A stretch of 64,000 nucleotides of DNA from Minisyncoccia bacterium. GTDB lineage: Bacteria > Patescibacteriota > Minisyncoccia > Phycocordibacterales > JAACPR01. Positions 1 through 64,000 of the stretch are shown here, piece after piece (positions within the stretch are counted from its first letter, which is position 1; the number at the start of each line of letters is the position of its first letter). The notes beneath the pieces were generated by a model. That model searched no databases. It was not told the DNA's origin and saw only the letters and a list, made by a program, of their open reading frames with translations. The stretch is taken from NCBI GenBank assembly GCA_047639165.1, contig JBLINH010000001.1, positions 6,054 through 70,053 of the forward strand. The letters run 5' to 3'. The translations under genes were made by a program, and so were the position numbers.

Positions 1-545
1 TCAATGCTAATGCTACTAATGATTTCAGGAGAGCACTTCGAGAGTTCATGTTGGCAAAGACTGACAAACTAATTCTTGACCTTAGAGGAAACCCAGGAGG
101 ATTCCTGACCGCAGCTATAGATATTTCAAGTTGGTTCCTTCCAGCAGGAAAGATTGTGGTGAAAGAAGACTTTGGAGGTAAAGAGGACGAAGAGGTATTT
201 AGAAGTAGAGGATACAACATATTTAACGACAACTTAAAAATGGCAATACTTGTAAATGGTGGTAGCGCCTCAGCATCTGAAATTGTTGCAGGTGCACTAC
301 AATCACATGGTATTGCAGAGTTAATAGGAACAAACACATATGGTAAAGGGTCTGTTCAAGAGTTGATGGATATTACAGAAGAAACTTCATTGAAGGTTAC
401 TATCGCTAGGTGGTTAACACCAAATGGGAAATCTATATCAGATGGGGGACTTAGTCCTGATATAGAGGTAGAGTTTACAAATGAAGATTTTGAAGCAAAG
501 AAAGATCCACAGTTAGATGCCGCAATCGATTATTTATTAAAGTAA
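1..545 (+). CDS. C-terminal processing peptidase (S41 family), 5' partial
   Basis: The frame is open from the window start. It carries the S41 motif region [10 protein letters not shown] and a C-terminal tail typical of CtpA-like proteases. Confidence 0.75.
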
Positions 546-550
546 GAAAT

Positions 551-994
551 ATGAAAGTTATTCTATTAAAAGATGTAAAGAACGTAGGAAAGAGACTTGA
601 TGTGAAAGAAGTTAGCCAAGGGTATGGAATGAATTTTCTAATAAAAAGAGGTTTAGCCAAAGTCGCAACAAAGAATGAAGAAGCTAAAGTAAAGATTCTT
701 AAGAGGGAAGAGCAGGTCAAAGGAGAGGTAAGTGACAAGCTAACAGAAAAAGTTTTCTCTCAAATTGACGGAAGAGAGATTACTCTAAAAGCTAAAGTAA
801 ATGAGAAAGGACATTTATTTAGTTCTTTAAATGAAAAACATATTGCTTCAGCAATAGGGGAGCAACTAAAGATTGAGATTAATGCTAAATGGATTGTTCT
901 AAAAGAACCTATAAAAGAAGCTACAAAGTTTTCTGTTCCTATTCAATCAGAGAAACATAAAGCTACTGTTATTCTAAATGTAGAAGGAGAGTAG
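551..994 (+). CDS. rplI: 50S ribosomal protein L9
   Basis: N-terminus [14 protein letters not shown]...VKEVSQGY is typical of L9, and the 147-aa length fits. Confidence 0.9.
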
Positions 995-1010
995 ATAGAT
1001 TGATAAAAAA

Positions 1011-1045
1011 AGAGCCAACACATTGTGTTGGCTCTTTTTTTGTTT
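1011..1045. terminator. Bidirectional rho-independent terminator between rplI and rpmA
   Basis: 10-bp stem agagccaaca/tgttggctct with a 5-nt loop, followed by a T7 run. It sits between convergent genes. Confidence 0.7.
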
Positions 1046-1049
1046 TTCT

Positions 1050-1322
1050 TTAAACAACGTTTACAACTTTCTTTACAACAACTCTGTTGTTGTAACTTGT
1101 CTTTCTCTTAGAAGAGAATTCAACCCTTCCTTCCTTTAGAGCAAATAGAGTATGGTCTTTACCTAATCCAACGTTTTCTCCTGGTAGAATTTTTGTACCC
1201 CGCTGTCTTACAATGATTGAACCAATCTTTGTAACTTGACCAGCATAAAGCTTCACACCAAGATATTTTGGGTTTGAGTCTTTAAGGTTTTTTGTTGATC
1301 CTCCGGCTTTGACGTGTGACAT
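1050..1322 (-). CDS. rpmA: 50S ribosomal protein L27
   Basis: [12 protein letters not shown]...[17 protein letters not shown] matches the L27 signature. Confidence 0.9.
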
Positions 1323-1375
1323 GGTTTATGATTTTTTTATATTTCTTTTATCACTAATATGATAAACAATTAGGT

Positions 1376-1723
1376 ATGACTTTACAGTATATATTAAAAA
1401 AAATCAAGGGAAATAAGGGGTTAGTAGAATATTTACTTAATATAGGAATAATTGGTACAGCTCTATCAGTAGCGTATGGATTAGGGTTAGTGGCTACAAT
1501 ACAGGCTAATGAGCCCAAAATTAGCTTTGAACAGAATGATTTGGTGGTATCCATAAAAGGGAACACTGAAAGTATAGGAAGCTTTTTAGCATCAAAAAAC
1601 GGTACGAAGTACTACCCAACAGGTTGTAAGTCGTCTAATCGTATAAAAGAGGGAAATAAGGTCTATTTTTCTTCTGAAGATGAGGCTAAAAAAGCAGGTT
1701 TTGAGCTATCTAAAACATGCTAA
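1376..1723 (+). CDS. Membrane-anchored small protein with a C-terminal Ada-like/sunset-type domain
   Basis: N-terminal TM helix. The C-terminal YYPTGCKSSNRIKEGNKVYFSSEDEAKKAGFELSKTC resembles the small metal-binding YHxPGC...F.S..EA..AG domain. Confidence 0.45.
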   Translation: MTLQYILKKIKGNKGLVEYLLNIGIIGTALSVAYGLGLVATIQANEPKISFEQNDLVVSIKGNTESIGSFLASKNGTKYYPTGCKSSNRIKEGNKVYFSSEDEAKKAGFELSKTC

Positions 1724-1763
1724 AATCCTTACTTTACACTTGTTTATAGCCATATTTAAGCTA

Positions 1764-1793
1764 TTGACTTTTAGGTAGTAAAGATGCTATAAT
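1764..1793 (+). promoter_or_regulatory. Sigma-70-like promoter (TTGACT-18-TATAAT)
   Basis: TTGACT at 1764-1769 and TATAAT at 1788-1793, upstream of the lytic transglycosylase gene. About 100 nt of leader follows. Confidence 0.5.
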
Positions 1794-1896
1794 AGTGTCA
1801 ACTCAGACACGCGCTGGGTTTTTGTTTTACCTCGGTAAAACAATACGTTTCAAGACTTCTATCAAATTTCCTTGAAACCTGCGTTCGAAATTATGG

Positions 1897-2400
1897 TTGC
1901 ATACGCAGATTATCTTTAAGAATTGGCTTATTATACAATTGACAATCAGTCTTGCCATGCTTGTAGCTTCAGTTACTGGTGCAGGACAAGAAGTCGTACT
2001 CAATCGAGTTGGAACACAACCGATTGAGGTAGAAGAGCGAGTACGAGTAGTAGATGAAATTGTAGTTGAAACTACAACTTTGACAACTAAAGAATACGTT
2101 AACGAATACTTCAAGGATACACCTATTCTTGTAGATGTAGCCTACTGTGAGTCTGGTATCAGACAATTCAGTACTAATGGGCAACCATTACGAGGTATAG
2201 TTAACCCACAAGATGTTGGAGTTATGCAGATTAATGAAAAGTATCACTTAGATACTTCAGTTAGACTAGGCATAGACATCTACACACTTGAAGGTAATCT
2301 AGCTTATGGTAAGTATCTATACGAAACGCAAGGTACAGCGCCGTGGGAATATTCTTCTAAGTGTTGGGGTAAAACCCGAGAAGTAGCGTTGTTAAACTAA
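1897..2400 (+). CDS. Secreted lytic transglycosylase (SLT/GH23-like domain)
   Basis: Signal-peptide-like N-terminus. Motifs CESG, VGVMQIN and EGNLAYGKYLY resemble the SLT catalytic-domain motifs (ES...GLMQ...AYN.G). Confidence 0.6.
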   Translation: MHTQIIFKNWLIIQLTISLAMLVASVTGAGQEVVLNRVGTQPIEVEERVRVVDEIVVETTTLTTKEYVNEYFKDTPILVDVAYCESGIRQFSTNGQPLRGIVNPQDVGVMQINEKYHLDTSVRLGIDIYTLEGNLAYGKYLYETQGTAPWEYSSKCWGKTREVALLN

Positions 2401-2409
2401 CAACAAACA

Positions 2410-2445
2410 AAAGCCACTACATACTGTAGTGGCTTTTGTGTTTTA
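2410..2445 (+). terminator. Rho-independent terminator
   Basis: 9-bp stem agccactac/gtagtggct with loop atact, followed by a T-rich tract tttgtgtttt. Confidence 0.65.
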
Positions 2446-2674
2446 TAAAATATTTAAGTTTTCTTATTTAGAGACATAAACGGGGAAGTGCTTCTCTTTA
2501 AAAAAGAACTCTTTTATTTCCTCCGGAAAAGCTCCGACTCTCGGAGCGAACCCCTCCGGTGTCAGATCGTGCGTAAATGAAACGGTATCGGTAAAAAGGG
2601 GATTTTTAAAAAAATAAAAAGCACCTGTGGATAACTTTAATAGTATGTCGCACAATATATCTTTTATCCTGAAA

Positions 2675-2688
2675 CGTTATACGACATA
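2675..2688. repeat. Inverted repeat arm (CGTTATACGACATA), right copy of a 14-bp IR pair flanking the 210-aa gene
   Basis: It is the exact reverse complement of TATGTCGTATAACG at 3379-3392. Confidence 0.8.
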
Positions 2689-2727
2689 TATACATAAGCC
2701 TTTATATATAAGGCTTATGTATAGTGT

Positions 2728-3360
2728 TTATTCTTTTGCCTTCATCTTCTTGCAGAACTCTTTAAAAGAGGATACATCCATCAGGAATTGGTTCTTTGTA
2801 AGCCCCTTCTTTTTATTCTTTAATAAAATATTCATTTCATCTTGGGATGTGTCCTCATTTATTTGTAAAAATATTACAGGGAACTCGTTCATCATTTTAA
2901 GGTCATACTTACGTAGTTTGCTATTCAAACATCCTAATAAGCTACCTTTGTCATTGGCATAAAAAACATCTACAGAAAAATGTTTCTTTTTATAAGAAAT
3001 AAAGAAATCTGACTTAGCTCTATGATCATCAGTGAAAGAAAAGTTTCTGTGTATACTACGAGGCTCAAAATTGGCTTCTAAGAGTTTGTAAATTTTTTTA
3101 ACGTAGTTTTGTTTACGTAGATATATGTCAGAGGCCCTTTTTGAACTATAAGAACCTTCAGCCAAATTATGTTGGCCGGTAAGTTTCAATTCTTTTCTTA
3201 AATTTACCAGTCCCCCAAACCTTCTTTGAATTTGGCGTGAAGATGGGAGGTCCTCATGTTTATCAAATTCTACAGATGTTGGATACCTTTTATTGACTTT
3301 ATAAAAAGAGGTTAGTCCTTTTTTTATTTTCTTTAAGTCCCAAGTAGGTTTTTTTGGCAT
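2728..3360 (-). CDS. Hypothetical protein with a homing-endonuclease-like N-terminal DNA-binding motif
   Basis: A 210-aa ORF. N-terminal YPTSVEFDKHEDLPSSRQIQRRFGGLVNLRKELKL resembles the PS..TI.RRFGSW..AL helix motif of phage HNH/homing-endonuclease proteins. The gene is bracketed by 14-bp inverted repeats. Confidence 0.4.
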   Translation of the reverse strand: MPKKPTWDLKKIKKGLTSFYKVNKRYPTSVEFDKHEDLPSSRQIQRRFGGLVNLRKELKLTGQHNLAEGSYSSKRASDIYLRKQNYVKKIYKLLEANFEPRSIHRNFSFTDDHRAKSDFFISYKKKHFSVDVFYANDKGSLLGCLNSKLRKYDLKMMNEFPVIFLQINEDTSQDEMNILLKNKKKGLTKNQFLMDVSSFKEFCKKMKAKE

Positions 3361-3378
3361 ACAGTATTATATCATACG

Positions 3379-3392
3379 TATGTCGTATAACG
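3379..3392. repeat. Inverted repeat arm (TATGTCGTATAACG), left copy
   Basis: It pairs with 2675-2688. The two arms are 718 bp apart and enclose the 210-aa gene. Confidence 0.8.
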
Positions 3393-3398
3393 GACTTG

Positions 3399-4421
3399 TT
3401 ATTTCATCATCTTTCTTAAAACAAATAGTTTATACCAAATCTTTTTGTTTACAATATCAAAGAAACTAGAATGGTTTAAAGTTTCACCACCAAATCTTTT
3501 TTTATATAAAGTAAGCTTCTTTAGTGACGGAACTTTGTTTTCATTTGAACTAATACCACCAAAATTGTATTTTTCTAAGCCTAAACTTTTAGCATGTTTG
3601 ATACTCTCAAATTGCGCTTTGTGCGAGTAGGGGACTTTCCTATATGAATCTCCTGACGCTCCATACAAATACATAGCTTCTTTCCCATATGTTATGAATA
3701 GGAAAACACCCACCACTTCCCTATCGATTTTTGAAATTGTTAGGAAGCCATTTTTCTTTTCCTCGATACTTTTAAACACTTCCTTATAGTATTCTTCCGG
3801 ATGTAGAGTGAATCCATTTCTTTTGGATGTAGCGTTCATTAATTTAACAAATACATCAAAATACTCTTTGAAGTTTTCAGAGATTATTTCAATTTCTGAA
3901 TTTTTGCGTTCAGCTAACCTAATACTGTACCTAGTCTTTTGGTGAAACTCTTTAGTGATTTTTTCTATAGGTTTAGTCAGGTCTAGTATCCATTCTGCAC
4001 GTGGTTGGAAGTATGATCCTTTGTACGTTGCCCTGGAGGCTTTATTGAAATACTTTTTAAGAACCCCATCATCTAGTGTTGGATTAAAATCTAATCTAAA
4101 GAATATTCCATTTCTATCTTTGAGTAGTTTGGTTAATCCTTCTTTTAGGAAAGGTAGAACTTTTTCAGTATCGTCTATATTTAATACTGGACCATATGGA
4201 GCATAGAAATATTTTTGTCCAAAAGGTAAGCTCACTTCAATGGCTTGTACGTATGCAAGAACTTTCCCATCTTCTTCTACAGAAAATCTACAAACACTCT
4301 TACCAAGATTCTCATGCCAGGAACCATAGAAAGGAGCTTGGATAAAGGATCCTTTGTTTTTTATGATGAAATCATTATACTTCTCACCACTTTCTATTTT
4401 GTTAAAAGTTAATCCGTTCAT
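3399..4421 (-). CDS. FemAB-family peptidoglycan interpeptide-bridge aminoacyltransferase
   Basis: 340 aa. FemX/MurM-like sequence, including the ...AMYLYGASGD... motif, with a length typical of FemAB. Confidence 0.75.
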   Translation of the reverse strand: MNGLTFNKIESGEKYNDFIIKNKGSFIQAPFYGSWHENLGKSVCRFSVEEDGKVLAYVQAIEVSLPFGQKYFYAPYGPVLNIDDTEKVLPFLKEGLTKLLKDRNGIFFRLDFNPTLDDGVLKKYFNKASRATYKGSYFQPRAEWILDLTKPIEKITKEFHQKTRYSIRLAERKNSEIEIISENFKEYFDVFVKLMNATSKRNGFTLHPEEYYKEVFKSIEEKKNGFLTISKIDREVVGVFLFITYGKEAMYLYGASGDSYRKVPYSHKAQFESIKHAKSLGLEKYNFGGISSNENKVPSLKKLTLYKKRFGGETLNHSSFFDIVNKKIWYKLFVLRKMMK

Positions 4422-5725
4422 TATAGTTTTGGTAAGTATTCCATAGGATCAAGATATGAATCAAGAGAAGCTGCTGGGATGGTTACATTGTAAGCACCAC
4501 ATCCATATGAGCTAGGAGCCACCTCTCTATAGTTAATAACATTAACACCTTGGTTAATATATAGAGAAAGGTGAAGGTGTGGACCTGTACTTATACCTGA
4601 AGTTCCACTATATGCGATTACTTGTCCTTGTTCCACTCTTTGTCCTATCTTAGCAGTTACACTTGAAAGGTGAGCATACATAGTTGAAAGTCCATTATCA
4701 TGTTCAACCAGTATCCACTTACCCCATGAATTACATCCTGGATATGCATCAGTATTATCAGTTCCCTTCACTACACCAGAAGAAACTGTTTTAACTGGTG
4801 TTCCGATTGGTACTCCAAAGTCCATACCATTATGAAATGCTCTACCATATATATGAGTGTTTCTTTTAGCAAAAGCTGTACCACCAAATCGTTGTGTGAT
4901 TATGAAGTTAGAAACAGGCCATCCGAATATACCACTTTTAGCTTTTTGAAATCCATCAGGATCAATGATGACTTGAAGTTGTGATTCAAACTCTAGTAAT
5001 TCTTGTTCGAAAGCATCTTTTATCCTTACCTTTTCAGCTAAGACTTTTTTGTATTCGCTTTCTTCATTCTTTGTTTGAGCCAAGAGGGTATCCTTTTGTT
5101 TCTTTGTATGAGCTACTGCCTCCTTCTTTCCACCAAGAGTCACTTTGGTAGTTTCAAGAACTTCTTTTTCTTCTGTCTCTTCTACTTTCTTTTCGGTAAG
5201 TTCCCCGTTTAGAACTTTCAATGTGTATACAGAGTCTCGAACCTTATCTTGGAAGTTTTCAAGATTGTTTAAGGCAATCCAAAAATCAGACATAGACTCA
5301 TGTCCGAAAAGGATTTCAAGTAGTGAAGTAGATTCAAATTCGTCCAGTCTTCGAAGAGCTTCTCCTAATGCTTCACTATTTAAATCAATCTTTTCAGTCT
5401 TGTTATCTATCTCCACAGATATCTTCTGAATAGTTAATTCAGTTTTTATGATATTAGTTTCAGTGTATTTAATGTCGCTACTTAGTTTATTCTCTGTGGC
5501 TTTAAGTGAGTTTACAGTACCTTGCAAGGAATTTGTTCTTTTGTTTGCTTCTTTAACTTTAGCTTCTTGTTTCTGTATATCTTTATTTATTTCCTCTATC
5601 TTGTTGGAAGCTTGATCAATTTTGTTTTCAAGTTCGTCTACACTTTGGGCGTGCAAAAGAAAAGGAATTAGAAGAATTCCCAAAATTAGAAATATACTTT
5701 TATTTTTTAGAAATCTTAAGTGCAT
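4421..5725 (-). CDS. M23-family metallopeptidase with an N-terminal coiled coil (EnvC/LytM-like)
   Basis: Signal peptide, a long coiled-coil region, and a C-terminal M23 domain with GTSGISTGPHLHLSLY. Confidence 0.85.
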   Translation of the reverse strand: MHLRFLKNKSIFLILGILLIPFLLHAQSVDELENKIDQASNKIEEINKDIQKQEAKVKEANKRTNSLQGTVNSLKATENKLSSDIKYTETNIIKTELTIQKISVEIDNKTEKIDLNSEALGEALRRLDEFESTSLLEILFGHESMSDFWIALNNLENFQDKVRDSVYTLKVLNGELTEKKVEETEEKEVLETTKVTLGGKKEAVAHTKKQKDTLLAQTKNEESEYKKVLAEKVRIKDAFEQELLEFESQLQVIIDPDGFQKAKSGIFGWPVSNFIITQRFGGTAFAKRNTHIYGRAFHNGMDFGVPIGTPVKTVSSGVVKGTDNTDAYPGCNSWGKWILVEHDNGLSTMYAHLSSVTAKIGQRVEQGQVIAYSGTSGISTGPHLHLSLYINQGVNVINYREVAPSSYGCGAYNVTIPAASLDSYLDPMEYLPKL

Positions 5726-7049
5726 GATTGATACGGTTTAAGGTTTTTTCTTTTCCTAGTATTCCGGAAATCTCAAAAGGATCGGGAGACCTGTCTCTTC
5801 CTGAAAGAGAGTATCTCAAAGGCCAAAGAACGTCGCCTCTCCCCTCTTCGTTTGCATATGGCCAGATAGATTCTTTAATTTGAGCTTGTGTGAAATTATC
5901 TTTGTCCATTTCACTTATAATTTCTTTCACTTTCTCTAGATGTTTTACTGCCTCTTCAAGGCCTGTGTCTTTCCAAGAAAGTTTTTCTTTGTCGTATTCG
6001 GGCTGTTCATCGAAGTAGTCAAGTTCTCCATTTTTAATCATTTCATCTATGTCACTTATCTTCACTATCCTATCCAATATCACAGGTTTTAGTTTTAGAA
6101 TTGTTTCTCCGTCGAAGTTTAGTTTCATTAGTTTTTCAGAGACACAATGACAAAAATCATCATCAGAAAGAAGTTTTAGATATTCTTTGTTAAACCAATC
6201 TAGTTTTTCTGTATTAAAAATAGCTCCTCCTTTTTGAATTTGATTCAGAGAAAAACTTTCAACTAGTTCATCTAGTGAGAATATCTCCTGATCTGTTCCA
6301 GGGTTCCATCCAAGCATTGCTAGGTGGTTGATGATGGCTTCTTTTATGTACCCTTTCTCTCTGTAGTCTGAAATTGAAGTAGCACCGTCTCTTTTACTCA
6401 TTTTACTCTTATCCTTCCCTAGGATAAGGGGTAGATGGACGTATACTGGCCGTGGTGCACCGATTGCCTCTTGAATGAGTATTTGTCTGGGGGTGTTTGA
6501 AATACCGTCTTCACCTCGAATTACGTGGGTCACACCCATTTCGTAGTCATCCACTACAACAGCTAAGTGATACAAGGGTTCTGTGAACGATTTAGCGAGA
6601 ACAAAGTCTCCCAATTCTTCTGTCTTGAATTCTATCTCACCTCGTATTTCGTCGTTAAAAGAAATTATTTTGTTAGGATTTCTAAACCTAATCACTTCAG
6701 ATCTTGAACCTTCATCTTTTGGTTCTTCTTTTGAAACATATGCTTTATTTGTGTCCACTAAGTCCTTAATATATTTTTCATATATTTCAGTTCTTTCTGA
6801 TTGACGATATATTTCATCATGACAAAGATTCAACCAGTCCATACCTTCCAGTATGTTGGTTTCAAATTCTTTGGTACTTCTTTCCTTGTCAGTGTCTTCA
6901 ACACGAAGGATGAACTTACCACCGTACTTTCTAGCAAAGAGATAATTGAAAAGAGCGGTCCTCGCTGTACCAATGTGTAAATTACCAGTTGGTGATGGAG
7001 CGATTCTAGTAACTATTTGTTGTTTTTTATTTTTGAATATTCCGAACAT
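5700..7049 (-). CDS. gltX: Glutamate--tRNA ligase
   Basis: Class I HIGH motif (RIAPSPTGNLHIGTARTALFNY), KMSKR motif, 449 aa. Confidence 0.9.
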   Translation of the reverse strand: MFGIFKNKKQQIVTRIAPSPTGNLHIGTARTALFNYLFARKYGGKFILRVEDTDKERSTKEFETNILEGMDWLNLCHDEIYRQSERTEIYEKYIKDLVDTNKAYVSKEEPKDEGSRSEVIRFRNPNKIISFNDEIRGEIEFKTEELGDFVLAKSFTEPLYHLAVVVDDYEMGVTHVIRGEDGISNTPRQILIQEAIGAPRPVYVHLPLILGKDKSKMSKRDGATSISDYREKGYIKEAIINHLAMLGWNPGTDQEIFSLDELVESFSLNQIQKGGAIFNTEKLDWFNKEYLKLLSDDDFCHCVSEKLMKLNFDGETILKLKPVILDRIVKISDIDEMIKNGELDYFDEQPEYDKEKLSWKDTGLEEAVKHLEKVKEIISEMDKDNFTQAQIKESIWPYANEEGRGDVLWPLRYSLSGRDRSPDPFEISGILGKEKTLNRINHALKISKK

Positions 7050-8176
7050 TATTCTTCGTGTTTTAATGCAGTTTTTATAATCTCAACAGCTATCTTTCTA
7101 CCAGCATCTGGAACTGCAAACTTTTTAGCATTCTCAATCATATTATTCCTGTAATCTTCGTTTTCAAATATTCTTGTGATTTCTCCCATCAATATTTCAG
7201 GTGTTGCATTGTGCTGTTCGATGACAACTCCTGCTCCACTACGTGCGTAGTTGAAAGCATTTGTTCTTTGATCATGACTAACGTCTTCAGGTATTGGAAT
7301 GATAATACTCGGTTTACCCCAAAGAGCAATTTCAAATAAGGAAGATCCTGCGCGTGTGATTACAAGAGAGCAGGCTCCTGCTGCCATTTTTACCCCAACA
7401 TCATTTAAATATTTCACAGGTTTGTATCGATCTTTGAATTCAGATAACTCTAACTTCATGTCTGATACTTTAGTTACTTGTTCAAAATTGTTCTGTCCTG
7501 TCTGATGTATGACTTGATACTTTTTCACAACATCTGAAAGAATATCAATGATTGCATCGTTGATAGCCCCAGCTCCTTGTGATCCTCCTATTACAAGAAT
7601 TATCGGGACGTCTTCTTCGAGTTCAAAGAATTTTGCACCTCCCTCTGGTGTCGGTATCTGTACAGCTTTTCGAATTGGGTTTCCAGTAAAGGCTACTCTC
7701 TCTTTAATGAAGAATTCTGCTGCTTCAGGATATGATACAGCAATCTTGTTGGCAAACTTACCAGCCCAAAGATTGGCTTTACCTGGCTTACTATCAGATT
7801 CGTGAATAATAATAGGAATATGTAATATTTTTCCTGCAATGACAGTAGGGATACTTCCGTAACCACCTTTGGAAAATATTACATCAGGATATATTCTAAA
7901 AATTACCCAAATGGCTTGGAATATACCGATAATTATTTTGAATAAATCTACAAAGTTTAGTAAAGAAAAATACTTTCTCTTTTTTCCTGATGTCACATAT
8001 CTGTACTCAATATTGTGATCAGACAGTAGACCTGAATTATATTGGCCTGGTGCCACAAAATACATCTTTGGATTTACCAATTTCTTTTCTCTGACTAATT
8101 CTGTCACTGCTTCTGCTACAGCAATGATTGGATAGAAATGTCCGCCTGTTACTCCTCCTGTGAATACTATTTTCAT
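7049..8176 (-). CDS. murG: Undecaprenyldiphospho-muramoylpentapeptide beta-N-acetylglucosaminyltransferase
   Basis: MKIVFTGGVTGGHFYPIIAVAEA is the MurG N-terminus. The likely ATG at 8176 follows a TATAAT; the ORF track extends to a TTG at 8209. Confidence 0.85.
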   Translation of the reverse strand: MKIVFTGGVTGGHFYPIIAVAEAVTELVREKKLVNPKMYFVAPGQYNSGLLSDHNIEYRYVTSGKKRKYFSLLNFVDLFKIIIGIFQAIWVIFRIYPDVIFSKGGYGSIPTVIAGKILHIPIIIHESDSKPGKANLWAGKFANKIAVSYPEAAEFFIKERVAFTGNPIRKAVQIPTPEGGAKFFELEEDVPIILVIGGSQGAGAINDAIIDILSDVVKKYQVIHQTGQNNFEQVTKVSDMKLELSEFKDRYKPVKYLNDVGVKMAAGACSLVITRAGSSLFEIALWGKPSIIIPIPEDVSHDQRTNAFNYARSGAGVVIEQHNATPEILMGEITRIFENEDYRNNMIENAKKFAVPDAGRKIAVEIIKTALKHEE

Positions 8177-8198
8177 AAAGTAGATTATATCATATGAA

Positions 8199-8232
8199 AA
8201 GGGACGCAACTCGCGGGTTGCGTCCCTTTATC
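8199..8232 (-). terminator. Rho-independent terminator between ftsW and murG
   Basis: 10-bp GC-rich stem gggacgcaac/gttgcgtccc, with a T-run on the minus strand. Confidence 0.65.
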
Positions 8233-8315
8233 TTATTCTAACTCTCATCTTCTTTTTTCGTTTCTTTCTAGAACCGGTTCTTTTGTAATTATATACCTCG
8301 TATATACAGAGTCAA

Positions 8316-9440
8316 CTAGACTCTCTGGTATCTAGAAATATTTAACATTATTCCTACAGCAAAGAGAGTAAAGAAAAGTGCTGTACCTCCGTGACTAACA
8401 AACAAAAGAGGTAATCCTGATAGTGGAATTAATCCAAGCATCGCAGATATGTTCATAAAAGATTGAGCTGTAATCATGATTGTTAAACCAATCATCACAA
8501 GACCTGCAAATGCATTACTGGTTCTTGAGGCAATTCGGAGACCGCGAAGTGCAAAGAGGAGATATAGGATTACAAGAGCACTTGCACCTATGAACCCAAA
8601 CTCTTCAGCGGCCACAGCGAAGATAGAATCCCCTATTGGTTCTGGTAGGAAGTTAAACTTTTGAGCACTCTGTCCGAATCCTTTTCCTGCCACACCTCCT
8701 GATCCTATAGCGATCAGAGATTGTTGGATTTGATATCCAGACTCAAGCGGATCAGACGCAGGGTTTATATAAGTCATTACCCTTTCTTTTAAGTATGGTC
8801 TCGCTATTACCAGCCCAGAAAGCCCTATAAGTCCTACAAGCCCTATTATCATAAGGTGTTTCCATTTACCTCCAGCTACTACGAACATTGAAACTGCAGC
8901 CACTAGCATAATTACAAAAGTGTCCGTATCTGGTTGTAGGAGTAGTATGCTCCCAGCTACACCAGAAATAATAGCAAGTGGTATAAGGCCAAACTTAACA
9001 TCTTCAACCTTGTTCTTAATACCTGAAAGCCAAGCTGCACAATACAGAACAAAAGCGATCTTTAGAAACTCTGAAGGTTGAAATGATAGTGGTCCAATTA
9101 GTATCCATCTTTTAGCACCACCGTGCTCAAGACCGATTCCCGGTATGAAAACAAGAAGTGTTAGAACTAGTGAAAATATATAAATCCAGAAAGAGTACTT
9201 CTGCCAGAATGTGTACTTCACTCTTGAAAGTATGAAAGCAAATACTCCCCCCATCATAAGACCAAGAAGTAATTGGTTTAGAACAATGGAAGAGAATTTT
9301 ATATCATCTCTTGCAGTCAATCCTAGTGAAGCTGAGAGAAAAAGAAAAAAACCTGATACGGCAAGAGATATTACTATTATCAAAAAAGGCTTATCAATAC
9401 TTTTTAACTTGGGCATCTGTATATTATGCAACAAGCGCAA
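8316..9440 (-). CDS. ftsW: SEDS-family peptidoglycan glycosyltransferase (FtsW/RodA)
   Basis: Ten-TM profile with SEDS motifs (KRWILIGPLSFQPSEFLK...). Located next to mraY and murG. Confidence 0.85.
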   Translation of the reverse strand: MRLLHNIQMPKLKSIDKPFLIIVISLAVSGFFLFLSASLGLTARDDIKFSSIVLNQLLLGLMMGGVFAFILSRVKYTFWQKYSFWIYIFSLVLTLLVFIPGIGLEHGGAKRWILIGPLSFQPSEFLKIAFVLYCAAWLSGIKNKVEDVKFGLIPLAIISGVAGSILLLQPDTDTFVIMLVAAVSMFVVAGGKWKHLMIIGLVGLIGLSGLVIARPYLKERVMTYINPASDPLESGYQIQQSLIAIGSGGVAGKGFGQSAQKFNFLPEPIGDSIFAVAAEEFGFIGASALVILYLLFALRGLRIASRTSNAFAGLVMIGLTIMITAQSFMNISAMLGLIPLSGLPLLFVSHGGTALFFTLFAVGIMLNISRYQRV

Positions 9441-10497
9441 CTATCACGCCAATTACTGCAAAGATTGTGGATAATACCCAGTATCTCATTGTTACCTTGT
9501 GAGGTGGCCATCCCTTAGCTTCAAAGTGGTGATGGATGGGAGCAGAAAGAAATACTTTCTTCCCGTTTCTAAACTTCTTTGAAAGTACTTGAATGATTAC
9601 AGAAAGAGTTGTTAGTACTAACGGCATTGCGATGATTGGTAGTACAAAAATTCCAAATCCTTCCGCCAGATTATCAGTCATGAAGGCAACAATACCTAGT
9701 GTAACTGTTAGACCCATTGTTCCTGTTTCGGACATATAGAATCTGGCTGGTGGAATATTGAACCAAAGAAAGGCTAGAAGACCACCGACAATCAATGCAC
9801 AAAAAGCTGCGAGATTGACCTGGTCGTATGCAAATGCAATTAGTGCGTACGCACTGAACATAATAGCAAACACACCTCCTGCTAGACCATCAATTCCGTC
9901 GATAACTCCACCAGAGTAAAGAGCTAGGATAACAAGTGTAAAGAACGGAATGATTAACCACCCAAGTGAAAGTGTTTCAATAAAGGGAAAACCGATTGAT
10001 GAAATTCCAAGTTTTGTGTAGAACCAAAAAGAAACTATAAGACCTATGAGTCCAACAACAACTAGTCTTTTCTTTAGAGACAGTCCACCTGCGTGGTGAT
10101 CCCCCGTATCGGATACTTCCATGTAATCGTCTACTAATCCTACAAACCCTCCCAAGAGAAGAGTAGCAAGTGGAATCCATGTTTGGTTTCTACTTAGAAA
10201 ATCTAATTTATCAAAAACATCAAAAGGTAAGAACTTAGCAAGAGACCAAAGACCTGTAATTACAATGAAGGAGCTAATCCAAACTATTACACCACCCATT
10301 CTAGGTGTGTTCATTTCCCTATCTTTGTGGAGACTTGCAAACACAGGAGCCGGACGTCCATCTACTGCCACAGACTTTACTTTCTTCTTCCACATCTTGT
10401 TTCTGTACAAGTAGCCAGAGACTGCTGGAGTTATGAGAATACCTACAAAGAAGGCTAATATTGAAGGTAGTATTACTTTAACTACGTCTATTAACAT
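9424..10497 (-). CDS. mraY: Phospho-N-acetylmuramoyl-pentapeptide-transferase
   Basis: APIHHHFE motif and a multi-TM profile. Confidence 0.9.
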   Translation of the reverse strand: MLIDVVKVILPSILAFFVGILITPAVSGYLYRNKMWKKKVKSVAVDGRPAPVFASLHKDREMNTPRMGGVIVWISSFIVITGLWSLAKFLPFDVFDKLDFLSRNQTWIPLATLLLGGFVGLVDDYMEVSDTGDHHAGGLSLKKRLVVVGLIGLIVSFWFYTKLGISSIGFPFIETLSLGWLIIPFFTLVILALYSGGVIDGIDGLAGGVFAIMFSAYALIAFAYDQVNLAAFCALIVGGLLAFLWFNIPPARFYMSETGTMGLTVTLGIVAFMTDNLAEGFGIFVLPIIAMPLVLTTLSVIIQVLSKKFRNGKKVFLSAPIHHHFEAKGWPPHKVTMRYWVLSTIFAVIGVIVALVA

Positions 10498-10549
10498 AAT
10501 GGAAAGTATAGCGTATTCCTTTTATTTTTACTATTCATATGAAAAAGAT

Positions 10550-11503
10550 TTACTCACTCAAATAGTATTGAAATACAGCTTTGGCTAATCTATCTACATC
10601 ATCAAATCTTCCATCAATGGTTGAACCCAGTACTACTATAGCAACAGGATTGTTCAATCCAGGATTGATAACCACTGCAAGATTTCCTCCAGCAAGATCA
10701 GTATATCCAGTCTTTGATCCAACTATGTTTGGAAGACTCCCTACAATATTATTTGTGTTCGTCACTTCATACTCAAATCCATTAATGCTCGTTGTATTAA
10801 AAGTGGGCTCTACTGTCGCCTCTAGTAGGTATGGGTAGTTATTTAAAATATATTCCATAAGAATTGTCATGTCTTTTGCAGATCCTTTTGCTCCTGGAGT
10901 AGTCTCATCTACATCAAGTCCTGTTTCGTTCTTGAATCTTGTAGCACTCATACCAATTCTTTTTGCAAAGTCATTCATTTGATTAACAGAAGAATTATCG
11001 TCAGTAGGAAGTATAGACCCAATAGCTGAAGCTATGGCAGATGCCCCATCATTTGATGATGATACAAGTGTTAGATCTGTGATGTTTTTTAATTTAAATA
11101 CCTCATTGATATGGAATCCATTATCCCCTTCCATATCAAGATTCTCTTTTCTCACCACTACATCACCTTCTCTACCGAGAACTTCAATAGCAGTTAGTGC
11201 TGTCATCATTTTTGTTAGAGACGCTAATGGAATAGATTCATTAGCCTTCTTTGCGTATAGGATTTTTCCAGACTCTAGTTCTTTTACATATGCAGACATA
11301 GCTTGTATATCTATATCCTCAAAATCCTCCCCAACTTCTAGAGTGTTAACAAAACCCTCATTGATGTTATCCGGAACCTCTTTTTCATCAACCACTATTT
11401 TTGTGAGTATGAAAGCCACAATAAGTACTATAATAGGACCGATTAAGACAAAAGCAGTCATTAGAAAATCCTTATTCCTTTGTATGTTATTACTCTCCAG
11501 CAT
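10550..11503 (-). CDS. Serine-type D-Ala-D-Ala carboxypeptidase (peptidase S11, PBP5-like)
   Basis: SLTK (SxxK), SSN (SxN) and KTG motifs, with an N-terminal membrane anchor. Confidence 0.8.
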   Translation of the reverse strand: MLESNNIQRNKDFLMTAFVLIGPIIVLIVAFILTKIVVDEKEVPDNINEGFVNTLEVGEDFEDIDIQAMSAYVKELESGKILYAKKANESIPLASLTKMMTALTAIEVLGREGDVVVRKENLDMEGDNGFHINEVFKLKNITDLTLVSSSNDGASAIASAIGSILPTDDNSSVNQMNDFAKRIGMSATRFKNETGLDVDETTPGAKGSAKDMTILMEYILNNYPYLLEATVEPTFNTTSINGFEYEVTNTNNIVGSLPNIVGSKTGYTDLAGGNLAVVINPGLNNPVAIVVLGSTIDGRFDDVDRLAKAVFQYYLSE

Positions 11504-12035
11504 CTTGGTTATTTATGAAGTCATCTATATCTTTTTGAATTTGTTCGTACTCGGGCATATCTTCCTTTCTAGATATTCCAAGAAATTGAATAGTTTCAAA
11601 AGTTGGTCTATACAGGAAGGATCTGTCATCCTTTGGATCCGCCTTCTTTTCAATCAGACCCCTAATCAAGAGGGTTCTCAGTATGAACTGTGAACTTACT
11701 CCTCTTATGTAATCTACCTCACTTCGCTTCACAGGTCCACGATATACGATAATCGTCAATGTTTCAAGTGCTGCTTTTGATAATGACTTATTTAAGTCAT
11801 TTTTTCTTAGTTTTTCTATGGTCTCAGAAAGCTCATCATTTGTAACAAGAAGTACACTTCCATCTTTTTCTATCACAGATAATCCTGAATTAGATAACCT
11901 TTCTTTTAGGTCCACTATCCCCTTTCTCGTTTCTTCTACTGAAATATCGAGGATAGTAGAAAGATTCGTTATCTTTACAGGTTCTCCTTTGTAAAAGAGT
12001 ACCGCTTCTATTTTTTTATCAAGTGATGTTTCCAT
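11490..12035 (-). CDS. scpB: Segregation and condensation protein B
   Basis: Winged-helix ScpB signature ETLTIIVYRGPVKRSEVDYIRGV. Confidence 0.85.
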   Translation of the reverse strand: METSLDKKIEAVLFYKGEPVKITNLSTILDISVEETRKGIVDLKERLSNSGLSVIEKDGSVLLVTNDELSETIEKLRKNDLNKSLSKAALETLTIIVYRGPVKRSEVDYIRGVSSQFILRTLLIRGLIEKKADPKDDRSFLYRPTFETIQFLGISRKEDMPEYEQIQKDIDDFINNQDAGE

Positions 12036-12776
12036 TTATGAGTAGTTAGGAGTTGTTACTTCTGTTGTTTCCATTTGTATGTCCGCGTAGTCGGAATGTT
12101 GATTAACATTTATGATTCCTTGTTTTACAAGTTCGAGCATAGCTAGAAAACTAATGATAACATTTACTCTTTCTTCTTTGCTCATCTCTTTTCCAGATCC
12201 TGAGAATTCTCTGAAAGTCATTTGTAAACCATTTCGTATTCTTTTGCTTAGATTCTCGATAACGTCATTGAGACTCAGTACTTTTTGTACTGCAACTTCT
12301 TGAAGTTTTTCAACTTTAGGAAATAGGTTTATAACTACCCTGACCAGTGTTCCTAAGTTAGTTTTAGATATCTGATCGTCTGGAACAAACATAGGTTCAG
12401 TGTTTTTGTAACCACCTCCAGTGAATGAAATATTTTTTCCAAACATTTCACTTGTATGAACCGATACTTCTTGTAGCCTCTTGTATATTTTTAGTCTTGT
12501 TTCTAGGTCCTCGATACTCTGTTCCTCATCTTCCGTTAGTTCAATTGATGGTAACAGTGATTTGGACTTTATCAGTAATAGCGTTGAAGCTGTAAGGATG
12601 AAGTGTGAGGTTTTCTTCAAAGAGACTTTATCCAAGTCATTTATGTAGTTTATATAGTCATCGGTAACTTGAGAAAGAGATATGTCATTGATTAAGAGTT
12701 TCCTCTTTTCAATCAAAGACAGAAGAAGGTCCATAGGACCTTCAAATACTTCGGTTTTTATCTCAAACCCTGTCAT
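12036..12776 (-). CDS. scpA: Segregation and condensation protein A
   Basis: ScpA N-terminus FEGPMDLLLSLIEKRKLLINDISLSQVTDDY. Lies directly upstream of scpB. Confidence 0.85.
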   Translation of the reverse strand: MTGFEIKTEVFEGPMDLLLSLIEKRKLLINDISLSQVTDDYINYINDLDKVSLKKTSHFILTASTLLLIKSKSLLPSIELTEDEEQSIEDLETRLKIYKRLQEVSVHTSEMFGKNISFTGGGYKNTEPMFVPDDQISKTNLGTLVRVVINLFPKVEKLQEVAVQKVLSLNDVIENLSKRIRNGLQMTFREFSGSGKEMSKEERVNVIISFLAMLELVKQGIINVNQHSDYADIQMETTEVTTPNYS

Positions 12777-13369
12777 TATATTTCAGCGCTAAACTTAATT
12801 TGTACCTCATTGTCAGCTAAAATTACATCTAAACCGAATGGTTCTGTATCGATGATGAAGTCAGCTGAAATAATACCCCCTTCTTGAGCTACTGGGAATG
12901 TAACTTCTTTTGGAACTCCTTTAATGGTTAGAACTCCAGTTACGTTTCCTTTTGTCTCTGAAACTCTTTCAGCTTTAGTTAGCTTGAATGTAGATTTAGG
13001 GTATTTCGCACAGTTAAAGAATATCTCTGTACACAGGTCAGTGTTTAGTTTACCTATCCCAGCATCAATTGATGAGTTATCAAATGTGATTGTTCCCCCA
13101 GTGAAATGATCTCCATTGTGTTCTATGTTTTTTATAGACATCTTATGGAAAGTACCTTCATGACTTTTTCCAGGACCGAAACCTATAAATTTGAAATCTA
13201 ATTTACTTAGATCGTAGCTTACTCCAGATTCTTCAATTACTTCCCCTTTGTTTACTTCAACATCCTTGATATCAGCTCTCTCTATATCTTTAGGTGCTCC
13301 ACTTGTGGCTAGAACTATGGCTAGTATCACCGCGATTATGAGTACTATGGTTACAATTACTTTTTTCAT
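12776..13369 (-). CDS. YceI-like family protein
   Basis: Signal peptide or anchor, about 190 aa, with a YceI-like beta-barrel sequence pattern. Confidence 0.5.
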   Translation of the reverse strand: MKKVIVTIVLIIAVILAIVLATSGAPKDIERADIKDVEVNKGEVIEESGVSYDLSKLDFKFIGFGPGKSHEGTFHKMSIKNIEHNGDHFTGGTITFDNSSIDAGIGKLNTDLCTEIFFNCAKYPKSTFKLTKAERVSETKGNVTGVLTIKGVPKEVTFPVAQEGGIISADFIIDTEPFGLDVILADNEVQIKFSAEI

Positions 13370-13522
13370 TTGATTGAAGGTTATTTGTGTAAGTTAGGGG
13401 TATTATATCATTTTTGAATATTTTACTCGAGGTTCAGTGTTTGAGTATAGATATAGATAGAAAGAGGGAGTACTTAACTAAAGATCAAACAAATAAAGAT
13501 TTTGTTAATCCGGAACCTATTA

Positions 13523-13999
13523 TTACGATTCAGTAATAACACTCCACAATCTATCAGCACATTCTCCACTAAAGTTATGATCACAGTTTTCTAGTATCAC
13601 TAATTCCCCACCAACTTTAGTATTTAATTCTTCAGATATTTTATATCCACCATTACGAGCTCCAACAATTAAGATATTTTTTATATCTTTAACTTTCTCA
13701 CTTAAATCAGGAAGTGAATTAAGTTTGTCAGATAGAAACTCGGGATGTCGTGATGGTTCCAGAAAAATAGATCTTTTAACACTACTGTCTATACAGTGCG
13801 CTCCCAAACTATGAGATATTACAAGATCATATTGTTCAAGGTTTTTTATATTAAAATCTTCTTCGGAAACATCTTTTTTATCAAAAGGGAAAATACCTTC
13901 AATTAAGCCACCTTTTTCTTTGTACGAATTAGACAAGAAGATGAATAGATCATCATCTGCGGTTTCTTGTAATCCTCCTATGTATAGAGTTTTATTCAT
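13523..13999 (-). CDS. YdeN/RBBP9-like serine hydrolase (alpha/beta fold)
   Basis: DLVISHSLGAHCI matches the YdeN LVAHSLGC nucleophile elbow, and there is a C-terminal His region. Confidence 0.5.
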   Translation of the reverse strand: MNKTLYIGGLQETADDDLFIFLSNSYKEKGGLIEGIFPFDKKDVSEEDFNIKNLEQYDLVISHSLGAHCIDSSVKRSIFLEPSRHPEFLSDKLNSLPDLSEKVKDIKNILIVGARNGGYKISEELNTKVGGELVILENCDHNFSGECADRLWSVITES

Positions 14000-14880
14000 T
14001 TGGAAGTAATTATCAAAGCTTGGGATGCCTCTCCTTTTTTGTGAATAGTTAAATAATCAAAATGCTCTTGATTTATTTCCATTAACCAATACTCTTCTAA
14101 CGGCCAATAGAAACCAGCCTGTTCGATTAAATTAGTATTTTTTAAAAGAGTATCAGATGTTGGTATAATAACTGGCTCATCTGATTTTTTATTTTTAAAA
14201 ATACGGTCTGCTAAAGCTGTTACTGAATTATGTGTTTTTTCAAAAGCGAACTCAACTTGTTCATATATACCATTAGAATTTCGAGCTCTCATTAATCCTC
14301 TTGACGTGTGTTGTGCGATAGAAACATATTTTTGTCCAAACTCCTCAATTAGAAATTTCCCAACATCTTTCTGTTTCTCTATAACATATTTACCAACATG
14401 CATATTGTGTGCGCTAAAGAAGTGAATAGCATCTTTGCAATAATGTTTTTTTATATTATTAAAAATAATATAACTATGACTCTTTAACATCTTTTCCTGA
14501 TCCATAGATTTTTTCTCATTTGGATTCCTAAAATCAACACCATGGATCTCAATTTGTACCCCATCGTTCATAGATAGTTTAGCGAGTGAGAGAAGAAGGT
14601 TGTAAATTTCCTGTGTTTGCCAAATTTTATACAACTTATTTAAACAGCTTTTAATATTTACTTCTATTAAAGAGTCATTGTTTTTAATCTTCTCGAGTAA
14701 CTCGTGTATTGGATCTTCGTATGCCTCAAGGTAGAAAACAATTTTTTTGTCTTTATTACTTCGTATATGATCAAGAATTAGGTTGTGTTTCCAATTACTC
14801 TCTGTAGATGACCCGTGTGAAGATTCTCCGAGCCCTATGATATTTCCTGGGTTAAATATTTTTTTTGGTAATCTAAACAT
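13996..14880 (-). CDS. Erythromycin-esterase/ChaN-like protein (Tiki/TraB superfamily)
   Basis: N-terminal IIGLGESSHGS resembles the GEATHG/GExH motif. Overlaps the downstream hydrolase gene by 4 nt. Confidence 0.4.
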   Translation of the reverse strand: MFRLPKKIFNPGNIIGLGESSHGSSTESNWKHNLILDHIRSNKDKKIVFYLEAYEDPIHELLEKIKNNDSLIEVNIKSCLNKLYKIWQTQEIYNLLLSLAKLSMNDGVQIEIHGVDFRNPNEKKSMDQEKMLKSHSYIIFNNIKKHYCKDAIHFFSAHNMHVGKYVIEKQKDVGKFLIEEFGQKYVSIAQHTSRGLMRARNSNGIYEQVEFAFEKTHNSVTALADRIFKNKKSDEPVIIPTSDTLLKNTNLIEQAGFYWPLEEYWLMEINQEHFDYLTIHKKGEASQALIITSK

Positions 14881-15113
14881 AAGCAGATTTTATCATAATT
14901 AATTTCCATGTATCCTGTGATATATTATCCGTATGGTCATAGACATAGAACTAACATTAAATAGGTTTGGTTTTGGAAAGATTTCGGAAAATAAGTTTCA
15001 ATTATTTTGTTTCAGATTTTCCAAATGGAATATACCAAACAAGCACTCTATTTCTTTTGAGATAAACTGGAGGACGGGAGGTAAAGCCTAAACATTCATT
15101 CTTTATCCATCCA

Positions 15114-15632
15114 CTAATTCGATACCTCTGAATTTAGTCGCGACTTAGCTTCTTTTAAAATAGCTAAATCCCTCTCAACCATAAATTGCCCTCCATAATT
15201 GTTGGTCTTAATATCAGCTACTAAGACAATGGCTTCATCCAGATCAACCCAGTGTATTTCATAACCACTTTCAATTTCAGATTCTGTGAAATTAGGTTTG
15301 TTCTTGTCTCCAACAACCTTAGCAAAAAAGTTGTGTGATTCTTGGAATAGTTCTTGCTGACCACGATATTCAATAACCATTCCTAACTCTTCACCAATTT
15401 CAATATCACATCCAATTTCCTCTTCCGCTTCTCTTTCTAAGCCTTGCTTAATAGTTTCTCCTCCTTCTACTCCACCACCCGGTAATTTATAGTAGTTATA
15501 TGTTGATACTTTAAGTAATGCAATCTTATCATCAGTATCAAATATAACTGCTCTAGCAGCGACTCGTTTACGAAATTTTGTTACCTCTAAATCTTTAATA
15601 TTTTCTGGATTTATGATTTTAAGTTCTCTCAT
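15114..15632 (-). CDS. NUDIX hydrolase
   Basis: Nudix box GGGVEGGETIKQGLEREAEEEIG. Confidence 0.85.
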   Translation of the reverse strand: MRELKIINPENIKDLEVTKFRKRVAARAVIFDTDDKIALLKVSTYNYYKLPGGGVEGGETIKQGLEREAEEEIGCDIEIGEELGMVIEYRGQQELFQESHNFFAKVVGDKNKPNFTESEIESGYEIHWVDLDEAIVLVADIKTNNYGGQFMVERDLAILKEAKSRLNSEVSN

Positions 15633-16054
15633 ATAGATTTCTTTAATTCTTCAGTAATTTGAATAAGTACTTCTTCTGAGATTTTTTCTACATTCTCTTC
15701 TCCTCTTAAGTAGTGATGTGCGAAATTTGGATCTGAAAAAGTTTTTCCAGCAACATTAACAGGATCTTCGTGTCTTGGTCTTAGATGCCAATGAACTCTT
15801 GGAGTCGGTGGATTATTCTTATATGCGTTATTCATTAAACAAGTCCAATTAAACATTGTTGCATTAAAAGTTTTTTTAAAGAGATCCTCAGTCTTTTTAA
15901 CAATTTTATAAAAATCGTCACTTTCTTCTTTAGATATTTCTGATAGATGACCGCAATCTCTTTTTAATAGGATTAATGATCTTCCTAGATATTTCTGATC
16001 CTGCATTAAATACACTTCCCAGTAGGATGTTTCAAAAATTAACTCTTTTTTCAT
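15629..16054 (-). CDS. HIT-family nucleotide hydrolase/transferase-like protein
   Basis: GRSLILLKRDCGHLSEIS...EE and RVHWHLRPR fit the HIT fold pattern with two of the three His of the triad. Overlaps the NUDIX gene by 4 nt. Confidence 0.5.
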   Translation of the reverse strand: MKKELIFETSYWEVYLMQDQKYLGRSLILLKRDCGHLSEISKEESDDFYKIVKKTEDLFKKTFNATMFNWTCLMNNAYKNNPPTPRVHWHLRPRHEDPVNVAGKTFSDPNFAHHYLRGEENVEKISEEVLIQITEELKKSI

Positions 16055-16085
16055 TTAGTGATTATAGCAGAAATAGATTTGAAGA

Positions 16086-16607
16086 TTATTTATTATATAC
16101 TTCCAATCCTCTTCGAAGAACTTCAAGCTTAAATGGCTTGTCTTCTATGTAATCAGTATATTCTTCAAGGTCAATCCACTTTATACCTGTAATATTTCCA
16201 GCTATGTCTTCTACAAAGTCTCCATCAGGGATAACTTCACAGAGATATAGTGCTCGGTAGTATGTATCACCAGTTGAAGCTTTAATTTTCTGATAAGAAA
16301 TTGGTTTCCAAGATTCAACTATACAGTTTGTTTCTTCCAGAACCTCTCTTTTTAGAGTGTCGATGATATTTTCTCCATCTTCTCGACTTCCACCGGGAAT
16401 ACTCCAAATATTCCATTTTGGATGAAAAACAACAAGTAGTTTGCCATTATGGATACATACAGCATGAGATTTTTCAATGAGATTATCTGGAATATTAGAA
16501 AAATCGTCCACATTTACATGTTTAACGTCACATCTCTCATTTTTGAATGTAATTACTTTCTTGAATAGAATTCCTTTTTTGTTCATGTGTAAAAGATAGT
16601 AACACAT
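16086..16607 (-). CDS. NUDIX hydrolase (second copy)
   Basis: Nudix box GGSREDGENIIDTLKREVLEETN. The ATG at 16586 is an alternative start. Confidence 0.8.
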   Translation of the reverse strand: MCYYLLHMNKKGILFKKVITFKNERCDVKHVNVDDFSNIPDNLIEKSHAVCIHNGKLLVVFHPKWNIWSIPGGSREDGENIIDTLKREVLEETNCIVESWKPISYQKIKASTGDTYYRALYLCEVIPDGDFVEDIAGNITGIKWIDLEEYTDYIEDKPFKLEVLRRGLEVYNK

Positions 16608-16687
16608 TCAATTTAAACCACTACTTTATTTTTTTTTGAATGACTTTTAAGAAAGAATAAAATAGATAAATTTGTTGGTTTCTTATA

Positions 16688-17487
16688 TTAAGTCAATAAT
16701 CCTAATTCTCTTAGTATTGGCTCCCAAACAAAAACATGACTTCTTCCATAAACAATAAATTGGGCATTTCTATCACTGTGTTTTTCTTTTATTTTTTTAA
16801 TAACATAAGCATCTCTAGTTATTGTTATAAATTCTGCTACATCACGAATAGGATTATCCTTATTAGTTGGATCAGCTAGTAAATATGAATTTTTAATTTC
16901 CATATCGTCTAATTTACCGTCAAAAATATTATATTTACCAAGTATTCTCTGTAAATCAGAAATATTAAAAACCATATCAGATAATGAATAACTGTTAAAT
17001 TTATCTAAGAAGTATTGAATGTATTCTGATAATTTTTTTTCTTTTATATTTTCATTAAAATATTGATACATCACATCTCCCATTTGTGACAAAAATGTTT
17101 TTTCAATTCCGTATTTTTGCACCGATTCATATAATAATTTCTTTTTAGAAGGGTCATAACATTCGATGTCAATTCCATCCCTATTAGCTATAAATGTTAA
17201 ATATCCACCTTCGCCACCTTCTTTCTGAAGTGATTCAACAATATTATTTGCAACATTTCTAAAACCACCTTCAACTACTGCTACTTTTTTTCAGAATCAT
17301 TTCTTAAAAATTTAGTCCAATGTTTATCCAGTACCTTTATCTGGTCGTCATCTAAAGAAAAAGTATGTTTCATTCCGATAATTAAAAGATTTTTGTTTTG
17401 TAATATGTACGGAGATTCACCCATGACACCCTTGTCCGAGTAACTATTATTATTTTTTAGATAATTGCGGATTTCTTCTATTTTCAT
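16688..17487 (-). pseudogene. TraB/GumN/PrgY-family protein (Tiki superfamily) disrupted by a frameshift at an A7 homopolymer
   Basis: The N-terminal ORF (to 17281) carries LLIIGMKHTF (GTxH-like). The downstream frame has no canonical start and ends in FIVYGRSHVF (GAGHL-like). The two frames meet at the T7 run 17285-17291, which is A7 in the mRNA. Confidence 0.5.
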
Positions 17488-17504
17488 AAAGTAAAGATTA
17501 GCAT

Positions 17505-17536
17505 AAAAAAGCATCGTGGCCACTACGCCACGATGC
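17505..17536 (-). terminator. Rho-independent terminator downstream of trpS
   Basis: 10-bp stem gcatcgtggc/gccacgatgc with loop cactac, followed by a T6 run on the minus strand. Confidence 0.6.
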
Positions 17537-17724
17537 TGAATATTGAAGTTTAATTTGTTCCATATTGAAGAAAGGATTTCTTATCTTCCCTATGTCCTTA
17601 AAAAAAGACTCTGCCTCTAACTTCACCTTTTCAAAGTTTTTGTCTTCCCAGTTCTCTTTTTGATCAGCTTGTTCCATAAAATAAACATTAATAAATTTAT
17701 GTATATTAGTAAAAATATTTAATT

Positions 17725-18693
17725 CTATCTAAACCCCACTTTCTCTCTAACCTCTTTCATCTTCTTTTCCAACATCTTGTTAGCCTTCTTTCCTCCATTT
17801 TTGAGTATCTTGAGTACTTTTGCAGGGTTTCGGGCAATCTTTTCTCTTCTCTCCCTTAAAGGCGATATAAAGGATATAAGGTCCTCTATAAGCATGTCCT
17901 TAGCTTCTTTGTACCCCATTCCACCTTCTCTGTATCTTTTAGCTAAATCTAGAGTTTCACTCTCGTTTAAAAGCAGTTTATGTATATTATAAATATTGTT
18001 TGTCTCTGGGTCTTTTGACTCCTCTACCCCCTTTGAATCTGTTTCGATCTTCATCACTGCAGATTTGATCTCGTCATCATCAGCAAAGAGTGGAATTGTA
18101 TTCCCATAGCTCTTACTCATCTTTTTTCCATCAATTCCTGGAACAGTTGAAACACTTTCAAGAATTAGTTCCTTTGGAAGTTTGAAAGTTTCTCCATAAA
18201 TTCTGTTGAACTTCTCGGCTATATCTCTCGCTATTTCAACGTGTTGTTTCTGGTCTTTTCCGACTGGTACTATATCAGCACCTGGAAGAAGAATGTCCGC
18301 CGCCATCAGAATTGGATAGTTGAACACTCCAACATTGATTTCTTTGTCTTTAGCCTCTGCATCCTTAAAAGCATGAGCTCTCATTAGGTACGGCATTGTT
18401 GTTAGACAGTCAAAAATCCACGCAAGCTCCGTGACTTGGGGGACATCTGATTGTTTATATATATTTACTTTCTTTGGATCAAGACCTATAGCTAGGTAGT
18501 CAATTACAAGATCAAGAGTTAGTTTCTCCATCTCCTCCTTGTTTTGAATTGATGTCAGTGAGTGAAGATTAGCTATGAATATGTTTGATGTATATTCTCC
18601 TTGTAGTCCTACGAATTGTTTCATTGCACCAAAATAGTTTCCAATATGAGGTCTTCCTGTTGGCTTTACGCCAGAGAGTAGTGTCTTTTTCAT
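17725..18693 (-). CDS. trpS: Tryptophan--tRNA ligase
   Basis: KPTGRPHIGNYFGAM (HIGH-like) and KMSKS motifs, 322 aa. Confidence 0.9.
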   Translation of the reverse strand: MKKTLLSGVKPTGRPHIGNYFGAMKQFVGLQGEYTSNIFIANLHSLTSIQNKEEMEKLTLDLVIDYLAIGLDPKKVNIYKQSDVPQVTELAWIFDCLTTMPYLMRAHAFKDAEAKDKEINVGVFNYPILMAADILLPGADIVPVGKDQKQHVEIARDIAEKFNRIYGETFKLPKELILESVSTVPGIDGKKMSKSYGNTIPLFADDDEIKSAVMKIETDSKGVEESKDPETNNIYNIHKLLLNESETLDLAKRYREGGMGYKEAKDMLIEDLISFISPLRERREKIARNPAKVLKILKNGGKKANKMLEKKMKEVREKVGFR

Positions 18694-18707
18694 TTCCCTA
18701 TTCTACC

Positions 18708-20360
18708 CTATTTCAATGGTAGTTCAATAGTGAATTTAGATCCTTTTCCTTCTCCTCCAGACTCTGCCCATATTCCTCCACAGTGTTCCTCTACAATCTT
18801 TCTCGCAATGTATAGTCCTAGTCCAGTTCCCTTAACTTCTTGTTGGTTAGCATTTGACGCTCTAATGAACTTCTCAAATAGTGATTCCATAGATTCTGCA
18901 GGAATTCCTACACCAGTATCTTCAAGTACAATCCTTACCTTGTTGCCGACCTTCTTTGATGAAAGTTTTATAGTTCCTTCTGATGTGTACTTTAGAGAGT
19001 TATCAATTAGGTTTATGATAACTTGTTTTAGTTTGTTCCTATCACCACTTATTACAAACTTAGAGTCTTTGTGTAGATCTGTTGTGAACTGAAGTCCACT
19101 TTCTGTAATTCCTGGTAGAAGTTCTTGATATGTTGTATTGAGTAATTCATTAATATCTACATCTTCTATATCGTACTTCATCTTACCAAGTTCGATTCTT
19201 GTTACGTCCAGATAGTCTGAAACCAAAAGAACAAGATCTCCTGTAGCTGATTGAACCTTTCCTAATGCTTCTGTTACACCCTTAGATATTTTTCCGTAGT
19301 CACCTTCAAGGATTAGGGATATATATCCTTTCATTGATGTAAGTGGTCCTCTAAGTTGGTGTGATGCAAGAGATACGAACTCTGACTTTTGTTTATCTAG
19401 AACCTTAAGGTTTGAGTTTGCAATCTGAAGATCTTTGGCAAGTTTCTCGATTTCTTCTCGCTGTAGTACTTCCTCTGATACTGATCGAATTAGGAGAACT
19501 CCGAAGATGACTGATATTCCTAGAGAAATTGATACAAGATATATAGCGATAATACTATCTCTAATTCCACCAACAAATAGTAGTGATGCGATGATAATCC
19601 AAAGAGCTACAACAAGAGCTTGAGAACCAAGGATCTTAGCCGAGAAAGATTTGTACTTAACCAGCATGTATGTAAGGAAACCAATGAATAGGGGCATTCC
19701 AAATAGTCCGAACTGAGCTATGTTCCAATTTTCTGTGAGACTACCTATGATGTTTCCAGATACGAAACTTGTTATAAAGATTATAATACCTGATGCAAAC
19801 GCGACAACTTCTCCTCGTTTCCTTCCAGAAGTTTTTCTTTTCTTTAGAGCTAATATTAATATTGATAGTAGATAGAATATTCCAAAGAAGTATACATAAT
19901 ATATTAAGAAATTACTTTCTTCGGCAGCACAACTAGAGAGATCCATCGCTGGAAGTAAATATGTTGTGGGCATTGTTACTATTATTGGAAGTAACAATAG
20001 TGTTAGTAAACCTTTTTGTCTAAAAGGTAGGTCTTTCCCTGTTATGAAGACATACGTTAGATAATATGAAAGCCCATATATTAACATTTCGGATAGAACT
20101 GTTAGTGACCAGAAGAATCTAGAAACATAAGTTGCATTTGTTGCCCATTGAATTACGTCACTAAACACCCAGAATATGAACAATGCTGATATGCTAGCAA
20201 AAAGCATAGTAACTAAATCTCTCCTTCGAGAAAGAATATATATAGTAGCTACCAAAGCAGTAATAATCGCAATACCATGTGAATAGTAAAGCAACGGCGG
20301 TATGTTTTCTGACACAACAATATATGTTGCTGGGTTCCAGGGGCACAAATAATTATCCAT
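18708..20360 (-). CDS. Sensor histidine kinase with an N-terminal multi-TM (7TMR-like) sensor
   Basis: About 7 TM helices, then HisKA (LASHQLRGPLTSMKG) and HATPase_c (GTGLGLYIARKIVEEHCG). Confidence 0.85.
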   Translation of the reverse strand: MDNYLCPWNPATYIVVSENIPPLLYYSHGIAIITALVATIYILSRRRDLVTMLFASISALFIFWVFSDVIQWATNATYVSRFFWSLTVLSEMLIYGLSYYLTYVFITGKDLPFRQKGLLTLLLLPIIVTMPTTYLLPAMDLSSCAAEESNFLIYYVYFFGIFYLLSILILALKKRKTSGRKRGEVVAFASGIIIFITSFVSGNIIGSLTENWNIAQFGLFGMPLFIGFLTYMLVKYKSFSAKILGSQALVVALWIIIASLLFVGGIRDSIIAIYLVSISLGISVIFGVLLIRSVSEEVLQREEIEKLAKDLQIANSNLKVLDKQKSEFVSLASHQLRGPLTSMKGYISLILEGDYGKISKGVTEALGKVQSATGDLVLLVSDYLDVTRIELGKMKYDIEDVDINELLNTTYQELLPGITESGLQFTTDLHKDSKFVISGDRNKLKQVIINLIDNSLKYTSEGTIKLSSKKVGNKVRIVLEDTGVGIPAESMESLFEKFIRASNANQQEVKGTGLGLYIARKIVEEHCGGIWAESGGEGKGSKFTIELPLK

Positions 20361-20440
20361 GTATATGTTTAAATAAGTTTAATACTAAACCTATCGTATC
20401 CACCTCCGAACATATAAGCAATCTTTATTTCCACATATTT

Positions 20441-21349
20441 TTAATTAAAAAGTAATAGAACACCGATGAGTATTATAATGACAGAAATTAATTTCTGTAA
20501 AAAGGATTTAATATCAAGTTTTTCTTTAAATATATTTGGCAATATTGTAGCCAAGACGAAGCTTATAAACAAAGTAAAGAAAGGCTGTAGACCACTTACT
20601 GTCTGAACCATTGCAAGAGGCGCTAGTAAAGTAGCAAAACCAAAAGTAATCATCGATACCATTGCAATAGCTTCATTTAGGGTATTGATAGAGATAGCTT
20701 TTGTTGAATTTGATTTTAGTACACTCATAAAATCTCTTCTGTAGCTATCTTTAAACAAAAATAGTGTCAATCCAACTAATAGAAAACCAATATAGTTCCA
20801 GAATACAGTTGTCCAGAAATCTATCTCAATGGCAACGAATTTGAATAGTAGATCATTGAGTGCTAACAGAAATGAAGAAACAGCCATTAATATGAGTAAC
20901 TCCTTATTTAACTTAAATGTTTTTGTGTTTAGGGATATTAAGAATGCTCCTGTCACTATAAGTAATCCAGCTATAACCTGTTGTACTGATAGTACTTCCC
21001 CAAGAACTATAAAAGCTAAAATCAATCCAAAGAATGGAGTCATCTGTATAAGCGGAGCTACCGTAGAAACCTCATTTTTTTCAAGTGACTTTAAATATGG
21101 AAGTAAAGAAAGGACAAATATTATTCCGTTTAGTATGGATATGAAAATAAAGAAACTTCCTATACTTAATATTTCATCAGCTTTAAATATAAAAATAAAG
21201 GGGGTTACTAATCCCCCAATTAACGATGAAAATATTAACAGTGCTCCATAACCACCTTCTTTAAAATATTTAGAGAGTAAAAACTTATCGATAAAATTAA
21301 TTATAGATTCTAGAAATGGAGAGATTAGGGCAATAAAAAACCAGTTCAT
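20441..21349 (-). CDS. EamA/DMT-family transporter
   Basis: A 10-TM profile with duplicated EamA-like halves. Confidence 0.6.
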   Translation of the reverse strand: MNWFFIALISPFLESIINFIDKFLLSKYFKEGGYGALLIFSSLIGGLVTPFIFIFKADEILSIGSFFIFISILNGIIFVLSLLPYLKSLEKNEVSTVAPLIQMTPFFGLILAFIVLGEVLSVQQVIAGLLIVTGAFLISLNTKTFKLNKELLILMAVSSFLLALNDLLFKFVAIEIDFWTTVFWNYIGFLLVGLTLFLFKDSYRRDFMSVLKSNSTKAISINTLNEAIAMVSMITFGFATLLAPLAMVQTVSGLQPFFTLFISFVLATILPNIFKEKLDIKSFLQKLISVIIILIGVLLLFN

Positions 21350-21376
21350 GAATTACAGAATTTATATTAAACATCG

Positions 21377-21535
21377 TTACAACTCTTCCTCGAGAAGTTC
21401 TTCGTCATAGGGCTCAGATTCAAATACTTCAAAATCTTTATCTATGAAGTTACTTTTGTATGTAAATACTATTGAAATGACAATAAGTATTAATACAATC
21501 AGGAACAATGTTTTGCTTTTTATATCCATAGACAT
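21377..21535 (-). CDS. Small membrane protein with an acidic tail (52 aa)
   Basis: ATG at 21535. One TM helix and the C-terminal tail EPYDEELLEEEL. It falls below the ORF-track length cutoff. Confidence 0.3.
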   Translation of the reverse strand: MSMDIKSKTLFLIVLILIVISIVFTYKSNFIDKDFEVFESEPYDEELLEEEL

Positions 21536-21540
21536 ATATT

Positions 21541-21936
21541 TTAATAAAGGTCGTACTTAGTACCTCTGATTATAAGATGATGTTCAATTTCTTTCAAGTC
21601 GAAAGTTTCTTTGAAGTAGTTCAAGATGAAATCTACATCCATACCATTCTTACAAGTATAGACATCAGCACTCACAAAACCTTTAGCTGGAAATGAATGA
21701 ATACTAATGTGACTTTCAGCAATAGTAACTACTCCTGTCCATCCTCCAGGGTCCTTTTTACCGTTTGGTTCAGCTCTGTAAACAACTGGTTCAGATAACT
21801 TGATCATATCTAGCTTCTCTGGGAGCTCGTTCAAAACCTTCAAGACTGTCTCTTTGTCGTCTAATTTATCGCTATTACCGCCATAACCGTCTATTGTTAC
21901 GTGTTCTCCAAAATGAGTTGGTTCTTTGTCTGTCAT
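21541..21936 (-). CDS. speH: S-adenosylmethionine decarboxylase proenzyme (prokaryotic class 1, SpeH)
   Basis: The ESHISIHSFP self-processing (pyruvoyl) site. About 130 aa. Confidence 0.8.
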   Translation of the reverse strand: MTDKEPTHFGEHVTIDGYGGNSDKLDDKETVLKVLNELPEKLDMIKLSEPVVYRAEPNGKKDPGGWTGVVTIAESHISIHSFPAKGFVSADVYTCKNGMDVDFILNYFKETFDLKEIEHHLIIRGTKYDLY

Positions 21937-22012
21937 TGATTTGTATTATCGCGAAGTCTTGTAAACCTTATAATTCCATTATCATACAATCTATATAAAA
22001 GTCAATAGAAGA

Positions 22013-22050
22013 AGAGTGGGCGTCGTCAATTTTGACGACGCCCACTTATA
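22013..22050. terminator. Rho-independent terminator
   Basis: 12-bp GC-rich stem gtgggcgtcgtc/gacgacgcccac with loop aatttt. Confidence 0.65.
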
Positions 22051-22062
22051 ATAGTTTTTATA

Positions 22063-22311
22063 TCAGAGGGTGAATCTTTTCTTTTTCGATGACTTTTTTG
22101 ATGACTTTCCTAAAATAGGTGATCTGTTAATTTTACGATGTTTCTTGGGATTGTTGTTTTTCCCAACACCATGAGTATTCACATAATCAGGGGAATTATG
22201 AATCCCTGCTATTTTTTCGAGTATACCTAGCTCTTCAGAGCTATCTTCTTTGTAGTTATCACCGTCATCTAAACCGGTGCCTCTATTATTATAGTTTCTA
22301 CTCATATTCAT
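22063..22311 (-). CDS. Hypothetical small basic protein
   Basis: An ORF with a Lys-rich C-terminal tail and no recognisable domain. Confidence 0.3.
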   Translation of the reverse strand: MNMSRNYNNRGTGLDDGDNYKEDSSEELGILEKIAGIHNSPDYVNTHGVGKNNNPKKHRKINRSPILGKSSKKSSKKKRFTL

Positions 22312-22345
22312 AAAAAATACTATCAACCACTCCTATAAAAAGCAA

Positions 22346-22813
22346 CTAGCTATCAGATCTGTTTGTTAGAAGAAAAGATAGTAGTGGTATTGCGATCCAA
22401 ACTCCATATGGAACTTTCGATGTGAAAAATTCACTGAAAGGAAGACTGAAAGAATATATCTGACCAATTGGGAGCACGTGGTAGTACAAAACTAATACTA
22501 TTACTGTAGCTGCAATACTTAAAATAACTCCATCTAGAAACTTTCTTCCTCCAGAGTATAGTTTCTTGGCACCTGTGTTTTTTTCTAGAAGAAAGAAAAG
22601 GATTACAAAGATTAAAGCCCACGCCCCTATCCGAGCATAGATATTTTCCAAAGAAACATATGGAAGATTTTCAAATATTAAAGTAGTTGGATAGAAAAGT
22701 AGAATTAGCCTTGCAAGAACTTTTTTTCCTGCGTACATGGAAAGTGCAAAAAACAAAACAGCGATTGCAATAAGGATGATTACATCCAATGTGAGAAAAG
22801 CTAAATTTGGCAT
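22346..22813 (-). CDS. Hypothetical membrane protein
   Basis: 155 aa with 4-5 predicted TM helices. Confidence 0.45.
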   Translation of the reverse strand: MPNLAFLTLDVIILIAIAVLFFALSMYAGKKVLARLILLFYPTTLIFENLPYVSLENIYARIGAWALIFVILFFLLEKNTGAKKLYSGGRKFLDGVILSIAATVIVLVLYYHVLPIGQIYSFSLPFSEFFTSKVPYGVWIAIPLLSFLLTNRSDS

Positions 22814-22855
22814 GTTTTAATTATACAAAAAGTATTGAAGAAACAATACTATGTT

Positions 22856-23719
22856 TTACAGACCTTCTTTTTTCAAAGCCTCGATTGCGTCCTTTGCTTT
22901 CTTTGAAATATTAGTAGGTGTCTTGATTAGGATAGTAACAAACAGATCTCCATTTCCTCTGTTTGGTACTGGCACTCCCTTCCCTGCAATACGAAGTTGT
23001 TCACCGTGCTTTATTCCAACAGGTATTTTGATCTTCATCTTTCCATCCAATGTTTCAATTTCTTTGTTTATACCCAAAAGAGATTCAGTTAGTTTGATCT
23101 CAATAGTTGTTAGTAGGTGAACTCCTTGTTTTACCAAACTATCATGTGGAGTTACATATATTCGAACATATAGATCTCCAGGCCTACCATTTTGAAACGG
23201 TTCTCCTTTACCAGTTATTCTGATAACTTCTCCGTTATCAATTCCCTGTGGAATTGTAAAAGTAATGTCTTCTATGTCCCCTCTTGTATCTCTTTGAACT
23301 TTTACAGTCTTCTTCGCACCAAAGATAGATTCTTTGAAGTCGAGAGTAAGGTCCACTTGGATATCTCTTCCCTTTTGAACTCGTCCTCTACCTCCACCAA
23401 ACATCTGACCCAGAATGTCATTTATATCAAAGTCTGCTCCTCCTTGAGAGAATCCTGAGAAATCAAAACCTCCAAAGCCTTGTGCTCCTCCTCCCCCACC
23501 TCCACCAGAAAAGGCATTACCGAACTGATCGTACTGAGCTCTTTTCTGATCATCTGAGAGAACTGTGTAAGCTTCGTTTATCTCTTTGAATTTAGCTTCA
23601 TCTCCGGATGGTTTGTCTGGGTGGTACTTTTGAGCAAGCTTTCTGAAAGCTTTTTTAACATCTTCTTTAGATGCTTCCTTGTCTACTCCTAGAGTTTTGT
23701 AGTGATCTTTTGTTGCCAT
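22856..23719 (-). CDS. dnaJ: J-domain co-chaperone (type II DnaJ/CbpA-like, no zinc finger)
   Basis: J-domain with HPD ([15 protein letters not shown]), a Gly-rich linker, and the C-terminal substrate-binding domains. No CxxCxGxG repeats. Confidence 0.85.
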
Positions 23720-23750
23720 GTGAGAGTGATTTTAGCAGAAAATACGGGCG

Positions 23751-23780
23751 TTGACAATATATTAAATATAGTGGTAATGT
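23751..23780 (+). promoter_or_regulatory. Sigma-70-like promoter with an extended -10 (TTGACA-18-TGgTAATGT)
   Basis: TTGACA at 23751-23756, TG at 23772-73, and TAATGT at 23775-80. Confidence 0.4.
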
Positions 23781-23806
23781 TTTGTGGAACTCAACCTGTA
23801 CCATTT

Positions 23807-24115
23807 ATGAAAATACAAAGACTCGTAGTTAATCTCGGCACAAAAAGTTCTTTTGTCCATAAGAATTATCCTGTAGATATACATCCTCAAATTGGTTGGT
23901 GCTACCATTTTTTGGATGATAAAAATTATTCTTTCATAGTTGTAGATATTTATAAAAGTCCAAGTTTTGGAGAAAATAATATACCTAGGTGGCAGGGCGA
24001 TATATCCTGTAGCACTTCTGTTGTTATGGAACTTTGCCAACCGTTTTTTAATGATACGGTAGAGTATTTAACTACAGAGCTTGAAAAGAGAGATTTTAAG
24101 AAGTTACGAAAATAA
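23807..24115 (+). CDS. Hypothetical Cys/His-containing small protein (102 aa), convergent with dnaK
   Basis: An ORF with its own upstream promoter-like element, ending at a bidirectional terminator. The alternative start at 23702 overlaps dnaJ. Confidence 0.4.
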   Translation: MKIQRLVVNLGTKSSFVHKNYPVDIHPQIGWCYHFLDDKNYSFIVVDIYKSPSFGENNIPRWQGDISCSTSVVMELCQPFFNDTVEYLTTELEKRDFKKLRK

Positions 24116-24140
24116 CTTTATCTTCTAAACTTTTATTTAA

Positions 24141-24172
24141 AAAGACCGCCAGTACTGGCGGTCTTCTTTTTT
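24141..24172. terminator. Bidirectional rho-independent terminator (dnaK on minus, small ORF on plus)
   Basis: 10-bp stem agaccgccag/ctggcggtct with loop ta, and T-runs on both sides. Confidence 0.75.
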
Positions 24173-24174
24173 AT

Positions 24175-26076
24175 TTATTTCTCCTCCTTGTCTTTCTTTT
24201 CTTCTTCCCCTTCCTCCTCTACTTCAGCATCTCTCACTCCTTCTTCTTTCTTTTCCTCTCCCTCTTTTGGAGCTTCTTGCTTACTCATGATCTCTCCGAT
24301 CTTTTGCATTTCATTTGAAAGATCTTCAGTAGTTCTTTTCATATCCTCTAGGCTGTCTTTAGCTGGAGCTTCTCGTACCAACTTTATCTTCTCTTCTATA
24401 GATCGTTTCAAGTCTTCCGGCACCTTATCTCCCGCGTCTTTCAGACTTTTCTCTGCAGTGTGAGCTAACTGCTCTCCTAGGTTCTTTGCATCAACAAGTT
24501 CTTTCTTTTTCTTATCCTCCTCTTCGTGCGCCTCAGCATCTTTTGTCATTTTGTTTACCTCATCATCAGATAGACCTGAACTAGCTTCAATCTTTATACT
24601 CTGCTCTTTTCCAGATGCTTTGTCTGATGCCTTTACATTAAGGATTCCGTTAGCATCAATATCAAATGATACTTCGATTTGAGGCATACCACGTTGTGCT
24701 GGTGGAATTCCATCTAGGATAAATCGTCCAAGACTTTTGTTGTCAGCTGCCATAGCTCTTTCTCCTTGTGAGATATGGATTTCAACTTGTGTCTGATTAT
24801 CAGCTGCAGTTGAGAATGTTTGCGACTTGTTAGCTGGAATTGTTGTGTTCTTCTCAATTAGTTTTGTAGCCACACCTCCCATAGTTTCAATACCAAGTGA
24901 AAGTGGAATCACATCAAGTAGAAGAACATCTTTAACATCTCCTTGCATGATACCTCCTTGAAGCGCTGCTCCAAGTGCAACAACCTCATCAGGGTTAATT
25001 GATTTGTTAGGTTCTTTACCAAACAGTTTTTGTACCTCCTGTTGAATCTTAGGCATTCTTGTTTGTCCCCCAACCAAAATGATTTCATCAATGTCTTTTA
25101 TCTCAAATGGAGATGCATCAACTGCTCGCTTTGTAATTTCAATAGCTCTTGAAATATACTCATCTGCAAGCTTCTCAAGTCCAGTTCTTGTTAGCTTAAG
25201 TATAAGGTGTTTTGGACCTTCAGCGTCAGATGTGATAAATGGGATGTTAATCTCACTCTCACTAGCCGTTGAAAGCTCCAATTTGGCCTTCTCAGCCGAT
25301 TCATCTAGTCTTTGTAGTGCTAGAGGGTCTTTTGAGATATCAATGCCAGAATCCTTCTTAAACTCAGTAATTATCCACTTGATGATTTCTTGGTCAATAT
25401 CCTTTCCTCCCATATGAGCATCACCGTCAGTTGATTTAACTTCAACAACGTCGTCTCCCACTTCCAAGACTGAAACATCGAATGTTCCACCTCCAAAGTC
25501 GAATACTACAATCTTCTCTTCTTTGTTCTTATTGAACCCGTAAGCCAAAGCTGCGGCTGTTGGTTCGTTTATAATTCTTTTTACTTCAAGTCCTGCGATC
25601 TTTCCAGCATCTTTAGTAGCTTGTCTTTGCGCATCATTAAAATACGCAGGTACTGTGATTACAGCCTGAGTAACAGGTTCTCCTAGTTTAGCTTCAGCGT
25701 CAGCCTTTAGTTTCTGCAAAATCATGGCTGATATTTCTTCAGGTCTATGACTCTTATCTCCCATCTTTACTAAAACTCCATCGTTGTCTCCTTTTGAGAT
25801 TTCAAATGGTACAATTTTTTGGTCTTTTTCTACAACAGAATCTCCGAACGAGTGTCCAATGAATCTCTTAATACCAAATACAGTATTCTGAGGATTTGTT
25901 ACTGCTTGTCTTTTGGCTAGTTGACCAACAAGTCTTTCACCAGTCTTTGATATAGCGACTATAGAAGGGGTAGTTCTATTTCCCTCTGTGTTTTCAAGTA
26001 TTGTTGGTTCTCCTCCCTCGATTACAGCAACTGCTGAGTTTGTAGTTCCTAGATCTATTCCAATGATTTTTGACAT
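24175..26076 (-). CDS. dnaK: Molecular chaperone DnaK (Hsp70)
   Basis: [14 protein letters not shown], 633 aa, and an EEK-rich C-terminus. Confidence 0.95.
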
Positions 26077-26141
26077 AGTTTTTATATATTTAGTTTATAA
26101 GGTGATGAATATTGTAAGACAAAATGTTTTATTTGTAAATA

Positions 26142-26675
26142 CTATTTTGTACTCCCTACCTTTACGTTCGCTGGTCTGATAAGCTTGTCGTTAAGTTCGT
26201 ATCCTTTCTGTATAACTTCCATGACTTTTCCCTCCTCACCCTCTACATTCTCTATAGAGTTATGAAGGTTTGGATCAAAAGTTTCTCCTAAAGGACTAAG
26301 TATCCTTACCCCGTTGTTTTCTAAGGTGCTTTTCAGTTGTGTGTAGATATATTCAATCCCCACTCTCCAGTTCTCTGGGGCTTTCTCCCAAGCCACCTTA
26401 TCCTTAAATGCCATATCAAAACTATCAAGAACAGGAATAATTTCCAGGATGAAAGATTCTGTAGAATACTTGGCGAAGTCTCTTTTCTCTTGTTCCAATC
26501 TTTTCTTAAGATTGATACTGTCTGCTTGAGCTCTTTGCCACCCATCTAAATATTCTTGTTTCTCCTCCTTACAATTCTTTAGTTCTTTTTTTAGTTTTTC
26601 TATTTTTGAGGTTTCCTCGTCTTCAAAAACAACATCGTCGAAAAACTCTTCTTCTTTTGGTTTCTTTTTTAGCAT
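26142..26675 (-). CDS. grpE: Nucleotide exchange factor GrpE
   Basis: Coiled-coil N-terminus and GrpE core (FDMAFKDK...). Confidence 0.85.
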   Translation of the reverse strand: MLKKKPKEEEFFDDVVFEDEETSKIEKLKKELKNCKEEKQEYLDGWQRAQADSINLKKRLEQEKRDFAKYSTESFILEIIPVLDSFDMAFKDKVAWEKAPENWRVGIEYIYTQLKSTLENNGVRILSPLGETFDPNLHNSIENVEGEEGKVMEVIQKGYELNDKLIRPANVKVGSTK

Positions 26676-26765
26676 ATTGTCCGCGTGATTATATCAGAGA
26701 AAATAAGGTTTGACAATACATTATTCATATGATTATGTTGTACGGAAAGGAACACAACTATAATT

Positions 26766-27146
26766 ATGAAAAAATTTCAAAAGATAATCTGTGATTTACT
26801 TATAGAACGAACAGAGATTGTTTTAGGCGAGAGACTTTCTGTTAGTCCTAAAGCTATAAAAGATTGGGCTAATGGAAAATCATTACCTCAAAGTGCAGAA
26901 TTTTATGGGATACTCTTACGTTTATCTACTATATCAACAATAAGTAAAGAAACTCTCAAAGAAATTTACAACGAAGAAGTTGATGAAAAACTAAAGATTG
27001 ATAAAGAAAATGATTCAAAAGTTTTGGAAGAGAAAATTACCACCGGGGATCTGTATGATATTCACAGAATGTTGGAAGGAGCTGAAATGCAGTCTATAAC
27101 AATCAAAAACCTCTTATCTCTCAGAGACGTTGTCTCAAAATCATAG
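26766..27146 (+). CDS. XRE-family helix-turn-helix transcriptional regulator
   Basis: LGERLSVSPKAIKDWANGKSLPQ resembles HTH_XRE. Divergent from grpE-dnaK. Confidence 0.55.
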   Translation: MKKFQKIICDLLIERTEIVLGERLSVSPKAIKDWANGKSLPQSAEFYGILLRLSTISTISKETLKEIYNEEVDEKLKIDKENDSKVLEEKITTGDLYDIHRMLEGAEMQSITIKNLLSLRDVVSKS

Positions 27147-27157
27147 ACAAAGATCTA

Positions 27158-27192
27158 AAAAACCGCTCATCCAAATGGATGAGCGGTCTTTC
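27158..27192. terminator. Bidirectional rho-independent terminator
   Basis: 11-bp stem accgctcatcc/ggatgagcggt with loop aaat, flanked by A- and T-runs. Confidence 0.7.
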
Positions 27193-27193
27193 G

Positions 27194-27601
27194 TTATCTC
27201 TTACTCCACTGTGCAGCCTTTCGAGCTTTCTTCAATCCGAATTTCTTTCGTTCTACTACTCGAGGGTCTCTCTTCATGTATCCTAGTTTCTTCAATCCTC
27301 CTCTTAGTTCAGCGTTAAATTCAACTAGAGCTCTTGCAGTTCCAAGTCTCAAGCTTTCTGCTTGTGAGTTAGTCCCCCCTCCTTTTATCTTTGCAGTAAC
27401 TGTAAACTTTTGTTCCAGTTCTATATCATTAAAAGCGGCTTGTGCGATATTTTGTAAATTCTCAGTCTTGAAGTACTCATCAAGATTTTTATCGTTGACA
27501 GTTAGAGATGCTTTCTTACTTGGAGTAATTCGAACACGAGCAACAGATTCTTTTCGTCTTCCAATTCCCTCTATGTATTTCTCTGTAGTTTTAGTTGCCA
27601 T
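27194..27601 (-). CDS. rpsI: 30S ribosomal protein S9
   Basis: C-terminus GGGTNSQAESLRLG...KKARKAAQWSKR. Confidence 0.9.
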   Translation of the reverse strand: MATKTTEKYIEGIGRRKESVARVRITPSKKASLTVNDKNLDEYFKTENLQNIAQAAFNDIELEQKFTVTAKIKGGGTNSQAESLRLGTARALVEFNAELRGGLKKLGYMKRDPRVVERKKFGLKKARKAAQWSKR

Positions 27602-27602
27602 A

Positions 27603-27941
27603 TTATTCGGTTACTTTTAAGTTCTTAAGCATACCATCTCTCAACTTGTTAGATGGAAGCATTTTCTTTACTGCTCGTTTAATAACTTCACTATATCCTT
27701 TCTTTGCGATAAGTTCTGTAAGTTTCTCATACTTTAGTCCACCAGGATATCCAGTGTATCTTTTGTATCTCATTTGATTCTCTTTCTTTGGAGCGATAGA
27801 AAGCTTTGAAGCGTTGGTGATGTGAACCTTACCTCCAATTTTGTTTGGAGCGTAGTCAACACTATCTTTTCCAAGAAGTGTTGTGGCAGCTTCTGAAGCG
27901 ATTCTACCTAGTATTTTGTTTTCTGCGTCGATTGTTTTCAT
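27603..27941 (-). CDS. rplM: 50S ribosomal protein L13
   Basis: MKTIDAENKILGRIASEAA. Start chosen at the internal Met just after the rplQ stop. Confidence 0.85.
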   Translation of the reverse strand: MKTIDAENKILGRIASEAATTLLGKDSVDYAPNKIGGKVHITNASKLSIAPKKENQMRYKRYTGYPGGLKYEKLTELIAKKGYSEVIKRAVKKMLPSNKLRDGMLKNLKVTE

Positions 27942-27945
27942 GATT

Positions 27946-28296
27946 TTATACAAATTCAATGTGAGCCATTTTAGCAGCATCCTCAGCTCGTAAAGGTAGC
28001 TTTGTGATCCTTGTGTACCCACCTTCTCTATCTTTATAGATAGGAGCGATTTTAGTAACTAGTTTATTACTAAGATCTTCACTTCTAATTCTAGAGTTGA
28101 TTAATCTTCGTGTAGCAACTGAATCCACCTTAGCCTTAGTCAAAAGCTTCTCAATGTATGGTCGTAGTTCTTTAGCTTTAGCTTCTGTCGTAATGATCTT
28201 TTCATCCCTGATCATGTTACGTGCCAAAGAGCTCATCAATGCTTTATATTGATTAGCTTTTCGTCCAAATTTTCTTTTGGCTTTGTGGTGTTTCAT
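27946..28296 (-). CDS. rplQ: 50S ribosomal protein L17
   Basis: MKHHKAKRKFGRKANQYKALM. Confidence 0.9.
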   Translation of the reverse strand: MKHHKAKRKFGRKANQYKALMSSLARNMIRDEKIITTEAKAKELRPYIEKLLTKAKVDSVATRRLINSRIRSEDLSNKLVTKIAPIYKDREGGYTRITKLPLRAEDAAKMAHIEFV

Positions 28297-28337
28297 GGAT
28301 TTCTAGATTACTACGGTCAGAGGTTTAAGTAAAGGGG

Positions 28338-29294
28338 TTATTTAAGACTAATCTTATTCTTTTTTAATACAGCCTTAATTTCTAGAAGACCTTTATTTCC
28401 TAATCCATCAAGTTCTAGGATATCATCTTCATTCTTTCGAGTAAGACCACCTACTGTTCTTATGTTGGCGTTGATTAGAGAATTGACTGTTCTTGAAGAA
28501 AGATCAAGAGATTCTACTCTAGTCTTTAGGAAGTCGTTCATTTCTTCCTTATCAGTCTCTTCCTCAACAACTTCTTCCTTTGGAGCTTCTATTTCAAATT
28601 CTTCTTTGAATCCAACAACTGCCTTTAGTTGTGAAATCATAATTCCAATTGAGTTTTCAAGAGCTTCCTTTGGAGTAATTGTTCCGTCAGTTTCAATTAT
28701 CATTCGTAATCTATTGAAATCAGTTCTTTCTCCTACTCTCATGTTCTCTGTCTCGTACTGTACTCGTCTAATTGGGGTGAAAATTGCATCAAGAGCGATT
28801 GTACCAACTTCAACCCTGTCTTTGTGTACTAATTCTTTTGAAACAAAACCTAGTCCCTTTTCTACAGTAAATTCGATATCAATATCAGTGTTTTTATCTG
28901 TAACTTCAAATATTGGTTGATTTTTGTTGATTATTTCAATCTGACTTGGAGCTTCAATGTCTTTTGCAGTGATTGATTTAATACCCTTTGATTTGATAGA
29001 CATTTTTAGAGGCTCATTACCTTCTAGTTTTAGTCTTATCTTTTTTACGTTAAGAATGATGTTAATAACATCTTCTTTAACTCCTTCGATTGTAGAAAAT
29101 TCGTGATTTACACCATTTACTTTAATTTGAGTGATAGCAGCACCTGTAAGTGATGATAGGATTATTCGTCTCAATGAGTTACCTAGAGTGTGTCCATATC
29201 CAGGATATAGTCCATCAATCTCGTATGTTCCTTTTGATCCCTCTTCTGAAATAATTTTTGGTTTAGATGGAAGTGTAATATTTTGGTCGGACAT
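28338..29294 (-). CDS. rpoA: DNA-directed RNA polymerase subunit alpha
   Basis: GYGHTLGNSLRRIILSSLTGAA and a C-terminal domain with HhH. Confidence 0.9.
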   Translation of the reverse strand: MSDQNITLPSKPKIISEEGSKGTYEIDGLYPGYGHTLGNSLRRIILSSLTGAAITQIKVNGVNHEFSTIEGVKEDVINIILNVKKIRLKLEGNEPLKMSIKSKGIKSITAKDIEAPSQIEIINKNQPIFEVTDKNTDIDIEFTVEKGLGFVSKELVHKDRVEVGTIALDAIFTPIRRVQYETENMRVGERTDFNRLRMIIETDGTITPKEALENSIGIMISQLKAVVGFKEEFEIEAPKEEVVEEETDKEEMNDFLKTRVESLDLSSRTVNSLINANIRTVGGLTRKNEDDILELDGLGNKGLLEIKAVLKKNKISLK

Positions 29295-29360
29295 AGTAAT
29301 ATTATTTAAATTTTATTTTAGCTTGTAAACTGTACCGTATTTTACGTAATTAAGCAAGAC

Positions 29361-29969
29361 TTATCGCTTGTAGTACTGCAATACTGATGGTAAATCGAAA
29401 TCGCTTTCTGAAGATGAGTATTCTGGCTCTCCTTTAATATTTATTTCCTTCTTGGCTGCGTTTACTAAAACCCACTTTGGAACTGGTCTTAAGTTAGTAT
29501 CTTTATCAGTAAGATCAACCCAAAGTCCTTTTCCAATACTTGCTTCTTTAATGGCTACAACATCACCATCTTTTACTTGATATGATGGAATGTTCATTTT
29601 CTTACCGTTTACAGTGATGTGCCCATGTGACACGGCTTGTCTTGAAGCTTGTCTTGTCTTTACAAAGTTGCTTCTAAACACAACGTTATCTAGTCTTTTC
29701 TCAAGTAGAGCAGATAGTTTTTCACTTGGATTACTCAATTTCTTCTCGATAACAGCTTTAACGTAGTTTGAAAACTGTTTTTCTGTAAGACCGTATGTAA
29801 ATCTAACCTTTTGCTTATCAATCAACTGAATCCCGTAGTTTGATCTTGGTCGTCTAGTTCTTTTTACTCTTCGTGATTGTTCACGTAGTACGAACTTAGG
29901 ATCTTGAGTTTTCTCAAAAACAGTATGTCCAAGTCTTCTTGCTATTTTGTATTTAGGTCCGGTTATCAT
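29361..29969 (-). CDS. rpsD: 30S ribosomal protein S4
   Basis: MITGPKYKIARRLG and an S4 RNA-binding domain. Confidence 0.9.
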   Translation of the reverse strand: MITGPKYKIARRLGHTVFEKTQDPKFVLREQSRRVKRTRRPRSNYGIQLIDKQKVRFTYGLTEKQFSNYVKAVIEKKLSNPSEKLSALLEKRLDNVVFRSNFVKTRQASRQAVSHGHITVNGKKMNIPSYQVKDGDVVAIKEASIGKGLWVDLTDKDTNLRPVPKWVLVNAAKKEINIKGEPEYSSSESDFDLPSVLQYYKR

Positions 29970-29983
29970 GATTATTTAATATA

Positions 29984-30412
29984 TTAAACTCTTCGTGGCT
30001 TACGAATAGTTGGTCCATTATGTGGAACAGGTGTTCGGTCCTTGATAGAACTGATTTGAATACCTTTTGAAACAAATCCTCGAACAGCAGCTTCTCGTCC
30101 AGAACCCACTCCCTTGATGACAACATCAATCTCTTTAAGACCTATTTGTTCTGCTTTTTCAAGAAGTGTCTCTCCTATCTTAGCGGCAGCGAAAGGTGTT
30201 CCTTTCTTTGCTCCTTTGAATCCTAGAGCTCCACTTGAAGATGCGATAATTAGATTACCGTTCATGTCTGTAAGAGCCACCTTGGTGTTATTGTATGTAG
30301 ATTGAACATGCAAAATACCCTTATCTAGTTTTCTCCTAGATAGTTTACGTGATGATGCTCTTTTTGCTATTTCATCACTAGATCCTTTTTTTACAATTCG
30401 TTTCTTTCCCAT
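29984..30412 (-). CDS. rpsK: 30S ribosomal protein S11
   Basis: S11 signature region GFKGAKKGTPFAA. Confidence 0.9.
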   Translation of the reverse strand: MGKKRIVKKGSSDEIAKRASSRKLSRRKLDKGILHVQSTYNNTKVALTDMNGNLIIASSSGALGFKGAKKGTPFAAAKIGETLLEKAEQIGLKEIDVVIKGVGSGREAAVRGFVSKGIQISSIKDRTPVPHNGPTIRKPRRV

Positions 30413-30417
30413 ATATA

Positions 30418-30798
30418 TTATTTCTTATCTACTGATCTTCGTCCTGATCCCATAGTATTTCGAGTGTTACCTCGTACTGTCCTACAGTTTGTTTTTGAAC
30501 GTTGTCCTCGGGCTGGAAGCCTTTTGGCATGTCGAGATCCTCTGTATGATTGAATGTCTTTAAGTCTTTTAACGTTTCCTGCTACATCTCGTTTTAGATC
30601 TCCTTCGATTTTAAACTTTTCGATCTCTGTTCTTATTGTATTTTCTTGCTCAGGAGTTAAATCCTTAGCTTTTGTACCAAAGTCAACCTTAACAGATTCT
30701 AGGATCACATGAGCACGTGGACGACCAACACCGTGAAGTGTTGTTAGTGAGATTTCCAATCTTTTTTGGTCTGGTATTGTTACTCCTTGAATTCGCAT
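30418..30798 (-). CDS. rpsM: 30S ribosomal protein S13
   Basis: MRIQGVTIPDQKRLEISLTTLHGVG. Confidence 0.9.
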   Translation of the reverse strand: MRIQGVTIPDQKRLEISLTTLHGVGRPRAHVILESVKVDFGTKAKDLTPEQENTIRTEIEKFKIEGDLKRDVAGNVKRLKDIQSYRGSRHAKRLPARGQRSKTNCRTVRGNTRNTMGSGRRSVDKK

Positions 30799-30845
30799 AT
30801 TTGAGTTGAGAGTTTAGCAAAAAAGCCTAAAAAAGTAAAGCTTTT

Positions 30846-31061
30846 TTAGAGTCTTTTAAAAATCCTAGCTTTTCCACCGTACGGTTCTGTCGTAAATGCT
30901 ACCTTGTCACCAACGAGAACTCTAATTCTGTGCATTCTCATTTTTCCTGCAAGATAAGACATTATTTCTGTTCCGTCTTCTAGTCTAATTTTAAACATTA
31001 TATTTGGAAGGGCTTCTACTACGATCCCTTCTCCATTTTCTTCTTTTTTCTCTTCTTTCAT
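30846..31061 (-). CDS. infA: Translation initiation factor IF-1
   Basis: S1-like fold, VVEALPNIMFKIRLEDG...RIRVLVGDKV. Start at the internal Met after the upstream gene's stop. Confidence 0.85.
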   Translation of the reverse strand: MKEEKKEENGEGIVVEALPNIMFKIRLEDGTEIMSYLAGKMRMHRIRVLVGDKVAFTTEPYGGKARIFKRL

Positions 31062-31086
31062 TTGTAACGTATATAATAGCAGTGTT

Positions 31087-32490
31087 TTACTCTTCGTCAA
31101 TGTTTTCAAGCTCTATAATCACATCTATCTTTGAAGCGTCTTTAGGAAAACTCTTTTTCCATAGAGGTTTTACAGTAGCCTCTGCTCTTGTAATGCTTGG
31201 AAAATCTTGAAGAACATCCTTCATATCTTTTCTTTGTGATCCGGCAAGACTTTCTTTTAGGGCCTCTATATCTGTCTGCCAAACAAAGTGAACTTGTCCT
31301 TTTACTAAAACGTTTATCTTGTCATCCTCTGAAGGCGTGATCTCAAATGATATGTTATCAGGGTTTTGAATGGCAATATTCTCATTTAGATTTATATTGC
31401 TCAAGGTTTTTGAAGCCAGTATTGTACCAATTGAGTTTGTGTCGAAAACAAAAGCTTCAAGTGTTCCTTTCAAAGTTATTTCTATTACTGTATCACCTTT
31501 GTCTTCTTCTGATGTTATTTCAAATATAAAACTATCATCTGTATAGTGGATCAAGAAGTTATCAGTTACATCTTCATTGATTTTTGATATTAGATCTTCT
31601 TTAATCTTGGATTTTAGTTCTTCTACCACTTTCTCTTTGTCTTCTTCACTAACTATCTTTTTAATTCCAACAAAACCACCAGTCATACCACCTTGTGTCT
31701 TTGCAGAGAACTTATCAAATTGTTTTAGGCCACTAAAACCTGGGATAGTGAAAGTAGTTTCTTTAATATTGTATTCATCTCCAGTGCTATCAGCAAATAC
31801 TTCAACTATTAATTCACCCGGTACTACCTTTCCATCTACTTCTTTGTACCCTGGTACTGAAATTGAATTATCTACTCTGTATATAAGTCCATCTTCATTT
31901 TGAAATCGTGTGTTCTTTATTAAAGGATATGAGTCTTTTGAATATTTGTTGGATACAACTATCTTTCCAGAAGCTTTTGTTTTTACTGAAGCTTCACCAG
32001 AAGCTTTAACAGTTCCACTGCTTGTAGATTCAATATTCAACGGTTTGTATGAAAGTTCCTCGGAAAGTGCAATATCCACATGATTTGCTTCAAGTGTTGT
32101 TTCTATATTAGCTTGCGCTTCTTTTGGAGAAATTCTAACTTCTGTGCCACTTAAGTTTAATAGGAATATCACAAGAACTAATATTCCGACAATACCACTA
32201 CCAATTATTCCGATCTTCTTAAATCGTCCACCACCTCTCTCTTCGAAATCAGCCATTGAAGAAACACGGGTTCTTTTTGTAGGCTGTGGAGGAGTTACTC
32301 CACTGATAGTTCTTCTGACAGTTCTAACAGGTGCTGCGGTAGATACTCTTGGACCAACTTTGTTTATCTTTACAGCAGCAACTAAAGGCTCCTCTTTAGA
32401 GACCTTTTTCCTGTTCTTGGGAATAGGAATATTCCTGATTGATTTTTTCTGTGCTGGTGGCACAACGTCTTGTAGAAAATTTTTGTCCAT
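31087..32490 (-). CDS. Bitopic membrane protein: basic cytoplasmic N-terminus, one TM, large extracytoplasmic domain
   Basis: 467 aa with a single TM around residues 95-115 and no recognisable catalytic motif. It lies downstream of the FtsA/PilM-like gene. Confidence 0.5.
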   Translation of the reverse strand: MDKNFLQDVVPPAQKKSIRNIPIPKNRKKVSKEEPLVAAVKINKVGPRVSTAAPVRTVRRTISGVTPPQPTKRTRVSSMADFEERGGGRFKKIGIIGSGIVGILVLVIFLLNLSGTEVRISPKEAQANIETTLEANHVDIALSEELSYKPLNIESTSSGTVKASGEASVKTKASGKIVVSNKYSKDSYPLIKNTRFQNEDGLIYRVDNSISVPGYKEVDGKVVPGELIVEVFADSTGDEYNIKETTFTIPGFSGLKQFDKFSAKTQGGMTGGFVGIKKIVSEEDKEKVVEELKSKIKEDLISKINEDVTDNFLIHYTDDSFIFEITSEEDKGDTVIEITLKGTLEAFVFDTNSIGTILASKTLSNINLNENIAIQNPDNISFEITPSEDDKINVLVKGQVHFVWQTDIEALKESLAGSQRKDMKDVLQDFPSITRAEATVKPLWKKSFPKDASKIDVIIELENIDEE

Positions 32491-32529
32491 GACTTATTAT
32501 ATTTTATCTTTTAGAGATTATTTATCAAC

Positions 32530-33714
32530 CTACTTAGTAGACTGATTTAAGAATGTTCCTATTAATTCCATAAATACATCATCTACTACGCCCGGATTAA
32601 CTAATATTTCATCTGAGAAAGTAGAGTGATCTAGCAGGAATACATTAGTTTTTTTGTTAATGTCTATACTATTTACACTAAATTCATTACTTTTAAGAAT
32701 ATTAGTAAATAGGTCTTTTAGATCTTTGTCAACACTAACAAAAATAACTTGAGGTAATTCTCTTTTGTTTCCAAATGTTTCAAGAATTTGTTCTAGCATG
32801 TTTAACCATTCTTTTTCTAGTTTAGGTAGTAGTTTGTTAACTTTCTTTTTACAACTAGTATCTATTTCTTTTTTAGAGATTGTTCTTATTGAAGATATGG
32901 CAGAGGCATAGTCTGTTTCACATTCTTCCATAACTTTTCTTATGAAGTAGTGTTTTCCATGAGGCATACTGACTATGTTCACTAACCTATCATTTCTGAC
33001 TAAACCAATGTCAGTAACTTCACCGCCGATATCTATAAACAAGAAATTTGGAGTATTCTTGAAAATGTTTCTCATCGCACTAAAGAAGATTAGTGGATGT
33101 GTCCTGTGGTTTATATGGTCTACTGTTTCAAAATTATGTTTTATCTTTTTTTCAACTTCGTCGATAGATTCATCTGCTACAGAACTTATGTAGAAAGAAA
33201 TATCTAAATTAGTTATTTTCTTATCGAAAGGATTGGTAAGGTTGTACCCGTTTACGTTTACATACGTAATATCTTTCTCAACTATCGTTTGGCCCTTTGT
33301 ATTACTATTTTTACTTTTCAATTCTTCCTTTACAATTTTCCTGAATATCTCCTTTGTAAATTTAAATGGTTTGTCTTTATCTATATAAACATCTTTAGTA
33401 TGTGATACATACCAAGGAGAAGAATATACAACGTATATATCTTTTACTTTACTAAGAACATCATCGATCTTGGTTTCAGGAAGACCTGTTTCTTTGATAT
33501 CTAAAATTACTTTGTCTAATGTTTTCAAAAGAGTTGTAACAAAAGATGATGAAGTCTGTGAATCTTTAAAATATTCAAATATTCTAGTGGTATAAAGAAT
33601 TGTTGGTATTTCACCTGACATATCAATAATACTCCCTCCGATACTAGAACTTCTAATATCGAAAACTATAGATAAAGTTTTATCCTTTCCTTTTTTACTA
33701 AAAAGAGATGACAT
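32530..33714 (-). CDS. Actin-fold ATPase of the FtsA/PilM family
   Basis: N-terminal LSIVFDIRSSSIGGSII and FIDIGGEVTDIGLV are phosphate-binding motifs of FtsA/PilM/MreB-type ASKHA ATPases. Confidence 0.55.
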   Translation of the reverse strand: MSSLFSKKGKDKTLSIVFDIRSSSIGGSIIDMSGEIPTILYTTRIFEYFKDSQTSSSFVTTLLKTLDKVILDIKETGLPETKIDDVLSKVKDIYVVYSSPWYVSHTKDVYIDKDKPFKFTKEIFRKIVKEELKSKNSNTKGQTIVEKDITYVNVNGYNLTNPFDKKITNLDISFYISSVADESIDEVEKKIKHNFETVDHINHRTHPLIFFSAMRNIFKNTPNFLFIDIGGEVTDIGLVRNDRLVNIVSMPHGKHYFIRKVMEECETDYASAISSIRTISKKEIDTSCKKKVNKLLPKLEKEWLNMLEQILETFGNKRELPQVIFVSVDKDLKDLFTNILKSNEFSVNSIDINKKTNVFLLDHSTFSDEILVNPGVVDDVFMELIGTFLNQSTK

Positions 33715-33756
33715 ATATTTATATTATATGTTGAGGTGCAAGTTAAAACAATTTAC

Positions 33757-35505
33757 TTATTCCAGTACAGCTTTTATCCTTCGTACTCCGGAAGAAGAAG
33801 CTTCTTCTTTTTTGATTCTAAATTTACCAAGTACACTTGTATTTTCTACGTGAGGACCACCACAAAGTTCTTTACTAACATCTCCAATTGAATAGACTGA
33901 TACAACTTCTCCGTACTTCTCTCCGAAAAGTGAAATCGCACCTTCCGCTTTAGCAGTGTCTATATCCATGTCTTTTTGTTCTACTGATATGCCTTTTTCA
34001 ATTTTGTCATTCACCCACGCTTCTACTTTTTCTTTTTCTTCGTCTGTCATTTTCTCTCCATGTGAAAAATCAAATCTCAATCGATCGGGTGTAATGTTAC
34101 TTCCTTTTTGCTCAACGTTATCTCCCAGGACTTCTCTTAATGCTGCTTGAAGAAGATGCGTCGCTGTATGGTACTTAACTTCCATCTCACTAGTTCCGGA
34201 TAGTCCACCCTTGAACTTACCAGCTGAAGACGTTCTTGAAAGATCCTGATGTTTTTTAAATTCTTCTTCATACTCCTCTCTGTTCACACTAGTCCCCTTT
34301 TCTTCTGCGAGTGAAACGGTAAGGTCAATTGGTAGTCCGTATGATGAGAATAGTTTGAAAGCATCGATACCACTAATATCTGCACCAGAAATTTTTCCGA
34401 ACTCACGCAATCCTTGTGAAAGTGTTTTTGAGAATTTTATAACCTCTTCTTCTATTGTAGATTTTATCGTTGTAAGATTTTCTTTTAGTTCAGGATATTG
34501 TTTGTCATATGTATCCAAAATAGCATCTACTAGAGATGATATCTGATCTCCATGTAAGTTATGATTGTTTGTATTAAAAGCAGCTCTCCTAATTAGTCTT
34601 CGGAGTATGTACCCTCGGTCTGTGTTTGATGGGAGTATTCCATCACTGATCAAAAACACCGAAGCTTTAATATGATCAGATAGTATTCTAGCTGATCTTT
34701 CTGTTTTGGTAATTTCTCTAGAAATATTCATCAACTCTTCAAATAGATCTGTGTCATAAACAGAATCTTTTCCTTGTACTACTGCGACCAATCTTCCGAA
34801 CCCAGCTCCAGTGTCAACATTCTTGTTAGGCAACTTACCTATAACCTTCCCTTCTTTTTTTTGATATTCCATGAATACATCGTTCCAAATCTCAACAACT
34901 TCTTGTTTTTCATCTGCTTGTATATATTCTTCCTTTGTTAGATTTCCTAATCCTTCTTTTGTTGTGTCATAGAACATCTCAGAATCAGGACCACAAGGAC
35001 CATTGTCTCCTGCACTCCACCAGTTTGAATCTGCTCCCATATAATATATCCTGTCCTCTTTTATATACTTCTTCCAGATGTTGTATGACTCTTCATCTTT
35101 TGGAGCATTATCATCTCCTTCAAATACAGTTACGTATAACCTTTCTTTATCTAGCCCTAGCTCTTCGGTAAGAAATTCAAAACTCCACTGAATAGTTTCT
35201 TCTTTAAAGTAGTCTCCTAAAGACCAGTTCCCAAGCATCTCAAAAAAAGTATTGTGTGTGTTGTCCCCCACTTCATCTATATCAACAGTACGTAAACACT
35301 TTTGGGAGTCTACCAAACGAGTTCCTTTGGGGTGCTCCTCTCCTAGAATAAATGGAATCAGAGGTTGCATACCAGCAGAATTAAATAAAGTGTTATCAGT
35401 AACACCCTTCTCATCTGTAGGAACTAGAGATGCAGATTTAATAATTGCATGCCCTCTTTCTTCAAAGAATTTTAGAAATTTTTCTCTTATCTCGCTTGAT
35501 TTCAT
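33757..35505 (-). CDS. alaS: Alanine--tRNA ligase, compact form without the C-Ala domain
   Basis: AlaRS catalytic N-terminus (FNSAGMQPL, WSLGDYFKEE) and editing-domain His motif (HTATHLLQAALREVLG). Only 582 aa. Confidence 0.85.
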   Translation of the reverse strand: MKSSEIREKFLKFFEERGHAIIKSASLVPTDEKGVTDNTLFNSAGMQPLIPFILGEEHPKGTRLVDSQKCLRTVDIDEVGDNTHNTFFEMLGNWSLGDYFKEETIQWSFEFLTEELGLDKERLYVTVFEGDDNAPKDEESYNIWKKYIKEDRIYYMGADSNWWSAGDNGPCGPDSEMFYDTTKEGLGNLTKEEYIQADEKQEVVEIWNDVFMEYQKKEGKVIGKLPNKNVDTGAGFGRLVAVVQGKDSVYDTDLFEELMNISREITKTERSARILSDHIKASVFLISDGILPSNTDRGYILRRLIRRAAFNTNNHNLHGDQISSLVDAILDTYDKQYPELKENLTTIKSTIEEEVIKFSKTLSQGLREFGKISGADISGIDAFKLFSSYGLPIDLTVSLAEEKGTSVNREEYEEEFKKHQDLSRTSSAGKFKGGLSGTSEMEVKYHTATHLLQAALREVLGDNVEQKGSNITPDRLRFDFSHGEKMTDEEKEKVEAWVNDKIEKGISVEQKDMDIDTAKAEGAISLFGEKYGEVVSVYSIGDVSKELCGGPHVENTSVLGKFRIKKEEASSSGVRRIKAVLE

Positions 35506-35519
35506 ATGATGACTTTAAT

Positions 35520-35738
35520 TTACTTAACGTATATTTGCAAGATAAAACTTACAATCATTAGCGATATTCCTACGACCGCGTATAACTTCTCTTTTTTAAT
35601 AGTAGTGTAAACATCTTTGTCTAGCTTGTGTTCTTTAAGTACGTGAGAATGTACTCTGACAACAGCCATGGCAATTAATATTTCTCCTAAAAGTTCTAGT
35701 GTTAGTGCTAAAGTGTACATAGTAATTAATGTGAGCAA
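35520..35738 (-). CDS. Small 2-TM membrane protein (72 aa)
   Basis: Two hydrophobic helices. Overlaps the 3' end of the ATP-cone/Mrr gene by 13 nt. Confidence 0.45.
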   Translation of the reverse strand: MLTLITMYTLALTLELLGEILIAMAVVRVHSHVLKEHKLDKDVYTTIKKEKLYAVVGISLMIVSFILQIYVK

Positions 35739-36556
35739 ATAATATCAATATTTTCTATAATCTCATCGATCTTTTCATCTGACAATCCTATTTCTTTCAT
35801 AACTTCTCTCTCGTCCCTTAGAGATCTACAATTAACAATTCCTCTGTCAAGAAGTTCATTCTTATTACTCTTTGAGAGCTGAGCTACACAAGTTAATGGG
35901 TGTAGAGTCGTCTCTTCCATAAGATCGTACAGATTCCCTTTTTTGGGGTAGTCCCAACTGATGAGATCATACGTTCCAACACAGTTAACGTATTTTCGAG
36001 CTGTGTGGGTAAACTTGGTGTTTGTAACCATTAGACCCTGAGTCATTTTTCTTTTTTTACCTCCCAAATGAAATTCTTCACTCTGAAGGTCATCAAAACG
36101 AGCTTTTATATACAAAGCTGTTTTTGTATCTGTTTTTATTCCACTTTTGTTATGAAATTTGGCTTCAGTGATGATAAGCTCCTTTTCGTTATACGCAATA
36201 ATATCTACTTCATGATCAGCACAGTGACCTTTAAGGGTAACTCCTACTTCAGTGGTAAAACCTTTTGCACTGAATATTTCAGCGATAAACTTTTCAAATG
36301 GAAATCCTGAAGGACCAAGATCTAAAACAGATCTTCTGATTGAATATCTTAAGGCAGATTTTTTTTCTGTTTTTTTCAAAAGCTCAAATGCTTCTTTGTA
36401 TATGTCTGTAGTTGTTGAACCGTCTTTAATATCTTTTTGGATCTTACTTGTTATGTCGTTTGCGACAAATACAGTTGCCCCTGCACGCTCTAGTGATCCT
36501 TTTAACTTATCAGGATCGAAAGACTCTTTTTCCCCATTGTTCTTAACGATTTTCAT
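35726..36556 (-). CDS. ATP-cone domain fused to an Mrr-type (PD-(D/E)xK) restriction-endonuclease-like domain
   Basis: N-terminal MKIVKNNGEKESFDPDKLKGSLERAG...RYSIRR is a canonical ATP-cone. Then FEKFIAEIF...DHEVDIIAYNEKELIITEAKFH gives a D..(D/E)xK core. Confidence 0.7.
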   Translation of the reverse strand: MKIVKNNGEKESFDPDKLKGSLERAGATVFVANDITSKIQKDIKDGSTTTDIYKEAFELLKKTEKKSALRYSIRRSVLDLGPSGFPFEKFIAEIFSAKGFTTEVGVTLKGHCADHEVDIIAYNEKELIITEAKFHNKSGIKTDTKTALYIKARFDDLQSEEFHLGGKKRKMTQGLMVTNTKFTHTARKYVNCVGTYDLISWDYPKKGNLYDLMEETTLHPLTCVAQLSKSNKNELLDRGIVNCRSLRDEREVMKEIGLSDEKIDEIIENIDIICSH

Positions 36557-36557
36557 A

Positions 36558-37019
36558 TTAGCTTTTGATAAATAGTTTTACGGTATCAATATCTTGATCC
36601 ACTGGTATCTCAAAGATATTCAATGTTACAAGCTCATCATTTAGTGTGGCTGTAAAATTTCTATCCTCTGGTCCAGTGTATGTAACTTTCACATCAGTAG
36701 GAGTAATTACTTGAACACAACCATCACCTCCATCAGGATCGTTTATATTGAACTTAATTTCTGATTTATCATCCACATCTACAACTTCAGCATTAAATGA
36801 ATGACATGGACTTGGAAGATCAAGTGTTGAAACAAAAGCATGTTCACCGTCTTTGTATTGATGCTTTGTGATGATATTTATATTAGGTCGGTTAGAATCT
36901 TCCTGGACTGCTTCCTCACGAGGGGTGTTTTCGTTATCACTTCCAGTTGATGAATAGAAGGTAAAACCTACTATCAGAAGAAGTATTACTAAGATGGAAA
37001 TTATGGTTTTCTTATTCAT
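36558..37019 (-). CDS. Small secreted/anchored protein (153 aa)
   Basis: N-terminal signal/TM segment. Lies 1 nt upstream of the ATP-cone/Mrr gene. Confidence 0.45.
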   Translation of the reverse strand: MNKKTIISILVILLLIVGFTFYSSTGSDNENTPREEAVQEDSNRPNINIITKHQYKDGEHAFVSTLDLPSPCHSFNAEVVDVDDKSEIKFNINDPDGGDGCVQVITPTDVKVTYTGPEDRNFTATLNDELVTLNIFEIPVDQDIDTVKLFIKS

Positions 37020-37059
37020 ATAAATGGTGGTTACCTGTAATTTACTAATTATACCCTAA

Positions 37060-37090
37060 AATAAAGGGCACCCCAATGAGGTGCCCGTGT
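37060..37090 (-). terminator. Rho-independent terminator
   Basis: 7-bp GC stem gggcacc/ggtgccc, with a T-run (ttttatttt) on the minus strand after the coiled-coil gene. Confidence 0.55.
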
Positions 37091-37096
37091 TGTGGT

Positions 37097-37423
37097 TTAC
37101 TTAGCGTCTTTAATAGAAGCAACCTCTTCTTCTAGTTTTCCTAACCTCTTTTCTAAGTTTTCGACTGTCTTATCACACTGGTCATTTTTGACTATAAGTT
37201 CGAACACTTCGATTTTACCCTTCATATTCTTTTCCTTTTTTTGGAGAGTTCCAATTTCAATCTTTGCTTTTGTTAGTTCGCTCTCTAATTTAGTCTTTCG
37301 AGATTCTAGATTTGAAACATCTCCACATCTACTGCGAAGACTTTCACTCAGAGTTTCAAGTTCTTCTTTTAGTTTGGTGTTCTCTCTGATAATATCTTCT
37401 ATACTCTTAGAATCAGTACTCAT
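37097..37423 (-). CDS. Coiled-coil protein (108 aa)
   Basis: Heptad-rich and Lys/Glu-rich, with a downstream terminator. The overlapping plus-strand ORF is judged an antisense artefact. Confidence 0.45.
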   Translation of the reverse strand: MSTDSKSIEDIIRENTKLKEELETLSESLRSRCGDVSNLESRKTKLESELTKAKIEIGTLQKKEKNMKGKIEVFELIVKNDQCDKTVENLEKRLGKLEEEVASIKDAK

Positions 37424-37515
37424 TTAATGTCCTTTGTTAAGTTCATTTAGATTCTATATCTATATATTATAAAAAGAAAGCACCCACCGAAGTAGAGTAC
37501 TTTCAGTGGATGTTA

Positions 37516-37800
37516 CTATTGGTTACCCCTGTTCCTTGTCATATGAGTTTTTGCCCATTTAAACATAAGTTTTGAACTTAATTCCCTGTGCATTTTAAGT
37601 TTATCAGGAGATGAAAACTCTACACATTTACGGCAATACATCGCAAGAAGTAGGCCGTCATCATTGGCGTTGGAGTTGTACCAAGTGAGAGTGCTTCGTT
37701 TTCCACACCTCGAACATTTTCTAAAGAAGGTAGACCAAAGAAAAATCAGTACTAATAGTGCGAGCACAATAAATGAAACAATAATTATGGTTTTCATCAT
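37516..37800 (-). CDS. Membrane-anchored zinc-ribbon protein
   Basis: A TM helix followed by CSRCGKR...CRKC (CxxC...CxxC). Confidence 0.4.
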   Translation of the reverse strand: MMKTIIIVSFIVLALLVLIFLWSTFFRKCSRCGKRSTLTWYNSNANDDGLLLAMYCRKCVEFSSPDKLKMHRELSSKLMFKWAKTHMTRNRGNQ

Positions 37801-37893
37801 AGTATGTATTTGGGTCAGGTGTTCTTTTTTGTAGATGTGAATCACCTACTTTCATAATCACGTTACCATATTAAAGTATTTTAACAATTATAC

Positions 37894-38931
37894 TTACAAT
37901 ATAACCCCTCCACCTAAGCATTCGTCATCTTTATAGAAAACAACAGATTGGCCACTGGCTACTGATTCCTGTGTGTCTTTGAAGATTATTTCATCTTCAT
38001 GGAGTACTGCCTCTTGTAGGGGCTGTCTGTACCTAATTCGAGCTTCTATATCTCCTTGTACAGGATCTTTGACGAAAGAAACATCCTTTAGTAAAACTTT
38101 CTTCTTGGTTCCTTCTCCTTTTTTCTCACTGCTTACAGTTACTGTGTTTTTTTCTATGTCTTTTTCTATAACGTAATATATAGGATCATCAGTTCCCTTT
38201 TTTGTGATAGTAAATCCGTGCCTCTCTCCTATCGTATAGAGTACAGCACCATTGTGTATTCCTATGATATTTCCGTCTGTATCCAGTACATTTCCATCTT
38301 CTGTTTTGATGTGTTCTTTAAGAAATTCTTTCATATCTATATGACCGATGAAGCATAATCCTTGACTATCTTTTTTCTCTGATGTGAAAAGATTAAATTT
38401 CTCTGCTAGCTTTCGAACTTCACTCTTCTTTATGTTTCCAATTGGGAACATGGTTTTTTCTAGCTGTTCTTTTCTTAGGGTCCAAAGAAAATATGTCTGG
38501 TCTTTGTTTTCATCGATCGCCTTGAGTAGTTTTCCGTCTTTGGTTTGAGCATAGTGTCCTGTGGCTACAAAGTCTGCACCACCCTCAATGGCAAAATCAA
38601 AAAACTTACCGAACTTTATATATTTGTTGCACATTACATCAGGATTAGGAGTTCTACCTTCTTTGTATTCAGAGACCATGTGATCTATTACATCTTTTTT
38701 GTAATCGTCTGAGAGATCTATCTTTTTGAAAGGTATATCTAATTTGGCACATATTCTCATAGCATCTCGCATCTCTCTTTTCCAGTTACAATTTAGAAAC
38801 TCTGGGTGCCATATTTTTATAAACACTCCAGTAACATCAAAACCCCTCTCCTTTAGAAGAGCAGCTGAGACTGATGAATCTACTCCACCAGAGAGTCCTA
38901 CGTATACTTTCTTGTTTGGCATATGAGTCAT
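37894..38931 (-). CDS. mnmA: tRNA-specific 2-thiouridylase
   Basis: PP-loop VYVGLSGGVDSSVSA, and MnmA central and C-terminal regions. Confidence 0.9.
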   Translation of the reverse strand: MTHMPNKKVYVGLSGGVDSSVSAALLKERGFDVTGVFIKIWHPEFLNCNWKREMRDAMRICAKLDIPFKKIDLSDDYKKDVIDHMVSEYKEGRTPNPDVMCNKYIKFGKFFDFAIEGGADFVATGHYAQTKDGKLLKAIDENKDQTYFLWTLRKEQLEKTMFPIGNIKKSEVRKLAEKFNLFTSEKKDSQGLCFIGHIDMKEFLKEHIKTEDGNVLDTDGNIIGIHNGAVLYTIGERHGFTITKKGTDDPIYYVIEKDIEKNTVTVSSEKKGEGTKKKVLLKDVSFVKDPVQGDIEARIRYRQPLQEAVLHEDEIIFKDTQESVASGQSVVFYKDDECLGGGVIL

Positions 38932-38971
38932 TTTATAACACCATACTTAGCTGGGAACAACCCAATTACTT

Positions 38972-39973
38972 TTAATACAAGTGGTTTGCTTTGTTTTTCT
39001 TATGTCCTTCAAAAGTTTCAGCGTAGTACATCTCACCATCATGACCTGTAAGGAAATATAGATCATTAGTTTCAAAAGGCGCTGCTGCTGCTTTTAGAGA
39101 ATCAAAACTAGGATTTGAGATGGCAGTAGGTGGTAGTCCTTTGTTTGTGTAGGTATTGTATGGAGAATCTTCCCTTAGGTCAGCATTTGTTAAATCAAAT
39201 GTTCCCTTTCCTCTTTCGTATACAAAAGTTGCATCAACTTGGAGTGCCATATCAATACTCAATCTATGCCACAGTATATTTGATACTTCTTGCTTTGAAT
39301 CAGCACTAGCTTCCTTTTCAATTATAGACGCCATGACTACAATGTCTTGATTAGAATATTTTGAGCCACCTACTTCAAAAAGTGCTTTCTTAAATTTTTC
39401 ATTAAAAGTTTCTTCTAGTGTTTTTAGTACTTCATGTGCTTTTACGTTTTCCGTGAAGGCATAAGTATCTGGGAAAAGTATTCCCTCTTTTCCTTCTGCT
39501 AGTTGATAGAAAGCTTCTTTATCAAATCTTAAAAACTCTTGTTCAAACAATTCACCAATTTGTTTCATTGTAGCTCCTTCAGGAACACGGATATTTTTTG
39601 AGTTTATCCCGTAGTCTCCATTCGTTACTCTTTTTGCTACATCAAATACTGTTGGATTTTTATGGAATAGATATTCTCCTGAAACTGCTCCAGTGTCTCC
39701 TTTTTTAAGAATCACTAGTGTATTAAAGATAGTTCTAGATCTGATGACCCCATCATCTTTAAGTTGTTGAGCTATCTCTTTTAGAGTAGTTCCCTTCTCT
39801 ATTTCAAAAGAAAAAGGAGTTTCGTCTCTAGTTGGTCCTGAAGTTACAAATACCCAATACAGTGAAAAAATTAGTAATAGAAGTACAGTACCAAAAATAA
39901 CCTCTTCCTTATTTTTGTAAGGCGTAAAGTTAGTGAGATATTTCCTAACATCTTTTTTGTTTATTGTAAGCAT
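38972..39973 (-). CDS. mltG: Endolytic murein transglycosylase MltG (YceG-like), copy 1
   Basis: YNTYTNKGLPPTAISNPSFDSLKAAAAP is the YceG signature. N-terminal TM anchor. Confidence 0.8.
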   Translation of the reverse strand: MLTINKKDVRKYLTNFTPYKNKEEVIFGTVLLLLIFSLYWVFVTSGPTRDETPFSFEIEKGTTLKEIAQQLKDDGVIRSRTIFNTLVILKKGDTGAVSGEYLFHKNPTVFDVAKRVTNGDYGINSKNIRVPEGATMKQIGELFEQEFLRFDKEAFYQLAEGKEGILFPDTYAFTENVKAHEVLKTLEETFNEKFKKALFEVGGSKYSNQDIVVMASIIEKEASADSKQEVSNILWHRLSIDMALQVDATFVYERGKGTFDLTNADLREDSPYNTYTNKGLPPTAISNPSFDSLKAAAAPFETNDLYFLTGHDGEMYYAETFEGHKKNKANHLY

Positions 39974-39974
39974 A

Positions 39975-41213
39975 CTAAGTTGGAAGATTTGATGGTGCGA
40001 TACTTTTCTTAGAAGGAACACGCCCAAGAGTAGGAGTTCCTGCAACACTTCCTGGGAAATGGAAAATTGTGGCTAACTCTTCTGTGTTTAGAATAATCTT
40101 CTTTCTTTTATTACCTCTATAGTCGTCCTTCCAGAAATAGTCCCTCATCTTGTACGCCTTTAATATTTCTTTCCTCATTCTTTTAACTTTTCCTCCGAAA
40201 GGATCTTGCCATGGGTAGTTGAAGTCTGTAACCATTATAGGTTTAAAACTATTTAGATCAGGAGATCCATATTGTCTGAAGCTTCCAACTAGTCCTCCGA
40301 TGTTAACACCTTGGAACTCATCTTTCTCAGCTATGTATATTAATCTAACACCGGTATCAAAAGCAGTCTTAGATATACTTCTTTCTAGAGCTGATATCTT
40401 AAACTTCATTCCTTCTGTTTTGTTAGAAATTTTTGTTTTATTATCTCCTTCCCCGATCTCTTGAAGACTTCCTTCCTGAAGTTCTTTGACTAAAGTAGCT
40501 GCAGTATCTTTCCATAGGTCTGTTAGACCAAACCACTTATTAGGATCTCTATCTTCTTTTACATGAGCTCGTACAATGATTTGAATCCAGGCATTCTCAC
40601 CTTTTTTTAAGGACCCAAGAAATTCAATAACTGGAGTTATTGGATCAACCTTGAATTCTTCTTTTGGATCCTTATCTAACCCAAAGTCTACATACGTCTT
40701 AATTGGATATGGATCTGGTTCTGATAATCCCATCTCAATTCCAAACATTGAGTATTTACCTGATTCATCTTCAAACTTCGATGCATAGTCATCAACTTCA
40801 ACAACCTCAACATCCGGAAACTGTCCGTATAACTGTGATTCAATGTATCCTCTTAATGCTTTCCTAGTTTGTATATAGAAATGAACTTTTCCATCTGTTG
40901 ATGCAATCTCTAGAGAGAACCAAGCTCTAACTTTTCCGTGCCAGTACTTATCAATCCAAGTAGTTTCTCCACTTTTTTGTTGAAGAGCCAAAAGGAATAA
41001 TTCCATAGCAACTGGAGACTTCATCATTTCAATAGGAGGTATAACTTCAATAAGTGTCATCTCTTGAGAATTAATATAATCCCTTCTTCTATAGTCTATC
41101 CAAATTGAAATTGCGAAGTACGTGAAAATAATAGGAAGTACTAAAGGCAACAATAGTAATAGAAAGTCTAAGGACTCTAGGAGAATATCTAATAGTTCTT
41201 CTTGCATTTCCAT
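39975..41213 (-). CDS. Hypothetical membrane-anchored protein (412 aa)
   Basis: N-terminal TM and an acidic leader, with no recognisable domain. Confidence 0.45.
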   Translation of the reverse strand: MEMQEELLDILLESLDFLLLLLPLVLPIIFTYFAISIWIDYRRRDYINSQEMTLIEVIPPIEMMKSPVAMELFLLALQQKSGETTWIDKYWHGKVRAWFSLEIASTDGKVHFYIQTRKALRGYIESQLYGQFPDVEVVEVDDYASKFEDESGKYSMFGIEMGLSEPDPYPIKTYVDFGLDKDPKEEFKVDPITPVIEFLGSLKKGENAWIQIIVRAHVKEDRDPNKWFGLTDLWKDTAATLVKELQEGSLQEIGEGDNKTKISNKTEGMKFKISALERSISKTAFDTGVRLIYIAEKDEFQGVNIGGLVGSFRQYGSPDLNSFKPIMVTDFNYPWQDPFGGKVKRMRKEILKAYKMRDYFWKDDYRGNKRKKIILNTEELATIFHFPGSVAGTPTLGRVPSKKSIAPSNLPT

Positions 41214-41281
41214 GTTGAGATAATTTTAACACAAAATAAAAGACCACTGTACCTATACAGTGGTCTTTTATCTTTATAACT

Positions 41282-42310
41282 TTAAGCTATAGAATATTTT
41301 CCTTTTGAATCTTTCTTAAAGAATTTTGGATTTTGGAGGTTTACAATAATTGTATTCTCCTTTACGTATCTTTCTTTTAGAACTTTTCCAATAATCTGAT
41401 CTTTTGTTAGAGATCCGTTTTTGGTGATGACTTCTCCAATAACATCTCTGACTACTCCACTTAAGTATCCCCAATCCTTTAGAGCGTATAGCCCTCGTCC
41501 CACAAGAACAAATCTAGGATCCTTGATTAGTTCGTTATGACATGTTGCAACGTGCGCCTTTTTATCAAATAGTTCAGTGATAGTTTTAGCAACTTCTCTA
41601 AAGTGAATTGGTGATCCATGTCGTCTGATTACAAGGTAAGCGTAATCTCGCATTCCTTTAACATTAATATTTGGTGAATCAGCTCGTCCCCATTCTCCTA
41701 GCGGGTTTTGACTGATGTTCTTTGAAATTCCTAACCATCGACTTAAAATTACTGTATCTTTGTATTTGTCTGAAACTGTCTTTAGGTGTGTTAGGAATGA
41801 CTCCAATAGTTCTGATTCGTTGATGATCTCATCGATGCTTAGACCTTTGTATAGTTTTTCAATTGATTGGTGTACTTGTTCAGCAATCTTTTGATCAATT
41901 GCCCATCGTAGATGGAATCGATCGTTCTCTTTGAATTTCACAAAAGGATCTCCAAGAACTAGAAGAAAATGAACATGATTACGGATACTCTCATTCTTTG
42001 AAAGTTCCTCTAGAAGTTCTTGTTCTGAAACAATAGATCCTAGTGAATCGATAATATCTTTAAGTTCGTTAAAAGTTTCTTCTGATTTTTTGAAATCATC
42101 AGATTTTCTAATGTTTGTAAGAGAGTATTCTTCAATCTGCCTAACTCGCTCTCGAGTTATACCATATGATTGACCGATGGCTTCAAGAGTCATCTTTTTG
42201 ATGTCTTTTCCAAGACCATAACGTTTAATCAATACGTCCTGAGAACGTTTTGAAAGTGTCTCTAACAATTTTTTTGTAACTTGTTTTGGTTTAAAACTTA
42301 AGGTTGCCAT
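41282..42310 (-). CDS. Sigma-70 region-4 HTH domain fused to an uncharacterised C-terminal domain
   Basis: N-terminal LEAIGQSYGITRERVRQIEEYSL is a sigma70_r4-type HTH. The remaining ~270 aa are unassigned. Confidence 0.55.
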   Translation of the reverse strand: MATLSFKPKQVTKKLLETLSKRSQDVLIKRYGLGKDIKKMTLEAIGQSYGITRERVRQIEEYSLTNIRKSDDFKKSEETFNELKDIIDSLGSIVSEQELLEELSKNESIRNHVHFLLVLGDPFVKFKENDRFHLRWAIDQKIAEQVHQSIEKLYKGLSIDEIINESELLESFLTHLKTVSDKYKDTVILSRWLGISKNISQNPLGEWGRADSPNINVKGMRDYAYLVIRRHGSPIHFREVAKTITELFDKKAHVATCHNELIKDPRFVLVGRGLYALKDWGYLSGVVRDVIGEVITKNGSLTKDQIIGKVLKERYVKENTIIVNLQNPKFFKKDSKGKYSIA

Positions 42311-42425
42311 ATGTTGCTACATTTATTTTTCTGATAAGAAAACGAATGCGTCTAAGCAGTGCTCCGAAGATCTTGAATCACAGTTCTACCTAAATTATCA
42401 TTAATATCGTAATAAGTCAAGAGTT

Positions 42426-44783
42426 TTACACAACTAGGTTTATTAGCTTATTTTCTACAAAAATGGTCTTCTTTATTTCTTTGCCTTCAACCCACTTTTG
42501 GATTGAAGTATTGTCATGGATCATTTCTAAAATCTCTGTTTCAGGTGTATTTCTTTCGACAGAAATACTGTCTCTAACTTTACCGTTCACCTGAACAACT
42601 ATAGAAACTATACTATCCTCAATTTTCGATTCGTCAAATGACGGGAAGCTTTCTTTATGGATTGAATTCTTTTCTCCTAAGTTACTCCAGATTTCTTCTG
42701 TAATGTGAGGTGCAAATGGTGCAAGAAGTTTAAGAATTGTTCCATAAGAATCTTTAGAAACATGAGATTCTTTTTCAAAAGCATTTACAGCAATCATTAA
42801 TTGTGAGATTGCTGTGTTGAAATTAACACTCTCTATATCCTCCGTTACTTTCTTAATAGTTCTGTTCAAAAGAATTATATTTTCATCACTATCATTCTCT
42901 TCTTTCACAGACTCTTGAAGTTTCCAAACTTTTTCCAAGAATCTTCTTGGTCCAACAACACCATCTGTACTCCAGATTACGGGCTGGTCAAAAGGTCCCA
43001 TGAACATTTCGTACACCCTGAAAGAATCCGCACCTATTTGTGATATTACATCATCAGGGTTCACAACATTCCCCCATCTCTTACTCATCTTCCTCCCATC
43101 CTCTGCACCTATGAGTCCAACGTGTTGTAGCTTTTTAAAGGGCTCTGAATAGTTAACAACTTTGATGTCATACAAAAACTTATGCCAGAATCTTGCATAT
43201 ATAAGGTGTCTTGTAGCGTGCTCTGCTCCACCAACGTATAAATCAACTGGTGACCAGAACTTTTCCTTATCTATATCAACCAAAGAATCTGTATTATTAG
43301 GATCTATATATCTAAGATAATACCAAGATGATCCTGCCCATTGAGGCATTGTATTTGTCTCTCTCTTGCCTGCTCCATCACATTTTGGACACTTTGTATT
43401 AACCCAATCAGTAATACCAGCTAATGGTGATTCTCCTGTTCCTGTTGGTTCGTATGATTCTACTTCTGGCAGTATAACAGGAAGATCCTCCTCTTTAACT
43501 GGGACAGCTCCGCAAGCTCCGCAATGAACTATTGGAATTGGTTCTCCCCAATATCTTTGACGTGAGAATACCCAATCACGAAGCTTATAATCTGTTTTTA
43601 ATTCTCCACCAGCTTTCTCTGTTATTTTCTTCTTAGCTTCTTCTGAGGTTAAACCATCAAATTCAAAAGAGTTAATTATTTTTTTATTTTCATCTACAAC
43701 CTCTTTAATAGGTAGATTATATTTAATAGCAAATTCTTTATCTCTTTCATCATGTCCTGGAACCGCCATGATTGCTCCTGTTCCATAATGTGCAAGAACA
43801 TAATCTGCAATGTATACAGGAATACTTTCTTTATTTATAGGATTGATTGCAGAAATACCTTCAAGTAGTACTCCTGTTTTTTCTTTACCTTCAGAAGTTC
43901 TTTCTATTTCATTCTTTTTAGAAGTCTCTTCAATATATCCTTTAACTTCTTTTATATTTTCAATCTTACCTTCTAGCGAATGAATTAGAGGATGCTCAGG
44001 TGCAATAACCATATATGTAGCACCAAACAAAGTATCAGCACGTGTGGTGAATACTTCTATTTTTTCTGTAGCATCTTTTATATCAAAAGTAATATTTGAT
44101 CCTTCACTTCTACCAATCCAATTCCTTTGAGATTCTTTTATTGATTTTGGCCAATCCAATTCTTCTATATCATCAAGTAGTCTGTCTGCATATTCTCTAA
44201 TTTTTAGAACCCACTGTCTGATTGGTTTTTGTTCAACTATGGATCCACAACGTTCACATTTTCCATCTACCAAATCTTCATTAGCTAACCCTGTTTTACA
44301 AGAAGGACACCAATTTATTGGTTCATTTGATTCATATGCCAGACCTTTTTCATGTAGCTTAAGGAAGATCCATTGTGTCCATTTGTAGTACTCGGGATCG
44401 GTTGTATTGATTTCTTTGTCCCAGTCGTATGTGAATCCAATAATATCTAACTGTTCCTTGAATCTTTTAATGTTTTTTTCAACGGCAACTCTAGGGTGCA
44501 CTTTATTTTTGATTGCGTAGTTTTCTGCGGGTAAACCAAAAGCATCCCATCCCATTGGATGTAGAACGTTGAAGCCATTCATCGTTTTAAATCTAGAAAT
44601 TACGTCAGTTGCAATGTATCCTTTTGGATGTCCAACATGGAGACCTTCTCCTGATGGATAAGGAAACATGTCCAGAACGTAATATTTGGGCTTCTTAGGG
44701 TCATCAGAAGTTTTGAATGATCCACTTTCTTTCCAGGTATTCTGCCACTTACCTTCTATATTTTTATGATTGTACCTATCCAT
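42426..44783 (-). CDS. leuS: Leucine--tRNA ligase
   Basis: PYPSGEGLHVGHPKGY (HIGH), KMSKR, and a CP1 editing domain. 785 aa. Confidence 0.9.
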   Translation of the reverse strand: MDRYNHKNIEGKWQNTWKESGSFKTSDDPKKPKYYVLDMFPYPSGEGLHVGHPKGYIATDVISRFKTMNGFNVLHPMGWDAFGLPAENYAIKNKVHPRVAVEKNIKRFKEQLDIIGFTYDWDKEINTTDPEYYKWTQWIFLKLHEKGLAYESNEPINWCPSCKTGLANEDLVDGKCERCGSIVEQKPIRQWVLKIREYADRLLDDIEELDWPKSIKESQRNWIGRSEGSNITFDIKDATEKIEVFTTRADTLFGATYMVIAPEHPLIHSLEGKIENIKEVKGYIEETSKKNEIERTSEGKEKTGVLLEGISAINPINKESIPVYIADYVLAHYGTGAIMAVPGHDERDKEFAIKYNLPIKEVVDENKKIINSFEFDGLTSEEAKKKITEKAGGELKTDYKLRDWVFSRQRYWGEPIPIVHCGACGAVPVKEEDLPVILPEVESYEPTGTGESPLAGITDWVNTKCPKCDGAGKRETNTMPQWAGSSWYYLRYIDPNNTDSLVDIDKEKFWSPVDLYVGGAEHATRHLIYARFWHKFLYDIKVVNYSEPFKKLQHVGLIGAEDGRKMSKRWGNVVNPDDVISQIGADSFRVYEMFMGPFDQPVIWSTDGVVGPRRFLEKVWKLQESVKEENDSDENIILLNRTIKKVTEDIESVNFNTAISQLMIAVNAFEKESHVSKDSYGTILKLLAPFAPHITEEIWSNLGEKNSIHKESFPSFDESKIEDSIVSIVVQVNGKVRDSISVERNTPETEILEMIHDNTSIQKWVEGKEIKKTIFVENKLINLVV

Positions 44784-44784
44784 A

Positions 44785-45753
44785 TTAGAATATTGGTCGA
44801 GGCGTCTTTATAGGATTAATTTCACTTTCTAACTTTTCTGGATCAATAGTTCTTTCGAAACAAGTTTCTCCTTTAATATGGTTCCAAATCCAAGCGTCAG
44901 TTCCATAGTAGTCATCATAGTAGTACTCTCTTCTTTTTTCTAAGTAGTCTTGCTTTGAATTGAAATCTGCACAAAGCGTAAAAGTTTCAGTTCCATTAAC
45001 TGAATATTTATACGATTCATCGCTTTCAGGATCAACTGGTGGTTGAAAACCTCTTAATACATCTTCTAACTCATCAATTGATTCGGGTAATCTTTTCTTT
45101 GAAGTATAGAAACCGATAACTTCAGATTGAACAACTCGTAAATCATTTATTCTCTGTTCGTCAATTCTTGCGTCTCTTTGTTCACTTGGAGTTCCAATTG
45201 CGACAAATGCCCCCACAATAGTTCCTATGATTACGACAATCACACCGATCACTAATGACTTGTAGTATGAAGATGTAACATAGTCTCTCTTAAGGTTAGT
45301 AACTAGGTACCAGAAGATTACTAGAGGTATGATGACAAGTACTAAAGATTTAGTAATAAATCTTGTTGTAAGTTCTCCACTTAAGAAGAAGTTAAGAATT
45401 ACAATCATATCTGTAATAACTGTTATTCCAGCAATGAATAGTGTGAAGTATATTACCCACTTTCTTACCCAAACATCTCTTTGAATAGGATTAGCTTTAA
45501 TGTGTTTGTTTACAACGTTGGTAAGGATTAAAAATACAGGTGTGATAATAATCAAGGATGAAAGTGTGAATGTACTCACTGATGTTTCTCCTCTGTACAG
45601 AGCTTCATCTGGGAAGATTGTATTGATAACTTCAAAAATTAATATTATGTAACTAATAGTAAGCCAATAGAGTGAGGCCATCACCCCTACGTTTAAAAAG
45701 AAATCCTTAGGTGTAGCTTCGGGTTTTATCACTACGTTTGTTTCGTTTTCCAT
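44785..45753 (-). CDS. Hypothetical polytopic membrane protein with a C-terminal extracytoplasmic domain
   Basis: About 5 TM helices. Its end is coupled to the leuS start. Confidence 0.45.
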   Translation of the reverse strand: MENETNVVIKPEATPKDFFLNVGVMASLYWLTISYIILIFEVINTIFPDEALYRGETSVSTFTLSSLIIITPVFLILTNVVNKHIKANPIQRDVWVRKWVIYFTLFIAGITVITDMIVILNFFLSGELTTRFITKSLVLVIIPLVIFWYLVTNLKRDYVTSSYYKSLVIGVIVVIIGTIVGAFVAIGTPSEQRDARIDEQRINDLRVVQSEVIGFYTSKKRLPESIDELEDVLRGFQPPVDPESDESYKYSVNGTETFTLCADFNSKQDYLEKRREYYYDDYYGTDAWIWNHIKGETCFERTIDPEKLESEINPIKTPRPIF

Positions 45754-45794
45754 AGATTACATGTTACATCAGTTGTGGAAGAATTCAAATACAA

Positions 45795-45830
45795 TAAGGG
45801 CCCGGAGTTTACCGGACCCTCTTTAAATAT
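45795..45830 (-). terminator. Putative terminator hairpin downstream of ychF
   Basis: Imperfect 8-bp GC stem gggcccgg/ccggaccc with one mismatch. Confidence 0.35.
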
Positions 45831-45912
45831 TTGAAAATGCTTTTAAAACATTGCAAGTGTAATTGACTATTTTTGGAACTGTTTCCATCGTTTATTGTTC
45901 TTTCTGCGACCA

Positions 45913-47010
45913 CTATATTCTAAATTCAATGACATCTCCATCCTTCACTATATATTCCTTTCCTTCAATTCTAATCCATCCTTTTTCTCTCGCCTCAGCT
46001 CTTGATCCAGCTTCTAGTAGTTTCTCCCATTCGATTATCTCAGCACGAATGAACTTGTCTTTGAAATCCGTGTGGATAGCAGTTCCTGCAATTGGAGCTG
46101 GTGAATCTCTTTTTGTAGTCCATGCTCTAGTCTCGTCTTCTCCTGTGGTAAGGAACGTAATTAGATCAAGGAGTATATACCCTTTTTGTATTAAAACATC
46201 CAAACTTCCATCTGGAATACCCATTTCAGTTTTAAACTCTTTTTTCTCTTCTTTATCCATATCTTTCAGATCTTGTTCTGTACCAGCATCGAGTTCTGTG
46301 AAAATAGCAGAGTTTTCTTTAAAGTACATTAAAAGTTCTTGATATCTAGAATCATTCACATCATCTATGTTCTTTGCTCCAGTCTTCTTATTTAGGGCAT
46401 ACATCATTGGTTTTGATGTAAGAAGGTGAAGACTTTTTACAATCTTTTCTTCATCCTCATCCAAATCAAGTGTTGAAGCCAGTTTTCCATCGGATAGGAC
46501 TTTCTCTAACTTAGTAAGAACATCATTCTCTTTAACAGCTTCTTTGTCTCCTCTTTTAAGTTCTTTAGCAATACTGACCAACCTGTTAGCGATAGTTTGG
46601 GCATCAGCCATAATGAGCTCAAGATTGATAACCATAATGTCACTTAATGGATTAATTTCTCCATGGACGTGAGTTACATCATCATCTTCAAAAATTCTAA
46701 CCACTTGTAGTATAGCGTCTGTTTCTCTAATGTGAGAAAGAAACTTGTTTCCAAGACCTTCACCATCAGCAGCACCTTTAACAAGTCCCGCAATATCAGT
46801 GAACTCAACAACTGCTGGGATAGTTTTTTGTGACTTACTAAACTCTGATAGTTTGTCTAATCGAGTATCAGGTACAGGAACAATTCCAACTGATGGATCA
46901 ATTGTACAGAATGGGTAGTTCTCTGAAGGAACTGATTTTTTTGTTAGTGCATTGAACAGAGTGGATTTACCAACGTTTGGTAGACCTACTATTCCGATTG
47001 ATAGTGACAT
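45913..47010 (-). CDS. ychF: Ribosome-binding ATPase YchF
   Basis: GIVGLPNVGKSTLFNALT, and a C-terminal TGS domain. Confidence 0.9.
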   Translation of the reverse strand: MSLSIGIVGLPNVGKSTLFNALTKKSVPSENYPFCTIDPSVGIVPVPDTRLDKLSEFSKSQKTIPAVVEFTDIAGLVKGAADGEGLGNKFLSHIRETDAILQVVRIFEDDDVTHVHGEINPLSDIMVINLELIMADAQTIANRLVSIAKELKRGDKEAVKENDVLTKLEKVLSDGKLASTLDLDEDEEKIVKSLHLLTSKPMMYALNKKTGAKNIDDVNDSRYQELLMYFKENSAIFTELDAGTEQDLKDMDKEEKKEFKTEMGIPDGSLDVLIQKGYILLDLITFLTTGEDETRAWTTKRDSPAPIAGTAIHTDFKDKFIRAEIIEWEKLLEAGSRAEAREKGWIRIEGKEYIVKDGDVIEFRI

Positions 47011-47093
47011 ATGGATAGATGATATCGTATGTAGTTAGATCTAGCAATGATTAAATTGTATTTTAGAGCACATATTTTTTGTATATTATTACA

Positions 47094-47121
47094 AAAACAC
47101 ACAGCGTATGCTGTGTGTTTT
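47094..47121. repeat. Perfect palindrome AAAACACACAGC-gtat-GCTGTGTGTTTT
   Basis: 12-bp arms with a 4-nt loop. An A-run precedes it and a T-run follows. It lies in the divergent ychF/lysozyme intergenic region. Confidence 0.7.
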
Positions 47122-47356
47122 CAAATAGATAGGTTTTAGTTTTTAATTTCCGAACAAATCTTGGAGTTTTGCACGGGTCGCTTGAAACAACAGAATGTTT
47201 CAATTGGAATTTCTGAGTAGCTTGTTCTGTAAGTGAACCGAAATAATTAGTCTCATTACCAACTGAACCAACTCCAGAAGATGCTATCTGTGTATCCGGA
47301 TCACTATTTAGATGTTCTTGACATATACATATAATATATGTATAGTACTGAACGAA

Positions 47357-48067
47357 ATGAAAAAAATAGTGTTTTATCTGTCGGTTGTCATCTTGGTCGT
47401 CTTTTGTTCCAAAAGCGGACTAGTTAGACAAGTAATCAATCATCTGAAATACAATATCATCGGAGATCCTAATGAAATCGTTTTCGGGATCGATGTCTCT
47501 CATTACCAGGGTTACATAGACTGGGACAAGGTAAGTGAAAAACATCCTATTGAATTCGTTATAATCAGGTCAACAATGGGAGACGATAGGAAGGATCGAT
47601 GTTACAAAAAAAACATGGAAAAAGCTAGAGACCGTGGATTCATCGTTGGATCGTATCATTATTACGATCCGAACGAAAATTCCACGAAACAAGCGGAAAA
47701 CTTCTGTAATGTGGCAGAGGTTCGTACTGGAGACTTCAGGCCAGTTCTGGACATTGAAAACATAAGCAGTATTCAATCAGTGACGAAGCTGAGGAAAGGT
47801 CTCATGAATTGGATAAACATCGTTGAAAATAAATACGGTGTAAAACCCATCATCTACACAGGGCTCTCTTTTTACGAGACTCATCTTGAAGGGTACTTCG
47901 ACGATTGTCCTCTGTGGATCGCTGCATACTCAGAGCATCGACGTGATGAGGCCAAAGCTCATACAGACTTTATCCAGTTCACTGAAAGTATCAATGTGTC
48001 TGGTATAAAGGGTCCAGTAGATGGTAATGATATGACCAGAGGGATCATATCATCGCTACTCTACTAG
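47357..48067 (+). CDS. Secreted GH25 muramidase (lysozyme)
   Basis: Signal peptide, then GIDVSHYQGYIDWDKV...GSYHYY, which is the Glyco_hydro_25 signature. Confidence 0.8.
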   Translation: MKKIVFYLSVVILVVFCSKSGLVRQVINHLKYNIIGDPNEIVFGIDVSHYQGYIDWDKVSEKHPIEFVIIRSTMGDDRKDRCYKKNMEKARDRGFIVGSYHYYDPNENSTKQAENFCNVAEVRTGDFRPVLDIENISSIQSVTKLRKGLMNWINIVENKYGVKPIIYTGLSFYETHLEGYFDDCPLWIAAYSEHRRDEAKAHTDFIQFTESINVSGIKGPVDGNDMTRGIISSLLY

Positions 48068-48077
48068 AGAAGATATA

Positions 48078-48122
48078 AAAGCCTCGTTTGCGATAACACC
48101 GCAAACGAGGCTCTTTTTTTTT
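48078..48122. terminator. Bidirectional rho-independent terminator
   Basis: 13-bp stem agcctcgtttgcg/cgcaaacgaggct with loop ataacac, followed by a T10 run. Confidence 0.8.
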
Positions 48123-48339
48123 ACTTCATCAACTCCTGTAATTTCTTCTTGTGCTTCATCATGACAGCCAAAGAAGCTGCTTGTTGGTCTTTTCCTTTCT
48201 TAGTCTCAACCTCTATCTCTTTAGCAAGCTCGGTAAAGAATTTTGGATCTTTCTCAATCATCTTCATAAACTTATCTTGTTGATCAGGTGGTAAACCTTT
48301 CAACTGTCGCTTCATCATTTTCTTCATTAAAAAATTCAT
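48121..48339 (-). CDS. Hypothetical small Lys/Met-rich protein (72 aa)
   Basis: An ORF adjacent to a terminator, with no recognisable domain. Confidence 0.35.
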   Translation of the reverse strand: MNFLMKKMMKRQLKGLPPDQQDKFMKMIEKDPKFFTELAKEIEVETKKGKDQQAASLAVMMKHKKKLQELMK

Positions 48340-48366
48340 AGATTAAAATATTAACATAATTAACTA

Positions 48367-48609
48367 CTAAGGCCTAAACTCGTTCAATAATCTTCTTACA
48401 TCCTCGACTCTGTCCCCAACAAAAGGAACAAATCCCAATATATCCAAAAACCAACTAGCACCAATAATAATCAGAGTTGCTCCAGCAACAGCTCCAGATC
48501 CTTGAAGCATTCCATACCACACAATCTTCCACCATGAGTTAAATCTTTCGCTTAGTCTATTAACTGATTTTTTTAAATCGTCTATGGATCCTTTTAGGTC
48601 ATCATTCAT
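48367..48609 (-). CDS. Hypothetical small membrane protein (80 aa)
   Basis: One or two TM helices. Overlaps the upstream ORF by 4 nt. Confidence 0.4.
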   Translation of the reverse strand: MNDDLKGSIDDLKKSVNRLSERFNSWWKIVWYGMLQGSGAVAGATLIIIGASWFLDILGFVPFVGDRVEDVRRLLNEFRP

Positions 48610-48851
48610 ATTTTTGTTTCTGTATTTATTTCTTTTATTACTTTATTTTTCTTTTTCGCTCTAAACACTGTTGGCATCATAAAAAGAGCTCCTGAGATAA
48701 AACCTGTAACCAAGGTAATGAAAAGAATTACAGCGAGAGGTGCTTCAACTGAAAGATTAAAGAAAGAAACAGAAGTTTGTTCAATGTTCTGAAGAACAAA
48801 GATCATTGCAACTGCTGAAATTATTGTAGCTATTGTTATTAGAAGTCTCAT
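48606..48851 (-). CDS. LapA/DUF1049-like small inner-membrane protein
   Basis: Two-TM topology with a basic C-terminal tail, about 80 aa. Confidence 0.4.
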   Translation of the reverse strand: MRLLITIATIISAVAMIFVLQNIEQTSVSFFNLSVEAPLAVILFITLVTGFISGALFMMPTVFRAKKKNKVIKEINTETKI

Positions 48852-48865
48852 AAAAATATACTAAC

Positions 48866-49813
48866 CTATCTTAAGTAATAATCAATATTTTGTTTATGCC
48901 CATCGTAAGTAGCAGAACAATGAATGTTTCTTCTGGCATCGTGAAGATAGAATAAACAACTAGTATCAATTGGACTAAGTGCCGCTGCTACGGCTGATTT
49001 ACCGGGGTTTGCGATAGCTGTAGGAGGTAATCCTTTGTTTTGATATGTATTGTATGGAGATTCTAAATACTTATCCTTAGGATGGACTCTAGGCCACCAT
49101 AGTTCTTCATCCCCTTTTACATACTGGAGTGTTGCATCTAATTGAAGTGGCATTCCTTGTTCCAATCTATTCCAGATAATTCCAGATATTAATCTCATAT
49201 CATTTTTTCCTCCAGCTTCTCTTTGAATTAGAGATGCAATGGTTACTATCTTATTAACTTCAGAAGGATTATCTTTCCCTGAAACTTCTTCTATATAACT
49301 GTACAGTTCAGCATTCATCTCGTTTTTGATGACATTAACCCCTTCGTCTTTATGGATTGCATACTTACCTGGATGCAAGTATCCTTCACTTCCTATTAGA
49401 GAACAGAATGGAAATATTTTTGAGAATCTATCTACTTTCTCGTCATCCCAACTAAGAAGTTCTCCAACTTCTTTTGCAATTTCTTCTGTTCGAAGCCCTT
49501 CTTCAATATATACATATTTATATACAGGATCGATAAGTCTCGCATGTAGTGCAAGTGCTCCCATGCCTTCTTGAAGCTCAAAACCTCCAAGCGCATAGGT
49601 ATTGTTGAACTTAGCATTCAATGACAACATCCAGTATGAAAGTTTATTTTGAATGAATCCTTCCTCGTATAACTTATTTACAATTTCTTGCGATGTTAAT
49701 TCTTCATCGATAAAAACAACTTTACTAGGTTTGCTTTCATTGTGTGTGTAGAAAACAGAAAAAAATAAAACAAAAAGTAGTACCGGTACAAGAATTCTAG
49801 TTTTCCTATTCAT
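48866..49813 (-). CDS. Endolytic murein transglycosylase MltG (YceG-like), copy 2
   Basis: SPYNTYQNKGLPPTAIANPGKSAVAAALSP, with an N-terminal anchor. Confidence 0.8.
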   Translation of the reverse strand: MNRKTRILVPVLLFVLFFSVFYTHNESKPSKVVFIDEELTSQEIVNKLYEEGFIQNKLSYWMLSLNAKFNNTYALGGFELQEGMGALALHARLIDPVYKYVYIEEGLRTEEIAKEVGELLSWDDEKVDRFSKIFPFCSLIGSEGYLHPGKYAIHKDEGVNVIKNEMNAELYSYIEEVSGKDNPSEVNKIVTIASLIQREAGGKNDMRLISGIIWNRLEQGMPLQLDATLQYVKGDEELWWPRVHPKDKYLESPYNTYQNKGLPPTAIANPGKSAVAAALSPIDTSCLFYLHDARRNIHCSATYDGHKQNIDYYLR

Positions 49814-49817
49814 ACCA

Positions 49818-50222
49818 CTATTCTAGCACCTCTTTTCTTATAAACGAGAGAGTTGTTCCGCGTGGTATATAAAGTAGTGTCATTTCTTCTTCACTGACTT
49901 CTTCTATTGCGTACAAGAATAGTGAACTATCTATGTTTGTATTTAGGAAATATTCGTATTCCTTATTGTAGTTAATCTCTGAATCTTCAGAATCTACACT
50001 TCTTGTAACTGACCATGTACCTTGAGTACTTAGTTCTTTGTATTTTTCAAACACAGACCCATAGTTTGTAAAGGTGACTATATAATCACTATCCTGAGTA
50101 CTTTCCCATGTCCCAATAACGTCCTCTTCTATTTTAATAGTTCCGTATATTATATACGTAATGTAACTAAGTATGAGTAGTATAAAAACTGATACTGTTA
50201 AAATCCAATATGGTTTCTTCAT
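49818..50222 (-). CDS. Hypothetical membrane-anchored protein (134 aa)
   Basis: N-terminal TM. Directly upstream of MltG copy 2. Confidence 0.4.
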   Translation of the reverse strand: MKKPYWILTVSVFILLILSYITYIIYGTIKIEEDVIGTWESTQDSDYIVTFTNYGSVFEKYKELSTQGTWSVTRSVDSEDSEINYNKEYEYFLNTNIDSSLFLYAIEEVSEEEMTLLYIPRGTTLSFIRKEVLE

Positions 50223-50389
50223 AATAAATATAATAACACATTAGATTGGTGAAAATACCAAACCTAAAGTAGAGGCAATCAATCCAACAATTCAACAGTG
50301 GTGGACCTAGGTATATTTGATTTTAACCAGATAGTGAAGGAGTTGAAGGTTTGGGGGAAGTTAAGTTTTTATGTAGACTCTCATATATT

Positions 50390-51532
50390 TTAAAAAGTAA
50401 ATATACTCCACCAAGACTTCGATATTTTTTCAACTTCAAAACTGCCCTTTTCAACAACAATAGTGTGTTTTATCTTCACGGGGATAAAACCAAATAATTT
50501 TGCTTTAGTTTTTCCACTCACAGTAAAGTTATAGTCATTTTCTTTTACGACATTTAAGCCTCTGGAGCTGAACTTTTCTTTCACTTTATCAGTTATGTAT
50601 TCTTTTCTCTCTTCTTCATTATCTGTTTCAAGTATTTTTTCTCTAGTATCTTCGATAAACTCCTTTTTTATATTTTCTATTGAAGGTCTAGTAGTATTAC
50701 TATTTACTTGGTTACTTACCGGTATAATTGGATTTTGATGAGGAGTACTCATACTCTCAACTTTAGTTACCTCAATTGTTTCAGTTTTATCGATACTATC
50801 CAATTCCTTAATTACTTTTACTACTTCCTTCTCTACATCTTCTTTAACATCTATGTCTTTAGAAATACTAACTTTTTCATAAGTAACCTCAACTTGACCA
50901 CAATCAACTGAGAATACCCATTCATTACCTGAGTATGCATCAACAGTTCGCTCGTATGTACCAGTATTGTTAAAAACTTGTGTGTAAGGCGCAGATTCAA
51001 TCTCTATATTTGGAGTTATTGTAAAATCATATAAATCTTTCTTTCCACCAAAATCAACCACCCAATCAACGCTTTCACCTACAAATACATCTCTGCCGGT
51101 TGGGTGACATTCAACCTCCTCCCCAGGCCATGGTTCTGGATCTGGTGTTTGTGCAGGTATGATTTCATACGCACCTATATAAATGTAGTCATCCGAGTAA
51201 GCTTCAATAGTATTACCATCTGATGTTTTTCCTACTATCTTAGTCTTAAACTTCAAACCACCCTCTAGAAAATCAGTGACCTCCCAATGCCAAAACTTAT
51301 ATAGAGCATTATAATCTTTCTTTATTAAATGTAGTTGCCCTGTCTCAACTGACTCTAGGTATATAGATAGAGTCTCTATACCCTCTTGTTCCCAATGTGC
51401 TGTAACATCTTCACCTACCTCAAAAACATCTCTTACTGGAAATATAACTTTTATATAAGGTTCGGCTTCAGCATTAACAAAAGAAACTGGCATTGCCAGT
51501 AATATAATTAAAAACAAAAAGATCTTTTTCAT
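50390..51532 (-). CDS. Hypothetical secreted protein (380 aa)
   Basis: Signal peptide, no recognisable domain. Confidence 0.45.
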   Translation of the reverse strand: MKKIFLFLIILLAMPVSFVNAEAEPYIKVIFPVRDVFEVGEDVTAHWEQEGIETLSIYLESVETGQLHLIKKDYNALYKFWHWEVTDFLEGGLKFKTKIVGKTSDGNTIEAYSDDYIYIGAYEIIPAQTPDPEPWPGEEVECHPTGRDVFVGESVDWVVDFGGKKDLYDFTITPNIEIESAPYTQVFNNTGTYERTVDAYSGNEWVFSVDCGQVEVTYEKVSISKDIDVKEDVEKEVVKVIKELDSIDKTETIEVTKVESMSTPHQNPIIPVSNQVNSNTTRPSIENIKKEFIEDTREKILETDNEEERKEYITDKVKEKFSSRGLNVVKENDYNFTVSGKTKAKLFGFIPVKIKHTIVVEKGSFEVEKISKSWWSIFTF

Positions 51533-51581
51533 AAAATATATTATATATCTAAAGTGATATAAAAAGTAAATGATATTAACA

Positions 51582-51656
51582 GGTGGACCTGACAGGATTT
51601 GAACCCGCTACCTCCTCAGTGCAAATGAGGCGCTCTACCAATTGAGCTACAGGCCC
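51582..51656 (-). tRNA. tRNA-Ala (anticodon UGC)
   Basis: The reverse complement folds as a cloverleaf. Acceptor GGGCCTG/CAGGTCC has a G3:U70 pair, the anticodon loop is TTTGCAC, the T-loop is TTCAAAT, and the discriminator is A with CC encoded. Confidence 0.85.
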
Positions 51657-51676
51657 TTGAATACAAGGACTAGAGT

Positions 51677-51704
51677 ATTATACAATTCTAAGGTAAAAAA
51701 TCAA
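51677..51704 (-). promoter_or_regulatory. Putative promoter for tRNA-Ala (TTGATT-16-TATAAT on the minus strand)
   Basis: The reverse complement of 51677-51682 is TATAAT and of 51699-51704 is TTGATT. Confidence 0.4.
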
Positions 51705-51707
51705 TGA

Positions 51708-52661
51708 TTATCTCCCTGTTAGCTCAATTAGGTGATCTAGAAACTCACTGTAGTTTGAACCAACGGAATCAAGACTTGAAGGATATATTGATTCTTCATG
51801 CAGTGCAGGAAGTGCATTTGTCTCAAGTAGAAAAACTCCTCTGGTCGGATGGACGATGAAATCAGAGTTTGAATAATGTTTTAAGTCTAAAATCTCATGT
51901 GCCAATGAAGCTACTCTTGATAGCTCAGACTTCTCGTCTTCAGTGAATGACCCAGGGCAACTTTTTCTTATATCTCCGGTGTACTTACTTTCATAACTAA
52001 AAACTGCACCAGTTTTTTCAATTTCAACAGGCATTAGAGGATATGTGTCATGTCCTCTAAAACTTTCAATGACTCCTACACTGGCTTCTTTACCTCTAAT
52101 GTATTCTTCAATTATCAATTTATCATTATCAATTAGAAGTTCTTTTATTCCAGTCAGCAACGAATCAAAATCATATGCGAAATGTATTCCAAGTGATGAT
52201 CCACTATTAACTGGTTTTAATATTACAGGAAGAGGCATACTTCTAAACACCTCCACTGCCATTACTTCAGGGTTCATACCTGGGAGGTTGTTTAGCTGCT
52301 TTGCATAGGGAGTTTGAATTCCGTGTTCAGAAAATAGTTTTTTAGATTGAGTCTTATTTAGTGAAAGTCCATTGGCAAGAGCTCCTGATCCTGTGTATCT
52401 TATATCAAAAGACTCCAGAAATCTTTGAATTTTACTACACTCGCCGTGCAGTGCATTGAAAACCATAAGAGCTTCGCTAAAAGCTTCTTTGGCTACTACT
52501 CTGTTTCCATTCTTGAACCAATTCCCTTCTCTATCCAATACAATATCATCCACATGATACTTTTGATCAAGTGCTTTTAGAACATATCCCCCAGATTTGA
52601 GAGATATGTCATGTAAATTATCAGTACCACCCCTGAGTACAGCGATTTTATTACGCAACAT
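51708..52661 (-). CDS. ddl: D-alanine--D-alanine ligase
   Basis: ATP-grasp, with ALHGECSKIQRFLESFDIRYTGSGALANGLSLNK. Start at the internal Met after the uvrC stop. Confidence 0.85.
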   Translation of the reverse strand: MLRNKIAVLRGGTDNLHDISLKSGGYVLKALDQKYHVDDIVLDREGNWFKNGNRVVAKEAFSEALMVFNALHGECSKIQRFLESFDIRYTGSGALANGLSLNKTQSKKLFSEHGIQTPYAKQLNNLPGMNPEVMAVEVFRSMPLPVILKPVNSGSSLGIHFAYDFDSLLTGIKELLIDNDKLIIEEYIRGKEASVGVIESFRGHDTYPLMPVEIEKTGAVFSYESKYTGDIRKSCPGSFTEDEKSELSRVASLAHEILDLKHYSNSDFIVHPTRGVFLLETNALPALHEESIYPSSLDSVGSNYSEFLDHLIELTGR

Positions 52662-52680
52662 ATGAATATATGATACCAGA

Positions 52681-53853
52681 TTATTTAAGTTTCTTCCTGT
52701 GAGTTTTACGATAGAAAGAAATTGCAAACCTATGAGCTTCACTGTTAGCTATTAGGACATCCCTCTCATGCTTCCCTATAACTCCTAAAAACTTCTCAGG
52801 CTTATGTTTATCATTCTTTACAACAGATACAACTGGTATATTAAATTCGTTTTCTTTCAAGACCTTTAGAGCTCTATTTCTTTGACCAACACCACCATCG
52901 ACAACTATTAGGTTAGGATATGGCCATTCCGGATGTTTCAGCCTTCTTCTAAGAATCTCTTCAAGAGCCCCAACATCATCTCCTTTTTTAGCTTTCCTTA
53001 GGATGAACTTCCTGTAGTCGGATTTTTTAACCTCACTATCTTCAACCACGGTCATTACTCCAACGGAACTAGTTCCTTGCAGATGAGCTACATCATAGCT
53101 TTCGATTCTGAAATCAATACTGGCTTTTATATTCTCATCTTTGATTAGGGAGACATCTCTAATGTGGTTTAAGGCAAAGATTTTTCTTTTTAAAGAAGAG
53201 GCTTTTTCAAATTCCTTCTCTTTGGCAAGAGTCATCATTTCTTTTTCAAGACTTTGAATTATCTTTTTCTTTTTACCTTGAAAGAAAAGTTTTATATGTC
53301 GTATATTATTTAAATATTCTTTCTTTGTTATCTCACCTGGCTCGAATCCAATTTGTTCGTACAATTTGGAAGACTTCTTCTCTCCATAGAAAGGAAAAAT
53401 CTTCCTGACAATTTTCAAGGCTTCTTCTAATTGTGTTTTGGAAGAGAAAGGTCCGAAGATTGCTAAATACTTTTTATCTTCAAACTCCATGTTTCTTTCT
53501 CTTTTCACCACAACTTTAGGAAGGTCATCTTTTGTGATGAGAACATAGTTAAAACTTTTGTTGTCTTTCTCTATCGAATTATATTTTGGTTGGTGCTTCT
53601 TTATCAGTTCCGCTTCTAGTATTAAAGCTTCTAGAACAGAATCGGTTTCCTGAACTTCTATATCGTTTGATATTGTAACCATATCTACAATCCTAGAACT
53701 TCTAGTGTTTATGAGGTCATTTGCGAAATAGCTCTTGGTTCTATCCTTAAGAGATGTGGCCTTACCTATGTATAGTATTTCTTTATCTTTTTTAAAGAAA
53801 TACACACCTGGAGAATCAGGTAATTTTTTGTTTTTTAAGTAGGATAGTTCCAT
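52681..53853 (-). CDS. uvrC: Excinuclease ABC subunit C, short form lacking the C-terminal (HhH)2 domain
   Basis: N-terminal GIY-YIG (GVYFFKKDKEILYIGKATSLKDR), a UVR region, and the endonuclease-V-like region (VAHLQGTSSVGVMTV). Only 390 aa. Confidence 0.75.
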   Translation of the reverse strand: MELSYLKNKKLPDSPGVYFFKKDKEILYIGKATSLKDRTKSYFANDLINTRSSRIVDMVTISNDIEVQETDSVLEALILEAELIKKHQPKYNSIEKDNKSFNYVLITKDDLPKVVVKRERNMEFEDKKYLAIFGPFSSKTQLEEALKIVRKIFPFYGEKKSSKLYEQIGFEPGEITKKEYLNNIRHIKLFFQGKKKKIIQSLEKEMMTLAKEKEFEKASSLKRKIFALNHIRDVSLIKDENIKASIDFRIESYDVAHLQGTSSVGVMTVVEDSEVKKSDYRKFILRKAKKGDDVGALEEILRRRLKHPEWPYPNLIVVDGGVGQRNRALKVLKENEFNIPVVSVVKNDKHKPEKFLGVIGKHERDVLIANSEAHRFAISFYRKTHRKKLK

Positions 53854-53883
53854 ATGTTCTTTATATCACAAGAATAGATAATC

Positions 53884-53911
53884 TTGCAATTTTTATATAT
53901 TGTGGTATAGT
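53884..53911 (+). promoter_or_regulatory. Strong sigma-70-like promoter with an extended -10 (TTGCAA-16-TGgTATAGT)
   Basis: TTGCAA at 53884-89, TG at 53903-04, and TATAGT at 53906-11. Confidence 0.5.
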
Positions 53912-53919
53912 ACATACAG

Positions 53920-54138
53920 ATGAAAAGATATCCAGTAATAGTGAGCAAAGGTCAACTTCTTTATAGGAGTCCAGATTGTAACAAGACTGTTGCAGTTTTG
54001 ATCCTACATGCATTAGTGATACTTGCCTTCGTGCCACTATCTTCAAAATTCTCACCAAACCAGAAGGAATTGAAACCAGCTACCCCACCACCCGTCAAGG
54101 TGGTGGAAGAAGCTAAAATAACTTCTGTGTCGAGGTAA
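53920..54138 (+). CDS. Candidate small membrane protein (72 aa); alternatively the body of an sRNA
   Basis: The ORF starts 9 nt after the predicted -10 and has no SD. It contains a TM-like segment. It is followed by three stable hairpins and a T-run. Confidence 0.3.
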   Translation: MKRYPVIVSKGQLLYRSPDCNKTVAVLILHALVILAFVPLSSKFSPNQKELKPATPPPVKVVEEAKITSVSR

Positions 54139-54195
54139 AGATTTATATCTTTACCTAGAAACCACTCGTCACTTTGTGCACGAGTGGTTTTCTCT
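54085..54195. terminator. Triple hairpin cluster with a T-run (terminator for the plus cassette and for uvrA)
   Basis: Hairpins ccaccacc/ggtggtgg at 54085-54106, ggtaaagat/atctttacc at 54134-54155, and accactcgt/acgagtggt at 54161-54188, then tttctcttttatttcttt. Confidence 0.55.
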
Positions 54196-54196
54196 T

Positions 54197-56791
54197 TTAT
54201 TTCTTTAAATACTTCTTCAAGTAATTTCCAGTGTACGACTCCTTAACTTGAGCAACTTGTTCAGGTGTTCCCTTTGCTACGATGTTTCCACCCTTTTCTC
54301 CCCCTTCAGGTCCGATATCTATAACATAATCAGCAGACTTGATAATATCCATACTGTGCTCGATGATAATTACAGTATTTCCCTTATCAACCAGTTTCTG
54401 AAGAATTTCGATAAGTTTAATAACGTCCTCGTAGTGTAAACCAATTGTTGGTTCATCTAAGATATACACTGTTTTTTGTAAGTGAGATCTATACAACTCT
54501 GATGATATTTTAACTCTCTGTGCCTCTCCACCTGAAAGTGTAGTTGCTGATTGTCCAAGCTCCAGATATCCAAGACCCACTTCGTTTAGAGTTTTCAGTC
54601 TGTCTGAGATTGATGGTATATCGATAAAGAATTTAAGTGCGTCTTCAACTGTCATATTCAAAACATCATGAATATTTTTATTTTTGTACTTAACCTCCAA
54701 AGTTTCTTTCATAAATCTCTTTCCCATACAAACTTCACAAGGAACATATACAGTTGGAAGAAAGTGCATTTCAACAGCTATCTGTCCGTTTCCTTGGCAA
54801 GCTTCACATCTTCCACCTTTAACATTGAAAGAGAACCTTCCAGATTTCCATCCTCTGTATCTTGCTTCTTCAGTTTCAGCAAACATATCTCTGATATGTG
54901 TCCACGCTCCAGTATATGTAGCAGGGTTTGATCTAGGAGTTCTACCGATAGCCGATTGATTTATAAGGATTGACCTCCCAGCGTACTCAGTACCGGTAAA
55001 TTCTTTACAGTTATACAGATCATTAGTTCTGTATTTTCTATCGAATCGAGCTCTAAGGTTTTTGTTTAAGATCTCGTATACAAAAGATGACTTTCCAGAT
55101 CCAGATACTCCAGTAACAGCTACCAGTTTACCGAGAGGAATATCAACATTCATATTTTTTATATTAAAAATATTTCCACCCTTAATTCTAATCTTTCCTT
55201 TATTTTCATCCCTTCTTTTCTTTGGGATAGGGATCACCTTATCACCTCGAAGATAATCTAGTGTTACAGACCCTGAAGGATTTGTTTTTGCTGTAAGGAG
55301 TTTTTCTAATTCCCCAGCCACTACAACTTCCCCGCCATGATTTCCAGCTCCTGGTCCAATATCAACAATATAGTCTGATGCGAAGATAGTATCTTCGTCA
55401 TGTTCCACTACTATTATAGTATTTCCTAAATCACGAAGCTCAAGAAGAGTTTTGATCAGCCGATCATTATCTCTCGAGTGTAAACCAATTGTTGGTTCAT
55501 CAAGTACATAAAGTGCACCAACCAAACCTGATCCTAGTTGACTAGCTAATCTAATTCTTTGAGCTTCTCCACCAGAGAGAGTGTGAGCCTTTCTGTTTAG
55601 TCCTAGGTATTCAATACCAACATTATCCATGAAGTTAAGTCTGGCTTCTATTTCTTTTATAACAACTTTTGCAATTTCTTTCTCCACTTTAGAAAGTTTT
55701 AGTTTTGAGAAAAACATAAGAGCCTTACTAATAGACATAGCCGAAAGAAGTACTATATTGATCTTCTCTTTAGAATCTCCTAAATACACACTAAGTGCTT
55801 CAGCTCTTAATCTATCTCCATTACACTTCTTACAAACTTCATCCCCAAAGAAATGTCTTGTTCCAAGACCATTACATTCATCACATGCTCCGTGAGGTGA
55901 GTTAAATGAGAACAGTCTTGGTTCTATTTCTGGAAATGAGAACCCATCGTATGGACACATGAATTTAGATGACATTAGTTTCTCTTCCTCAAAAGCTACT
56001 ATCTTAATCAAGCCTTCTGTTTCATCAAGGGTTTTTTCGATAGCTTCACTCAGTCTTTCTTTTGTATCATCACTTCCTGATTTTACCTCACTAACAAAAA
56101 ACTCATCGATGAGGATATCAATATCGTGTTTTTTATTCTTAGCAAGTTCTATCCTGTCCCGTAGTTTTATTTCTTTTCCATCAATTCTTGCTTTCTCATA
56201 TCCTTTTCCAAGATAGTCGTATAGTAACTGATAGTATTCCCCCTTTCTTCCAACAACTACAGGAGCAAATATTTTTACTTTCAAATCGTTTATCTTTACA
56301 CCCATAACATCCTTATCAATTTTTTTTGTATCAATATCCTTCACTGCCTTTATGACAGTCCGCAGAATTTCCTCATTAGATAGTTTTTTTATCTCTCTCC
56401 CGCACTCTAAACAGTGAGGCTTACCAACTCTGGCAAAAAGTATTCGAAGGTAATCATATATTTCTGTAATAGTGGCAACTGTTGATCTAGGGTTATTTGA
56501 TCTTGATTTCTGATCTATTGAAATGGCAGGGGAAAGACCTGTGATCTCATCAACATCAGGTTTTTGCATTTGTTTAAGGAATTGTCTGGCATATGCAGAA
56601 AGAGATTCAACATATCTTCTTTGTCCTTCAGCGAAGATAGTATCAAAAGCTAATGATGATTTTCCAGATCCAGATAGACCAGTGAAAACTACCATTTTGT
56701 CTCGTGGCATTTCTAAGTCTATATTCTTTAGATTATGGGTTCTTGCGCCCTTAACCACTATTTTGTCTTTGTCTTCTTTTTTACTTTCCAT
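54197..56791 (-). CDS. uvrA: Excinuclease ABC subunit A
   Basis: Two ABC cassettes ([23 protein letters not shown]), zinc-finger Cys clusters, and [11 protein letters not shown] near the N-terminus. Confidence 0.9.
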
Positions 56792-56861
56792 AGAGTATTC
56801 CCTATGCATGGTGGCACAGAGTTTAATTATCTTATATGTAGAGGACATCTTAGCAGAAAAG

Positions 56862-56895
56862 TCAAAGCCCCGCCACTAATGTGACGGGGCTGAAA
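56862..56895 (-). terminator. Putative terminator hairpin after adk
   Basis: 7-bp GC stem agccccg/cggggct with a 12-nt loop, then a T-rich tract on the minus strand. Confidence 0.4.
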
Positions 56896-56915
56896 TATTA
56901 TCGTGTAACTAACCT

Positions 56916-57539
56916 TTAGGCAGCTACATCTGTTTTAAAACCAAGAACTTTTTTTGCTTGAAGAAAAGTCTCGTCTGCTTTTCCCTCAGAAGAAATTTGA
57001 AAAATCTTATAACCTATTTTTCTTAAATTTTCTCTAATTCCTTTAATCTCTTCTTTGTAGAATGTGAGAGCTTTTGTAGTCGCTTCTACAGAAAGATCAT
57101 TTCTTCTTTTTCTGCTGCGATCATTCATAATTCGATCGAAACATTCTTTTTCATTCAAAGCCACCTCGATGATAGCCACATTCGAACATCCAAGCTCTTC
57201 TTCACCAAAACTAATATGTTTAAGTAAATTTGTCAGCTCTGAGGCTTGATTCTCATTTCTCGGAAAACCTTCTAGAGCAAGTCCTCCGTATTTTGCATCT
57301 CTAACTTTTGTCAGAATATCATCTTTAGTGATTTTCATGGTGACATTATCCGGGATGAGAATCCTTTTGGATAATCCTTCTGAATATTCATCCCTAAATT
57401 TTTCGCATTTTTTTAACTTTTCTCTGCAAATATCACCCACACCTGCGTGGTAGAAACTAGAAAGAGAAGCTATCTTTTTAGCAAGGCTACTCTTACCAGA
57501 ACCTACAGGTCCAATCACTACAATCCCACTATACTTCAT
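56916..57539 (-). CDS. adk: Adenylate kinase
   Basis: P-loop GPVGSGKSS and LEGFPRN (the GFPR signature). Confidence 0.75.
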   Translation of the reverse strand: MKYSGIVVIGPVGSGKSSLAKKIASLSSFYHAGVGDICREKLKKCEKFRDEYSEGLSKRILIPDNVTMKITKDDILTKVRDAKYGGLALEGFPRNENQASELTNLLKHISFGEEELGCSNVAIIEVALNEKECFDRIMNDRSRKRRNDLSVEATTKALTFYKEEIKGIRENLRKIGYKIFQISSEGKADETFLQAKKVLGFKTDVAA

Positions 57540-57626
57540 TGTGTTTTCTCCTTTATTTTTGGTTTTTATCTAAATGAACTAACGATCAATCAACTCATAA
57601 TATATACCTCTCACAAAAAAATTCAA

Positions 57627-59639
57627 CTATTTCTTTCTCATCTCCTCCAGAATCTTTATCTCATCACGAAGTATAGCTGCTGTTTCAAAATCTAATATCT
57701 TCACAGATCCCTCCATTTGTTTTTCTTTTTGTCGTATTAATTTATCTGGATTCTTTTTAAGTAGTTTAGCGTCTATCTTTAATAGCCTACTAACAGTCTT
57801 CTCATGATCTGTTTGCATTGTTTCAGTAATATCTCTAATCGCTTTTGAAATAGTTTTAGGAGTAATTCCATGTTTCTCATTATATTCCATCTGAATACCT
57901 CGTCTTCTATTTGTTTCGTCTATCGCGTACTCCATTGCTTTTGTCATTCCATCCGCATACAGAATTACACGCCCTTCAACGTTTCTAGCAGCTCTACCGA
58001 TTGTTTGTATAAGTGCGGTTTCTGATCTAAGAAAACCTGCTTTGTCTGCATCTAGTATTCCAATCAATGTAACTTCTGGCATATCTAAACCTTCTCGGAG
58101 TAAGTTAACTCCTACTAATATATCAAACTCTCCTTTTCTAAAAGCTGAAATTATTTCAACTCTTTCAATGGTTTTAATATCACTGTGTATATATTTTGCT
58201 TTTATTCCTTTCTCATCCAAATATTCAGAAAGATCCTCTGCCATTTTCTTTGTAAGTGTCGTCGCAAGTACTCGACCACCTTTTTTGATCTCCTTTAGAG
58301 ACTGTGTTATGAAATCATTTACTTGTCCTTTGTAACTACCTTTTTCAGTTATTGGTTTTACCTCGAGTTTTGGATCAAGTAATCCTGTTGGTCTGATAAT
58401 TTGTCGCGCGATACTTGTACTAACTTCCCCTTCGTATTTACCTGGTGTAGCTGATGTATATATTGTTTGACCAATTCTTTTTTGAAACTCATCAAATTTC
58501 AGAGGTCTGTTGTCTTTAGCACTTGGAAGTCTGAAGCCGTGTTCAACCAAAGTTTGTTTTCTTGAAGCATCTCCTGCATACATTCCGTTTAATTGTGGAA
58601 CTGTTACGTGAGATTCATCTATTACGGTAAGAAAATCAGGTGACCCATCCTTCTTATGTGGAAAATATTCTAAAAGTGTACTTGGGGCTTCTCCAGCTTT
58701 TGCTCTAGAGAAATGTCTTGAGTAGTTCTCAATTCCATTACAATATCCAACCTCTTTTATTAGAGCTAGATCATAACTTGTTCTTCTTTTCAGTCTTTCT
58801 GCTTCCAAAAGCTTTCCTTCCTTTTCAAAAGTCTTCAATTGTTCTTTCAATTCACTTTGGATTGTTTTTACAGCTGCCTTCTTATCTTCCTCATCAGTGA
58901 TGAAATGCTTAGCTGGGAATATGAAAGTAGTTTCCAATTCCTCTATAATTGTTCTATTAACTGCATCTATCTTTGTGATACTTGAAATTGTATCTCCTTC
59001 AAAGATAAAACGAAGGATAAATCTTTCAGACACAGGCATTACTTCAATTGAATTTCCAATAGCTCTCAATGTCCCTGGATTTAGATCAGCATTAGTTCTT
59101 TGGAAGTGGATCCTAACAAGACTTCTAACAAACTCGCTTCGTGAAATCTTTTCTCCTTTCTTTACCTTTAGGTTTACCTTCTCGTATTGCTCTGGTGAAC
59201 CAAGACCATATATACAAGAAACAGAAGCGACGATAATAACATCCTTTCTTGAGAGAAGAGCTTGAGTTGAAGCATGTCTTAATCTGTCTATTTCTTCATT
59301 GATCTGTGCCTCTTTCTCTATATATGTATCAGTCACAGGCATATATGCCTCTGGTTGATAGTAATCATAGTATGAGACAAAGTAATGCACGGCATTATCA
59401 GGAAAAAATTCCGTATACTCTTGAGCTAGCTGAGCAGCTAAAGTTTTGTTGTGTGCGATGACAAGTGTTGGTTTTCCAACCTTTTCTATTATATTCGCCG
59501 CTGTATATGTCTTACCACTCCCGGTAACACCTAAAAGGGTGACATGGTCTTCACCATTCTCAATACCTTTCATCAGGGTTTTGATGGCCGTTGGCTGATC
59601 TCCAGAAGGAGAATATGGGGCTTTTAGTTTGAATTTCAT
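57627..59639 (-). CDS. uvrB: Excinuclease ABC subunit B
   Basis: GVTGSGKTYT, the helicase motifs, the beta-hairpin region YYDYYQPEAY, and a C-terminal UVR domain. Confidence 0.9.
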   Translation of the reverse strand: MKFKLKAPYSPSGDQPTAIKTLMKGIENGEDHVTLLGVTGSGKTYTAANIIEKVGKPTLVIAHNKTLAAQLAQEYTEFFPDNAVHYFVSYYDYYQPEAYMPVTDTYIEKEAQINEEIDRLRHASTQALLSRKDVIIVASVSCIYGLGSPEQYEKVNLKVKKGEKISRSEFVRSLVRIHFQRTNADLNPGTLRAIGNSIEVMPVSERFILRFIFEGDTISSITKIDAVNRTIIEELETTFIFPAKHFITDEEDKKAAVKTIQSELKEQLKTFEKEGKLLEAERLKRRTSYDLALIKEVGYCNGIENYSRHFSRAKAGEAPSTLLEYFPHKKDGSPDFLTVIDESHVTVPQLNGMYAGDASRKQTLVEHGFRLPSAKDNRPLKFDEFQKRIGQTIYTSATPGKYEGEVSTSIARQIIRPTGLLDPKLEVKPITEKGSYKGQVNDFITQSLKEIKKGGRVLATTLTKKMAEDLSEYLDEKGIKAKYIHSDIKTIERVEIISAFRKGEFDILVGVNLLREGLDMPEVTLIGILDADKAGFLRSETALIQTIGRAARNVEGRVILYADGMTKAMEYAIDETNRRRGIQMEYNEKHGITPKTISKAIRDITETMQTDHEKTVSRLLKIDAKLLKKNPDKLIRQKEKQMEGSVKILDFETAAILRDEIKILEEMRKK

Positions 59640-59676
59640 CAGTTTAAAGTACCATTGAAATTACATTATGGAAAGG

Positions 59677-60111
59677 CTAAACTCCTAACTTTTCAAATTT
59701 ACCATCATGTTCTGCTATTTTCTCATGATGGTGAGCCACAAGTTCAGATATTCCTTTTGTGTTATCTCTAAATTCTTCTATTAAGGCACCTGTATGCCTA
59801 TGGAACATTTCTATTACCTCATCGAAACGTTTGTCTACATCACTAAAACATAGATCTATATCGTCAAACTTTTTGTCTACATAATCAAAACGTTTATCTA
59901 CATCACTAAAACGTTTGTCTACATCATCAAAACGTTTGTCTACATCACTAAAACGTAGATCTATATCACTAAAACATAGATCTATATCGTCAAACTTTTT
60001 GTCTACACGTAAAAACTTTCCACCCATGTATCTTTTCAAGTATTCTTTTGTCACATAGTCATTCTTCATTACCCACATCATATCATATGGGCATGAAGTA
60101 CTTTTCAACAT
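59677..60111 (-). CDS. Phe-heptad tandem-repeat protein (144 aa)
   Basis: Residues 33-102 are ten 7-aa repeats F(D/S)x(V/I)D(K/L)(R/C/K), encoded by 21-bp tandem units. The C-terminus is His-rich (HHHEKIAEHDGKFEK). Confidence 0.55.
   Translation of the reverse strand: MLKSTSCPYDMMWVMKNDYVTKEYLKRYMGGKFLRVDKKFDDIDLCFSDIDLRFSDVDKRFDDVDKRFSDVDKRFDYVDKKFDDIDLCFSDVDKRFDEVIEMFHRHTGALIEEFRDNTKGISELVAHHHEKIAEHDGKFEKLGV
59819..60007. repeat. Nine tandem 21-bp repeats, including a perfect 42-bp duplication
   Basis: The units are in phase. 59840-59881 is identical to 59966-60007. Confidence 0.9.
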
Positions 60112-60125
60112 AAAATAAAGGGACC

Positions 60126-61343
60126 TTAAAGATATTCTTTCAAAAATTCATCCCTATACTCCTCAAAACTATCATCTAAGATACTTTGCCTGATATCTTT
60201 CACAAGATTCACTATGAAGTACAAGTTATGTATTGAAGCCAGTGTTCCACTCAACATTTCTTTGGCCTTAAATAAATGATTCAGATATGATTTTGTGTAA
60301 CCCTTACAGGTGTAACATCCACAGTTATCAATCGGGGTGAAATCTTCGATAAACTTCTCATTATTTAAATTAATCTTTCCTTTCTTTGTATACACCTGAC
60401 CGTTCCTAGCAATCCTCGTTGCGGCTACACAATCAAAAAGATCACACCCTCGTTCAATAGCCATGAAGAAATCTTCCGGTTCACCAATCCCTAATAGGTG
60501 TCTTGGTTTTTCTTCAGGTAAAACCTCATTCACCCATTCTACTGCAGTAGACATATCTTCTTTTACAAAACTTCCTCCAATACCGTATCCATCAAAATCC
60601 ATCTCTCCTAAGAATTTAGCACTTTCTTTACGTAAGTCTTCATGGCGTCCTCCTTGAACAACACCGAACAAAGCTTGTCTTTTTGAGTTCTCTTTTGACT
60701 TATGAAAGTCCAAAGATTCTTTAGCCCATCTATGTGTCCTGTCCAATGCTCGTCCTTGATAGTGTTTTGATTCGGCAGGAGATGTACACTCATCAAAAGC
60801 AAATATTATATCAGCTCCAAGGTTGTGTTGAATCTCAATAGATTTAGATGGGGTGAAGTAGTGTGCTGACCCATCAATATGTGATCTGAAGGTTACTCCC
60901 TTCTCATCAATCTTCGCAGGTTTAAAATGCTTTGAAATTTCTCTACCATCTCCGTCATTATTCAGAGGAGCATTTAATTGTAGTTCCACTTCCCCTTTAG
61001 CTATCTTTGTAACTTGATGTCCAAAAGCTGCTCCAAGTGAAAATACTTGAAACCCTCCGGAATCGGTCATTAGTGGTTTGTCCCAATTCATATACTTATG
61101 CAACCCTCCACCTTTAGCTACTACTTCGTCTCCTGGTTGAAGATATAGGTGATATGTATTTGAGAGTGTTACTTCAGCACCAAGACCTTCCAACATTTCC
61201 GGTGTTAAGCCTTTTAGTGTTCCTTTTGTAGCAACAGGAACAAAAGCAGGAGTGTGTATCTTTCCGTGAAGTGTTTCAATTACACCAGCACGCATGAGTT
61301 TGCCTGTCTTCTTTACAATATTAAATTCTATTGGCTTTTCCAT
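60126..61343 (-). CDS. tgt: Queuine tRNA-ribosyltransferase
   Basis: LMTDSGGFQVFSL and the C-terminal zinc site CGCYTC...H. Confidence 0.9.
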   Translation of the reverse strand: MEKPIEFNIVKKTGKLMRAGVIETLHGKIHTPAFVPVATKGTLKGLTPEMLEGLGAEVTLSNTYHLYLQPGDEVVAKGGGLHKYMNWDKPLMTDSGGFQVFSLGAAFGHQVTKIAKGEVELQLNAPLNNDGDGREISKHFKPAKIDEKGVTFRSHIDGSAHYFTPSKSIEIQHNLGADIIFAFDECTSPAESKHYQGRALDRTHRWAKESLDFHKSKENSKRQALFGVVQGGRHEDLRKESAKFLGEMDFDGYGIGGSFVKEDMSTAVEWVNEVLPEEKPRHLLGIGEPEDFFMAIERGCDLFDCVAATRIARNGQVYTKKGKINLNNEKFIEDFTPIDNCGCYTCKGYTKSYLNHLFKAKEMLSGTLASIHNLYFIVNLVKDIRQSILDDSFEEYRDEFLKEYL

Positions 61344-61390
61344 GTAAGTAGCATACTGACTAGTGTATTAAAATCAAGGACTTTGTTACA

Positions 61391-62083
61391 ATGTTCGTAA
61401 TGAAACAAGAAAGACCTCAGAAATATAAACACCCAAAACCTCTAACTTTTAGTGAGTTGGACAAGGATATCCAAGAAAGAGTTGAAAGGATAAACGATGA
61501 GTTCAAAAGAGGTTTTGATTTCTTAAAGAAAAATGAAAGATCCGTAACATTCTTTGGATCAGCAAGAACAAGAGAAACCGAAGAAGACTACATACGCGCA
61601 ATGAGGATAGCTAGGAGAGTATCTAACGAACTTGGCTACGCAGTTGTAACAGGTGGTGGTCCTGGTATCATGCAAGCGGCAAACTGTGGCGCTGCAGATG
61701 GAAAATCTGTTGGACTGACAATAAAGTTACCTAGCGAACAATATACTAACTCATGTGTAACTGATCATATGGACTTTTACTATTTCTTTAGTAGAAAAGT
61801 ATGTCTTTCATTTGCTGCTGAAGCATATGTATATTTCCCAGGAGGTTTTGGAACACTAGATGAGTTGTTCGAAATACTAACTCTAGTTCAAACAAACAAG
61901 ATTGAGCGATTACCTATCATTTTAGTTGGTGAAAAATATTGGAAACCTCTAGACAAGTTTATACGTAAGCAACTACTTAAAGGTGAGAAAATAGATGAAA
62001 AAGATACTGATCTGTACACAATCACTGATGATGAGAACAAGATACTGGAGATGATTAAGTACGCACCTATACGAAGATTTTAA
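61391..62083 (+). CDS. LOG-family protein (TIGR00730 nucleotide 5'-monophosphate nucleosidase-like)
   Basis: VVTGGGPGIMQAAN and YFPGGFGTLDELFE match the LOG motifs. Confidence 0.8.
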   Translation: MFVMKQERPQKYKHPKPLTFSELDKDIQERVERINDEFKRGFDFLKKNERSVTFFGSARTRETEEDYIRAMRIARRVSNELGYAVVTGGGPGIMQAANCGAADGKSVGLTIKLPSEQYTNSCVTDHMDFYYFFSRKVCLSFAAEAYVYFPGGFGTLDELFEILTLVQTNKIERLPIILVGEKYWKPLDKFIRKQLLKGEKIDEKDTDLYTITDDENKILEMIKYAPIRRF

Positions 62084-62111
62084 TTGACTTTTGTGTGTTT
62101 TGTGATATAAT
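62084..62111 (+). promoter_or_regulatory. Near-consensus sigma-70 promoter (TTGACT-16-TGaTATAAT)
   Basis: TTGACT at 62084-89, and an extended -10 TGaTATAAT ending at 62111. Confidence 0.55.
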
Positions 62112-62170
62112 ATATAAAGGAGTGAGACAAAACGTCTTGCGATATAAACTTTAAAAAGGAGAACCGCATT

Positions 62171-62386
62171 ATGAAGAAGAACACCGCCGCATTATTGTTA
62201 TTGATAGGAGCTGGAATCATCTTAGCTATTTCAGGAAATAACGCAGTTCCTGAAATAGATAATGTACTCATGTTCAAGGAATACTCGAACATGAATCAAC
62301 TATCTACATGGTTCTTCAGAGCCATGTCTGCGATGTTAGTACTAGCGTCACTATTAATATTCTTCTCTCCAAAAAGTAGAATATAA
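62171..62386 (+). CDS. Small 2-TM membrane protein (71 aa) with a strong SD
   Basis: AAGGAG sits 9 nt upstream of the ATG, which is rare in this window. Two hydrophobic helices, then a terminator. Confidence 0.55.
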   Translation: MKKNTAALLLLIGAGIILAISGNNAVPEIDNVLMFKEYSNMNQLSTWFFRAMSAMLVLASLLIFFSPKSRI

Positions 62387-62395
62387 CACCCACAG

Positions 62396-62430
62396 AGAAC
62401 ACCCTTCTACCGAGGGTGTTTTTTTATTTT
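62396..62430. terminator. Bidirectional rho-independent terminator
   Basis: 8-bp stem aacaccct/agggtgtt followed by a T-run. It abuts the mscS stop. Confidence 0.7.
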
Positions 62431-63263
62431 TGCTTCACAACAACTTGTGGGAATGGGATCTCAATTCCTTCTTTATCAAAAGCATTCTTTAGTCTCTTTC
62501 TAAGTTCTCCAGACACCTCCCACTGTCTTTGAGGTTTTGTTTCACCTAATATTTTTATCATCACAGAAGAGTCTGCGAGCTCATTAACCCTAAGGAACTT
62601 AGGAGCTTTTGTGATCTTGTCAGAAAACTCTGGGTCTTTGGCAAGCTCTTCTCCTACTTTGTTTACTACTTTCTCCACATGATCTATATCAGCATCATAC
62701 GACACACCAATATCCATATTAACTCTAGAGAAAATCTTTGACTTATTAGAGACAGTACTAATTTCACCGTGAGGTACATAGTGCAGTGTTCCATCTAAGT
62801 CTCGAATTACAGTAACTCGTAAAGATACATCTTCAACTGTTCCACCTTTACCACCAATATCAATTGTATCTCCAACTCTGTATTGATTCTCAAGAATAAT
62901 AAAAAGTCCTGTAACAATATCTCGTATCAAATACTGTGCCCCAAAACCAACAGCAAGACCTATAACCCCAGCTCCAGCTATTAGAGGTGCTATATCTATA
63001 CCGAACTCTGAGATAATCATTAGCGTCACAACTAACCAAAGTATCACACTGAATGTACCGTTGAATATTTGGATAATAGTTTCCTCTCTTTTCTCCTCAG
63101 CTTCTTGTGATATGTGCATGTCAGAACGAATTAACTTTCTGGTTAATTTGTCGATAAAGAAGTTAGCTACTTTCTTTAGAATAATTCCTACCAAAAGTAT
63201 AGCTAGTATTTTAAGTCCATGTTCATTGAACCATGGCTCCAATGTTTTAATGATGTTCTCCAT
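62424..63263 (-). CDS. Small-conductance mechanosensitive channel (MscS family)
   Basis: Three TM helices and an MscS beta domain (GDTIDIGGKGGTVEDVSLRVTVIRDLDGTLHYVPHGEIS). Confidence 0.85.
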   Translation of the reverse strand: MENIIKTLEPWFNEHGLKILAILLVGIILKKVANFFIDKLTRKLIRSDMHISQEAEEKREETIIQIFNGTFSVILWLVVTLMIISEFGIDIAPLIAGAGVIGLAVGFGAQYLIRDIVTGLFIILENQYRVGDTIDIGGKGGTVEDVSLRVTVIRDLDGTLHYVPHGEISTVSNKSKIFSRVNMDIGVSYDADIDHVEKVVNKVGEELAKDPEFSDKITKAPKFLRVNELADSSVMIKILGETKPQRQWEVSGELRKRLKNAFDKEGIEIPFPQVVVKQK

Positions 63264-63388
63264 AAATAATATTTAGTTTAATATCACTACAATATACCAA
63301 TATCTTTAAATATTAAAATAGAACCTTCGTTGTACTAAATTTGCATGTATAGTAAACTTTACATTAATTACTCGTAACTAAAAGACTT

Positions 63389-64000
63389 ATGACAAAGAAA
63401 ATAATTTTAATAATAGTCTTAATACTAGCTATCATGGGAATATCAAAATTAACGGGAGGCAGTGAAGATATAAATGACGGTCCTAATAAAAACTCTCAAC
63501 AAGCTTTTTTGGATATTAATTTGAAAACCAATACTTCAATATCTTCAATACCTCTTGAAGAAGTTTTAGGTGGTGGTCCTCCAAAAGATGGGATCCCTGC
63601 AATCATAGAACCTAAATTTATACCAGTCGCTGATGCAATAGAAGTTGAGGAAGGTGAAAGATTTGGAATTTCTGTAACCGTTGGAGAAACTTCTAGATTC
63701 TATCCATACAGTATTTTAGTTTGGCATGAGATTGTAAACGATGTTATTGAAGAACAAGATGTCTTAGTAACATTCTGTCCTCTTTGTGGATCAGGAATTG
63801 TATTTGATTCTACTGGAAAAACTTTTGGTGTATCAGGAAAACTATGGCAATCAAATCTCCTAATGTACGATCACGAAACAGAAACTCTTTGGTCACAAAG
63901 TATTGGTACAGCAGTGGTTGGTGAAAAGACAGGTGAAAAACTTGATATATTTCCGTCACAACTCATCTCATTCGATGAGTTCAGTGAGAAGCACCCCGAT
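63389..64000 (+). CDS. DUF3179-family secreted protein, 3' partial
   Basis: Signal peptide, then GGPPKDGIPAIIEPKF, which is characteristic of DUF3179. The ORF runs past the window end. Confidence 0.6.
   Translation, partial: MTKKIILIIVLILAIMGISKLTGGSEDINDGPNKNSQQAFLDINLKTNTSISSIPLEEVLGGGPPKDGIPAIIEPKFIPVADAIEVEEGERFGISVTVGETSRFYPYSILVWHEIVNDVIEEQDVLVTFCPLCGSGIVFDSTGKTFGVSGKLWQSNLLMYDHETETLWSQSIGTAVVGEKTGEKLDIFPSQLISFDEFSEKHPD

Follow-up and report, generated by a model that had tools for sequence, protein, structure and literature searches.

A possible dif-docked nuclease cassette at the replication terminus of a Patescibacteria chromosome

What is a single small gene, exactly bracketed by inverted repeats, doing beside what looks like a chromosome dimer-resolution site? 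The gene lies near one end of the window, our term for the whole 64-kb stretch of DNA that was analysed. The first-pass annotation had described a cassette with 14-nt terminal inverted repeats, and this description is accurate: the arms CGTTATACGACATA (2675-2688) and TATGTCGTATAACG (3379-3392) are 100% complementary, are separated by 690 nt and enclose one ORF. The DNA features on which the argument turns are the following.

2626-2634, minus strand: perfect DnaA-box sequence TTATCCACA, within a conserved AAAGTTATCCACAGG, 11 nt beyond the R arm of the dif-like site
2645-2672, minus strand: dif-like site of 28 bp (11+6+11), in gene orientation TCAGGATAAAA GATATA TTGTGCGACAT
2645-2655: R (XerD-type) arm of the dif-like site
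2656-2661: central hexamer of the dif-like site
2662-2672: L (XerC-type) arm of the dif-like site
2675-2688: IR-R, a second R-type arm (core 2677-2687), in the orientation opposite to IR-L
3379-3392: IR-L, an R-type (XerD-type) dif arm, TTATACGACAT in gene orientation (core 3380-3390), plus the CG of a central-region-like hexamer

The key to the locus is a partial third copy of the repeat that had been noticed just outside the cassette. This copy is real, and GTATGTCGCACAA at 2643-2655 is the R arm of the dif-like site itself. The dif core is described as 28 bp, with two 11-bp arms of partial dyad symmetry around a 6-bp central region (PMC5357621), and this is the arrangement found at 2645-2672. 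By position frequencies, the XerD arm is better conserved than the XerC arm and the inner positions are the most conserved. In sequence, too, the site is no outlier among published dif sites, such as those of Mesorhizobium (AAGTCGCATAAGATAGATTATGG...) and Magnetospirillum (...TTATGCGACAA) (PMC2731167). The window holds one such site, and there is typically one per 12-kb locus, with adjacent degenerate extra copies in some loci.

The setting of the site is that of a replication terminus. GC skew on the plus strand is +0.146 up to ~2.67 kb and negative over the remainder of the 64 kb, and the long ORFs are all on the plus strand to the left of the site and all on the minus strand to its right, which places the site where the skew changes sign and genes converge, at ~2.6 kb. 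Genes likewise converge at 39 loci with homologues of the bracketed gene, in 31 of which the skew is higher upstream than downstream, and among site-bearing metagenome loci with enough flank (n=17, 16 of them gene-less), 15 are convergent and none is divergent. These sequence features place the replication terminus of a Paceibacteria (Patescibacteria/CPR) chromosome in the window, with a dif-type site to mark it. We found no publication that joins dif/Xer with Patescibacteria, and this is the first dif-type site described for the group that we could find. Four related loci (L099, L078, L126 and L139) have a XerD-like gene at a distance of 0.3-1 kb from the site, and two more have one elsewhere in the locus. 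In the window, which is part of the genome, no Xer gene was found among 10 ORFs searched with Pfam or by tblastn with an E. coli XerD query.

Two other identities were considered and set aside. The DnaA box at 2626-2634 raised the possibility of an oriC, which was ruled out because both genes and skew converge at this point instead of diverging. Of 137 distinct sites, 7 have a DnaA box that is oriented alike and stands 11-26 nt from the R arm, against ~0.2 expected, and the box may not belong to the cassette at all. An integron attC does not fit either, as the motif departs from the R''/R' core sequences.

With the site in place, the repeats can be read against it. On sequence comparison, both are extra copies of the XerD-type dif arm, each carrying part of a 6-nt central-region-like sequence (rGTAgC). 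Exact copies of the 14-mer in the 64 kb are the two repeat arms alone; with up to two mismatches allowed, a single two-mismatch match at 36187 joins them, and none of 100 shuffled sequences reached three matches. The repeat is not a chance feature: dozens of other genomes have this motif on the flanks of a homologue of the gene, and it is nearly missing from the other ~12 kb of each locus. It is kept even where the proteins have diverged to 42-58% identity. The IR-L and IR-R variants co-vary within genomes (15/23 concordant, 0.30 expected, p=4.5e-4), whereas the R arm of dif keeps TTGTGC throughout. These patterns suggest that the repeats are functional and tied to the gene. IR-R lies exactly 21 nt from the dif R arm, putting it 15 bp beyond the place of the dif L arm, and this spacing (start-to-start about 31-32) is fixed in all Paceibacteria homologue loci. 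An RNA hairpin formed by IR-R and the dif R arm would be possible, given that C/T changes opposite G would preserve G-U pairs; recognition at the DNA level is favoured, because IR-L, which lies upstream of the promoter, varies in the same way.

That promoter, and the remaining features of the gene, are these.

2689-2723: hairpin with a perfect 14-bp stem and a 7-nt loop, between the stop codon and IR-R
2728-3360, minus strand: 210-aa ORF, here called NUC, the sole ORF between the repeat arms
2731-3153: residues ~70-210 of NUC, a confidently modelled PD-(D/E)xK nuclease domain
3181-3360: residues ~1-60 of NUC, a predicted helical PF18780-like DNA-binding module
3366-3374, minus strand: extended -10 element TGATATAAT of the putative promoter, read from sequence

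With the -10 element ending 5 nt short of the ATG, the mRNA should be leaderless or nearly so. IR-L lies 5-8 nt upstream of the -10 box, overlapping the -35/spacer region. The promoter is rated as inferred because a consensus scan gave no canonical -35/-10 pair; TATAAT-like boxes occur at the equivalent place in homologous loci, TTGTGC stands 17 nt from TATAAT in many of them, and the IR-L motif is found 13-29 nt 5' of the ATG in ~23. At the other end of the gene, the hairpin seen in the first pass exists and is larger than the 9 bp reported for it, with 14-nt arms at 2689-2702 and 2710-2723. It is probably a terminator or transcript-end hairpin where transcription converges. Rfam gave no match at its gathering threshold near the locus, and its permissive mode returned sub-threshold hairpin types, so a known RNA gene or riboswitch was rejected. 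The neighbours had been named as femX and a cell-wall hydrolase. The upstream gene at 3399-4421 is indeed femX (Pfam FemAB, E 3e-30), and the gene beyond the intergenic region, at 1897-2400, resembles a hydrolase weakly (SLT-like, E 0.25).

These observations bear directly on two explanations that stay close to the first-pass reading, neither of which involves dif: that the cassette is MITE- or transposon-like, with its inverted repeats as termini, or that the gene simply has a pair of operators. Either would be consistent with the perfect 14-nt repeat around a single ORF and the position of one copy at the promoter, and the first-pass suggestion of operator control keeps this much, that one repeat overlaps the promoter as an operator would. 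Two plain operators unrelated to dif are contradicted by the repeat itself, whose sequence is that of the adjacent dif arm and which is seen with the gene only beside dif. As for a transposon, there is no transposase, the sole ORF encoding a protein of restriction-endonuclease fold; comparison of occupied and empty loci revealed no target-site duplication; and neither repeat nor gene has further copies in the window or the 12-kb loci, as an IS element or MITE would be expected to show. We regard these explanations as very improbable. Of the earlier idea of a selfish cassette, the MITE-like form falls away; the empty sites proposed as a check do exist.

The N-terminus of NUC had been likened to homing endonucleases, and this likeness holds up: PF18780, the 'homing endonuclease associated repeat', matches NUC weakly (E 0.042; 14.6 bits, below the Pfam cutoff of 26) and is matched by 22 of 40 family members, the best at E 1e-5, so that the family has homing-endonuclease-type modules by way of PF18780. 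For the remainder, where the earlier reading had glimpsed a nuclease-like pattern, structure modelling predicts with confidence a PD-(D/E)xK nuclease domain with an alpha-beta-beta-beta-alpha-beta, restriction-endonuclease-like core. Residues D118, D131, N146 and K148 are invariant in the family, and E87, H104 and E106 are near-invariant (>=90%). With D118 on strand 2, D131 on strand 3 and K148 on the next helix, the predicted catalytic set is a rearranged D...D...K. Placing the lysine on the following helix is a non-canonical PD-(D/E)xK arrangement. By its sequence relatives, NUC belongs to an unannotated family of Patescibacteria. NCBIfam returned a spurious weak match alone, PHROGs no match, and the PDB sequence search none either with the single NUC sequence or with the family profile; tblastn of phage and plasmid collections found no NUC relatives.

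The family is spread over several Patescibacteria lineages. In more than 30 of their genomes a homologue lies beside dif, is transcribed toward it, and occupies the same XerC-type side; counted by locus, 31 of 33 have the gene beside the L arm, including 6 in which the gene+dif unit is inverted relative to a conserved backbone of MurG-GltX-M23, dif and L27-L9-S41. Paceibacteria homologues have the same repeat pair, one over the promoter and the other exactly 15 bp outside a remodelled dif arm, and synteny is kept with a homologue of 58% identity. Distant relatives have their stop codon 1-43 nt from a canonical dif and show no extra arms beyond it, and in the deeper-branching Moran-, Doudnabacteria and Saccharimonadia the gene adjoins a canonical dif whose arms keep GTCG intact and stand 6 bp apart. 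Two IMG/VR 'viral' contigs (L180 and L181) also carry relatives; they have no full 11+6+11 site, each holding one lone L-type half-motif.

Most dif sites have no such gene. An unbiased DNA scan found it at 3 of 84 distinct dif sites (~4%), the other 81 being gene-less and in conserved synteny. By these counts the dif site is common and usually gene-free, and the cassette is a rare add-on. As had been anticipated for a homing element, related genomes differ in the presence of the gene at the same site, with occupied and empty loci sharing the backbone. A gene-less and an occupied genome can be close (79% GltX identity), with occupied pairs as low as ~45-55%, and one copy of the gene (L135) is split by a frameshift. 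The gene-less type sequence is ATGTCGTAAAA GATATA TTGTGCGACGT, and the consensus of 107 distinct gene-less sites is aatGTCGyAAAA GATATA TTGTGCGACrt, whereas the occupied-site consensus reads TATGTCGcAtAA ssTAyc cGCGTAAAA GATATA TTGTGCGACgt. The GTCG core of the L arm is present at 78 of 112 gene-less sites and at 0 of 24 occupied sites (p=4e-11). The L arm in the window likewise lacks it, the change being confined to positions 1-4 of the arm, where known dif sites differ from one another.

The placement of the gene could mean that it serves its host as a terminus factor, a site-specific DNA binder and possibly a nickase or nuclease, acting either as an Xer accessory on XerC-side accessory sequences, as at cer/psi, or as a Tus/RTP-like fork trap whose inverted binding sites flank their own autoregulated gene. 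Its position exactly at the terminus and on the XerC-type side of dif would suit such a role, as would the fixed helical phasing of IR-R and the R arm at a 15-bp offset, the arm copy over the gene's own promoter, and a protein divergence that roughly follows that of the host. Against this, occupancy of ~4% and the absence of the gene from close relatives show that it is not a core Xer/dif partner, and distant relatives have dif alone, without extra arms. The invariant catalytic-type residues suggest an enzyme rather than a roadblock, and no structure of Tus or of the winged-helix protein RTP was encountered among the structure-search matches listed. A host-beneficial terminus factor is therefore rather unlikely in our judgement. 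The divergence of protein and host is correlated at deep levels (r about 0.66-0.68 with GltX and M23). Tried as an arbiter between vertical and horizontal inheritance, this correlation failed to separate them.

A cassette moved by the host's own recombinases is a somewhat better candidate, although an unlikely one. Here host Xer would bind the arms of an 'xrs cassette', akin to a pdif module or a decayed IMEX, and the nuclease would be cargo or a helper; the gene would have arrived, and perhaps still be exchanged or inverted, through Xer recombination at dif, and a helper would activate Xer for the element, like XafT for TLC-phi. Several features of the repeats are suggestive of such an origin. 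Each is an R-type arm with a central-region-like hexamer, and some loci retain a recognisable second arm next to IR-L (L004, ATGTCGCTTGA-5-TTATGCGACAT; L008, ACGTCGCCAGT-7-TTGTGCGACGT). IR-L and the dif R arm form a direct repeat, as expected for attL/attR of an integrated IMEX, and a circle joining IR-R to IR-L would restore a near-perfect dif-like palindrome. Some gene-less loci hold arrays of dif-like sites in alternating orientation, and inversions of the gene+dif unit against the backbone occur in 6 of 28 occupied loci versus 4 of 73 gene-less ones. There is also precedent: in the xrs cassettes of Acinetobacter plasmids a gene likewise lies between Xer-type sites, mostly inverted, with differing central regions (PMC11705084), and the GGI, an element integrated at dif, is bounded by dif and a degenerate dif (PMC5357621).

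The details of the junctions and the cargo fit this origin less well. The outer arm beside IR-L is not conserved across loci and that at IR-R is absent, so that what is conserved is a pair of inverted R-type arms with central-like hexamers rather than two complete Xer sites. The join at IR-R falls 15 bp beyond the dif L arm and not in the central region, and the junctions are thus not those of a simple attP x dif crossover. The repeat variants differ from the R arm of the same genome's dif, which would be unexpected if one Xer protein read all three. The cargo of pdif modules varies and moves between replicons, whereas the cargo here is a single protein family at a constant place, the chromosomal dif at the terminus, with no plasmid matches. 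No circular, plasmid or phage form was found in the phage and plasmid collections, and the two 'viral' contigs lack a full dif-like site.

We favour, with a likelihood just short of even, a dif-docked, self-regulated and probably selfish nuclease cassette that combines features of homing endonucleases and Xer cassettes, and whose mechanism we infer as follows. The N-terminal module would bind ATGTCG(C/T)A(C/T)AA arms, and binding at the copy that overlaps the promoter would provide autoregulation. At a gene-less dif, with its arms 6 bp apart, a dimer could bring its nuclease domains together across the site, or beside it, and cleave the DNA there, and repair of the cut dif from a cassette-bearing copy would install the cassette. 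The strategy would be that of a free-standing homing endonuclease that strikes an essential site the host cannot mutate away. In the host chromosome, the GTCG-bearing arm is shifted by 15 bp (21-nt rather than 6-nt spacing), which may prevent productive cutting and leave dif a functional Xer substrate. Self-immunity by a displaced arm would not be general, because in deeper relatives the gene adjoins a canonical, 6-bp-spaced dif.

Some considerations temper this model. The arms could be read by the host Xer recombinase instead of NUC, and the tracking of host divergence and the conserved synteny fit long vertical inheritance with frequent loss as well as they fit homing. Homing requires two alleles in one cell. 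The non-canonical D...D...K set of the nuclease domain also counts against the model. Copies of the cassette were absent from the phage and plasmid collections by tblastn. That the locus represents an undescribed selfish or accessory element, in which a PD-(D/E)xK nuclease reads the XerD-type arm of dif, docks on the XerC side, regulates itself, and either homes or reprograms Xer while the host dif is remodelled, is possible, and we hold it tentatively, at noticeably less than an even chance.

The dif site is among the most conserved non-coding sites of bacterial chromosomes. To our knowledge, its known exploiters (IMEX phages and islands, IS1202-type IS and plasmid xrs cassettes) all depend on a recombinase or a transposase, and we know of no conserved homing-endonuclease-like nuclease family that is physically coupled to dif; our literature search returned no relevant report of one. 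Should the reading as an undescribed element prove right, no nuclease-based parasite or partner of the dimer-resolution site would have come before it, and dif would thereby be defined for the Candidate Phyla Radiation. The cassette supplies a candidate Xer-arm-reading protein that can be put to the test, and the occupied sites are a natural experiment in the extent of remodelling that a dif arm tolerates without losing its function. The gene-less consensus, within its MurG-GltX-M23 and L27-L9-S41 surroundings, could act as a DNA signature for termini in uncultivated CPR genomes.

Among known systems, the site itself is most like chromosomal dif (E. coli XerCD/dif, B. subtilis CodV-RipX/dif) in its 28 bp, unequal arm conservation, conserved inner parts, and intergenic position at a skew switch. 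It differs in that both arms are built on a GTCG core (aatGTCGyAAAA / AyGTCGCACAA) and in that cassette-bearing genomes have a remodelled XerC-type arm and an extra XerD-type arm 15 bp outside it. Compared with free-standing PD-(D/E)xK homing endonucleases (I-Bth0305I of the EDxHD family; I-Ssp6803I), to which the NCBIfam, PHROGs and PDB sequence and profile searches revealed no sequence-level relation, the cassette has no intron or intein, its putative target, a non-coding recombination site that is essential, remains uninterrupted next to the gene, and the gene is bracketed by copies of the target half-site, one a putative operator. With xrs cassettes, pdif modules and IMEXs (GGI, VGJ-phi, TLC-phi with XafT) it shares Xer-type flanks and the lack of its own recombinase. 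It is set apart from them by a chromosomal location at the main dif, a single constant cargo family that is itself a sequence-specific-looking nuclease, flanks that each conserve one arm and part of a central region, and a junction 15 bp outside the dif arm rather than inside the central region. A study of the IS1202 family describes a 1.5-kb IS with 24-26 bp terminal inverted repeats that inserts in a specific orientation, a few bp away from dif/pdif on the side where XerC binds (PMC10132070); relative to the elements described there, the cassette has no transposase or duplication, and its repeats are dif arms. The last likeness is to the replication terminators. TerB lies at the tus promoter and IRI at rtp, and in tus/TerB and rtp/IRI-IRII, as here, a gene at the terminus is accompanied by inverted copies of a putative site, one of them in its own promoter region. 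NUC is distinguished from both by its predicted restriction-endonuclease-like fold, its conserved catalytic-type residues, and putative sites that are the arms of dif.

The sequence from 2400 to 3700 bears out the cassette described in the first-pass annotation, a perfect 14-nt inverted repeat bracketing one minus-strand ORF.

Features of the cassette and its flank in the window
2643-2655: the 'partial third copy' of the repeat, GTATGTCGCACAA
2675-2688: IR-R, CGTTATACGACATA, one arm of the perfect 14-nt inverted repeat
2689-2702 and 2710-2723: the 14-bp arms of an internal hairpin
2728-3360, minus strand: 210-aa ORF, the sole ORF between the repeats
3374-3366: predicted extended -10, TGATATAAT, ending 5 nt before the ATG
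3379-3392: IR-L, TATGTCGTATAACG, the other arm of the perfect 14-nt inverted repeat

The partial third copy reported earlier is present, as is the hairpin, although the size first given for the hairpin was too small. Searching the 64 kb with up to two mismatches gave no further close copy of the 14-mer, apart from one 2-mismatch hit at 36187, and 0/100 shuffles reached three matches. IR-L starts 5 nt upstream of the predicted extended -10; FemX lies upstream of the ORF, with an M23 peptidase past it.

The 210-aa ORF is a genuine gene. A search at E≤1e-3 gives 84 homologues from Parcubacteria/Paceibacteria metagenome bins, every one unnamed or labelled 'hypothetical', and profile searching across 1.8 billion representatives yields 225 clusters at E≤1e-30. 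The N-terminal ~60 residues weakly match the Pfam 'homing endonuclease associated repeat' PF18780 in the window protein (E 0.042), and this domain was matched in 22/40 family members (best E 1e-5). The C-terminal part had no match in Pfam, NCBIfam, PHROG or PDB sequences; across the family four residues (D118, D131, N146, K148) are invariant and three more (E87, H104, E106) almost so. Together, the PF18780 match and the conserved residues suggest that the original guess of a DNA-binding N-terminus joined to a D..E.K-like nuclease was essentially right at the fold level. The protein is predicted to represent a new PD-(D/E)xK subfamily, so far unannotated, in which the nuclease domain is joined to a known homing-endonuclease-associated repeat.

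One 363-aa family member (P0078) carries a fused N-terminal RNase H / RVT_3-like domain, and two proteins of 886 and 821 aa (P0213 and P0214) carry the N-terminal repeat alone, in 10-11 tandem copies. At one related locus (L135, 8077-8620) the homologue is split over two reading frames, as a pseudogene or through assembly error. Elsewhere in the window, a 276-aa protein (35726-36556, minus strand) shows an unusual pairing of an ATP-cone with an Mrr_cat restriction-endonuclease domain.

The inverted-repeat motif of the window also brackets both the nearest homologue (58% identity), in a matching M23-GltX-MurG neighbourhood, and a 51% homologue in a different one. Across 54 species-level genome loci TGTCG[CT]A[CT]AA is nearly restricted to the flanks of this gene. 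With the gene set on the plus strand, loci of the Paceibacteria group carry TTRTGCGACAT 13-29 nt before the ATG and ATGTCGCAYAA soon after the stop codon, the latter separated from TTGTGCGACrt by exactly 21 nt (consensus ssTAyc cGCGTAAAA GATATA). The more divergent homologues (Moran-, Doudnabacteria, Saccharimonadia; 31-37% identity) have a simple 11+6+11 palindrome 1-43 nt past the stop, for example ACGTCGCATAA TATACA ATGTGCGACGT. This palindrome matches the architecture of dif, a terminus site with 11-bp arms on either side of a 6-bp central region (PMC5357621). The site sequence falls inside the range of published dif sites, which include AAGTCGCATAAGATAGATTATGG... (Mesorhizobium) and ...TTATGCGACAA (Magnetospirillum) (PMC2731167). 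IR-L and IR-R are both R-type (XerD-type) arms, and a hexamer resembling the central region (rGTAgC) accompanies each.

Plus-strand GC skew in the window is +0.146 left of ~2.67 kb and negative over the whole of 2.7-64 kb, and long ORFs all lie on the minus strand to the right and the plus strand to the left. The skew switch and ORF orientation argue that replication forks converge at about 2.6 kb. Skew is likewise higher upstream than downstream in 31/39 homologue loci with enough flank, and the flanking ORFs point toward the site.

The dif-like site has a perfect DnaA box next to it, TTATCCACA (2626-2634, inside AGTTATCCACAG at 2624-2638), something unexpected at a terminus. Such a box lies 11-26 nt past the dif R arm in constant orientation at 7/137 distinct sites (the window, L001/L002, L020, L025, L063, L095 and L153), where background frequency predicts about 0.2. 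Past dif, the intergenic stretch 2460-2600 is locally G+C-richer (ccggaaaagctccgactctcggagcgaacccctccgg...) with inverted segments; its sole ORF is an unconvincing 63 aa, and it has no Rfam match.

Scanning metagenome contigs with the 18-mer AAAGATATATTGTGCGAC gave 120 loci. Empty sites, whose search had been proposed at the outset, proved common: with the family HMM, the gene was detected at just 3/84 distinct sites having ≥900 nt on the relevant side. The gene-less consensus is aatGTCGyAAAA GATATA TTGTGCGACrt (n=107 distinct sites). Sufficient flank was available for 17 scan loci, 16 of which lack the gene; gene orientation converges on the site in 15 and diverges in none, and mean skew is +0.068 / -0.056. 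The neighbourhood MurG-GltX-M23 peptidase / dif / (SLT-like, 115-aa protein)-L27-L9-S41 protease is common to many Paceibacteria, with or without the gene (e.g. window 1-8209, L008, L017, L064, L083, L145), and dif orientation relative to this backbone is nearly fixed in gene-less loci (69 to 4). Using an approximate E. coli XerD query, we found XerD-like tyrosine recombinase genes close to the site (0.3-1 kb away) in four gene-less loci, with one also present in each of L149 and L179.

XerD-like genes near the site, in locus coordinates
L099: 1787-2677
L078: 1441-2016
L126: 503-3
L139: 1092-604

This pairing recalls the single modules xerS-difSL and xerH-difH. The frequency of the site without the gene, its terminus position, its synteny and its XerD-like neighbours mark it as a host feature, best read as dif, to which the gene is a rare add-on docking on the same, L-arm side (31/33 loci); in six of the L-arm-side loci gene and dif are flipped together against the backbone. 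The protein could instead be a host-beneficial Xer accessory or a Tus/RTP-like terminus protein, a reading that occupancy of only ~4% and the catalytic residues make quite improbable.

Occupied sites are remodelled. The GTCG core of the L arm is missing from 24/24 of them versus 34/112 gene-less sites (p=4e-11), and every Paceibacteria locus has IR-R at an offset of exactly 15 bp on the outer side of the L arm. Because the occupied L-arm changes are restricted to arm positions 1-4, where known dif sites differ from one another as well (PMC2731167), the remodelled site plausibly still serves Xer. At the other end IR-L overlaps the predicted promoter, with TTGTGC 17 nt from TATAAT in many loci. 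In several family members (including the window, 3358-3374) 5-11 nt separate the end of the -10 box from the start codon, a proximity that suggests leaderless or near-leaderless transcripts. The IR-L and IR-R variants (TTATAC, TTATGC, TTGTGC) agree within a genome in 15/23 cases (0.30 expected; p=4.5e-4, phylogeny ignored), and the dif R arm of these genomes remains TTGTGC. Compared with the closest gene-less loci, L083 and L064 (L27 91%, MurG 78% identical), the extra DNA in occupied L013 sits between the flanking gene's stop codon and the inner L arm, with no target-site duplication. Such tests contradict the earlier suggestion of a MITE-like cassette or plain operator, which we now consider highly improbable.

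Some gene-less loci (L065, L081, L086, L104, L110, L126) have a second, degenerate, inverted dif-like copy ≤60 nt away on the L-arm side, and in gene-less L136 the extra element is a tandem L arm, offset by 15 bp as in occupied sites. These copies could be left over from lost cassettes or represent arrays of Xer sites. Arrays of dif-like sites in some gene-less loci, the arm-plus-central structure of the repeats and second-arm remnants in L004 and L008 speak for an Xer-driven cassette or decayed IMEX in which the nuclease is cargo or a helper; we think this unlikely, given the constant cargo, the 15-bp junction and IR variants unlike the dif arm.

We regard the anatomy, the protein fold, the location at the terminus, the conserved and co-varying arms and the rarity of the cassette as established. 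As a tentative account, to which we give slightly less than even credence, the cassette may be a dif-targeting, homing-endonuclease-like selfish gene that is autoregulated and spares its own site. The N-terminal module would bind GTCG-type arms, binding at IR-L would autoregulate the nuclease gene, and the enzyme would act on dif sites with two GTCG arms 6 bp apart; the host's own dif would be spared because its GTCG arm is shifted by 15 bp. Against this account, distant relatives adjoin unmodified dif and deep-level inheritance looks largely vertical. Occupied and gene-less genomes are intermixed, GltX being 79% identical between L011 (occupied) and L092 (empty) and only 47-59% between the window and other occupied Paceibacteria-group loci. 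Divergence of the protein correlates moderately overall with that of GltX and M23 (r about 0.66-0.68) and poorly in the smaller locus set that also has full-length MurG (Spearman 0.14), a comparison compatible with repeated loss and with horizontal gain alike. No relatives of the nuclease were found in phage or plasmid collections; two IMG/VR contigs carry distant relatives, without a full 11+6+11 dif-like site.

The dif-like site is a further example of an already known type of site, and we found no description in the literature of a nuclease family coupled to dif in this combination. The cassette shares features with free-standing homing endonucleases, xrs/pdif cassettes (PMC11705084), IMEXs (PMC5357621) and dif-targeting IS1202 elements (PMC10132070), but does not fully fit the definition of any of these classes. 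It appears to be an undescribed combination, in which a nuclease family is docked obligatorily to a single side of dif, additional arms of XerD type form its flanks and would act as operator, and the remodelled dif is fixed in phase.

Follow-up and report, generated by a model that had tools for sequence, protein, structure and literature searches.

The stretch 13523-17523 of the analysed window, i.e., the whole 64-kb (64,000-nucleotide) piece of DNA from an uncultured Paceibacteria genome, raises the question of whether a run of small hydrolase genes beside trpS represents a dedicated processing module acquired as a unit, as a first-pass annotation had proposed, or a set of genes that came together one by one. 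ORF calling recovers six genes here, all on the minus strand, with trpS on one side and YceI/scpA/scpB/dacA together with cell-wall genes on the other:

13523..13999, minus strand: gene A, 158 aa, overlapping the end of gene B by 4 nt
13996..14880, minus strand: gene B, 294 aa, a short erythromycin-esterase-like protein of the Tiki superfamily
15114..15632, minus strand: gene C, a 172-aa Nudix hydrolase, overlapping the end of gene D by 4 nt
15629..16054, minus strand: gene D, a 141-aa HIT-family protein with the motif RVHWHLRPR and a conserved DPNFAHHY
16086..16607, minus strand: gene E, a 173-aa Nudix hydrolase, 31 bp upstream of gene D
16688..17487, minus strand: gene F, a TraB/PrgY/GumN-like (Tiki-fold) gene split by a frameshift into two ORFs

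This placement is as previously described, and so is the 4-nt overlap of the Ere-like gene with its neighbor, which recurs between C and D; the shared orientation loses its value as a distinctive trait, since 61 of the 73 ORFs in the window lie on the minus strand. The stretch is a variable slot of 4–5 kb with accessory small-hydrolase genes and a slightly AT-richer composition. The explanation we favor, with a probability of about 0.62, is that independent accessory hydrolase genes have gathered in this slot, one of them now decaying, and that they constitute no dedicated pathway.

The variability of the slot emerges from a sample of 80 related Patescibacteria loci, 50 of which keep the arrangement trpS...scpA-scpB-dac. 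In these 50, between 8 bp and 9.6 kb of sequence (median 2.2 kb) separates trpS from scpA, and the usual occupant of this interval is aspS: 39 interval ORFs are class II aminoacyl-tRNA synthetases identified as AspRS. No aspS was found within the 64-kb window. None of genes A–F occurs in the interval at any of the 50 loci having both flanks, bearing out the earlier view of the block as accessory, with the proviso that these relatives are distant, the TrpS of even the closest being only 68% identical. A lineage-specific variable segment of the chromosome of this Candidatus Paceibacteria (Patescibacteria) member would fill the place that aspS takes in most relatives.

The composition of the block likewise sets it apart, and the claim that it is more AT-rich than its flanks holds. 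At 30.8% GC, against 35.2%, it is the most AT-rich 4-kb segment of the window (0.7th percentile), the next-lowest independent segment having 33.3%. All six consecutive genes fall below the genome mean, their GC and GC3 are lower than those of the other 50 genes (Mann–Whitney p = 1e-4 and 6e-4, respectively), and GC is lowered at all three codon positions. The codon bias of the block versus the rest is 0.249, compared with 0.151 ± 0.024 (maximum 0.199) for contiguous control blocks, placing it about 4 SD away from these; GC and codon usage both differ from the rest of the window, and in both the block takes the most extreme place. The dinucleotide signature is ordinary, with 20% of 4-kb windows deviating from the window average to the same degree or more, and a foreign origin is thus unproven. 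Like genomic islands and other flexible slots, the block has a deviant composition, is specific to its lineage, and is situated at a position of varying length; unlike genomic islands, it bears no mobility signature: there is no tRNA gene near it (the only one in the window is at 51582), no direct repeat or other meaningful flanking repeat, no integrase among the ORFs, and no mobility gene to mark an insertion. The proposal of horizontal acquisition accordingly keeps the deviant GC and codon usage and the absence from relatives on its side, and loses the mobility hallmarks and any dinucleotide deviation.

These patterns bring into view an explanation that we consider unlikely, though deserving of some weight, namely that the genes are native and weakly expressed, having drifted toward AT under biased mutation and relaxed codon selection, while aspS was moved by rearrangement with no insertion involved. 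Relaxed selection on weakly expressed genes could equally be the source of the compositional shift, and the normal dinucleotide signature, the reduction of GC at all three codon positions, and the missing hallmarks of insertion are all consistent with this. Moreover, the window contains further genes of native appearance that are just as AT-rich (e.g., 20441-21349, 30.3% GC; 32530-33714, 29.4% GC), many relatives have a rearranged trpS-scpA interval, and E-like and C-like Nudix genes adjoin trpS on its other side in three of them (L030, L049, and L033). Against native drift stand the run of six successive genes below the genome mean and the extreme position of the block in both GC and codon bias. 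The lack of any homologue of A and the mere five of B also argue against it, as does the affinity of F, which is nearer to a protein from a contig of 50% GC (37% identity) than to the Paceibacteria copy in locus L009 (27%). On the favored reading, the genes would have accumulated singly, either acquired horizontally from other organisms rich in AT or brought in by rearrangement.

The intergenic gaps within the block, of 80, 233, and 153 bp, give it the appearance of at least three separate transcription units, and the genes may be seen as three independent small units, namely F, E-D-C, and B-A. Among these, E-D-C corresponds to the Nudix-HIT-Nudix trio recognized at the outset, with Pfam scores of 59, 29, and 47 bits for C, D, and E. 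Both C and E show the fold signature and Nudix box of MutT/RppH-like Nudix proteins (pattern GX5EX7REUXEEXGU), although they are only 26% identical to each other: in C the box is complete (GGVEGGETIKQGLEREAEEEIGC), and the best PDB match is the MutT/nudix family protein 2azw, whereas in E it is complete but for the replacement of the final Gly by Asn. Gene D passes the Pfam HIT cut-off of 21.5 bits and finds its best PDB match in 2oik (E = 9e-4), with PHVHWHVIPR set against PRVHWHLRPR. It shares with Hint/Fhit-like HIT proteins the fold signature and the nucleophilic second and the third His of the HxHxH triad but differs from them in having Arg for the first, a residue that some of its relatives (e.g., in L095) retain as His; nine metagenomic relatives are 46–70% identical to it. 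None of the three reaches any NCBIfam equivalog cut-off, and hence no specific substrate can be assigned. Most likely, this operon would hydrolyze nucleotide derivatives in a general "house-cleaning" role, with dinucleoside polyphosphates, nucleotide adducts, and damaged NTPs as the probable substrates. Homologues of D mostly lack a Nudix neighbor; nevertheless, an E-like Nudix gene pairing with a HIT gene is the one adjacency among the block genes that recurs elsewhere, with E-like genes flanking a HIT homologue in L092 and following one in L093.

The B-A unit would be translationally coupled and combine a short erythromycin-esterase-like His/Glu hydrolase with an orphan protein. The recognition of B as Ere-like through its GESSHG motif was well founded: the motif is present, and the protein scores 28.5 bits against Pfam PF05139 (Erythro_esteras; cut-off 26.4), a match that covers only residues 150-226 (77 residues). 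Its best PDB sequence match is the Bacillus cereus Ere-like protein Bcr135 (2rad/3b55; E = 0.008), in an alignment that spans both histidine motifs (GLGEssHG and aHNmHV) and places H22 against the catalytic His-85 of Bcr135 (GLGEssHG/GLGEATHG). Residues E19, H22, E52, and H158 are invariant among six relatives, and E52, judging by its spacing, would be the equivalent of Glu-113 of Bcr135. The assignment of B to the erythromycin esterase family (EreA/EreB/EreC, Bcr135/Bcr136) survives testing; nothing points to macrolide esterase activity. B differs from the characterized Ere proteins, which are about 400–450 aa long, in belonging to a small group of about 290 aa: with its five homologues (43–61% identity) it spans 289–294 aa, as against 403–451 aa for 2rad and 2qgm. 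Three of the homologues adjoin a stand-alone DUF4135 gene; elsewhere the neighbors are different genes.

Its partner A offers far less to work with. The suggestion that it is a YdeN/RBBP9-like serine hydrolase finds no support, since it matches no alpha/beta hydrolase model and indeed nothing in Pfam (E <= 10), NCBIfam, PDB, PHROGs, or PADLOC; among 5.8 billion clusters its sole match is itself (hypothetical protein ACI9GH_000017, Candidatus Paceibacteria bacterium). It carries an SHSLG pentapeptide (Ser63), His141, and a C-terminal ENCDHNF; on a rough estimate, about 40% of proteins this long would contain a small-x-Ser-x-small pentapeptide by chance alone. When A is compared with a small alpha/beta-hydrolase-like ORF that lies close to one of the B homologues (L089), the score falls short of significance (z = 1.2, p = 0.12), and the single-sequence AlphaFold model is unusable (pLDDT 36.5). 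The other family guesses of the first-pass annotation, i.e., two Nudix proteins, HIT, Ere, and TraB/Tiki, hold.

The remaining unit, gene F, was described as a TraB/GumN-like protein on the strength of IIGMKH...YGRSHV. Both motifs and the family are right, but they lie in different frames of what is no longer a single ORF, the N-terminal 68 codons (17487-17284) and the C-terminal 198 codons (17284-16691) being separated at an A7 run, within the domain between a helix (48-61) and a strand (68-71):

17281..17292, minus strand: frameshift site of gene F, gaA_AAA_AAG_TAG, an A7 run with a stop codon directly after it

A shift of -1, or the restoration of an eighth A, yields ...SEKK|VAVVEGG... and a conceptual product of 266 aa. 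This has the 2His/2Glu set (GxxH, E, E, H) by which the TIKI superfamily is defined (PMC6254334), in the form of H41, E73, E93, and H251. In an alignment of 142 sequences, E73 and R225 are invariant, conservation is 90% or higher at G38, H41, E93, G248, and H251, and the model of the joined protein (pLDDT 95) displays the Tiki alpha/beta fold with its parallel beta-sheet core. The joined protein has no Pfam match even at E <= 10, PF01963 included; PF01963 is matched by 37 of the 142 homologues at E <= 0.1 (best 3.7e-6), and the homologue in L009 scores 17.2 bits, where the cut-off is 26.8. The assignment to the TraB/Tiki superfamily survives testing, with the differences that the subfamily of F (about 260–270 aa) goes unannotated by Pfam, has motifs of its own (VVEGG, GEGGY, NPIRxVAE, and VYGxSH), and is interrupted in this genome. 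A direct comparison of B with F reveals no similarity (hhalign probability 0.2%); thus, the notion of two divergent Tiki/TraB/Ere paralogs is tenable at the level of the remote superfamily only.

Taken together, these genes could be read as one horizontally acquired module in which the hydrolases work jointly on one class of small molecules, such as a nucleotide- or ester-linked antibiotic, to process or detoxify it, a reading we regard as improbable. Every identifiable product would hydrolyze esters, peptides, or nucleotide phosphoanhydrides, the genes share one orientation with two 4-nt overlaps, and they are jointly deviant in composition and missing from the syntenic slot of relatives. HIT hydrolases are known to provide resistance to peptide-nucleotide antibiotics (PMC7157772). 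The common orientation and all-hydrolase content might still mean a shared function beyond what gene neighborhoods exclude. Nevertheless, the combination is seen nowhere else: differing, unrelated neighborhoods surround the homologues of B, D, and F (four different contexts for F). One of the genes is frameshifted, the gaps indicate separate units, and the block contains no transporter, regulator, or biosynthetic gene; models of defense systems are matched only through generic Nudix similarity. The proposal of a dedicated processing module is therefore set aside in favor of independently gathered genes.

That argument draws in part on the frameshift in F, which invites the alternative that F is no pseudogene and that A_AAA_AAG with the stop behind it serves programmed -1 ribosomal frameshifting or transcriptional slippage, controlling the level of the full-length protein. 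Read in the zero frame, A_AAA_AAG corresponds to the classic slippery heptamer of the dnaX type. Here TAG directly follows it, and slipping back by one nucleotide (-1) brings the conserved VAVVEGG strand into frame again. Both halves have remained open and retain the four catalytic residues in a joined model of high confidence; three independent Logan assemblies all show the identical site. The resemblance is uninformative, because an A8 run (GAA AAA AAA GTA) that loses one A automatically gives the heptamer plus stop. Across the window, 40 A runs at least seven long occur on the coding strand. Since the three assemblies agree throughout 4.4 kb (100% identity), they sample one population. Furthermore, no stable RNA structure lies downstream of the site that might stimulate shifting (z = -0.68), the representatives of the family are almost all full length (255–290 aa), and the homologues examined read across the site in a single open frame. 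All this makes programmed shifting very improbable, and under independent accumulation F would instead be a Tiki-fold hydrolase gene recently inactivated by the loss of one A from its homopolymer run. It is scarcely credible that the islet is a working immunity set against aminoacyl-adenylate mimics or antibiotics bearing ester or peptide carriers, lying beside trpS where relatives have aspS, wherein D (as a HIT phosphoramidase) and the Nudix enzymes C and E would destroy the nucleotide warhead, the Tiki-fold His/Glu hydrolases B and F together with A would strip the ester or peptide, and F would be switched by slippage at the A7 run.

In itself, the finding is of little weight and the region fairly ordinary, one in which the trpS-(aspS)-scpA junction behaves as a flexible slot of Paceibacteria genomes where accessory hydrolase genes collect and decay. 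Its by-products, which may be of use, are a sizeable TraB/Tiki-fold subfamily without a Pfam model (about 590 clusters at 50% identity), the small group of "mini" erythromycin-esterase-like proteins, often beside the stand-alone DUF4135 (LanM-dehydratase-like) gene, and a Nudix-HIT gene pair recurring in candidate-phyla organisms. These leave current understanding unchanged unless a shared substrate is found.

Three further features lie at the margins of the block:

12776..13369, minus strand: YceI-like gene (Pfam YceI, 75 bits), inside the variable trpS-scpA interval
17498..17677, minus strand: 59-codon ORF called by gene finders between trpS and gene F
17510..17537, minus strand: terminator-like hairpin between trpS and gene F, an 11-bp stem with 7 G-C pairs followed by TTTTTT

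The YceI-like gene has a genome-typical composition (35.9% GC), and a YceI gene occupies the interval in just one of the 50 relatives (L036). The 59-codon ORF, with no match in family searches and a 3' end that crosses the hairpin, is doubtful as a real gene; the hairpin probably marks the end of the trpS transcript.

The genes between trpS and YceI/scpA/scpB/dacA are best pictured as the contents of a flexible chromosomal slot in which unrelated genes for small hydrolases would have gathered, as three or more units: a putative pseudogene (F), a probable E-D-C operon for nucleotide house-cleaning, and a candidate B-A pair. The first-pass annotation, which described a horizontally acquired hydrolase island, was largely correct as an observation but needs three corrections: F carries a frameshift, A is an orphan that cannot be assigned to a family, and the shared strand is uninformative. 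What is new here consists only of further members of known families. The block and its flanks are laid out as follows.

Features of the block and its flanks (window coordinates)
17725-18693, minus strand: trpS, flank of the block
17537-17510, minus strand: strong terminator-like hairpin, 11-bp stem and T run, between trpS and F
17281-17523 and 16688-17122, minus strand: F, two ORFs earlier taken for one TraB-like gene
16086-16607, minus strand: E, Nudix
15629-16054, minus strand: D, HIT
15114-15632, minus strand: C, Nudix
13996-14880, minus strand: B, 294 aa
13523-13999, minus strand: A, 158 aa
10550-13369, minus strand: YceI/scpA/scpB/dacA, opposite flank

The A/B and D/C pairs each overlap by 4 nt; elsewhere there are gaps of 80 bp (F-E), 233 bp (C-B) and 153 bp (A-YceI). 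The common minus strand, pointed out earlier, is not distinctive, being shared by 61 of the 73 ORFs in the whole window; the cumulative GC skew drops almost monotonically along 1-64000, and this slope and the strand excess are consistent with a single replichore with strongly co-oriented genes. The trpS-F spacer is filled by a 59-codon ORF without homologues (17498-17677, minus strand), the last 13 codons of which are encoded by the hairpin at 17510-17537; it may encode a genuine small protein or simply read through the trpS terminator. Neither a tRNA gene, an integrase nor a flanking repeat was found at the block, and an Rfam search for a hidden RNA element returned only sub-threshold chance matches.

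The source is a metagenome-assembled genome of Candidatus Paceibacteria (Patescibacteria); NCBI lists the products, from a 70.7-kb contig, as ACI9GH_000017/18, "hypothetical protein [Candidatus Paceibacteria bacterium]". Compared with 185,579 species representatives, its TrpS reaches 68% identity at best, and the top records mostly carry the label Patescibacteria or Paceibacterota. In 50 of 80 loci around TrpS homologues scpA lies downstream, and in most of these scpB-dac then continues. The trpS-scpA interval has a median length of 2.2 kb but shrinks to 8–46 bp in five loci and reaches as much as 9.6 kb elsewhere; YceI falls within it in one relative only (L036), and none of A-F occurs in it at any locus. 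Class II aminoacyl-tRNA synthetases account for 39 of the 144 interval ORFs, the usual occupant being aspS; at the equivalent of window 12776-17725, the AspRS is of the archaeal non-discriminating type in the relatives' loci L010:11015-12304 and L005:11175-12494 and of the bacterial type in L016:10947-12332, which suggests replacement of one type by the other within this slot. No aspS is present anywhere in the 64-kb window.

That the block is accessory and compositionally distinct is borne out by its absence from the relatives' slot, as well as by its GC content and codon bias. Its GC is 30.8% versus 35.2% for the window (0.7th percentile among 4-kb segments; next independent minimum, 33.3%); per-gene GC is 0.27–0.35 versus 0.359 ± 0.024 in other genes (p = 1e-4), and GC3 is 0.22 versus 0.27 (p = 6e-4). 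The Karlin-type codon bias relative to other genes reaches 0.249, against 0.151 ± 0.024 (maximum 0.199) for contiguous control blocks, whereas in dinucleotide signature the block does not stand out (distance 55 versus 44 ± 14.5). The visible AT-richness is therefore real but modest, and composition does not by itself tell foreign origin from relaxed selection. The genes may have arrived by horizontal transfer or, alternatively, through rearrangement with later AT drift. A defence or phage origin was rejected because PHROGs and PADLOC returned only generic Nudix matches: C (15114-15632) and E (16086-16607) hit the PADLOC candidate defence model PDC-S07 (E = 5e-10 and 3e-7), probably through features common to Nudix proteins in general and not because they belong to a defence system.

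The two motifs by which F had been recognized as a TraB/GumN-like protein, IIGMKH and YGRSHV, sit in separate reading frames. The upstream frame terminates at gaA AAA AAG TAG (17292-17281), and stepping one base back from the stop gives GTA GCA GTA GTT GAA GGT GGT, i.e., ...SEKK|VAVVEGG..., over which an intact homologue (P0001, 271 aa, 37% identity) aligns unbroken: SGKERVAVVEGG. The A7 run at this site is common to three Logan assemblies built independently from separate sequencing runs, 100% identical over 4,361 bp and evidently sampling one population; therefore, the frameshift is not a random sequencing error. An exhaustive profile search recovered 592 representative clusters of the family, nearly all of 255–290 aa, with the window's 144-aa and 68-aa fragments appearing as P0002 and P0026. 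Across an alignment of 142 sequences, E73 and R225 never vary, and conservation reaches at least 90% at G38, H41, E93, G248 and H251, in agreement with the 2His/2Glu pattern characteristic of the TIKI superfamily (PMC6254334). Retention of these residues backs the TraB/Tiki assignment at the fold and superfamily level; even so, the frameshift breaks the domain mid-way. We read F as probably a recent pseudogene. Its rescue by programmed or slippage-based frameshifting is a minor rival: the dnaX-like heptamer followed by a stop arises automatically whenever an A8 run loses one A, the coding strand of the window carries 40 runs of seven or more A (potential frameshift hotspots), and no structure was detected downstream of the slippery site (z = -0.68).

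The Ere-like assignment of B draws on a Pfam Erythro_esteras match of 28.5 bits (cut-off 26.4) restricted to residues 150-226; on its top PDB sequence match, the Ere-like Bcr135 (E = 0.008), in which GLGEATHG (His-85) and GHNGHV align with GLGEssHG and aHNmHV of B; and on E19, H22, E52 and H158, conserved in five relatives of 289–291 aa (43–61% identity). Together these argue for B being a short Ere-family member. Transitive links place both B and F in the TIKI superfamily, but direct profile-profile comparison of the two families found no similarity (probability 0.2%); the proposed divergent paralogs are therefore two remote superfamily members rather than duplicates.

The YdeN/RBBP9-like serine hydrolase label for A proved unsupported: model libraries, PDB and homologue searches were blank, the sole homologue match being A itself, and a single-sequence AlphaFold model was unusable (pLDDT 36.5). 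Its pairwise score against a small alpha/beta-hydrolase-like ORF near a B homologue (L089) was non-significant, and a profile of the two retrieved nothing relevant from the PDB. The idea that A and B are the halves of one split full-length Ere was also rejected: B by itself already extends to the C-terminal region of the Ere profile, and its relatives, each of about 290 aa, have no A partner.

C and E are generic Nudix proteins, 26% identical, every NCBIfam match falling far under equivalog cut-offs; D is a HIT protein (top PDB match 2oik) whose RVHWHLRPR motif still has two of the triad histidines, the second and the third.

The further claim of a dedicated processing module does not hold up: the homologues' neighbourhoods differ from one another. 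F relatives adjoin DUF2914/BipA, an alpha/beta hydrolase, an OLD-like ATPase or an RNase J-like gene, and only two of nine D relatives have Nudix neighbours (L092, L093). The former, a groundwater contig, carries a tight Nudix-HIT-Nudix trio with 3–4 bp spacers (L092:40-1495), homologous to the window's E-D, its Nudix genes both being E-like and paralogues of each other; in the latter the HIT gene is followed by E-like Nudix fragments. Another D-type HIT homologue has, two genes downstream, an ORF of 281 aa (L094:6055-6900, minus strand) starting MSANIYLIGTCH...IILEQSDD; with its LIGTCH this ORF resembles a TraB/Tiki N-terminus by eye, but searches with Pfam and the F-family profile gave no match.

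Among B relatives, that in L089 is followed by DUF397 and the small hydrolase-like ORF. No DUF4135 partner for B was found across the window; elsewhere a stand-alone, LanM-dehydratase-like DUF4135 gene lies about 300 bp after its closest homologues in three contig families, L085 (1265-2761), L086/L087 (L086:1228-2136) and L088 (1770-2417), and the two may form a conserved gene pair.

Follow-up and report, generated by a model that had tools for sequence, protein, structure and literature searches.

A predicted ATP-cone-containing PD-(D/E)xK nuclease in a housekeeping gene array of Paceibacteria-type CPR bacteria

The 276-aa protein encoded in this window (the whole stretch of DNA that was analysed, 64,000 nucleotides) is, by profiles and by structure, a fusion of an ATP-cone and an AF1548/Mrr_cat-type PD-(D/E)xK nuclease domain, with a probable AF1548-like domain at its C-terminus. 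On balance, with a probability of roughly 0.55, we read it as an adenine-nucleotide-gated endonuclease that would serve housekeeping nucleic-acid metabolism and not phage defence, the two small genes that flank it not being conserved partners.

Results

Organization of the locus

Three minus-strand ORFs, at 36558-37019, 35726-36556 and 35520-35738 (TTG start), had been singled out by a sequence-only reading as an operon pairing the nuclease with a small secreted protein and a 72-aa membrane protein. All three are judged to be genuine genes and not chance ORFs, because homologues exist and, for both small proteins, occur in matching positions. A single nucleotide separates the 153-aa gene from the nuclease gene, as that reading gave it (TAA-T-ATG). 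The third ORF, which it had described as a two-TM 72-aa protein overlapping the nuclease gene by 13 nt, does encode two hydrophobic segments; its start, according to the orthologue alignment and the NCBI record, which annotates 66 aa, is probably the ATG at 35720 and not the TTG at 35738. The 72-aa model is thus probably wrong, and the small gene would follow the nuclease stop after a 5-nt spacer.

Upstream of the 153-aa gene, the stem of a strong intrinsic terminator (9 bp with 7 GC pairs) is followed by TTTATTTT, and the TATAAT at 37053-37048 is a likely, putative promoter of the unit that the 153-aa gene heads. At the other end, alaS starts 14 nt past the stop of the small gene, and the transcription unit probably runs beyond the small gene, with alaS co-transcribed. 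Two lineage-specific small genes, the terminator and the 153-aa gene lie here between mnmA and the nuclease gene, and the GC content is even throughout the region. The features are collected in Table 1.

Table 1. Coordinates of the features at the nuclease locus and the basis of each assignment.
Feature	Coordinates	Strand	Basis
alaS (short 582-aa AlaRS)	33757..35505	-	Pfam tRNA-synt_2c and tRNA_SAD
66-aa two-segment membrane protein gene	35520..35720	-	orthologue alignment, NCBI record
AF1548-like C-terminal helical domain, residues about 205-276 of the 276-aa protein	35729..35944	-	1Y88 alignment
PD-(D/E)xK nuclease domain, Mrr_cat/AF1548 type, residues 84-199	35960..36307	-	PF04471, 1Y88
ATP-cone domain, residues 1-80 of the 276-aa protein	36317..36556	-	PF03477, superposition
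153-aa protein gene	36558..37019	-	ORF and orthologues 5' of the nuclease gene
TATAAT -10-like hexamer	37048..37053	-	sequence read directly; consensus match
Intrinsic terminator, end of the upstream unit after a 108-aa coiled-coil gene	37066..37086	-	stem-loop
mnmA	37894..38931	-	Pfam tRNA_Me_trans domains

Nuclease and C-terminal domains

The nuclease domain was recognized by the Mrr_cat profile PF04471 at 35.6 bits, against a gathering cut-off of 21, and residues 90-269 were matched by AF1548 (PDB 1Y88) at 34 % identity, with E=3.6e-27 in phmmer and E=3.8e-39 in a profile comparison. For conservation we used two alignments, A1 and A2 (26 and 50 sequences, respectively), which cover members from CPR and Bacteroidota. 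The AF2 model of the 276-aa protein, built from A2, reached a pLDDT of 90.2 and a pTM of 0.82, and Foldseek matched it to AF1548 with E=3e-15 and a TM score of 0.76 normalised to the target. Both the DHEVD and the ITEAKFH motif are present, and E88, H115, E116, D118, E131, K133, H135, T178 and N179 are invariant in the CPR and Bacteroidota members. Among these residues, D118/E131/K133, together with the N-terminal helix glutamate E88, form the predicted catalytic set, and the D...(D/E)xK pattern is intact. Their spacing is that of D38/E51/K53 of AF1548, which were predicted to be catalytic in the GOS paper, where AF1548 itself was predicted to be a restriction endonuclease (PMC1821046); the literature search returned no other comment on AF1548.

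The fusion of an ATP-cone to a catalytically intact Mrr_cat nuclease, as put forward from the sequence alone, was therefore borne out, with PF03477 and PF04471 both above their cut-offs; a lack of catalytic residues on alignment had been named there as a refutation, and D118/E131/K133 proved to be kept without exception in the 26-50 members. We describe the protein as a predicted nuclease.

The C-terminal domain scored 16.7 bits with PF22357, under the cut-off of 23.9; several homologues carry a precomputed match to this profile, and the 1Y88 alignment extends to residue 269 of 276. Five helices were modelled there with a pLDDT of about 84-95 bar the last few residues, and the domain probably binds nucleic acid. 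No signal peptide or TM segment was found in the nuclease.

Two names given to such proteins were considered and rejected. For "Holliday junction resolvase" (Hjc, the name used by NCBI and JGI), PF01870 gave 14.6 bits, below its cut-off of 21.1, and the best Hjc-type PDB match, 2eo0, was found by Foldseek at E=1.3e-2. As to an Mrr-type (type IV) restriction endonuclease, an ATP-cone stands at the N-terminus in place of Mrr_N, and the gene lies in a housekeeping/repair array. For this family, the labels "restriction endonuclease" and "Holliday junction resolvase" are thereby corrected, as is, implicitly, "defence".

ATP-cone and putative nucleotide site

The ATP-cone profile PF03477 covers residues 1-69 at 28.6 bits, a small margin over the gathering cut-off of 25.8, and most homologues carry a precomputed match to it. 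The modelled fold comprises strands 2-4 and 10-12 and helices 15-24, 29-42, 49-63 and 65-79 (pLDDT about 83-95), so that the beta-hairpin lid over a four-helix cone is present, and it superposes on the ATP-cones of NrdR at 1.6-3.1 A over 79-84 residues. The E. coli NrdR residues V51/K53/E59/F61/K65/L66/S105/I108 correspond here to I3/K5/E11/F13/K17/L18/T49/I52, and V48/K50/E56/K62 are the S. coelicolor NrdR counterparts of inner-site residues. All the putative inner-site residues of the 276-aa protein are either invariant or at least 90 % kept in A1/A2. Because the binding residues of the NrdR inner site are conserved, nucleotide binding and gating by adenine nucleotides are plausible, in line with the earlier proposal that ATP/dATP levels gate the enzyme.

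Other parts of the site differ. The position after K5 is variable, and the Arg of the "KR" pair is not kept: N6 stands here where S. coelicolor NrdR has R51, a phosphate ligand. The outer-site Tyr (Y128/Y131) is likewise replaced, E. coli Y131 aligning with R74. Since neither the Arg nor the Tyr is conserved, ligand specificity may differ from that of known ATP-cones; E. coli NrdR itself carries a Ser at the R51 position (K53-S54), so this Arg is not universal. An identity as NrdR was rejected, as TIGR00244 gave 13.5 bits against a cut-off of 124.65, over the cone only, and the sequence holds no Cys4 ribbon.

Family size and inheritance

At least 2865 homologues of the 276-aa protein were found, and the family falls into 391 clusters at 50 % identity (E<=1e-30); in nearly all of the best 150 of these 391 clusters the length is ~265-300 aa. 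A contig scan with a single-protein query recovered 13 loci, a figure that is no measure of prevalence across species. Mean pairwise identity was 0.46-0.47 for the nuclease, 0.53 for mnmA, 0.57 for alaS and 0.40 for mltG, and the divergence of the nuclease correlated with that of these three genes (r=0.59-0.65, Mantel p about 0.001 each). Relatives of the nuclease were absent from 50,697 phage records and from the viral contigs of IMG/VR, and only 2 plasmid records contained any. The family is large, of a single architecture and vertically inherited; it is core-like in Paceibacteria/"Parcubacteria" and sporadic in Bacteroidota and Chlamydiota.

Gene neighbourhood

Neighbourhoods were compared over about 95 non-duplicate loci, with denominators that differ by feature. 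The dominant neighbour is mnmA, which in 58 of 70 loci is found no more than 900 nt upstream, in the same orientation. Downstream, a Cas4-like PDDEXK_1 exonuclease, a family-4 UDG or Ogt was found in 36/62 loci, one of the three being the immediate next gene in 29/77, and alaS follows at a distance of up to 3.5 kb in 29/62 (27/62 without duplicates). The nuclease gene holds a fixed place in the housekeeping array DUF8128-mltG-mnmA-NUC-...-alaS. Genes that recur beside it are mnmA, mltG, the Cas4-like gene, UDG, Ogt, MgtC and alaS; neither defence genes nor RNR genes occur among the recurrent neighbours of the family.

Outside CPR, a beta-CASP/RMMBL nuclease is encoded directly downstream (L010/11, L086, L088, L100 and L101); in Criblamydia and Pontibacter the next genes after it encode a nucleoside/AMP phosphorylase of archaeal type and a PRK07199 ribose-phosphate diphosphokinase. 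This beta-CASP partner carries the RMMBL "RNA specificity" domain and most resembles RNases of the aCPSF1 type. Elsewhere in the 64-kb window, none of the Cas4-like, UDG, Ogt, MgtC, beta-CASP, phosphorylase or PRPP-synthetase genes was found, by a search in which the positive control worked.

The repair-gene neighbourhood is suggestive of a repair role, and only suggestive because in the compact genomes of CPR bacteria gene order can persist without functional coupling. The contexts outside CPR, with beta-CASP or with beta-CASP plus phosphorylase and kinase, suggest a part in salvage or RNA processing and not in repair.

The two small proteins

The 153-aa protein has a single N-terminal hydrophobic segment (signal peptide or signal anchor), followed by a beta-rich domain of ~110 aa with two conserved cysteines, C72 and C101. 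Its description as a secreted protein holds as regards the N-terminal segment; export is putative, and a signal anchor is also possible. The AF2 model of this protein, from a 4-sequence alignment, had a pLDDT of 62.8, a helix at 3-25 and 7 strands, and Foldseek against the PDB returned no fold match below E=0.09. Its orthologues, at 31-59 % identity, are encoded directly upstream of the nuclease. Small-protein neighbours were scored by local HMMs; the 153-aa gene adjoins the nuclease gene in 10 of 70 loci, plus L103-L107, and where present is almost always tight against it (gaps of 1-19 nt), lying just downstream once (L073). The gene may have a lineage-specific functional link to the nuclease. 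One locus, L102, was considered as a case of the 153-aa gene without the nuclease; because 20 nuclease codons remain there and L103, with an identical 153-aa protein, has an intact nuclease start, L102 is a deletion or an assembly chimera and not evidence of decoupling.

In the 66-aa protein, hydropathy places a conserved charged loop (VRVHxHxLKEHKLDxDVY...KEK) between the two hydrophobic segments. Orthologues with 50-71 % identity were found in L014, L015/16, L018/19 and L104/105, and the gene adjoins the nuclease in 5/87 loci, all of them close relatives; in L032 a homologue stands 3.2 kb off the nuclease, with three genes between. Neither small protein belongs to a family in Pfam, NCBIfam, PADLOC or PHROGs. 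From the small-protein homologue searches, P0272 has a weak precomputed match to PF27154 ("ORF11_beta"). An index of 5.8 billion proteins yielded 1 homologue for the 66-aa and 4 for the 153-aa protein, the word index being weak for short, divergent proteins.

The full trio was found in a few close relatives only, with nuclease identity of at least 58 % (L014/L107, L018, L104/L105). Even among close relatives losses are independent: the 153-aa gene is missing from L015 and truncated in L018, and the small gene is missing from L017. The trio is consequently a lineage-specific arrangement and not a conserved unit, and the co-occurrence of the three genes in other genomes, on which the sequence-only reading had staked its proposal, largely fails. 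The 153-aa and 66-aa genes are lineage-specific insertions in mnmA-NUC-[repair genes]-alaS, not conserved partners.

Discussion

Proposed role

ATP-cones control RNR and NrdR by nucleotide-dependent oligomerisation. In the scheme that we propose, whose nucleotide binding, nuclease activity, gating mechanism and physiological role are predictions from sequence and models, an adenine nucleotide (ATP, dATP or ADP) would bind in the N-terminal ATP-cone of the 276-aa protein, and the bound nucleotide would switch the activity or the oligomeric state of a metal-dependent endonuclease. Cleavage of DNA, possibly of RNA, would then take place in repair, turnover or salvage tied to the cellular nucleotide pool; the 153-aa and 66-aa genes would be co-transcribed with the nuclease here, yet would not be its conserved partners.

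A more specific claim is made tentatively, and we hold it to be somewhat less probable than its opposite: that this is the first ATP-cone to control an enzyme other than RNR, and that a core-gene endonuclease of Paceibacteria-type CPR bacteria couples DNA incision or degradation to ATP/dATP. Paceibacteria-type CPR bacteria are ultra-small and nucleotide-auxotrophic, and depend on scavenged nucleotides. If true, one switch would join DNA repair to the salvage of nucleic acids and to dNTP homeostasis, with nucleotide-pool sensing acting alongside Cas4-like, UDG and Ogt proteins in CPR and alongside beta-CASP, phosphorylase and a PRPP-synthetase-like kinase elsewhere. Moreover, ATP-cone allostery would extend to DNA cleavage through a widespread family of constant architecture, which may show how, in CPR bacteria, nucleotide supply is linked with the repair of DNA or the scavenging of nucleic acids.

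Alternative explanations

The small genes could have a role after all, in a lineage-specific module without defence function, where the 153-aa and/or the 66-aa protein works with the nuclease, for example by membrane tethering or in envelope DNA uptake or degradation for nucleotide scavenging. The 153-aa family adjoins the nuclease wherever found, both small proteins show purifying selection and conserved motifs, and here all three genes share one unit delimited by promoter and terminator. However, insertion into a vertically inherited array explains the adjacency equally well, and L015, L017 and L018, all close relatives, show that either small gene can be dispensed with. The nuclease itself carries neither signal peptide nor TM segment, three genes separate it from the small-protein homologue in L032, and neither small protein has a known family or fold; we therefore regard such a module as unlikely.

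Lower still stands the idea of an ATP-gated nuclease for RNA processing or RNA turnover, tied to tRNA/RNA metabolism. This would suit mnmA as the most conserved neighbour and alaS as a frequent one downstream, as well as the RMMBL-bearing, aCPSF1-like beta-CASP partner outside CPR. Nevertheless, Mrr_cat/AF1548-type PD-(D/E)xK enzymes are typically DNases, in most CPR loci the genes that separate alaS from the nuclease are DNA-repair genes (Cas4-like, UDG, Ogt), and the linkage to mnmA and mltG may be inherited gene order. We consider an RNA substrate of this sort improbable.

It is more improbable that the protein acts as an NrdR-like regulator, its cone controlling oligomerisation while the nuclease fold and C-terminal domain only bind DNA and regulate nucleotide-metabolism genes. 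The cone is closest to NrdR cones in both sequence and structure, the pairing of a sensor with a DNA-binding module parallels the NrdR architecture, and the gene stands first in nucleotide-metabolism clusters outside CPR. Against this, E88, D118, E131, K133 and the flanking His are invariant across phyla, which would not be expected of pure binding; furthermore, the Zn-ribbon signature of NrdR is absent and the recurrent neighbours include no RNR genes.

The least probable reading, which we give very little weight, is the abortive-infection or toxin-like logic first suggested, here taken to mean that the cone would sense a phage-caused collapse of ATP/dATP and unleash the nuclease, with the membrane protein as partner, antitoxin or effector. 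In its favour, defence proteins often fuse a sensor to a PD-(D/E)xK nuclease, weak resemblances in structure and sequence link the protein to Can2, Cdn1, CARF_PDDEXK and PDC-S02, the genes are tightly packed (1-nt and 5-nt spacers), and L014/L107 and L104/L105 carry the trio as well. Yet the trio is confined to close relatives, its partners are rare and independently lost, the L032 homologue lies apart from the nuclease, and the fixed housekeeping array, the co-divergence with mnmA, alaS and mltG, the lack of phage or viral relatives and the repair and salvage neighbours, with no defence gene recurring among them, contradict this reading. A toxin-antitoxin or abortive-infection pair was rejected in particular, as no partner co-occurs family-wide (10/70 and 5/87, with independent losses). 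The earlier statement that this is not a described defence system stands: the best match in PADLOC-DB v2 was the candidate PDC-S02, partial and at 31 bits, to the generic nuclease domain only, and both small proteins were without a match.

Comparison with known systems

A literature search returned no account of an ATP-cone regulating, or fused to, a nuclease or restriction endonuclease, and the ATP-cone-nuclease family appears to be unstudied. The Mrr type IV enzymes share the Mrr_cat catalytic domain family with the 276-aa protein, whereas their Mrr_N winged helix is absent here, where the protein has an ATP-cone and a C-terminal domain of AF1548 type instead, in a context that is not restriction-like. 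AF1548 of Archaeoglobus fulgidus has homologous nuclease and C-terminal helical domains and the same D...ExK pattern; unlike the 276-aa protein, it has no ATP-cone, its 199-residue chain aligning from its residue 23, and as a structural-genomics protein it offers no mechanism for the fusion.

Can2, Card1, Cdn1 and the PADLOC entries CARF_PDDEXK and PDC-S02 also combine a nucleotide sensor with a PD-(D/E)xK nuclease, and they gave weak Foldseek or HMM matches through the nuclease domain. In Can2/Card1/Cdn1-type proteins, however, the sensor is CARF or SAVED; here it is an ATP-cone, with no CRISPR, CBASS or other defence genes nearby, in a gene that is chromosomal, syntenic and vertically inherited.

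The ATP-cones of RNR (NrdA, NrdD and NrdB) are of the same Pfam family and fold, with ATP versus dATP as the on/off logic, and weaker structural matches were obtained to the RNR cones of human, P. aeruginosa, A. aeolicus, P. copri and L. blandensis, as well as RNR matches in PHROGs; the regulated enzyme here is, by contrast, a nuclease and not RNR. NrdR has the closest cone, with 24-26 % identity for E. coli and 18 % for S. coelicolor and with its inner-site residues conserved, while the Tyr of the outer site and the Arg equivalent to R51 are not kept and no link to nrd genes was seen. In NrdR a Zn-ribbon is followed by a C-terminal cone, whereas the 276-aa protein lacks the ribbon, has its cone at the N-terminus and has an intact nuclease as output. 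NrdR nonetheless provides the precedent for an ATP-cone that controls a nucleic-acid-binding module through nucleotide-dependent oligomerisation.

Results

All three minus-strand reading frames described in the sequence-only reading were found (table below), and homologues or positional orthologues with conserved motifs indicate that none is a chance frame: the 276-aa nuclease has at least 2865 homologues in a 5.8-billion-protein index, and the 153-aa and small proteins have orthologues in the same position (31-59 % and 50-71 % identity, respectively) with clearly conserved motifs. The small protein had been read as 72 aa, with a 13-nt overlap between its gene and that of the nuclease; orthologue alignment and an identical 66-aa NCBI record indicate instead an ATG start at 35720, with a 5-nt spacer (TAA-ttact-ATG) behind the nuclease stop. 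Since a strong intrinsic terminator and a TATAAT motif precede the 153-aa gene and alaS starts 14 nt past the small-gene stop, the transcription unit probably extends beyond three genes. The alaS is short (580-589 aa) here and in L004, L017, L018 and other related CPR (Patescibacteria) loci, and its product matches in Pfam the catalytic tRNA-synt_2c and tRNA_SAD domains alone; compared with the canonical bacterial AlaRS of ~875 aa, the C-terminal part is absent.

Positions of the features discussed (window coordinates unless another record or locus is named)
Feature	Position	Strand	Remark
153-aa ORF	36558-37019	-	ORF reading of window
276-aa ORF (nuclease)	35726-36556	-	ORF reading of window
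72-aa ORF as first read, TTG start	35520-35738	-	ORF reading of window
Intrinsic terminator, strong	37086-37066		just upstream of 153-aa gene
TATAAT	37053-37048		just upstream of 153-aa gene
108-aa gene	37097-37423	-	between mnmA and 153-aa gene
109-aa gene	37516-37845	-	between mnmA and 153-aa gene
DUF8128 gene	39975-41213	-
342-aa Sigma70_r4/HARE-HTH gene	41282-42310	-
alaS	33757-35505	-
394-aa gene	32530-33714	-	downstream of alaS
467-aa gene	31087-32490	-	next to 394-aa gene
tRNA-Ala	51582-51656
153-aa orthologue, L018	3538-3840		cut to 100 aa
Nuclease remnant, L102	572-631		first 20 codons
153-aa orthologue P0272, L107	444-899
Four-gene cluster, L100	12749-17356		Criblamydia sequanensis plasmid NZ_LK031773.1
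Four-gene cluster, L101			Pontibacter actiniarum plasmid NZ_CP021236.1

The proposed fusion of an ATP-cone to an Mrr-type nuclease domain was borne out, with both Pfam domains above cut-off (ATP-cone, residues 1-69, 28.6 bits vs 25.8; Mrr_cat, residues 84-199, 35.6 bits vs 21), together with an AF1548-like_C match below the Pfam threshold at residues 228-269. By sequence, AF1548 (1Y88) was the sole solved relative (E=3.6e-27, residues 90-269). A confident AlphaFold2 model (mean pLDDT 90.2, pTM 0.82) was obtained from an alignment of 50 sequences, and in Foldseek searches of the PDB its nuclease and C-terminal half matched AF1548 (E=3e-15, target-normalised TM 0.76), and its N-terminal 79-84 residues matched NrdR ATP-cones at 1.6-3.1 A (E. 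coli 9fvr, 9fxk and 9gex; S. coelicolor 7p37), with RNR cones ranking after. The catalytic residues are intact, as D118, E131 and K133 were invariant in alignments across CPR and Bacteroidota members, as were E88, H115, E116, H135, T178 and N179. These residues, and a D-13-E-x-K spacing identical to that of the predicted catalytic D38/E51/K53 of AF1548 (PMC1821046), make the nuclease very likely catalytically competent.

The ATP-cone was mapped by profile alignment to E. coli NrdR and then onto published residue roles for E. coli (bioRxiv 10.1101/2025.03.28.645925) and S. coelicolor NrdR (PMC9110341). The inner-site ligand and pocket residues V51, K53, E59, F61, K65, L66, S105 and I108 of E. 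coli NrdR are kept as I3, K5, E11, F13, K17, L18, T49 and I52, respectively; in S. coelicolor NrdR, nucleotide binding depends on every one of the equivalents V48, K50, E56 and K62 (PMC9110341). The arginine of the 'KR' pair (R51 in S. coelicolor) is replaced by N6, as it is by Ser in E. coli NrdR, and the outer-site tyrosine (Y131) aligns with R74. With its ligand and pocket residues conserved, predicted adenine-nucleotide binding at the inner site is well supported by sequence.

When 1.84 billion cluster representatives were searched exhaustively with HMMER, 1107 clusters matched at E<=1e-3, of which 391 also passed E<=1e-30, and nearly all of the best 150 clusters listed were ~265-300 aa long and matched end to end, as in an established family of constant architecture. 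Most members belong to Patescibacteria (Paceibacteria, 'Parcubacteria'), and the others to Bacteroidota (Flavobacterium, Carboxylicivirga, Roseivirga, Pontibacter) and Criblamydia. Database names include 'ATP cone domain-containing protein', 'restriction endonuclease' and 'Holliday junction resolvase', and NCBIfam holds no curated model for the ATP-cone-nuclease family.

For the neighbourhood comparison, 107 loci were gathered, neighbours were scored with HMMs of both small families, window probes and unbiased clustering of all neighbour ORFs, and recurrent clusters were named with Pfam and NCBIfam. The canonical CPR array runs DUF8128, mltG, mnmA, nuclease, [MgtC], Cas4-like PDDEXK_1 exonuclease, [Ogt], family-4 UDG, [PepF], alaS and FtsA-like gene; in 58 of 70 loci, mnmA is co-oriented with the nuclease and no more than 900 nt upstream of it. 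The recurrent downstream genes in CPR are DNA-repair enzymes (Cas4/RecB-like exonuclease, family-4 uracil-DNA glycosylase, O6-alkylguanine transferase), at least one of which follows in 36 of the 62 loci whose flank reaches 2.5 kb or more and is the immediate next gene in 29/77. This repair cluster, frequently accompanied by MgtC and PepF, separates nuclease and alaS, 0-3 kb downstream of the nuclease, in L020, L024, L032, L045, L048, L058 and ~30 more loci; in the genome studied here, it is missing from that interval and from the entire 64-kb window.

In the window, the nuclease is flanked on one side by leuS, a sigma-like gene, DUF8128, mltG and mnmA, and on the other by alaS, an FtsA-like gene and ribosomal protein S4, with even GC content across the region. 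The sigma-like (342-aa) and DUF8128 genes form the upstream end of a block, continuing with mltG and mnmA, that is syntenic across CPR loci. The 394-aa protein is kept downstream of alaS in CPR loci, and its relatives carry a weak precomputed FtsA match; neither it nor the 467-aa product of the next gene has a Pfam match at 1e-5. Between mnmA and the 153-aa gene are two further genes, one encoding a coiled-coil protein of 108 aa and the other a 109-aa protein that has a single TM segment and the CxxC pairs C44/C47 and C71/C74. In the first 99 loci gathered, neither has a homologue and mnmA is usually directly next to the nuclease or 153-aa gene; the two genes appear to be lineage-specific insertions. 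The minus strand carries nearly all of the window's genes >110 aa, and the cumulative GC skew drops monotonically; the window lies inside one replichore with strongly co-oriented genes. A single tRNA, tRNA-Ala, was found, with no other Rfam family matched across positions 1-64000.

The three genes did not hold up as a conserved unit. The 153-aa family adjoins the nuclease in 10/70 loci and the small-protein family in 5/87, which stand for three lineages; L104/L105 were added later. The full trio is limited to a few relatives with a nuclease identity of at least 58 % to that of the window (L014/L107, L018, L104/L105). Each small gene is dispensable even among such close relatives, L015 being without the 153-aa gene and L017 without the small gene. 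In L032, a small-protein homologue sits 3.2 kb downstream of the nuclease, past Cas4-like, UDG and PepF genes, which suggests that the adjacency in the window arose through loss of intervening genes. The three-gene 'system' is a clade-specific arrangement within a conserved housekeeping array. Two relatives point to decay or assembly artefact: a 161-nt gap follows the truncated 153-aa orthologue of L018, and the 153-aa gene of L102 has behind it no more than the first 20 nuclease codons, with an aminotransferase fragment and pyrG next. The 153-aa orthologue P0272 has a weak precomputed match to Pfam PF27154 ('ORF11_beta').

Outside CPR, only one partner recurs, a beta-CASP/RMMBL metallo-nuclease whose gene comes immediately after that of the ATP-cone nuclease and often overlaps it (Flavobacterium L010/L011; metagenomic L086 and L088; Criblamydia plasmid L100; Pontibacter megaplasmid L101). 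Criblamydia and Pontibacter, from two phyla, share a four-gene cluster of nuclease, beta-CASP/RMMBL, nucleoside/AMP phosphorylase and PRK07199-type ribose-phosphate diphosphokinase. The phosphorylase is of the archaeal nucleoside type (TIGR02645, 601.6 bits vs cut-off 434.6), with 506.5 against the cut-off of 535 in the AMP phosphorylase model. Flanked by phosphoketolase, glgP and acetate kinase, the Criblamydia cluster may be a nucleic-acid/nucleoside catabolic and salvage island. CPR and non-CPR contexts both concern nucleic-acid and nucleotide metabolism.

Discussion

We favor a housekeeping, nucleotide-gated nuclease, at slightly better than even odds (about 0.55). The protein would be a metal-dependent PD-(D/E)xK endonuclease whose helical C-terminal domain binds nucleic acid and whose ATP-cone, on binding adenine nucleotide, toggles cleavage on or off through a change in oligomerisation or in the way the domains pack, following the RNR and NrdR precedent (PMC9110341). 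DNA incision or degradation would thereby be coupled to the nucleotide pool; for example, the enzyme might act only where dATP or ATP is sufficient for repair synthesis, or it might be switched on for salvage as pools fall.

A non-defence, lineage-specific module of nuclease and small proteins is unlikely: all 153-aa-family copies found stand beside a nuclease gene, but such adjacency is equally expected from insertion into a vertically inherited array, and L015 and L017 each lack one small gene. A nuclease acting in RNA processing is a slim prospect, and an NrdR-like, non-catalytic regulator a slimmer one. Least probable is the abortive-infection or toxin-like module proposed in the sequence-only reading, which nothing supports. 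Several independent lines argue against such a defence or toxin role: the nuclease has a set position among housekeeping genes, and its conservation and divergence track those of core neighbours (mean pairwise identity 0.46-0.47, against 0.40 for mltG, 0.53 for mnmA and 0.57 for alaS; Pearson 0.59-0.65 with each, Mantel p ~0.001), as would follow from vertical inheritance along with the core genome; relatives were absent from 50,697 phage records and from IMG/VR, with two plasmid matches only; PADLOC gave zero matches for the 153-aa and small proteins; and no defence genes were among the recurrent neighbours.

The earlier observation was essentially right, given the corrected small-gene start and longer operon; its interpretation was only partly so, as the fusion holds and the three-gene system does not. 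The protein belongs to the ATP-cone and Mrr_cat/AF1548 domain families. Identity with NrdR was rejected (Zn-ribbon absent; TIGR00244, 13.5 bits vs 124.65), as were an Mrr type IV restriction enzyme (no Mrr_N domain, genomic context not restriction) and Hjc resolvase (14.6 bits vs 21.1). It fits no PADLOC system, the best match, to candidate PDC-S02, being partial (31 bits) and confined to the nuclease domain, in agreement with the earlier statement that this is not a described defence system. The original ATP-cone paper of Aravind, Wolf and Koonin (2000) reportedly placed the domain also in a few other proteins, e.g., archaeal 2-phosphoglycerate kinase. A full-text literature search returned no paper in which an ATP-cone is joined to a nuclease or regulates one, and the retrieved literature treats the domain as an RNR and NrdR feature (including PMC9110341). 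The fusion is genuine and apparently uncharacterised, its family being already in databases without assigned function, and it would add to the known ATP-cone allosteric switches and ligand-gated PD-(D/E)xK nucleases. Can2 and Card1 are likewise sensor-nuclease fusions by design, although both sensor and genomic setting differ from those of the nuclease described here.

Follow-up and report, generated by a model that had tools for sequence, protein, structure and literature searches.

A candidate leaderless gene for a small membrane protein, carrying a dimorphic 88-nt patch, between uvrC and uvrA in a Paceibacteria genome

The window analysed here is a 64-kb stretch from a metagenome-assembled genome (MAG) of Candidatus Paceibacteria (Patescibacteria/CPR), whose G+C content is 35%. 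The minus strand carries nearly all of its genes, among them the DNA-repair genes uvrC and uvrA, which are separated by a gap of 343 nt (53854-54196). On its plus strand, this gap contains an extended -10 promoter sequence, a 72-aa open reading frame (ORF) that NCBI and JGI already list as a "hypothetical protein", and a series of hairpins followed by a T-run (Table 1). As nearly all genes of the window lie on the minus strand, this plus-strand unit is divergent from uvrC and convergent with uvrA. The original prediction had described a promoter-to-terminator unit opposite to the two uvr genes, and this anatomy holds for all of its elements.

Table 1. Features in and around the gap between uvrC and uvrA, in window coordinates; fold z-scores are given for both strands where available.
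Feature	Position	Strand	Description
uvrC	52681-53853	-	Pfam GIY-YIG and UvrC_RNaseH_dom
Putative uvrC extended -10, TGaTATAAA	53860-53868	-	Read from sequence; 6 nt before the uvrC ATG (53853)
-35 hexamer, TTGCAA	53884-53889	both (palindromic)	Sequence and promoter scan
Extended -10, TGgTATAGT	53903-53911	+	Sequence and promoter scan
Small ORF, 72 aa	53920-54138	+	ORF call; ATG at 53920, TAA stop at 54136-54138
5' imperfect hairpin, ~20 bp	53964-54006	+	G-U-rich, in the coding region; z = -4.3 (+), -1.8 (-)
Dimorphic patch, 88 nt	54001-54088	+	21 differing columns, net +9 nt; end of the TM helix and juxtamembrane segment
72-aa allele			In the window and L115
75-aa allele			In L001 and, independently, L113
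Middle long imperfect hairpin	54061-54127	+	z = -4.5 (+), -5.1 (-); hairpin 1 is its tip
Hairpin 1	CCACCACC 54085-54092 / GGTGGTGG 54099-54106	+	Inverted-repeat search
Hairpin 2	GGTAAAGAT 54134-54142 / ATCTTTACC 54147-54155	+	Perfect 10-bp, AT-rich stem, extending to 54133-54156
Hairpin 3	AAACCACTCGT 54159-54169 / ACGAGTGGTTT 54180-54190	+	11 + 3 bp stem, arms 100% complementary
uvrA	54197-56848	-	Pfam UvrA_inter

The promoter of the small gene combines the -35 hexamer TTGCAA with TATAGT (53906-53911) at a spacing of 16 nt, and is extended by a TG at positions -15/-14 (53903-53904). This element, given as TTGCAA-16-TGgTATAGT in the original prediction, was recovered by both the promoter scan and direct reading. 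As a bare consensus match, the plus-strand promoter is not beyond chance, as a 2-kb region contained 8 promoter-like sites compared with 6.1 +/- 2.5 in shuffled sequences. Given the usual distance of 7 nt from the -10, transcription is predicted to start at about A53918, only 2 nt 5' of the ATG. The TTGCAA hexamer is common to two promoters, since it can also be read on the minus strand as part of a putative uvrC promoter with the layout TTGCAA-18-TGaTATAAA-6-ATG. uvrC itself is predicted to be leaderless, with the same start layout as the small gene, and we infer that the left 66 nt of the gap form a compact pair of divergent leaderless promoters. Both of these (53860-53911) have an extended -10 with a start codon 6-8 nt downstream, and RNA polymerase can probably occupy only one of the two at a time.

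Start sites were surveyed across the window in the regions upstream of the 55 ATG genes that do not overlap and encode 100 aa or more. Shine-Dalgarno (SD) cores were scored as GGAG, GAGG or AGGA at -18 to -4, and -10-like hexamers as matches of at least 5/6 to TATAAT that end 4-10 nt before the ATG. SD cores were found for 3 of the 55 genes, compared with 5.4 expected by chance, and are thus not enriched. In contrast, 19 of the 55 genes have a -10-like hexamer in this position, compared with 2.7 expected by chance. The hexamers peak at an offset of 6 from the ATG, so that transcription would begin with the A of the start codon. Because -10-like hexamers are enriched right before the ATG and SD cores are not, many of these genes are probably leaderless, and leaderless initiation seems to be the rule in this MAG. 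Examples of this layout on the minus strand include the genes at 2728-3360, 15629-16054, 22346-22813, 22856-23719, 48866-49813 and 50390-51532. A full-text literature search found no paper stating leaderless initiation in Parcubacteria or Patescibacteria.

The small ORF follows the same pattern. Its TATAGT ends 8 nt before the ATG, inside the 4-10 nt peak, and a GGAG-like motif is absent; the -10 therefore places the start near the ATG with no SD, as is the case for the sequences of leaderless genes. The original prediction had correctly described a 72-aa ORF directly after the -10 without an SD, but had counted an ATG 9 nt past the -10 as an argument against a protein. That argument does not hold here. 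With such starts being normal in this genome (19/55), a -10 followed by an ATG without an SD points to a leaderless mRNA, and not against translation.

The predicted product consists of a basic N-tail (residues 1-22), a hydrophobic helix (residues ~23-41) and a hydrophilic, proline-rich tail that reads KPATPPPVK. The Kyte-Doolittle mean over 19 residues (KD19) reaches 2.46 at residues 23-41 of the 72-aa allele and 2.33 in a second, 75-aa allele, both well above the threshold of 1.6 for a single-pass membrane segment. This agrees with the transmembrane (TM)-like segment and proline-rich tail noted originally. Among 97 spurious ORFs of the window with lengths of 50-110 aa, none scores as high as 2.46 and 3% reach 2.3. 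AlphaFold2 modelled a single helix at residues 20-37 (pLDDT ~73-80), with the rest disordered and a low overall confidence. The N-tail carries five K+R and one D+E, and the C-tail six K+R and 3-4 D+E; an N-in topology would be favoured only slightly. The basic N-tail, the single helix, the proline-rich hydrophilic tail and the variable juxtamembrane segment described below suggest a bitopic envelope protein with an exposed outer part.

When the gap was shuffled 5000 times with its dinucleotides preserved, 1.9% of the shuffles gave an ATG-initiated ORF of 72 aa or longer (p ~0.02). Codon usage, at 0.139 bit/codon, ranks at the 6th percentile among chunks of real genes and at the 95th among spurious ORFs, and is ambiguous between the two. 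Elsewhere in the window, further intergenic small ORFs of 52-81 aa with a KD19 of 2.0-2.6 are present at 21377-21535 (minus), 35520-35738 (minus), 48367-48851 (minus) and 62171-62386 (plus). None of these four is similar to the 72-aa protein. Small membrane proteins seem to be frequent in this genome.

The predicted transcript (53918-54200) is highly structured, with a fold z-score of -6.9 on the plus strand and -6.2 on the minus strand, making it, on either strand, the most structured among 184 background windows of 283 nt. The next most structured windows of this size are 30101-30383 (plus, z = -4.6), which lies in the ribosomal-protein S13/S11 region, and 42701-42983 (plus, z = -3.9). Within the transcript, the signal is found in the 3' 140 nt (z = -4.5 for 54060-54130 and -7.7 for 54128-54200), and the 5' 140 nt as a whole are unremarkable (z = -1.7). 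At finer scale, the 71-nt window at 54121 (z = -8.2) is the most structured of 1066 windows. The original prediction of three consecutive hairpins followed by a T-run is supported: all three were found, and the structure of this 3' hairpin region is far beyond chance.

These hairpins differ in position and strand preference. The 5' imperfect hairpin is stable on the plus strand only. The middle hairpin, which falls in the 1st percentile of 71-nt windows, lies wholly inside the 3' third of the ORF, and is somewhat more stable on the minus strand (-30.8 kcal/mol, compared with -25.7 kcal/mol on the plus strand). Hairpin 2 encloses the stop codon of the ORF. Hairpin 3 is followed on the plus strand by the T-run TTTTCTCTTTT, which extends as far as 54198, where the convergent uvrA has its stop codon, whereas its minus-strand side is followed by TTTCT only. 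This asymmetry indicates that hairpin 3 is built mainly to stop the plus-strand transcript.

The segment 54159-54198 pairs a stable, GC-containing stem-loop with a U-tract, as expected of an intrinsic terminator. Other terminators composed of an A-run, a GC-stem and a T-run occur in the window after 994, 2400, 24115/24175, 27146/27194, 41282, 48067 and 56916. They explain all other extreme 71-nt windows, and several are common to convergent genes. Judged by its sequence, hairpin 3 belongs with these standard intrinsic terminators, which are common in this genome. Hairpin 2 and the middle hairpin are of a strength that is unusual for coding or 3' sequence, and no other terminator in the window is preceded by two further strong hairpins. 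The stacked hairpins had originally been taken as more typical of a structured RNA than of the end of a protein-coding gene. This argument retains its force for the two extra hairpins, but not for hairpin 3, a standard terminator, nor for hairpin 1, which lies in the ORF and is disrupted in the sister allele.

An Rfam scan, which had been proposed as a check on the structured RNA, was run on both strands and returned nothing that matches the promoter-to-terminator cassette. At the gathering threshold, the only Rfam match in the whole window was a tRNA gene at 51584-51656 (minus; RF00005, 69 bits), located between a ddl-like gene and a 380-aa ORF. In a permissive scan of 53700-54350, the best scores were 15-22 bits, compared with thresholds of 44-90.

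Searches for relatives of the small protein were similarly negative. No match was found in Pfam, PHROGs or NCBIfam, with nothing below E = 0.09. Beyond the two alleles, no homologue was found in a word-indexed search of a database of 5.8 billion clustered proteins, or in a full HMMER search of 1.84 billion representative proteins. Two further HMMER matches were rejected, as they are translated tandem repeats.

GTDB genomes and JGI metagenomes were scanned with UvrC as the anchor, yielding 105 loci, among which the adjacency of uvrA and uvrC is widely conserved. In the nearest relatives (54-62% UvrC identity; L002-L005 measured), the two genes lie 0-45 nt apart with no insert, and the 105 loci include no intermediate relatives between the same population and 60-62% UvrC identity. 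Because uvrA and uvrC are so close together in these relatives, the cassette is best described as a lineage-specific insert that probably split an ancestral uvrA-uvrC operon and either brought or evolved its own signals. Searches of the loci and the window with blastn-short, nhmmer and tblastx found no other copies of the cassette and no relics of the gap genes of relatives. A mobile or phage origin was considered and rejected, with no viral contig and no phage DNA match, and with cassette borders that lack both terminal inverted repeats and flanking direct repeats.

Several other loci carry unrelated inserts of ~150-930 nt at the same junction (L006, L009-L011, L013, L016, L021, L023, L033 and L039). 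Several of these have opposite-strand ORFs, some with hydrophobic segments and one resembling a receiver domain. The uvrA-uvrC junction looks like a recurrent insertion site. The neighbouring UvrC is itself only 390 aa long, comprising a GIY-YIG and an RNase H-like endonuclease domain. Since relatives across Paceibacteria and Saccharibacteria align to it from end to end, UvrC appears to be consistently short in these groups, without the usual C-terminal region.

Within the population, variation at this locus is concentrated in one place. Assemblies from the same population differ from the window at 0-8 positions per 13-21 kb, with no cluster of more than 2. The sister contig L001 differs from the window in 25 alignment columns over 20,091 nt, and 21 of these fall in 54001-54088. 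An assembly artefact was rejected as the source of this patch, given that the 75-aa allele is present in two independent assemblies and the 72-aa allele in both the window and L115. No third allele was found among the loci compared. A gene-conversion donor was also rejected, with no second copy in the window or the loci, as was a diversity-generating retroelement (DGR) target, which would show changes at adenines only and no indels; there is no template repeat, and the changes include C-to-T, G-to-A and T-to-C as well as the net 9-nt indel. Three independent short-read assemblies end within or at the edge of the cassette, at positions equivalent to 54089 (L116), 54196 (L113) and 53963 (L115). 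The break in L116 falls exactly at the first polymorphic base, one base after site 54088. Assembly graphs behave in this way where a sample contains both alleles, and the break thus points to their coexistence within single samples.

At the protein level, the 75-aa allele keeps the plus-strand frame through its net 9 additional nt, with no stop. Changes in the helix are either synonymous (F37, L40) or conservative (I28A, V38I). The juxtamembrane segment SSKFSP of the 72-aa allele is replaced by SNFIPKIEQ in the 75-aa allele, and P57 by T. The antisense ORF, by comparison, is truncated from 65 aa to 50 aa. At the RNA level, the substitutions at 54001, 54002 and 54037 fall in predicted stems and keep pairing through wobble pairs, the first two in the 53964-54006 hairpin, whereas C54088A in the sister allele breaks hairpin 1. 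Over the 87 predicted pairs, and with two alleles only, this amounts to no two-sided compensatory change, three one-sided wobble changes and one broken pair. Retention of the frame and the TM segment leans towards a protein, with both the coding and the stem tests short of significance for two alleles. The dimorphic patch is the sole unusual feature of the small gene.

We consider it somewhat more probable than the alternatives combined that a small single-pass membrane protein is encoded in the gap by a leaderless, lineage-specific gene, with a standard terminator shared with uvrA. Favouring a protein are the leaderless start, the length of the ORF, its KD19, the frame kept through the patch, the terminator on the plus strand, the lack of an Rfam family and the nature of the unit as an insert equipped with its own signals. 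Points against it are the ambiguous codon usage, the lack of homologues, a hairpin of terminator strength inside the ORF, and the fact that 3 of the 4 stem substitutions still pair.

The strength of the predicted fold could instead indicate a non-coding structured sRNA of ~280 nt, in which the ORF is fortuitous, the conserved hairpins act as a functional scaffold and the variable, mostly unpaired segment around 54030-54060 forms a loop. Such an RNA would fit the most extreme z-score of the window, a unit bracketed by promoter and terminator, a codon usage that is not gene-like, and a 5' hairpin that is strand-specific through its G-U pairs and in which, together with the stem at 54037, wobble pairing is kept. 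However, most of the z-score is supplied by the terminator module, which is expected on any mRNA, and C54088A and the absence of two-sided compensation also count against such an RNA. The three wobble changes carry little weight, as about half of all transitions in a stem would keep pairing by chance and 3/3 is not significant. There is also no Rfam match, and no copy in the 105 related loci or the rest of the window. Trans-acting sRNAs normally vary least in their single-stranded seed, whereas the single-stranded stretch is the most variable part here. An sRNA would further require a coincidence of an open frame, a strong TM segment, a typical leaderless position and a frame kept through the addition of 9 nt, and is considered unlikely. 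It is also improbable that the gap is a spacer with no plus-strand gene, in which the hairpins terminate uvrA, a promoter serves uvrC, and the ORF and plus-strand promoter are chance by-products. Consensus promoter matches are indeed no commoner than in shuffles, the hairpins fold equally well or better on the minus strand (as seen for the middle hairpin), a good leaderless uvrC promoter lies inside the gap, and in relatives the junction is occupied by unrelated inserts. Yet the T-run is strong on the plus strand and weak on the minus strand, the reverse of what a uvrA terminator would need. Chance would also have to produce the ORF length (p ~0.02), the TM score (p below ~0.03), an ATG spaced from an extended -10 exactly as in a leaderless gene, and a second allele that keeps the plus-strand frame but not the antisense ORF. 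A terminator and a promoter would need ~100 nt, and not 343.

Little weight is given to a third alternative, in which the unit combines both roles, either as an RNA with two functions or as a type I toxin-like module, where translation of a small membrane protein is held back by the heavy folding of its mRNA or by antisense transcripts reading through from uvrA. It would share with such systems a small single-TM product with its own promoter, an unusually structured mRNA with 3' stem-loops and an orphan distribution, and the weakness of the uvrA terminator on its own strand makes antisense read-through plausible. However, the promoter scan of 53854-54196 and inspection of the minus strand revealed no antisense promoter within the unit, so read-through from uvrA would be the only possible supply of antisense RNA to the small gene. 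The window also lacks paralogous copies. Including a hydrophilic tail of 31-34 residues, the product has 72-75 aa and exceeds the typical length of type I toxins, most of which have fewer than 60 aa. The small protein lacks their combination of small size (<~60 aa) and almost entirely hydrophobic sequence.

Leaderless genes for small proteins have reportedly been mapped in Mycobacterium. The candidate gene resembles these in its -10 a few nt before the ATG, its lack of an SD and its short membrane or orphan ORF, and differs in belonging to another phylum (Patescibacteria, Paceibacteria) and in that its leaderless layout is deduced from the position of the -10, as for the 19 of 55 genes above. 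Its terminator resembles those between convergent genes, with a GC-containing stem of 11 + 3 bp at 54159-54190, an A-rich 5' side and a T-run, placed between convergent stops as at 24115/24175 and 27146/27194. Unlike partly bidirectional terminators, hairpin 3 is asymmetric in its T-runs and has two extra hairpins before it. Type I toxins such as Hok, Fst, TisB and TxpA share a small single-helix protein, an own promoter, a folded mRNA and a patchy, orphan distribution with the candidate. Unlike these, it has a longer protein with a hydrophilic tail and no antisense RNA gene was found in the unit; its mRNA also has no SD-sequestering structure, being leaderless as predicted. Dual-function sRNAs such as RNAIII/delta-haemolysin, SgrS/SgrT and SR1/SR1P are likewise structured transcripts, here of ~280 nt, with a small ORF and a terminator. 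In the candidate, however, the ORF begins within the first nucleotides of the transcript and takes up 77% of it, with no Rfam match and no identifiable conserved base-pairing region.

For the leaderless membrane-protein gene, expression could proceed as follows. RNA polymerase would start from TTGCAA-16-TGgTATAGT, ~2 nt before the ATG, giving a leaderless mRNA. Ribosomes would then initiate at the 5'-terminal AUG without an SD, as much of the genome appears to do, and produce a protein of 72 aa (75 aa in the second allele) with a basic N-tail, a hydrophobic helix and a proline-rich hydrophilic tail. Transcription would end at the hairpin 54159-54190 and its T-run, a stem that also faces the convergent uvrA. 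For the two upstream hairpins, the likeliest role would be either to stabilise the 3' end or to keep read-through from uvrA from running antisense into the small gene. Insertion of this gene would have split the ancestral uvrA-uvrC operon, leaving uvrC on its own leaderless promoter with the shared palindromic -35.

The patch itself raises the question of selection. Local divergence is ~20% in 54001-54088, compared with at most 0.04% over the other 60 kb, and might reflect a maintained dimorphism, although we judge this to be unlikely. If the juxtamembrane segment is surface-exposed in an episymbiotic CPR cell, hosts or phages may exert balancing or diversifying selection on the small protein. 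The patch could also represent a structured RNA with a swappable single-stranded module.

In summary, the locus would encode a further small orphan membrane protein from a CPR bacterium, and its kind of gene is already known. The points worth carrying forward are the genome-wide leaderless architecture and the dimorphic patch. In this lineage, an ATG next to a -10 and without an SD cannot be used as evidence against translation, and intergenic small ORFs of Paceibacteria should be judged with leaderless starts in mind. The 88-nt patch holds nearly all of the difference between co-occurring strains over 60 kb, and may provide a cheap marker for selection or recombination in an uncultivated episymbiont.
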